Origin: Pseudomonadota bacterium
Lineage (GTDB): Bacteria > Bdellovibrionota_F > JAHFAK01 > JBDREC01
Direction of reading: 5' to 3'
DNA length: 20,000 nt
Assembly: GCA_043820105.1 (NCBI GenBank)
Contig: JBDREC010000041.1
Span: 50,258 to 70,257 of the forward strand
Below the pieces are notes generated by a model. It had not been told where the DNA came from, searched no databases, and was given only the letters and a program-made list of their open reading frames with translations. The position numbers were made by a program, and so were the translations under genes. Shown here one piece after another: positions 1-20,000 of the stretch; within the stretch, counting starts at the first letter, position 1; every line of letters begins with the position of its first letter.

Positions 1-387
1 TTCATATTTAGGAGTTGAAGAAAGCAAAATCCAATCTTCCTGGACAGTAATATCAACATACTCGACATTGTAAGTTGAAACATACCTTGGATAGTTCGAA
101 ACATAAACAGTACCTGGAATAATAGGTCTTGGAACTATTGGAATAATTGGTGGAACAGGTTTTATATATACATGTGGCACATAAGGTCTATATGGTCTAC
201 TATATGCTGCTCTGTAAAAAGGACCAGGTCTAAGACTTGCTGACATAATTGCAGTATGATTTTTATAATACCTATTATTATTATGGTAATAGGGATTTGG
301 TCCTTTACAAGAGGAAATCAAAAGAGTGCACAAAAATGCAAAGGCCCAAAAAATATTGATAAAAACAATTAATCTTGTTTTTTTCAT
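1..387 (-). CDS. Putative lipoprotein, Pro/Tyr-rich N-terminal region (partial; runs off the left edge)
   Basis: Not in the ORF track; translated by hand. ATG at 387 with GGAG upstream. MKKTRLIVFINIFWAFAFLCTLLISSC has a hydrophobic leader and lipobox LISS-C, then KGPNPYYHNNNRYY...PVPPIIPIVPRPIIPG. The frame is open to base 1. Confidence 0.75.
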   Translation of the reverse strand, partial: MKKTRLIVFINIFWAFAFLCTLLISSCKGPNPYYHNNNRYYKNHTAIMSASLRPGPFYRAAYSRPYRPYVPHVYIKPVPPIIPIVPRPIIPGTVYVSNYPRYVSTYNVEYVDITVQEDWILLSSTPKYE

Positions 388-513
388 AAGGGGTCTCCCG
401 ATTAGTGAACAAAAGTTCTAAATACACAATCCCCATATAAGGCTGAAGCACATACACATAAATTATTTAACGCGAACTGTCAAGGTAATTGTAGAACATA
501 AAGGAAGTTATTA

Positions 514-1953
514 CTAATTTGCATTCTCTTCGGCAAGAATTCTTTCTTTTTCAATATTTGAAAGTGATTCTTCAGAAATGCCAGTTGGATATTCTCCAGA
601 AAAGCAGGCATAGCAGCATTTTTGGTCATGGTACACTGATTTTAGGTCTTCAATAGTTTGATAAACCAGGGCATCAGCTCCAATATAATCTTCAATTTCC
701 TTGTTGCCTTTACCAGAAGCAATTAGGTGTGTTTTTATTGACATATCAATACCATAAACACATCTGCACTTTACAGGTGGAGCAGCTGAAATGAAATAAA
801 CTTCTTTTGCGCCAAAATCTTTAAGCATTTTTACGATATGCCTGGAGGTTGTTCCTCTGACTATTGAATCATCAGCCACTGCCACTTTCTTGCCTTTTAT
901 TATGTCGCGAATAGGATTTAATTTTTGTCTAACAGCTAATTCTCTTTCCTTTTGGGAAGGTAGGATAAAGCTTCTGCCAATAAAATTATTTTTTGAAAAT
1001 CCCCTTCTATAAGGAACTTTTAAAACTTCAGCAAGTCCAGAGGCAAAGAAATAAGCAGAATTTGGCACATCAATAATAATATCTGGATTAAGACCTCTTG
1101 TTTTAATTCTTTCAGCCAATATTTTACCCATTTTCACGCGCTCAGTTGCAACAAGCTTTTTATTAATTATTGAATCTTCTTTGGCAAAATAAATATATTC
1201 AAAAACACAGAAACTATCTCCTTGTCTATGGCATATCTTTGAATGTATTTTCTTCTCATTATCTATAAAAACAGCTTCCCCTGGTTCTAAATCTCTAACA
1301 AGTTTATAACCCAAAAAATCAAAACAAGTAGATTCTGAACAAAAGGCATATGCTGGCCCTTTATCAGTTTCCTTCATACCCATTACAATCGGCCTAATCC
1401 CATAAGGATCTGCAAAAGCCAAAATTCCCTTATTCGCTACAATTGTGACTGTTGAGTAAGCTCCCTCAATCATTTTTTGAGTATCTGCAACAGCGTCAAA
1501 AATATCATCAATTTCAAGATTTTTTAAATCCTTTTTTTCAAGCTGGGCAGCCAGGGTATATAAAATTAAAGCCACATCATTTGATGTATCTAAAAGGCGA
1601 TGATAATCTTCAAGCAGTTTTTTTCTAATGCTTTGGAAATTGGTAACATTGCCATTATGAACCATGGCAAGGCCATAGGGATAGTTGAGAAAAAACGGTT
1701 GAACGTCAAGCTCTTCTCCTGCACCAACAGTTGAATAACGAACATGGCCTAAACCAATATTTCCACTTAAACGTTTAAGATTTTTTTCTTTAAAAACTGA
1801 GCTAACATAGCCAAGGCCTTTTTTTAGACGAAAAGTTTCGTCAAAAGTAACCATACCAGCTGCGTCTTGACCTCTGTGCTGTATAGAAGTCAAACCCATA
1901 AGAAGTTCTTCAGAAACATCATCATTACCATAGATGCCAAGAATTCCGCACAT
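514..1953 (-). CDS. purF: Amidophosphoribosyltransferase (Fe-S type, no propeptide)
   Basis: MCGI N-terminal nucleophile, QHRGQD, GHVRYST, HNGN, PRPP loop DDSIVRGTT, and Cys at the [4Fe-4S] ligand positions (FCVFEYIYF, CVYGID, CYACFSG). Confidence 0.98.
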   Translation of the reverse strand: MCGILGIYGNDDVSEELLMGLTSIQHRGQDAAGMVTFDETFRLKKGLGYVSSVFKEKNLKRLSGNIGLGHVRYSTVGAGEELDVQPFFLNYPYGLAMVHNGNVTNFQSIRKKLLEDYHRLLDTSNDVALILYTLAAQLEKKDLKNLEIDDIFDAVADTQKMIEGAYSTVTIVANKGILAFADPYGIRPIVMGMKETDKGPAYAFCSESTCFDFLGYKLVRDLEPGEAVFIDNEKKIHSKICHRQGDSFCVFEYIYFAKEDSIINKKLVATERVKMGKILAERIKTRGLNPDIIIDVPNSAYFFASGLAEVLKVPYRRGFSKNNFIGRSFILPSQKERELAVRQKLNPIRDIIKGKKVAVADDSIVRGTTSRHIVKMLKDFGAKEVYFISAAPPVKCRCVYGIDMSIKTHLIASGKGNKEIEDYIGADALVYQTIEDLKSVYHDQKCCYACFSGEYPTGISEESLSNIEKERILAEENAN

Positions 1954-1972
1954 AAAAAGGCTCCGCCTTTTT
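1954..1972 (-). promoter_or_regulatory. Perfect 8-bp hairpin containing the purF Shine-Dalgarno sequence
   Basis: The minus strand reads AAAAAGGC-GGA-GCCTTTTT immediately followed by the purF ATG. Confidence 0.55.
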
Positions 1973-2036
1973 GGTATTCAGTATTTAGTATTTAGTATTT
2001 GGTTATTAAAGCACTTACCAAATGCCAAATACTATA
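1972..2036. repeat. Heptamer tandem array (TAGTATT-type) with an inverted counterpart
   Basis: TGGTATT CAGTATT TAGTATT TAGTATT at 1972-1999 and TACCAAA TGCCAAA TACTATA at 2016-2036. TAGTATTTGG (1993-2002) is the reverse complement of CCAAATACTA (2025-2034). Confidence 0.85.
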
Positions 2037-2050
2037 AACCGTATACCGAA

Positions 2051-2497
2051 TTATCTTCCGTGAATTAATATTTTATTTCCATCTTCAAATAAAACTTCGA
2101 TTTTTGATCCAAGTTCTTTTATTACAAAACCTTTTCCAAAGGTTTTATGATCAATAATGTCAGCTGGCACAAATTTAGAACTAATGCTATACATTCGCAC
2201 ATCTTCCATAGTAGTGGCGGCAATTAATTGATGCCATTGTGAAATTTGTTCTGTTTTTGTAGGTTTGCTTTTTGTTTTTGCAATCTTTTTACTTTTTGTT
2301 TTTTTCTCTTCTTTTTTGGCAGCTTCTTTTATACCCTTTGCAGGACGATAATTGTGCTCTGACTTACATGTCAAACATACAACTCTCGCTACTAATCCGT
2401 CTACATGCGCTACAACTCTATGACCAAGATCCATGCGACACTTTGTACAATAACAAACAAGATCTTTGCCAACTGGTGTTTTTGTTATGTCTTTCAT
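2051..2497 (-). CDS. Hypothetical protein: N-terminal Zn ribbon, Lys-rich linker, C-terminal PcrA/UvrD-CTD Tudor-like domain
   Basis: CTKC...H...CLTC...H, then a Lys-rich linker. The C-terminus FVPADIIDHKTFGKGFV...IEVLFEDGNKIL resembles the H-x-x-FG-x-G-x-V...V-x-F...G-x-K pattern of UvrD/PcrA C-terminal domains. SD AAGGA. Confidence 0.75.
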   Translation of the reverse strand: MKDITKTPVGKDLVCYCTKCRMDLGHRVVAHVDGLVARVVCLTCKSEHNYRPAKGIKEAAKKEEKKTKSKKIAKTKSKPTKTEQISQWHQLIAATTMEDVRMYSISSKFVPADIIDHKTFGKGFVIKELGSKIEVLFEDGNKILIHGR

Positions 2498-2511
2498 TCT
2501 TTTCCTTTGTG

Positions 2512-3085
2512 TTATTTATTTTCAAACAGCTCTTTTATCACCGTACTGTAAAATTTATGTTCTACGTTTAAGCCCTTTTCTTCAACTTCAGAAAGTGTTT
2601 TACAAAAACTTAAGTCAACATCTGCTTGTTTGATGATTTTTCCTGTATCTACACCTGAGTCAACATAATGAACCGTAATTTTTGTGCGAGACATTTTTTT
2701 ATTAAAGGCCCATTCATAAGCATGTGCCCCTTGATACTCTTTAGTATCAGCTGGATGAATATTAATTATTCTTCCTTTGTAATAATTTACAAATAATGGT
2801 GACAATATTCTCATAAATCCAGCCAGGATTATATAGTCAGGATTATATTTAGCAAGAACTTCTATCATTTTTTTTTTCAAACTCTTCTCTGGATCTTTTT
2901 TTAGAGTTAACTAATTCGGTTTTTATTCCCATTTTACTGGCTAATTCTAGCCCTTTAGCTCCTTTTTTATTTGAAAGAACACAGGATATTTCACAAACAT
3001 CCTTTAAAATGCCATTTTTGGCATTTTTAGCAATAGCTATCATGTTTGAACCGCGACCAGAGATAAGTATAGCAATTTTTTTCAC
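2512..3085 (-). pseudogene. purN: Phosphoribosylglycinamide formyltransferase, frameshifted in an A10 homopolymer (2868-2877)
   Basis: The 5' ORF (GTG 3085) has IAILISGRGSN. The 3' ORF has LAGFMRIL, INIHP and HYVDSGVDTG. Removing one A joins them (…SREEFEKKMIEVLAKY…) into a 190-aa PurN. Confidence 0.93.
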
Positions 3086-3110
3086 GAATAGCTTCCTGTT
3101 GAGAATTGAA

Positions 3111-3145
3111 AATAATCAATAATTAATAATTAATAATTAATAATT
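3111..3145. repeat. Heptamer tandem array (AATAATT)x5
   Basis: AATAATC followed by four AATAATT in the purD-purN spacer. Confidence 0.8.
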
Positions 3146-3157
3146 AATTAAAGATAC

Positions 3158-4405
3158 TTACAACTTATTAATCCTCATTCCAATATCTTTCCTATAATAA
3201 ACATCCCTAAATTCAATCTTTTTTACTTCTTCATAAACTTTTTCTATGGCTTTTTTTAAAACTTTATCATGAGCTATAATATTAAGCACTCTTCCTCCTG
3301 AGTTGACAAGATTACCATTGTCAATCTTAGTTCCTGCATGAAAAACAAGAGAATCATTATTGAGCTTATCAAGACCGCTTATCTTAAAACCTTTTTCATA
3401 TGATTTTGGATAGCCTCCTGAAGCTAAAACTACATCAACATAGTAAGCTTCATTAAACTCTATGTTTAATTTTTCAAAGTTTCCATTAAAGCAGGATAAA
3501 ATTATTTCTAAGAGATCTGTTTTTAATGCAGGCAGTATTACTTCAGCTTCAGGATCACCAAAGCGCACATTATATTCTAAGACTTTGGGCCCATCTTGGG
3601 TAAGCATTAAGCCAAAATATACTATACCTACATAATCATAGACTTCGCTTCTTAGACCTTCCATTGTTGGATTTACAATATTTTGGCAAATAAGTTCCAT
3701 CATTTCTTCATTACAAAAATCTACAGGGCAAAAAGCTCCCATTCCTCCGGTATTAGGTCCTTGGTCATTTTCTAAAAGTTGTTTGTGGTCTTGTGAGGTC
3801 TGCAAGAGTTTAATTGATTTACCATCTGTAATTCCAATAATAGACAGTTCAACACCTTCTAGCTTTTCTTCAACAAAGAATTTTGCATCTTTACCAAATG
3901 AATTTTGCATATCATTTAAGGCTAATTTTGCTTCCTCAATATTTGCACAAACATATACACCTTTTCCAGCAGCTAAGCCGTCAAATTTAATAACTACATT
4001 TCCTTGATAACCAGAGATTATATCTTCAGCGCTTTTTATGTTATTAAATAAATGGAATTTTGCAGTTGCTACACCATATTTAGACATAAACTCTTTTGCA
4101 TAAAGTTTGGAACTTTCAAGCATGGCTCCTTGCTTACTAGGCCCAAAAACAAATATTTCTTTCTCTTTAAAGTAATCATAAATACCTTCTGCTAACACTG
4201 CCTCAGGGCCTGGGATAATAAGCTTGATATCATTTTCCACACAAGCTTTTTCAATGGCTTGAAAATCACTTGGAGCAATTGCAAGGTTATTCTCAGTTCC
4301 ACCATTTCCAGGTATTACAAAGACATTTGAAACAATAGGACTTTGTTTTATTTTCCATTCTAAAACATGCTCTCTTCCACCTGAGCCGATTATAGCGACA
4401 TTCAT
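3158..4405 (-). CDS. purD: Phosphoribosylamine-glycine ligase
   Basis: IGSGGREH, GPE, LESSK, DGLAAGKGV, QDHK, GPNTGGMGA, EYNVRFGDPE, GGRVL, YRKDIG. Confidence 0.98.
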   Translation of the reverse strand: MNVAIIGSGGREHVLEWKIKQSPIVSNVFVIPGNGGTENNLAIAPSDFQAIEKACVENDIKLIIPGPEAVLAEGIYDYFKEKEIFVFGPSKQGAMLESSKLYAKEFMSKYGVATAKFHLFNNIKSAEDIISGYQGNVVIKFDGLAAGKGVYVCANIEEAKLALNDMQNSFGKDAKFFVEEKLEGVELSIIGITDGKSIKLLQTSQDHKQLLENDQGPNTGGMGAFCPVDFCNEEMMELICQNIVNPTMEGLRSEVYDYVGIVYFGLMLTQDGPKVLEYNVRFGDPEAEVILPALKTDLLEIILSCFNGNFEKLNIEFNEAYYVDVVLASGGYPKSYEKGFKISGLDKLNNDSLVFHAGTKIDNGNLVNSGGRVLNIIAHDKVLKKAIEKVYEEVKKIEFRDVYYRKDIGMRINKL

Positions 4406-5748
4406 GATATCTCCTCTAATAGCATATCACATAACTTACTTGCTTCACCTATATATTCATGAATTTTTAGAGCGTGCAATTTCTTTTTGATTTCTTTATC
4501 AACATTTAACTCGTCTATAAATGTACTTAAATCTTCATCTGTAAGTTTTTTACCTCTAGACAAACCTTTTAACATTCCATATGGATCATCAATATTTGTT
4601 GTTCTTAATATTGATTGAATTGGTTCAGCTAGAAGCTCAAGGCTATTTTGAAGCTCTTGTTTGCAGACATCAGAATTTACATCTAATTTATTTAGCCCTT
4701 TTAAGGTTTCTTTTAAGGCTAAATATGAATGAGAAAGCGCTACCCCCATATTTCGCTGAACCGTACTATCTGAAAGATCTCTTTGCATTCTCGAGCGACA
4801 AAGTTTGTCAGATAGAAAAGAAAGCAAGGCATTAGACAACAAAAGATTTCCTTCAGCATTTTCAAAGTTAATTGGATTTACTTTATGTGGCATTGTTGAA
4901 GATCCAACCTCTTCTTCTTTTGTTTTTTCAATTAGGTACCCTCTTGAAATATATTCCCAACAATCCTGATCAAGATCAATAACAATATTATTTAGCATTC
5001 GAACAATATTAAAAAACTCGGCCCAATTATCATGACTCTCTATTTGTGTAGTATATAAATTAGGTGCAAGCTTTAATCTTAAAACAAACTTATTAGAAAA
5101 CTCTATCCAGTTATAATCAGGAAATGCAGATTTTATAGCAGAATAATTACCAGTAGCTCCATTTAATTTTCCTGCAAAATTAATTTTTTCTAATTTAAAT
5201 ACTTGTTTGTGAATTCTGGATAAAAAAACAGCAAATTCTTTGCCAATTGTTGTTGGAGAAGCTTTTTGACCATGAGTTCTGGCACAAAAAACCAGGCTTT
5301 TCCATTTGCCAACCATTTCAATTAGCATATTTTCTATTTCTTTTATCTTAGGAAGGAACTCTTTTTCTAAAAACTGTTTTAAAAGAAGTGAATAAGCAAG
5401 GTTATTAACATCTTCAGAGGTTAAACCTATATGAATAATATTATTATTTTCTAAATTTAAATAATCTTGCAGAAAAAGTTCAACTGATTTCACATCGTGA
5501 TTTGTCAGCTTTTCTTTTTGTTTAATAAGCCTATAATCTTCAATAGTAAAATCATTTATTATTCTTTTTATCTTATTTTTATTATCCGCACCAAGTATCC
5601 CAAATAATTTTGTTTCATACAAAGCAAGTATGTAGAAAGACTCAATTACAGTCCTTGCCCTCATTAAGGCAAATTCAGAAAAATAATTTCCCAGTTGTGC
5701 AATTTTGTCTTTATATCTTCCATCAAGAGGGGATATTTCGAATTCCAT
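4402..5748 (-). CDS. purB: Adenylosuccinate lyase (E. coli-type)
   Basis: ISPLDGRY, TNHDVK, TSEDVNN, RTHGQ, GSSTMPHKVNPINFENAEGN, SRMQRDLSDST. ATGA overlap with purD. SD AAGGAG. Confidence 0.98.
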   Translation of the reverse strand: MEFEISPLDGRYKDKIAQLGNYFSEFALMRARTVIESFYILALYETKLFGILGADNKNKIKRIINDFTIEDYRLIKQKEKLTNHDVKSVELFLQDYLNLENNNIIHIGLTSEDVNNLAYSLLLKQFLEKEFLPKIKEIENMLIEMVGKWKSLVFCARTHGQKASPTTIGKEFAVFLSRIHKQVFKLEKINFAGKLNGATGNYSAIKSAFPDYNWIEFSNKFVLRLKLAPNLYTTQIESHDNWAEFFNIVRMLNNIVIDLDQDCWEYISRGYLIEKTKEEEVGSSTMPHKVNPINFENAEGNLLLSNALLSFLSDKLCRSRMQRDLSDSTVQRNMGVALSHSYLALKETLKGLNKLDVNSDVCKQELQNSLELLAEPIQSILRTTNIDDPYGMLKGLSRGKKLTDEDLSTFIDELNVDKEIKKKLHALKIHEYIGEASKLCDMLLEEIS

Positions 5749-5767
5749 TAATTACTCCTTGTTGATA

Positions 5768-5792
5768 TGGTTGCTAGTTGCTGGTTGCTGGT
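5768..5792. repeat. Heptamer tandem array (TRGTTGC)x3.5
   Basis: TGGTTGC TAGTTGC TGGTTGC TGGT upstream of the purB SD. Confidence 0.8.
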
Positions 5793-5814
5793 GTGAAAAG
5801 TTATTGATGGCATT

Positions 5815-6228
5815 TTATAGGTCCTCGCTGGAAATTACTTTTATTTTATTTTTTAATAAAAGTTTCGTTGTAATTCCCTGACCAGCAATAAGGGTTAGGT
5901 TGAAATTTCCATTATAGATTTTTTTAACACCACATGAAGGCGAACGTTCTTGCATAATGGCTTTATCACATCCATACATAAGTGCAATTTTCAAAGTTTC
6001 TAGTGCTCCTTTTTCAAATTGAGAATTCACACAAATTCCATCCTGGTTCACTACTTTTCCATTTTTAATTTCACTTGGCTTTCTTGGTGTCGAAAGACCC
6101 CCAAGCTGCTCAGGGCAAACTAAAATCACCTTACCATCTTTGACAAGCCTAATTACTTTTTCACTATAATTATTCACCCCATCATATCTACAATTCACAC
6201 CAGCCAAACAGGCACTAACAATAATCAT
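5815..6228 (-). CDS. DUF523 / 2-thiouracil desulfurase (TudS) family [4Fe-4S] protein
   Basis: VSACLAGVNCRYDG, VCPEQLGGLSTPR and ERSPSCG are the hallmark DUF523 motifs. Confidence 0.92.
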   Translation of the reverse strand: MIIVSACLAGVNCRYDGVNNYSEKVIRLVKDGKVILVCPEQLGGLSTPRKPSEIKNGKVVNQDGICVNSQFEKGALETLKIALMYGCDKAIMQERSPSCGVKKIYNGNFNLTLIAGQGITTKLLLKNKIKVISSEDL

Positions 6229-6253
6229 ATCTTTTCCTTAATTACCCATCACT

Positions 6254-6309
6254 TTAACTCTTAACTCTTAACTCTTAACTCTTAACTCTTAACTCTTAAC
6301 TCTTCACTC
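6254..6309. repeat. Heptamer tandem array (TTAACTC)x7 plus one imperfect copy
   Basis: Seven perfect copies at 6254-6302, then TTCACTC (6303-6309), which contains the purC-purE stop codon. Confidence 0.95.
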
Positions 6310-7689
6310 AGAACTCCTAACACTTTCATCATTATGCCTTAGTTCGTCTTTCATTGTTTTTATTTCTTCATTAAATCTTTCTTTTAACCTGGGCAAATTC
6401 AAACTTCTTAATGCAGCTAAAGCTGCATTGTGGGTTTTAATAACTGTAGCTGCTGGAACTAGTGATGGCATCATTAATGAAGAATTAATATTTAGCAATA
6501 AATCAGTCTGATCTTTAAATGGAGGACATGAAAACACAGGAATTGACAAATTAGCAGCCAGGGCTCCACCTAAGCCATTTGAAAAACCAGCGATTGCTAC
6601 AATTGCTCCAGGCTCAACTGATGTATTATAGACTTCAGCTAAAGATAAAATATCCTCGCCATTTTTATGAGCTGAACAAACTCTTATATCACTATAAATA
6701 TCATATTCATTTAAATGTTTTTTTATTTTATTGGCGTGATCAATGTCTGTGCTTGAACCCATAATTAGAATAACATATCCATCTTTAATTAGCTTATTTT
6801 TAACTAAATTATGTCTCACTCTTTGATAAACATCCTCACATATTCCAATCTTTTTGCCTGTAATTTTCTCACAAATATATATATATCTATTCTGAGTTTC
6901 TTTGATAACCTTTTCAGGCAAAGCATTTGGATATTGGCCATCTTTTTTATTTGCAATTAACCAAAGCCGAACAAACTCTTTATCCATTTGTTCCACATTC
7001 TCAGGATCTGCCTTATATTTTTCAACATCCCAAAACCTAGATGAATCTGGGGTATGAATCTCATCAATTAAAATTAAGTCGCCATCATAAATTCCAAATT
7101 CGTATTTTGTATCGACTAAAATAATTCCTTTTTCAGAAAGAATTTCAGTTCCTCGTTTAAATAAAGCTAGGGCTGCATTTTCCATTTGTTTATAAAGTCT
7201 TTTTCTACACAGACCTTCCATAAGAATTTGGGCTGGAGTAATTTCCCGATCTGATTCTTCTTTTGTAGTTGGAGTTAAAATTGGATTTGGAAGCTGTTGG
7301 TTTTTTGTAAGACCATCAGCTACTTCAACACCTGAAAAAATTCTTTTTCCTTTTTCATAATTTCTCCACATTGATCCTGACAAATAATTTCTAACAACCA
7401 TTTCAACTCTTATTGGTTCTGCTTCTTTAACGATATTAATGCTTGGATCAATTTCCTTAAGTAAATGATTAGGTATTATGTCCTTTGTCTTTTCAAACCA
7501 AAAATTGGAAATTGTATTTAGCACAGCCCCCTTGCATGGTATAGAAGTCTTCAAAACAGAATCAAAAGCAGAAATCCGATCTGTAACTACAATCATTCTT
7601 GATTCTTTGTTAAAACGAAAACTATCACGAACCTTGCCTTTGTGAATTAGAGCTAATTGAGGAGTGGTAAAAGATGTTAAACAATTCAT
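6304..7689 (-). CDS. purC: Bifunctional SAICAR synthetase (PurC) / class II AIR carboxylase (PurE) fusion
   Basis: N-terminal GKVRD, TDRISAFD, PTTK, LVDTKYEFG, DEIHTPDSSRFW, DKEFVR. C-terminal IMGSSTD, VCSAHK, AGFSNGLG, PVFSCPP. Confidence 0.95.
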   Translation of the reverse strand: MNCLTSFTTPQLALIHKGKVRDSFRFNKESRMIVVTDRISAFDSVLKTSIPCKGAVLNTISNFWFEKTKDIIPNHLLKEIDPSINIVKEAEPIRVEMVVRNYLSGSMWRNYEKGKRIFSGVEVADGLTKNQQLPNPILTPTTKEESDREITPAQILMEGLCRKRLYKQMENAALALFKRGTEILSEKGIILVDTKYEFGIYDGDLILIDEIHTPDSSRFWDVEKYKADPENVEQMDKEFVRLWLIANKKDGQYPNALPEKVIKETQNRYIYICEKITGKKIGICEDVYQRVRHNLVKNKLIKDGYVILIMGSSTDIDHANKIKKHLNEYDIYSDIRVCSAHKNGEDILSLAEVYNTSVEPGAIVAIAGFSNGLGGALAANLSIPVFSCPPFKDQTDLLLNINSSLMMPSLVPAATVIKTHNAALAALRSLNLPRLKERFNEEIKTMKDELRHNDESVRSSE

Positions 7690-7710
7690 ATTTATTCCTT
7701 ATAAAAAGCA

Positions 7711-7777
7711 AAGTCATAAGTCGTATGTCGTAAGTCGTAAAAACTTACCACTTACCACTTACCTCTTACCACTTATT
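7711..7777. repeat. Two facing heptamer arrays (AAGTCGT)x4 and (ACTTACC)x5
   Basis: AAGTCAT AAGTCGT ATGTCGT AAGTCGT at 7711-7738, then ACTTACC x3, TCTTACC, ACTTATT at 7743-7777. The GTAAGT and ACTTAC cores are complementary. Confidence 0.9.
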
Positions 7778-7778
7778 A

Positions 7779-9392
7779 TTAATGCCTAAAGTGTCTCATT
7801 CCAGTCATAAACATTGATATTCCAAGTTCATCACATTTCTTAATAACTGCCCTATCCTTAATTGACCCCCCTGGTTGAACAACTGTTTTAATTCCATATT
7901 CATTCATTATTTCTATGTTATCTGGAAAAGGGAAAAAGGCATCTGAAATTAAAACAATTCTTTCTAGCTCTTCTTTTTTATAAGCTTCAAATTCAGTTTC
8001 AGGGCCAGTAAATTCATTCTTAAGATTTTCAAGCATCCTATCAAGTGACAGTCTAACTGAATTTACTCGATTTGGCTGGCCTGCACCAATTCCAAGCAGT
8101 TGAAAGTAATTATTATTTTTAAATTTTCTTATAACAACTATTGCATTTGATTTAACGGATCTGCAAGCTTTTAGACCAAACTCAATAAACTCTTTTGTTA
8201 GGATATCACATTCTCTTTTAGTAACTAAGGTTAGATCCTTTAAAAGTTCATTATCAGAATCTTGCAAAAGCAAAGTTCCATTTAAAAATTTATAATCTGC
8301 TTTCATATTTGAAGAAAGCGGATCAAGCTTAATAATTCTTAAGCCTTTATGAAGCTTAAGATATTCAAGGGTCTCATCAGCATAAGATGGGGCAATAATT
8401 ACTTCAACAAATTTTCTTTTAAACTTATCTTCATGATCAAGCTCTAAGAACTTTGCAGTTTCAAGTTTTAGTGGTTTATTAAAAGCAATAATTGATCCAA
8501 AGGCTGAAACTGGATCAGAAGCCCAGGCTTTTTCAAATACTTCCAGCTGATCATCTCCTTCACATAAGCCACAGGGATTAGTATGTTTAATGATAGCACA
8601 TCCAAAGCGATCTAAATCCTTGCAGGCATATATAGCACCATCAATATCAACAATATTATTATAAGAAAGCTCCTTTCCACCAAGAATTTCCATATCAAAA
8701 AGAGAATTTTCAAAATCATTTTGTTTGTAAAACATTGCTTCTTGATGTGGATTTTCACCATATCTTAATTTCATACCTTTTGAGAATGAAAGCCTTTTTG
8801 AATAAACACCAAAGCGCTGGTCTAGGGTTTCTGCAATCATTGAATCATAATCAGCTGTATGGTTAAAGGCAAGTCTAGCTAACTTCTCTTTAGTTTCTAA
8901 AGATAAAGATCCTGCGTTTTTGTTAAGCTCAAATATGATATTTTCATACTGAGCAGGATCTGTAAGACAGGCAACAAATTTATAATTTTTAGCAGCAGCC
9001 CGAATCATTGTAGGTCCACCAATATCAATATTTTCAACCAAAGTATCCAGATCAGCATTTTCATCCCTGTAATTTTTAAAAGGATAGAGATTACAAATCA
9101 CCATATCTATAGCTTCTATTCCAAGATCACTAGCTTCTTTGGCATCATTATCTCTGTGAAATAATATGGCAGATTCTATTTCAAAGGAAATTGTCTTCAT
9201 CCTGCCTGAAAAGGCTTCAGGATTTCCTGTTACCTTTGATATTTCAGTGAATCCAATTCCATTTTCTTTTAAAACTTTTCCTGTACCCCCAGTTGATATC
9301 AACTCACATCCATTAGCAACGAGAGCCTTAGCTAATGCAACAATTCCATCCTTATTAGATACTGACAATAAGGCTTTTTTTATTTTAAGCAT
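7779..9392 (-). CDS. purH: Bifunctional AICAR transformylase / IMP cyclohydrolase
   Basis: ALLSVSNK, ISTGGT, NLYPF, IDIGGPTMIRAAAKN, LRYGENPHQ, KHTNPCG, SDAFFPF, QPGGS, RHFRH. Start reassigned from TTG 9491 to ATG 9392 (GGAGG SD, homology begins MLKIKKALLS). Confidence 0.97.
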   Translation of the reverse strand: MLKIKKALLSVSNKDGIVALAKALVANGCELISTGGTGKVLKENGIGFTEISKVTGNPEAFSGRMKTISFEIESAILFHRDNDAKEASDLGIEAIDMVICNLYPFKNYRDENADLDTLVENIDIGGPTMIRAAAKNYKFVACLTDPAQYENIIFELNKNAGSLSLETKEKLARLAFNHTADYDSMIAETLDQRFGVYSKRLSFSKGMKLRYGENPHQEAMFYKQNDFENSLFDMEILGGKELSYNNIVDIDGAIYACKDLDRFGCAIIKHTNPCGLCEGDDQLEVFEKAWASDPVSAFGSIIAFNKPLKLETAKFLELDHEDKFKRKFVEVIIAPSYADETLEYLKLHKGLRIIKLDPLSSNMKADYKFLNGTLLLQDSDNELLKDLTLVTKRECDILTKEFIEFGLKACRSVKSNAIVVIRKFKNNNYFQLLGIGAGQPNRVNSVRLSLDRMLENLKNEFTGPETEFEAYKKEELERIVLISDAFFPFPDNIEIMNEYGIKTVVQPGGSIKDRAVIKKCDELGISMFMTGMRHFRH

Positions 9393-9406
9393 GAAACCCT
9401 CCAGAA

Positions 9407-9441
9407 ACGTACAGCGTACAGCGTACGGCGTACGGAGTAAA
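9407..9441. repeat. Heptamer tandem array (GCGTACR)x4 in the purH leader
   Basis: ACGTACA GCGTACA GCGTACG GCGTACG GAGTAAA. It is GC-rich against an AT-rich background and has a palindromic CGTACG core. Confidence 0.85.
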
Positions 9442-9568
9442 TTTGAAGTTTGAGTTGATTTATATCTAATCATCCTAAAAATAAAAATCAACTTATTATC
9501 TTTATAATTTCAATAATTTACAAAAGATTCACAACTTGGATACAAAGTTGTCAAAAGACAGCTTAATC

Positions 9569-9585
9569 TGCTAAAATTATGCCAA
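9569..9585 (-). promoter_or_regulatory. Possible sigma-54 (-24/-12) promoter facing purH
   Basis: Minus strand TTGGCATAATTTTAGCA with GG-N10-GC spacing and one mismatch in the -12 element. Confidence 0.35.
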
Positions 9586-9670
9586 GTATTTGCACAGTTT
9601 GTAAATGTTAAAAAAAGAGCATTTGTTACTAAGCACTTGTTTGTATTGAATTATAAACAAAACCGTTAAA

Positions 9671-9687
9671 TTGGTCTAATATTTGCA
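9671..9687 (+). promoter_or_regulatory. Possible sigma-54 promoter for the metallophosphoesterase
   Basis: TTGGTCTAATATTTGCA with GG-N10-GC spacing, a good -12 and a degenerate -24, about 43 nt before the ATG. Confidence 0.4.
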
Positions 9688-9729
9688 TATCATATCTTTG
9701 ATTTATTTTTTTTACTGTGGGAAACATAT

Positions 9730-10743
9730 ATGAAACATACAAAATCAAAATTCATAATCATAATCTCAATCTTAATCCTAATTTCATTAATTTCATCAAA
9801 TAAACTCTTTGCTTTTTCCCCATGCCTTAACTTATTCGGAGCTAGCATTGAAAAAATAAAAATGGAAAAAAAAGTCCTAATCCACGGTGATATCCATGGT
9901 GAACTTTCAGGTTTTCAAGATAATCTAATTAATGAAAATCTTGTTAATGTTCTAGGCGAATGGATAGCTGAAGATACAACCTTAATAGTAACAGGTGATT
10001 TAATTGATAGAGGTCCAAAATCCATAGAAACATACGATTATCTAATGGACCTTCAGAAACAAGCAAAAGAAAAGAAAAATGGAAGTGAAGTAATTATACT
10101 TCTGGGAAATCATGAACAGTATATTTTAAGGGGAATATTTGATGTGCTCGTAGAAAGCATAGAAAAACAAGGCACAAATAGATTGATGGCTTTTAACCAG
10201 GCATTAAGATTAAGAAATCGTATGATAGATGATGTAATTTCAGGTAAAATTGTTGGCTCAACAGTAGTTAATGGTGATTTAGTTACACATGCTGGAATGA
10301 GGACAGAAATTAGATTAATGTTAAAAGAAGAATTCGCACAACTTGAAGGAATTCCTGTTGACGAAGTTACAGTTGAACAAATTTCATGGATTCATAATAT
10401 CAACTGGATAAATGCTGTAGTTAATGAAGATTTTTCCCCTCCAATGTTTCAAGCAGATGCCAGACGAGGTGGGGTGGCAAATGTTGGTGGAACAACATGG
10501 AATGATGCTCAAGACATTGACACTTCAATGGAAGCATTGATTGATTTTGACCAGATTTTTGGACATTCAGCTGCACAAAAAGGAGAAGCCTTAATTAGAC
10601 TATATCAGGATGGTAGAGGTATTTGCGTGGATGCTGGCCATTATGCAGGCAGACGAGCATATGTTATAATGGAAAGTGGTGAAATAATTACAGTTGAAGG
10701 CAGTGGTGCTGGATATGAAAGAAAAGTAGTTGGAAAATATTAG
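9730..10743 (+). CDS. Secreted calcineurin-like metallophosphoesterase (PPP family, Shewanella-like phosphatase type)
   Basis: N-terminal hydrophobic signal, then the GDIHG, GDLIDRG, GNHE, HAG and FGH metal-binding motifs. Confidence 0.9.
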   Translation: MKHTKSKFIIIISILILISLISSNKLFAFSPCLNLFGASIEKIKMEKKVLIHGDIHGELSGFQDNLINENLVNVLGEWIAEDTTLIVTGDLIDRGPKSIETYDYLMDLQKQAKEKKNGSEVIILLGNHEQYILRGIFDVLVESIEKQGTNRLMAFNQALRLRNRMIDDVISGKIVGSTVVNGDLVTHAGMRTEIRLMLKEEFAQLEGIPVDEVTVEQISWIHNINWINAVVNEDFSPPMFQADARRGGVANVGGTTWNDAQDIDTSMEALIDFDQIFGHSAAQKGEALIRLYQDGRGICVDAGHYAGRRAYVIMESGEIITVEGSGAGYERKVVGKY

Positions 10744-10866
10744 AGATTGAAATCTTAATAAAATTTCAAATTCAAATTATCAAAAAACTAATAGTAAAAT
10801 ACTTTTGGATTGCTTAATGAGTAAATATATGCACTTTAGTGTTTTCTATTTTTCAAATGGATTTGA

Positions 10867-11733
10867 ATGGATTGGTTTTTTTATATAATTATAGCCACAG
10901 TGTTATATGGTGTTTATAATTTCATTTATAAACTTGCTACAAGCAAAGGAATATCCAGTTCACAGATAGTGAATAAGGCTGCTATTTCAGTTTCTATATT
11001 ATCATTTTTAACCATTTTAATTTTAGGGAGTGAATTTGTTGATATTGAATTAATTTTATTTTTTGCTCTTTTAAACTCATCGGCCTTTGCACTTGGTGCT
11101 GTTTGCAAAGTTAAAGCTCTTAGTTATATTCCAACATCATATGTTTTTCCAATTGGCAAAATGAACGCATTTTTAGTTATTATTTTATCAATAGTTTTTC
11201 TTGGAGATAGACCAACGATTAATCAATATATTGGATTTTTATTTATACTTTTAATGATGCTTATTTTATTTTGGGATGTATTTGATAATAGGAAAAATTC
11301 TAACTATAAAAATGTTAAACTTGGAATTATGCTTGCTTCTGTTTCAGCTATTGCAACTGCAGGGTCTATGTTTGTTGGAAAATTTGCATCTACGAGTGTA
11401 ACAATATTAAATTATATTTTTGTTTCCTACTCTATGGTTGCAATTTATACCTACCTTATACCAAAATTTATAAATAGGAATACGCTTTTAGAAAAAACTA
11501 GCAAATCAGTATATTTTTATGGTTTTGCAGCTGGACTATTAAATTTCATTGGATACTATCTTGTGCTAAAAGCCTTTGCCTGCGGCCCTTTATCTTTAAT
11601 TCAAGGAATATCAGCAACAGCCCTGGCTATTCCCATCTTTCTATCGATTGTATTTCTGAAAGAAAGCTTTAATTTGAAAAAGGGTTTGATTGTTTTATTT
11701 GCTTTGATAGCTATTATTTTGATAAAAATTTAG
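10867..11733 (+). CDS. EamA/DMT family transporter
   Basis: 288 aa, about 10 hydrophobic segments in two repeated halves, each ending in …LSIVFL(G/K)(D/E)…. Confidence 0.9.
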   Translation: MDWFFYIIIATVLYGVYNFIYKLATSKGISSSQIVNKAAISVSILSFLTILILGSEFVDIELILFFALLNSSAFALGAVCKVKALSYIPTSYVFPIGKMNAFLVIILSIVFLGDRPTINQYIGFLFILLMMLILFWDVFDNRKNSNYKNVKLGIMLASVSAIATAGSMFVGKFASTSVTILNYIFVSYSMVAIYTYLIPKFINRNTLLEKTSKSVYFYGFAAGLLNFIGYYLVLKAFACGPLSLIQGISATALAIPIFLSIVFLKESFNLKKGLIVLFALIAIILIKI

Positions 11734-11855
11734 TTAAAAGCAATTCGACCAAGCCATCTAGAAATAAAATCAATATCTGTTTGAGTTAGAGAATTTTCTT
11801 TATCATAATTTTTTTCATTAATATATAGCCTTATAGTCTCAATATCTTGTAGCTT

Positions 11856-11908
11856 AAAAAGCCAGCATATTCCAGTGTCAGATTAAAAAAACCAGCATAT
11901 TTTGACAC
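11856..11908. promoter_or_regulatory. Direct repeat pair plus short inverted repeat; candidate enhancer (UAS) for a sigma-54 activator
   Basis: AAAAAGCCAGCATATT (11856-11871) and AAAAAACCAGCATATT (11886-11901), 30-bp period. GTGTCA (11875-11880) and TGACAC (11903-11908). Confidence 0.45.
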
Positions 11909-11985
11909 CATAATAAATTATCTTTTGAAACTTCAGACGAACCTTAACTTTATGATTTCACACTTCATTTTATAAAACATCCTTA

Positions 11986-12002
11986 TTGGCATTATTCTTG
12001 CG
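11986..12002 (+). promoter_or_regulatory. Sigma-54 (-24/-12) promoter
   Basis: TTGGCATTATTCTTGCG matches TGGCA-N6-TTGC with exact spacing, 40 nt upstream of ATG 12042. Confidence 0.7.
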
Positions 12003-12041
12003 ATGGATGACTGAGTTATTTCAATAAAGAAGGGGCCTTTA

Positions 12042-12539
12042 ATGAATTTTAGAAATCTTTTAAGAAAAGTTTGCTTATTTTCTTTAATAAGCTTTAACAT
12101 TGCAGTTTCAAACCAAACAATTGAAAATCCTGCACAAAGCTTTTCAAGGTGCAAGCATACACTTGAAAAACAGGGGATCTTCCAATCAAATTACTATGAA
12201 TGGGTTAATCATTATTGTGAAAATACAACTATTAACGAGCTGGCAAAAGTAAATAGTTGTGCATATCAATTAAGTGAAATTTACAATGTAGAGAGATTGG
12301 ATTATGCATATTTTAGATGCTTTCATTTTAATGGAACTAGAACAAATGAATTACTAGAATGCACTGATAGCTTAACAAAAATGGGAGTTAGCGGAGAATA
12401 TGCTTCTTACAGATGTTATCATAATATTTACAGAGAAGATGAGCTAATATCATGTACAAAATGGACACAGGTCTTAACCTTTGGTGATGCTGAAATTGCA
12501 TCTTATAGGTGTGCTGGAGTTGATTATAGAATGTGGTGA
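12042..12539 (+). CDS. Secreted hypothetical protein with four Cys-pair repeats
   Basis: Signal-like N-terminus, then four units C-x(17-21)-C ending NHYC, YAYFRC, YASYRC, IASYRC. SD AAGGGG. Confidence 0.8.
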   Translation: MNFRNLLRKVCLFSLISFNIAVSNQTIENPAQSFSRCKHTLEKQGIFQSNYYEWVNHYCENTTINELAKVNSCAYQLSEIYNVERLDYAYFRCFHFNGTRTNELLECTDSLTKMGVSGEYASYRCYHNIYREDELISCTKWTQVLTFGDAEIASYRCAGVDYRMW

Positions 12540-12626
12540 GATTGTTGATAGATTAATCTTCTTGAATTTTATTTATTTTCATAGTAAAAATATTTTTTCA
12601 ATTATTAGAATTAGTTAGGTTTTAAA

Positions 12627-12920
12627 ATGATATATAAAAAACCATTCGTAAAATGTCTAACAGGCATAAAGAAAACTGCTTGCTATAATGGTTCATCTGC
12701 CTCAGGTGGACTCGCTGACAGTACTTGTGATACTAATGGAATATCGCCACACGACACTTGTGGAAATGGCCCGAATAATATTGATGGATATGGCGCTTGC
12801 AATGCAAATGGAATTTCAGCGGGAGCTTGTAATAGTAATGGATCAGATGTTAGCTTGGCTAACTGCTCAAGCGGAACAAGCGTCTTATCTTGTTTGACCG
12901 GTCCTTCAGCAGCTTCCTAA
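12627..12920 (+). CDS. Cys/Gly/Ser/Asn-rich peptide, putative radical-SAM RiPP precursor
   Basis: Leader MIYKKPFVKCL (YxxP motif). All 8 Cys are followed by Gly at +3 or +4. No signal peptide. Confidence 0.7.
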   Translation: MIYKKPFVKCLTGIKKTACYNGSSASGGLADSTCDTNGISPHDTCGNGPNNIDGYGACNANGISAGACNSNGSDVSLANCSSGTSVLSCLTGPSAAS

Positions 12921-14863
12921 AAAGCCAACTGAAATGCAGCATTTCCATCTAGAACAAATATCACAGTATTTTCCATATATCCATAACTAGATGGATTTTT
13001 TTCATCGGATTTTTCTATAGTTACATTAGCTGCATTATCTAAATCATTATCAACAAAAACCTTTGGCAATATTACATCTTCGAAATTAGAAGAATCTATA
13101 TTCTTGAGCTGCACCATTATAGCTTTATCATAAAGCCCATCAGCAACAATACTAAAAGCAGCTGTCACAGAATCACCAATAGAATCACCTATCAGATCAT
13201 CTATAGCAGAAATGGTGACCAAAGTTCCTTCAAGAAAGTTTTCCGGAGGAATTTCAACAAATAAATCATAAAAAATATTTTCAGGATCATCACAGCTTAA
13301 ACGATAAGCTCCTGTTCCCAATTCAACTTCTCCACCTTCACAAATATCAACTTCTTCAAACTCTACTAATCCATGACCTTCCTTCTTACCATCTGTCTTC
13401 TCTCCATCTTTCTTCTCTCCGTCTTTCTTCTCTCCGTCTTTCTTCTCTAGATCATCCTTTTTCTCTCCATCTTTCTTCTCTCCGTCTTTCTTCTCAAGAT
13501 CATCTTTCTTCTCTCCATCTTTCTTCTCTAGATCATCCTTTTTCTCTCCGTCTTTCTTCTCTCCGTCTTTCTTCTCTAGATCATCTTTATTCTCTCCATC
13601 TTTCTTCTCTAAACCATCTTTATCCTTACCTTCTTTATCCTTATCACTAACAGTCTTATCATCTTCCCCTGTTTTTTGTTTATCGCTACCTCTACCATCA
13701 TTTTCTCTTACCTTATCTAAAGCATCATTCATACTATCATCATTAAATAGACGCCCTTTTTCTTTGATTTCTCCCATTTTTTCATCGATTTTTTCATCTA
13801 CATCCATTGCTAAATCTGATATTTTAGAAAGCTCATCTTTTTCGATTTTTTCTTTTATTCTTTCACCCATATCAATTGAAGCTGCTTGTGAAGATGCTGC
13901 ATATTCAAAAGCTTCAGCCATTGCCTGCATCCTATCTTCCTTGCTTGATGCTGCCTGAAAAGCAGTCATTGCATTAGTTTCAGATTCTTTCACTCCCTCA
14001 TTCATTTCAGAAATAAGCTGGGCAGCACCGGCTGCTGCTTCTTTTATATCAACTTCAATGTTAGAATTATTATTAAAAGAAGCTCTTTCAGATGCTTCTT
14101 CTATTATGTCTGAAATTACATCTTCTGAATCACTCATACCAGCGCCATATTCACCATTTGCTATTGAATTAGCCATGCTTTGCATTGACATAGAAAAATA
14201 ATTTTGAGTAGTAACCTCCGAAGCAATAGTTTCTCCAATAGCCCCTAAAGTACTAGTTGATGTATTAATAATATTCATTATCTCTGTTGATCTGGAAGCT
14301 GTTGCTAGAGCAGCTGTTTGTAAGCTTAAATCATCACTTGAAGCAAGGGCCAGGTGATCATCTTTTAAAATATCAAGATCACCAGATAAACCTAAAGATG
14401 CTGAAACAAAATCAGCAGCTTCAGAAGCTGAATATCCTTGTGATGCTACAAAATCCTGAACTATGGTTGTAATAGGTGTAACAACTACAGATGAAACACC
14501 GTCTTCAGCTTCAGGGCTTGGTGCCCTTAATATACCTTCAAATTCTGAAACTGTTGATACATCTGTTCCTTCTGTAACAACAATAGAGCCAACACATGAG
14601 GGATTAATAAATTCAAAGTTTCCCTCACTATCCGTTTCAGTACTTGGTTCAGAAGCATCAATCTCTCCACTCTCATCACAATCAAGACCAACAGTTGATC
14701 CTGACAAATAGCCATCAATTGCAACACCATTTATTGTCATTGCAATAGTAGTTGTATCATCAACATCACCAGTGTTTCCTATATTGCCAAAAAATCCTTC
14801 ACATGAGATGATTAATAGACTAGTTAATAATATTGTGATTATTGTTAAATAAGATCTAAGCAT
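12917..14863 (-). CDS. Large acidic lipoprotein with Ca-binding-like loop and KKDGE repeat tract
   Basis: Lipobox LIIS-C. N-terminal GVAIDGYLSG…LDCDESGEIDASE…TDSEGNF…VTPITT beta domain, helical middle, charged repeats, C-terminal beta domain. SD GGAGG. Confidence 0.8.
   Translation of the reverse strand: MLRSYLTIITILLTSLLIISCEGFFGNIGNTGDVDDTTTIAMTINGVAIDGYLSGSTVGLDCDESGEIDASEPSTETDSEGNFEFINPSCVGSIVVTEGTDVSTVSEFEGILRAPSPEAEDGVSSVVVTPITTIVQDFVASQGYSASEAADFVSASLGLSGDLDILKDDHLALASSDDLSLQTAALATASRSTEIMNIINTSTSTLGAIGETIASEVTTQNYFSMSMQSMANSIANGEYGAGMSDSEDVISDIIEEASERASFNNNSNIEVDIKEAAAGAAQLISEMNEGVKESETNAMTAFQAASSKEDRMQAMAEAFEYAASSQAASIDMGERIKEKIEKDELSKISDLAMDVDEKIDEKMGEIKEKGRLFNDDSMNDALDKVRENDGRGSDKQKTGEDDKTVSDKDKEGKDKDGLEKKDGENKDDLEKKDGEKKDGEKKDDLEKKDGEKKDDLEKKDGEKKDGEKKDDLEKKDGEKKDGEKKDGEKTDGKKEGHGLVEFEEVDICEGGEVELGTGAYRLSCDDPENIFYDLFVEIPPENFLEGTLVTISAIDDLIGDSIGDSVTAAFSIVADGLYDKAIMVQLKNIDSSNFEDVILPKVFVDNDLDNAANVTIEKSDEKNPSSYGYMENTVIFVLDGNAAFQLAF
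13383..13645 (-). repeat. Coding tandem repeat of 15-nt (KKDGE) and 18-nt (KKDDLE) units
   Basis: Nine KKDGE and four (N/K)KDDLE units are interleaved in the translated protein. On the + strand the DNA unit is tctccRtctttcttc. Confidence 0.92.
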
Positions 14864-14943
14864 AGCCCCTCCCCAAAGATAAGGTGTAAATCTAGAAAAT
14901 TATAGATTATATTTTATATTATCATATTATTATAGTAAATTAA

Positions 14944-14959
14944 AGTGATTTTAGTCACA
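14944..14959. promoter_or_regulatory. CRP-family-like operator overlapping a candidate sigma-70 -35 element
   Basis: Minus strand TGTGA-CTAAAA-TCACT (9/10 to TGTGA-N6-TCACA). TTGTGA-17-TACTAT promoter geometry faces the 14863 gene. Confidence 0.4.
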
Positions 14960-15201
14960 AATAGCGTTTATTTAATACGTTTTTTCATGTCTATTCCCTT
15001 TCATGTTACTTTATGAAATGTTATTGTTTACCTACAATGAGTAAATTAGCAGGATCTATACCAAGATATTAAAAACCAAGATTTCCTGTTTTTTCAGAGA
15101 ATTAGACCAGGAACATCCTGCACAATAAACTAAAATTAGCAAAAAGTGCTCGCGAACATGCGACAATTTAAGTTATAGGGGAATGTTTAATAGGGGATAT
15201 T

Positions 15202-16935
15202 TTATTCAACCGTAAAGTGAAGAATATAATGATTATTTGGGGCATCCATATAATGGGTCATCAAGTAAACATGAGTCTCGTTATTTATTTCAACAACTTC
15301 TAGACCAGCGAACCATGTTGCAGTAGAAACAGAATTTAAGAATGCTGAATAATCTGCTACAAATAAAATATTTCCTTCTAAATCAGCAAGCATTAAGGAT
15401 CCGCCATTTGTTACGAAAATATGATCTTGGGTAACAGAAATATTGTGATATGGCCATTGACCGTCAGCTGGGTCATTTCCGCTTGAATCAGTTAAGGCAA
15501 TATTTGCTTGCCTTGTGCCATCAAGATCAAATTTCTCGATAACATAACTTCCAGTATGTACAAGCCATAGATATTCATTTCCAGAAGAGTCTGTTGCAAT
15601 GTCAAAGTCTACGAAATAGAGAGTATCACCTTCAAAACTGTCTTCAAAAGAAAAACTTGAAGAATCCTGCCTTTTAGTTATATAATCCATTGTACTTGTA
15701 TCAATTTGCAAGATACTTCCATCTCTATTATCAGCAATATAAAGAATATCATCGTAAATAAGACCATGCAAAGATGAATATCCATGATTTAGAGCTTCAT
15801 ATGTTGAACCCAAAGAAGTCCCTGAAAAGTCAGGGAAATTCACATAATTTCCTATTCCTGTATAAAAAACAAACAGGCCTACTGATGGATCATAGGCTAA
15901 ACCTGAAATAGGATTGGTATTTTCAAGAGTGCTTATATTATCATACAAAGATAAATCAATGTTTGTAACTTGATTTAATGTCATATCACTATTTAATGAA
16001 ACAACTCCGATTTCAGTATTTCCATCTGTAAATAAAATCGTATTATCAGTTGAATTATAAGCAAGCTCTCTTGGCCACATTTCAGAGCTAACACCGATAT
16101 CTATGCTTTCAACATAGGTAAAACCTTTGGTAAATATTGTTGAAGAACTTGAACCTCGTGATGCAGCTTGATCAAAAGTGATCTCAGCCAAAGAGGATGT
16201 ATAATCATTATTTGAAGCTGAAATTGTTCCAAGATCAACTTGAACAATATCAGTATCCTCACTAGCCTGAGAATCAATTTCTTCTGCTATGAGCTCAAAG
16301 ATATCTGCTGATCCATCAATTGAAACCGTTTCAAGAAGCAAGAATTGATAATTTGCAGCTGACTCAGATTTAATAACAATATACACATTTGTATTTAGCT
16401 CATAATCTGTACTAGTAATAGCTTTAAAAAATGATTCATCATCTTCTTCATATGATAATGTAAAGCTACCAGTAGTTGAAACCACAGAATAAGCCAGGGC
16501 ATCTGTAAAAGCATCAACTATTGTTGAGTCACTTGTTGAATCACTAGAACCTGAGAGCTCCAGGGCTACAAATAAGATCAAATCAGAAAAACTAGAGGTG
16601 TCACTAGCACTTGAATATTTTTCAAAAGCCTGCTGGGCTTTAAAACCTGAAAGGCCTGATGTAATTTCTGAAACATTTGTCACATCTGTCCTGGTAATGA
16701 TATCAGTTCTTGAAATTATATCAGTTCTTGAGATTATATCTGCATAAATAGTTAAAGGATCCAAGGTTCCGGTGACAGTAATTTCTGTAAAATCAGATAC
16801 TTGAACTTGAGAAGTTGCAGAGCTTTTTGAGTTATAACTAAAATCATTTTGGGCGATGCAGGAAGATAGAATTTGGATTAGGATTAAGCTTATGATTAAG
16901 ATAAGTTGCTGGATGTAAATGAATAAACGTTTCAT
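15202..16935 (-). CDS. Acidic Ser/Thr-rich lipoprotein with probable C-terminal beta-propeller
   Basis: Lipobox ILSS-C. The C-terminal half has repeated propeller-like blades (ELAYNSTDNTILFTD, GLAYDPSVGLFV, ILYIADNRDGSILQID, YLWLVHTGSYVIEKFDLDG). Confidence 0.78.
   Translation of the reverse strand: MKRLFIYIQQLILIISLILIQILSSCIAQNDFSYNSKSSATSQVQVSDFTEITVTGTLDPLTIYADIISRTDIISRTDIITRTDVTNVSEITSGLSGFKAQQAFEKYSSASDTSSFSDLILFVALELSGSSDSTSDSTIVDAFTDALAYSVVSTTGSFTLSYEEDDESFFKAITSTDYELNTNVYIVIKSESAANYQFLLLETVSIDGSADIFELIAEEIDSQASEDTDIVQVDLGTISASNNDYTSSLAEITFDQAASRGSSSSTIFTKGFTYVESIDIGVSSEMWPRELAYNSTDNTILFTDGNTEIGVVSLNSDMTLNQVTNIDLSLYDNISTLENTNPISGLAYDPSVGLFVFYTGIGNYVNFPDFSGTSLGSTYEALNHGYSSLHGLIYDDILYIADNRDGSILQIDTSTMDYITKRQDSSSFSFEDSFEGDTLYFVDFDIATDSSGNEYLWLVHTGSYVIEKFDLDGTRQANIALTDSSGNDPADGQWPYHNISVTQDHIFVTNGGSLMLADLEGNILFVADYSAFLNSVSTATWFAGLEVVEINNETHVYLMTHYMDAPNNHYILHFTVE
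16684..16740 (-). repeat. Coding 18-nt tandem repeat (DIISRT)x3
   Basis: The protein reads DIISRT DIISRT DIITRT D. Confidence 0.8.
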
Positions 16936-16964
16936 GCTTGCCCTTTTGTTTGCTTATTGCTTTT

Positions 16965-16973
16965 ATTATATCA
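16965..16973 (-). promoter_or_regulatory. Extended -10 promoter element
   Basis: Minus strand TGATATAAT (TGnTATAAT) 30 nt upstream of ATG 16935. Confidence 0.5.
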
Positions 16974-17031
16974 TAAGAGGGGAAAAATTAAAATAGTATT
17001 TTTTTGATATAGAAGCTTGTCTTACAAATCC

Positions 17032-19038
17032 TTATATACCTAATTCATATGTGTTTTCAATAAAAACAACATTCGCCAGATAATGATAAGACCCATTAGA
17101 GTATTCTTTCATCTTTTCAATTGCCCCAGAATAATCATCAACACAAGCCTCAGTATATTCACTTAAACCTCCTTCATATAAAGCATATATAAAGTTGCTA
17201 TATGCTCTATGCGAAACGGCGGAGGAACCGGCTAGAGGCTTTTCAGCTCCTGTTGTATAAGTATCTCTAAAATAAATTGAATACCCTTGTTCCGTATATT
17301 CTTCGAGAAGATTAATATCAACATCCATGCGTCCATATCCTTCTGTAGATGTCGATATTTCAAAATCATTAAGTTCTATATAATCTGTTGCTGATTTATA
17401 TGCATATACTTTAATAGTATCTTCATTCACTACTGTTGTGGTATTTTCTCTAAAAAAAACAAATCCTAGACTAATAGATGGGGTCAAAAGAAGTGAAGAA
17501 AACTCACCTTTTATTCCTGAAATTTCTCCATCAGAATCATTCTCAAGAAAATCAATAATTTCACTTTTAGTGCTTGTTGAACTTAATCCTGTTATTGAGG
17601 CATTGTCTTCAGCTCTCATAATGTCAGTTAATGACACCTCATATTCAACAGATTCAAATGAATAATAAAATTTCGCAGAACAACCTGAAGAATCCAAACA
17701 TGAAACAATATCATCAAGATTCGCTTCAATAGTACAAGTAGAAGAACTAATTTCACAACTTCCAAACACATCGCCATTATCACTTCTTTTAAAAGAAATG
17801 CTTTCCTCTTCTTCTATTGCATCGCCTGCTGAATCAACAAAAGAAAGTGATAAAGAAATAAGATCCGAAGAAGTAATAGCAATTGAATGGCTTTTATTCA
17901 CAGTTGCAGCCATATTATCGCTTCCTGTCTTTGGTGTAGCGGAAGCTGAAAATACCAAGGCTAGTGAATCAATACTTTGATAATTAAAAGTTATTCTATA
18001 TTCATTGTCATCTTCATATTGTCCTATACTGGGTTGGGAAAAAACACCAGCTTGTACAGCATATCCAAATTCTACAACTCCATTTTCATAATAAACCTTT
18101 GAAGCATTTTCATCAAAAGTAAAATCATAATCAAATAGGCTTGTATCTGTGATTTCATTACCCTCAGAATCAGTAGCGACAATATCAACATCAATTGTTA
18201 CACTGTCATCATCATATGAACTTGTAATATTCATATCAATTGAAAAAACAGTAAGCTCACCATCAACTGTGACAGTTGCCTGTTTTGCCAAATTTTCACT
18301 TAACGTAAATGATACAGATGAACATTCATTTTCAAGTACAACGGTATGGGTATAATCTGTTGCTTCATTTTCAGTTATTTCAAAAGTATGTTTAATATAA
18401 TTTCCTTCAATTGTAGGTGTAACTGAAGCAGCAGCAGAAGACCCAACTGCATAGCTCATTGTAACCGTATATTCACTTGGATCAATTATTTCTATGGTTT
18501 GAACATCTTGAATCGCAATTGACAAAGTTCTTTCATTAGCCGCTGTTTCTGCGTAATTTTTCAGAACTTCTGCTACAACTAAATCCTCACAAGCTGCTCC
18601 ATCTGTTCCAATATACATTTCAAAGCTAATTGTTGCATTCTCTGTTACTTCTACTTCCTGGCTTGATATATAAGGCCCACCAAATTCACCATTTGCATCA
18701 ATCGTTAAAGTTGCTGTCACTGTTCCTTTTGTTACAGCAATCTCAGAAGCACTGAAAAGTCCTTCTGCATATGATAAATCATAAGTACTTGTTGAATTGG
18801 AATCTGTTATTGAGACTGATACAGATGAAGCAAGACTAGAAGGATCTTGACCAGCGTCCATTGAAAACTTTGCATTTATTCCAATTGAAACCATATCTTC
18901 TTTTTCTAGAATTTCTTGATTAGATGAATCTACAGTATCCTTATTATTAGATGAAGTACATCCTACCATGAACAATATGAATTGAAATAAAACAACTATT
19001 AAGAAATTTCGTGACCTGACTATTATTTGCTTTTTCAT
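17032..19038 (-). CDS. Large acidic beta-rich lipoprotein (probable Ig-like domains)
   Basis: Start reassigned from TTG 19053 to ATG 19038 (GGAGG SD). Lipobox FMVG-C. Asp/Glu/Ser/Thr-rich with an alternating beta pattern. Confidence 0.8.
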   Translation of the reverse strand: MKKQIIVRSRNFLIVVLFQFILFMVGCTSSNNKDTVDSSNQEILEKEDMVSIGINAKFSMDAGQDPSSLASSVSVSITDSNSTSTYDLSYAEGLFSASEIAVTKGTVTATLTIDANGEFGGPYISSQEVEVTENATISFEMYIGTDGAACEDLVVAEVLKNYAETAANERTLSIAIQDVQTIEIIDPSEYTVTMSYAVGSSAAASVTPTIEGNYIKHTFEITENEATDYTHTVVLENECSSVSFTLSENLAKQATVTVDGELTVFSIDMNITSSYDDDSVTIDVDIVATDSEGNEITDTSLFDYDFTFDENASKVYYENGVVEFGYAVQAGVFSQPSIGQYEDDNEYRITFNYQSIDSLALVFSASATPKTGSDNMAATVNKSHSIAITSSDLISLSLSFVDSAGDAIEEEESISFKRSDNGDVFGSCEISSSTCTIEANLDDIVSCLDSSGCSAKFYYSFESVEYEVSLTDIMRAEDNASITGLSSTSTKSEIIDFLENDSDGEISGIKGEFSSLLLTPSISLGFVFFRENTTTVVNEDTIKVYAYKSATDYIELNDFEISTSTEGYGRMDVDINLLEEYTEQGYSIYFRDTYTTGAEKPLAGSSAVSHRAYSNFIYALYEGGLSEYTEACVDDYSGAIEKMKEYSNGSYHYLANVVFIENTYELGI

Positions 19039-19119
19039 TACACTATCCTCCAAAAAACATTAATAAAAATATATTTCCTGGATTTTTAGCGTTTTATAGG
19101 CAAAGTTAATAAAACATTT

Positions 19120-19136
19120 TGCAAATTAAGTGCCAA
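19120..19136 (-). promoter_or_regulatory. Sigma-54 (-24/-12) promoter
   Basis: Minus strand TTGGCACTTAATTTGCA is essentially the consensus TGGCAC-N5-TTGCA, about 80 nt upstream of ATG 19038. Confidence 0.8.
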
Positions 19137-19241
19137 AAAAGAAAGAACAGTTTTTTCTTTTAATTAAAAGAGCTTACAAAACAAGATTTTTAGCTTTTAT
19201 GTTTAAGATGGAATGAATTGACAGAATTTGTAAAGCATAAC

Positions 19242-19697
19242 TTAATCAAACTGGCTCATCACTTCTTGGAAGCTATCGCATATTCCCTTGTCTGAAGCCT
19301 TACCTTTTTTGCAAGCTTGTTCAAACAAGTCCTCATTTTCTGCATTATGCACAGGTCCTTTAAAGCAATCAGCATCATCTACCATTCCAGGAGGATGATG
19401 ACATATTCCAAGCAAGCGTAGCTGCATTTCTGAAAAAAGATCACCTGTCAGCCAAATATCATCGAAAGCAGAACTTCTACAGCTTCTTTTTTCAAAATCA
19501 CCAGGATTATTAAGCTTTGCAAGGCATTTTTGATATACATCATCTCTGCATGCAATAACTTTTTTGTTAATATCACCCCTTACTTCTTCTGTTATACTGT
19601 CAGAATTTAAAAGCTTCACTATTTCAGCTTTTTGACAAAGAGCAAAAACAGAAATTGCAATTAAAGTGAAAAAAAACATAAACTTCAATGATTTCAT
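19242..19697 (-). CDS. Small secreted Cys-rich hypothetical protein (151 aa, 8 Cys)
   Basis: Start reassigned from 19772 to ATG 19697 (AAGGAG SD). Signal peptide MKSLKFMFFFTLIAISVFA. Confidence 0.78.
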   Translation of the reverse strand: MKSLKFMFFFTLIAISVFALCQKAEIVKLLNSDSITEEVRGDINKKVIACRDDVYQKCLAKLNNPGDFEKRSCRSSAFDDIWLTGDLFSEMQLRLLGICHHPPGMVDDADCFKGPVHNAENEDLFEQACKKGKASDKGICDSFQEVMSQFD

Positions 19698-19713
19698 GGC
19701 ATTCTCCTTGCAA

Positions 19714-19805
19714 TAAGTGCTAAGTGGTAAGTGGTAAGTGATAAGGATAAAAATCCTACCAGCAACTAGCAACCAACAACTAGCAACTAATCACAACTTA
19801 CGACT
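19714..19805. repeat. Composite heptamer array in a 5' UTR
   Basis: TAAGTGC TAAGTGG TAAGTGG TAAGTGA (19714-19741), mini-hairpin AGGAT-AAAA-ATCCT (19744-19757), TACCAGC AACTAGC AACCAAC AACTAGC AACTAAT (19757-19791), CACAACT TACGACT (19792-19805). Confidence 0.9.
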
Positions 19806-19811
19806 TATTAC

Positions 19812-19840
19812 ATTATATCAAAGTTTAATTTTATTCACAA
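19812..19840 (-). promoter_or_regulatory. Sigma-70 promoter
   Basis: Minus strand TTGTGA-17 nt-TATAAT with an extended TG motif. Confidence 0.65.
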
Positions 19841-19843
19841 GAG

Positions 19844-19868
19844 GGATTGCAAAAATTCTCTGCAATTC
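19844..19868 (-). terminator. Possible terminator hairpin after the upstream partial gene
   Basis: Minus strand GAATTGCAGAG-AAT-TTTTGCAATCC stem with G-U pairs, just after the TAG at 19874. The U tract is weak. Confidence 0.35.
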
Positions 19869-19873
19869 AGACA

Positions 19874-19999
19874 CTATATTTTTAATAATTTAGGCCGGCA
19901 TCCAATTGATGGTATTATAAACATGATCAATGGAGTATCTTTGCTGCAAGTAATTTTTAGTACATTATTTTCTTGTTGAATTAAAGGTGGTGGGTATAC
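19874..19999 (-). CDS. Possible 3' end of a gene entering from the right edge
   Basis: Open frame VYPPPLIQQENNVLKITCSKDTPLIMFIIPSIGCRPKLLKI*; the other two minus frames stop within about 12 codons of the edge. Confidence 0.35.
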   Translation of the reverse strand, partial: VYPPPLIQQENNVLKITCSKDTPLIMFIIPSIGCRPKLLKI

Positions 20000-20000
20000 C

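Follow-up and report, generated by a model that had tools for sequence, protein, structure and literature searches.

A 97-residue open reading frame, here designated P0001 and located on contig C41 within the 20,000-nucleotide stretch of DNA that was analysed (the window), most plausibly encodes a stand-alone member of an expanded family of ScmA-type precursor peptides that is modified in trans by the Scm enzymes of the same genome, a reading to which we assign a probability of roughly 70%. The family comprises 24 members, P0001 included, and is shown, at the level of sequence comparison, to be equivalent to the ScmA peptides encoded beside Scm enzyme genes in other genomes. The SCM cassette and ScmA are already known as a kind through curated models, namely the NCBIfam/TIGRFAMs entries TIGR04252 (ScmA), TIGR04249 (ScmC; Pfam PF27840), TIGR04248 (ScmD), TIGR04250 (ScmE) and TIGR04251 (ScmF). 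What is distinctive here is the occurrence of 24 dispersed precursors together with a cassette that is split over four sites. As P0001 falls below the HMM cut-off and is unlinked to the enzymes, it would be a variant working like ScmA and not a curated member of that family.

The P0001 gene (12627..12920 including the stop codon, + strand) was found as described in the earlier note, with an N-terminus reading MIYKKPFVKCL; an in-frame stop lies four codons upstream, giving an open frame of 101 residues. Among the six frames, the annotated one has the highest codon-usage log-odds (0.168 per codon, against a reference of 0.240 +/- 0.092 obtained from 915 real 97-codon chunks), and the annotated frame is likewise the best of six in all 24 family members. 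The 97 residues include 14 Gly, 15 Ser, 10 Asn, 10 Ala and 7 Thr. All eight Cys residues are followed by Gly, as the same note had remarked, at position +3 for five and at +4 for three (CDTNG, CNANG and CNSNG), and this 8/8 pattern was reached by only 1 of 200,000 residue shuffles of P0001. An upstream AGG provides a weak Shine-Dalgarno-like site only, and a scan of the locus for promoter- or terminator-like elements returned three, against a shuffle mean of 3.7, with no terminators among them.

Within the peptide, a putative leader comprising residues 1-18 (MIYKKPFVKCLTGIKKTA; 12627..12680, + strand) can be distinguished from a putative core comprising residues 19-97 (12681..12917, + strand), the boundary at residue 18/19 being placed provisionally. 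The leader carries the family-invariant Y3 and P6, as well as V8 at the position of a conserved Leu, and neither a hydrophobic stretch nor a signal peptide is evident by eye at the N-terminus. The core contains seven Cys units (C19, C34, C45, C58, C68, C80 and C89), four of them C-x-x-G and three C-x-x-N-G. An AF2 model of P0001 computed with 21 paralogs has a mean pLDDT of 46 and a pTM of 0.20; only residues 1-10 reach a pLDDT of about 80, and the core, at less than 50, is predicted to be disordered. Such a lack of a predicted fold is as expected for a substrate peptide and, as a model, weakly favors that role. A disulfide-bonded beta-helix resembling the beetle antifreeze proteins was also considered for P0001 and was dropped, since each repeat has a single Cys and neither a signal peptide nor a fold is predicted.

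The P0001 frame occupies most of a gap of approximately 380 bp between its neighbors. Upstream lies a 165-codon gene for a secreted-looking protein (12042-12539, + strand), and downstream a convergent 648-codon gene (12917-14863, - strand) whose 3' end overlaps P0001 by four bases. A Pfam scan of 16 open reading frames of the window revealed no member of the radical SAM, PqqD or peptidase families, and phmmer searches with the Scm proteins of the genome found no rSAM/SPASM, PqqD or S26 homolog on the 70-kb contig, in agreement with the earlier statement that no maturation gene lies nearby. P0001 therefore does not lie beside scmC, scmD, scmE or scmF. With respect to general gene content, a cluster for purine biosynthesis is found in the window, along with genes for a metallophosphoesterase and an EamA transporter and several lipoprotein-like genes of unknown kind.

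The genome examined comprises 3.81 Mb on 113 contigs and is 92.9% complete. An initial six-frame search of this genome with P0001 yielded a weak second match with the same leader. A family was then built by motif scan followed by iterative HMM searches of the 24,608 open reading frames of at least 30 codons, which converged on 24 members spread over 20 contigs; a six-frame search with the family profile marked 23 places. P0001 itself is recovered by the iterative HMM with an E value of 2.2e-12 and ranks 20th of 24 by score. The search for paralogs with a YxKP-like leader, which the earlier note had proposed, thus returned 23 besides P0001, and the description of the peptide as an orphan holds for the locus, there being no Scm gene on its contig, and fails for the gene. 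Beyond the genome, P0001 was the sole protein retrieved when its sequence was searched against 5.8 billion proteins, and a profile word-search added one foreign protein. An exhaustive profile search (1.84 billion proteins, three-sequence seed) identified 11 proteins at E <= 1e-3, consisting of four from this genome, six small foreign peptides of the same architecture and one protein of 3050 residues.

Comparison of the family members reveals a common plan. The leader M-K-Y-x-K-P-x-L, or a close variant of it, begins 22 of the 24 copies, and approximately 10 residues past the leader there follows C-x-x-G-S-x-A-S and then further C-x-x-G units, for a total of three to nine units per copy. Across the 28 aligned sequences, 22 of which are copies from this genome, Y3, P6, C19, G22 and C34 (P0001 numbering) are invariant, and C45/G48, C58/G62 and C68/G72 are nearly so. 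Among 21 paralogs of the genome, Gly stands at +3 for 125 of 139 Cys residues and at +4 for eight more (the latter count including the three of P0001), so that the pattern of P0001 recurs in the family. Outside Y..P.L, conservation of the leader does not exceed that of the core, the mean pairwise identities being 0.28 and 0.31, respectively. P0001 is atypical in having Val in place of the leader Leu, a Cys inside the leader and three C-x-x-x-G units.

The neighborhoods of the paralogs are heterogeneous and include housekeeping genes, toxin-antitoxin pairs and transposases, and for nine of the 24 copies a contig end lies less than 4 kb away. Among the 211 of 226 neighboring open reading frames within 7 kb that were scanned with Pfam (113 at E <= 1e-5 and 98 at E <= 1e-10), no RiPP enzyme was recognized beside the paralogs; the 15 frames outside the second scan are eight paralog frames, an overlapping frame of 80 residues (L043:7664-8149) and six frames of locus L044 that were scanned separately. 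Similarly, blastn detected no common DNA in the flanks of the copies, save for a tandem pair on contig C6 and three matches of 29-36 bp, and hence neither recent duplication nor a common mobile carrier is supported. No common motif was seen by eye in the regions upstream of the 24 copies.

The reading of P0001 as a precursor presupposes a SPASM maturase and an RRE somewhere in the genome, and both are present. Specifically, ScmC (C111:8008-8883, - strand) scores 235.9 bits against a cut-off of 125, ScmD, a PqqD-type protein (C10:153581-153874, - strand), scores 123.9 bits against a cut-off of 100 and is encoded immediately upstream of ScmF (C10:152422-153543, - strand; 546 bits, cut-off 400), and a second copy of ScmF (C10:129209-130279, + strand) scores 433.7 bits against the same cut-off. 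The second scmF is preceded by a gene for a 210-residue S26 (SipW-like) peptidase (C10:128565-129197), and an ScmE-like enzyme is encoded on a further contig (C1:89818-90996, + strand), which at 378 bits falls short of its cut-off (400) and aligns to 353 of 358 model positions. The SCM genes are thereby distributed over four sites, namely scmC-scmA on C111, scmD-scmF on C10, the peptidase gene with the second scmF also on C10, and the scmE-like gene on C1. The scmA of the first site is a family member of 69 codons (C111:7785-7994, - strand) that lies 14 bp downstream of scmC on the same strand, and it is the only one of the 24 copies that adjoins an Scm gene.

All three rSAM proteins retain CX3CX2C and have seven Cys in the SPASM region, here the C-terminal 120 residues, and the S26 peptidase retains a GPSMKP box and has no N-terminal membrane segment. 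The nearest solved structure to the ScmC profile is an HPr kinase/phosphatase, matched over the P-loop region (E 4e-4), and ScmC matches Pfam Hpr_kinase_C with an E value of 8e-4. Weak matches link ScmF and the ScmE-like enzyme to the models of StsB, AlbA, SkfB and PapB as well as to the structures of SkfB and CteB, and ScmD matches the lasso PqqD models below threshold (28.0 and 27.1 bits, where 70 and 80 are required). Three further PqqD-like frames occur in the genome, at C76:84177, at C89:28059, where the frame adjoins an rSAM gene, and at C4:45679.

How the family relates to ScmA was addressed through SCM cassettes in other genomes. A word-indexed protein search returned 103 ScmC homologs at E <= 1e-5, several of which are named ScmC by NCBI/JGI. 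An alignment of 35 homologs served to draw a sample from species-representative genomes (of 96 pattern matches, 91 were confirmed and the best 80 of these retained), in which contig ends truncate many of the loci and whose taxa include Victivallales/Lentisphaerota, Desulfobacterota, Chlorobium, Methanocella, Omnitrophota, Saganbacteria, Aminicenantes and KSB1, among others. In this set of the best 80 of 91 loci, phmmer with the proteins of the present genome placed ScmC, ScmD, ScmE and ScmF together in 42, the gene order D-E-F-C occurs in 31, and an S26 peptidase directly follows ScmC in 53. The contiguous arrangement D-E-F-(A)-C-S26 is not found in the genome of P0001.

Peptides resembling those of the present family are encoded within these cassettes. 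The HMM of the family recovered 31 small frames in 24 of the best 80 of 91 loci at E <= 0.01, and a screen for a Y/F/W-x-x-P-x-hydrophobic leader with at least two C-x-x(x)-G units, no more than 700 bp from an Scm gene and on the same strand, placed an ScmA-like peptide near an Scm gene in 48 of those 80 (69 candidates, a few of them visibly false). The cassette-adjacent peptides are usually encoded between scmF and scmC, or past the peptidase gene; they start K-Y-E-K-P-x-L, with a consensus of KYEKPxL in which the Pro is invariant, and have Gly at +3 for 265 of 324 Cys residues and at +4 for 43. Both of their defining features are found in P0001, which has the leader Y/W-x-x-P-x-[LIVM] with the first Cys 8-25 residues further on (Y3, P6, V8, C19) and a core of repeated single-Cys C-x-x-G units spaced approximately 9-15 residues apart.

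When aligned by hhalign, 21 paralogs of the genome (the C111 copy left out) and 63 cassette-adjacent peptides (six doubtful candidates dropped) matched with a probability of 99.0% and an E value of 6.9e-18 over 91 columns that include the leader; the repeats and the G/S/C-biased composition may inflate this score, on which neither the agreement of the leaders nor the genomic association relies. Close resemblance to the short, Ala-rich peptides encoded past the peptidase gene in Victivallales-type loci marks the C111 copy as the cassette-type ScmA of the genome, the other 23 being diversified long forms. Comparable long forms occur inside the cassettes of loci L072, L076 and L078. Curated models capture little of this relationship. 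P0001 has no Pfam match and matches no NCBIfam family at E <= 1, and among the 28 aligned members the sole NCBIfam family found was TIGR04252 (ScmA), matched weakly by two with a best E value of 0.065. In a six-frame search of the genome with the ScmA model, the best score was 12.7 bits against a cut-off of 35. The pointer of the earlier note to SynChlorMet-type cassettes is upheld by the 48 loci in which peptides with the same leader and repeats stand next to Scm genes; together with the C111 paralog, these loci place homologs of P0001 beside maturases. Taken together, the family-level and genome-level comparisons support the proposal of an RRE-docked, SPASM-modified precursor that is matured in trans.

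A route of maturation can be outlined on this basis. ScmD, as a PqqD-type chaperone, would bind the short leader through Y3-x-x-P6-x-V8 and would present the disordered C-x-x-G core to the two ScmF and the ScmE-like SPASM enzymes. These enzymes might then modify each Cys unit, most plausibly by introducing sactionine- or ranthionine-like cross-links that derive from the Cys, a chemistry that is a guess prompted by the remote resemblance of ScmE and ScmF to SPASM enzymes that form thioethers. The HPr-kinase-like ScmC could act as an ATP-dependent accessory and possibly phosphorylate a Ser or Thr that follows C-x-x-G; among the units of the genome's own family that were listed, 69 of 114 carry S or T at +4 after C-x-x-G. 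Finally, the soluble S26 peptidase would remove the leader.

Several other explanations of P0001 merit consideration. The frame could owe its existence to chance, being an open stretch within a 380-bp intergenic region between convergent genes, and its lack of a match to described families, a promoter and terminator scan that does not exceed shuffled sequence and the weak AGG would all be in line with such an origin. A chance frame would nevertheless not be expected to have 23 paralogs and foreign homologs with position-specific conservation, to belong to a set whose members all score highest in their annotated frame, or to carry a Cys-Gly pattern seen once in 200,000 shuffles, and we consider this explanation very improbable indeed. 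It is also conceivable that P0001 is a genuine precursor of a different RRE system, either a lasso-type cluster on contig C76 or the PqqD and rSAM pair at C89:28059-29422, such systems recognizing leaders of a similar YxxPxL type. The three additional PqqD-like frames noted above speak for this, as do an Asn_synthase-type protein (C76:87822-89693) located approximately 6 kb from the paralog at C76:95757 and the identity of YxxPxL as the lasso leader motif (PMC10368454). Against it, peptides of the family stand beside Scm genes in 48 foreign loci (of the best 80 of 91), the family has no conserved Thr at -2, a Cys-repeat core of 79 residues is unlike the short lasso cores, and none of the 24 copies lies less than 6 kb from those RREs; this assignment therefore appears improbable.

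The most serious competitor holds that P0001 descends from ScmA and is a relic or a repurposed paralog that is no longer processed by the Scm enzymes, being either on its way to loss or in use, unmodified, as a small Cys-rich peptide with metal or redox activity. The absence of an enzyme from the P0001 locus and the split state of the SCM cassette, which could itself be a decaying remnant, are compatible with this view, as are the Val for Leu exchange and the extra Cys in the leader, the three units with a shifted Gly and the rank of 20th among 24; P0001 may accordingly be a poor or former substrate of the Scm enzymes. In addition, four of the 24 copies look degraded: the stretches matched by the six-frame search at C68 and C10:43817 each contain an in-frame stop, and the copies at C65 (51 residues) and C10:44276 (44 residues) are short. 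The P0001 frame is intact, however, and Y3, P6, C19, G22 and C34 are all kept; its codon usage is gene-like, the AF2 model offers no autonomous fold, and the survival of about 20 intact paralogs points to ongoing selection on the family. On balance we regard the relic or repurposed state as unlikely, though less so than either of the explanations above, and favor P0001 as a working precursor of the Scm enzymes.

Placing this precursor among known systems brings out both similarities and differences. With the SCM cassette of the curated models it shares the leader K-Y/W-x-K/x-P-x-L and the C-x-x-G repeats, and the genome provides ScmC, ScmD, two ScmF proteins, an ScmE-like enzyme and an S26 peptidase. 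It differs in that P0001 is unlinked to the Scm genes, which here occupy four sites and are accompanied by 24 dispersed precursor copies, and in that P0001 is twice as long as the 49 positions of the ScmA model and has seven Cys units, three of them with an extra residue. A second comparison is invited by the lasso peptides. PqqD-type B1 proteins recognize a YxxPxL leader motif, and lasso cores are short, at about 15-25 residues, with an N-terminal macrolactam acceptor pair. YxxPxL is conserved at -17 to -12 in lasso-peptide leaders (PMC10368454), and the Tyr of P0001 lies at a similar distance, at -16 from the first Cys of the core. In contrast, the family is without the conserved Thr(-2), the 79-residue Cys-repeat core has no macrolactam architecture, and the feature set of lasso precursors as a whole was not found. 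Unlike lasso clusters, the mapped SCM cassettes were not seen to include an Asn-synthase-type cyclase or a B2 protease.

With sactipeptides and ranthipeptides the family has in common the pairing of Cys-rich precursors with SPASM rSAM enzymes (SkfB, 6efn; CteB, 5wgg; PapB family, NF047865). The similarity of ScmF and the ScmE-like protein to those enzymes is nonetheless remote, peaking at about 105 bits where the cut-offs are 340-850, and the SCM system employs an HPr-kinase-like protein and an S26 peptidase alongside two rSAM enzymes; thioethers are the established products there and putative ones here. In the literature searched, no report on the product or chemistry of the SCM cassette was found, even though the cassette is widespread and has curated models. 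Likewise, the terms 'Scm' and 'HPr' are absent from the main text of PMC10288494.

With regard to the organization of the family, the closest parallel is offered by the prochlorosins. To our knowledge, a strategy of this kind has not been described for radical SAM RiPPs. Prochlorosin leaders are longer than approximately 18 residues. In that system, many dispersed ProcA precursors are modified by one promiscuous ProcM (PMC10783134). Each of the two systems has a large precursor family in which one type of recognition leader is combined with varied cores, and in which most genes lie apart from a small set of enzymes. They differ in that a class II lanthipeptide synthetase acts in the one, while radical SAM/SPASM enzymes with a PqqD chaperone would act in the other; similarly, the leader of P0001 is about 18 residues long, whereas that of the prochlorosins is of the Nif11 family. 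Promiscuous processing, shown for ProcM, is proposed for the SCM enzymes. We suggest tentatively, and at somewhat less than even odds, that a single scattered set of SCM enzymes, in which ScmD would serve as the docking module common to all leaders, processes about 20 unlinked precursors and so constitutes a natural combinatorial library of rSAM peptides. If so, the tolerance of the enzymes for ring or site spacing would be reflected in the way P0001 mixes C-x-x-G with C-x-x-N-G units. A genome with 24 diverse substrates and a minimal leader amounts to a ready panel with which the function and tolerance of ScmE and ScmF can be studied.

Neither a match to the family at E <= 1e-3 nor an ScmC above cut-off was found in the three nearest relatives (96, 81 and 86% complete) or in 37 other sampled genomes, which suggests that the SCM system was probably acquired. 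A weak match to the first family profile in genome G022 (E 0.008) did not recur with a better profile and was set aside. Cluster-based RiPP mining is liable to miss most precursors of this type, given that 23 of the 24 lie away from the enzymes and that the ScmA model matches only two of the 28 aligned members, far below its cut-off. In five other Scm-positive genomes, the number of family matches was 15, 3, 2, 0 and 0; in the first of these (G041, locus L072), the 15 matches are dispersed around one cassette, indicating that orphan copies recur and are not unique to the genome of P0001.

The ScmA precursor peptides of SynChlorMet (Scm) cassettes are of two subtypes, a division that is drawn from loci L067, L069-L072, L074 and L076, all located in other genomes, together with positions 7785-7994 of contig C111 in the genome from which the window derives. 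Members of the first subtype are conserved, short (~69-74 aa) and Ala-rich, and their gene follows that of the S26 peptidase; the short Ala-rich ScmA encoded on C111 comes after ScmC instead. Members of the second subtype are longer and variable, with genes that are found among scmD, scmE and scmF or are dispersed. Both subtypes are present in the L072 cassette, which belongs to genome G041. Along the G041 chromosome, 15 family matches were detected between 1.45 and 5.34 Mb (E <= 1e-3), seven of which are clustered at 1.483-1.491 Mb, while several are singletons distant from the cassette at ~3.056-3.063 Mb; a stop is read through in six of the 15.

Within the window's own genome, IS200/Y1-type (REP-associated-like) transposase genes or fragments adjoin three of the 24 paralogs. 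Specifically, one was recognized by a Pfam Y1_Tnp match (C103:60994-61986) and two by eye (C76:96252-97151 and C3:2485-2706). Additionally, short repeats of 29-36 bp are common to some paralog flanks, and a contig end lies less than 4 kb from 9/24 paralogs. On C76, a PqqD-like ORF together with an Asn_synthase/GATase_7 protein of 623 aa (84177-89693) probably belongs to a lasso-type cluster; the two are located 6-11 kb from the paralog at 95757-96086, and the interval contains an IS110 transposase as well as RND efflux genes.

Two loci on contig C10 carry Scm enzyme genes. The first, L065 (126.5-133.7 kb), encodes a second ScmF and an S26 peptidase, preceded by genes for two ArsA/Get3-like ATPases, GDP-mannose dehydratase and GDP-fucose synthase and followed by two ~525-aa proteins, one of which displays a Laminin_G_3 domain and weakly matches TafC-fimbrial. 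It is possible that the peptidase serves these ~525-aa proteins as well, or instead. The second, L020 (149.8-155.2 kb), encodes ScmD-ScmF, with a Wzz-like chain-length determinant on one side and, on the other, an AAA ATPase similar to the one associated with XrtA/PEP-CTERM (240.8 bits, below the cut-off of 324.5).

In the window itself, the PurN-like formyltransferase of the purine cluster appears split (2512-3085, minus strand): an ORF at 2512-2880 covers only positions 68-181 of Formyl_trans_N, and its start is overlapped by a 78-aa ORF (2849-3085). This split could reflect a frameshift or an assembly error. Upstream of the putative 97-aa precursor lies a plus-strand gene (12042-12539) whose 165-aa product has an N-terminus like that of a signal peptide and contains ~10 Cys, several of which stand in Y-x-C / C-x-H contexts that recur along the protein. 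The sole family match of this product, to zf-Nse, is sub-threshold. Downstream, three minus-strand ORFs of 648 aa (12917-14863), 577 aa (15202-16935) and 673 aa (17032-19053) encode acidic, Ser/Thr/Asp-rich proteins, none of which was assigned a family by either Pfam or NCBIfam. All three possess a lipoprotein-like N-terminus, a hydrophobic stretch with Cys at its end, and in the 648-aa protein repeats of the DGEKKD(D)LEKK type follow one another over a long segment.
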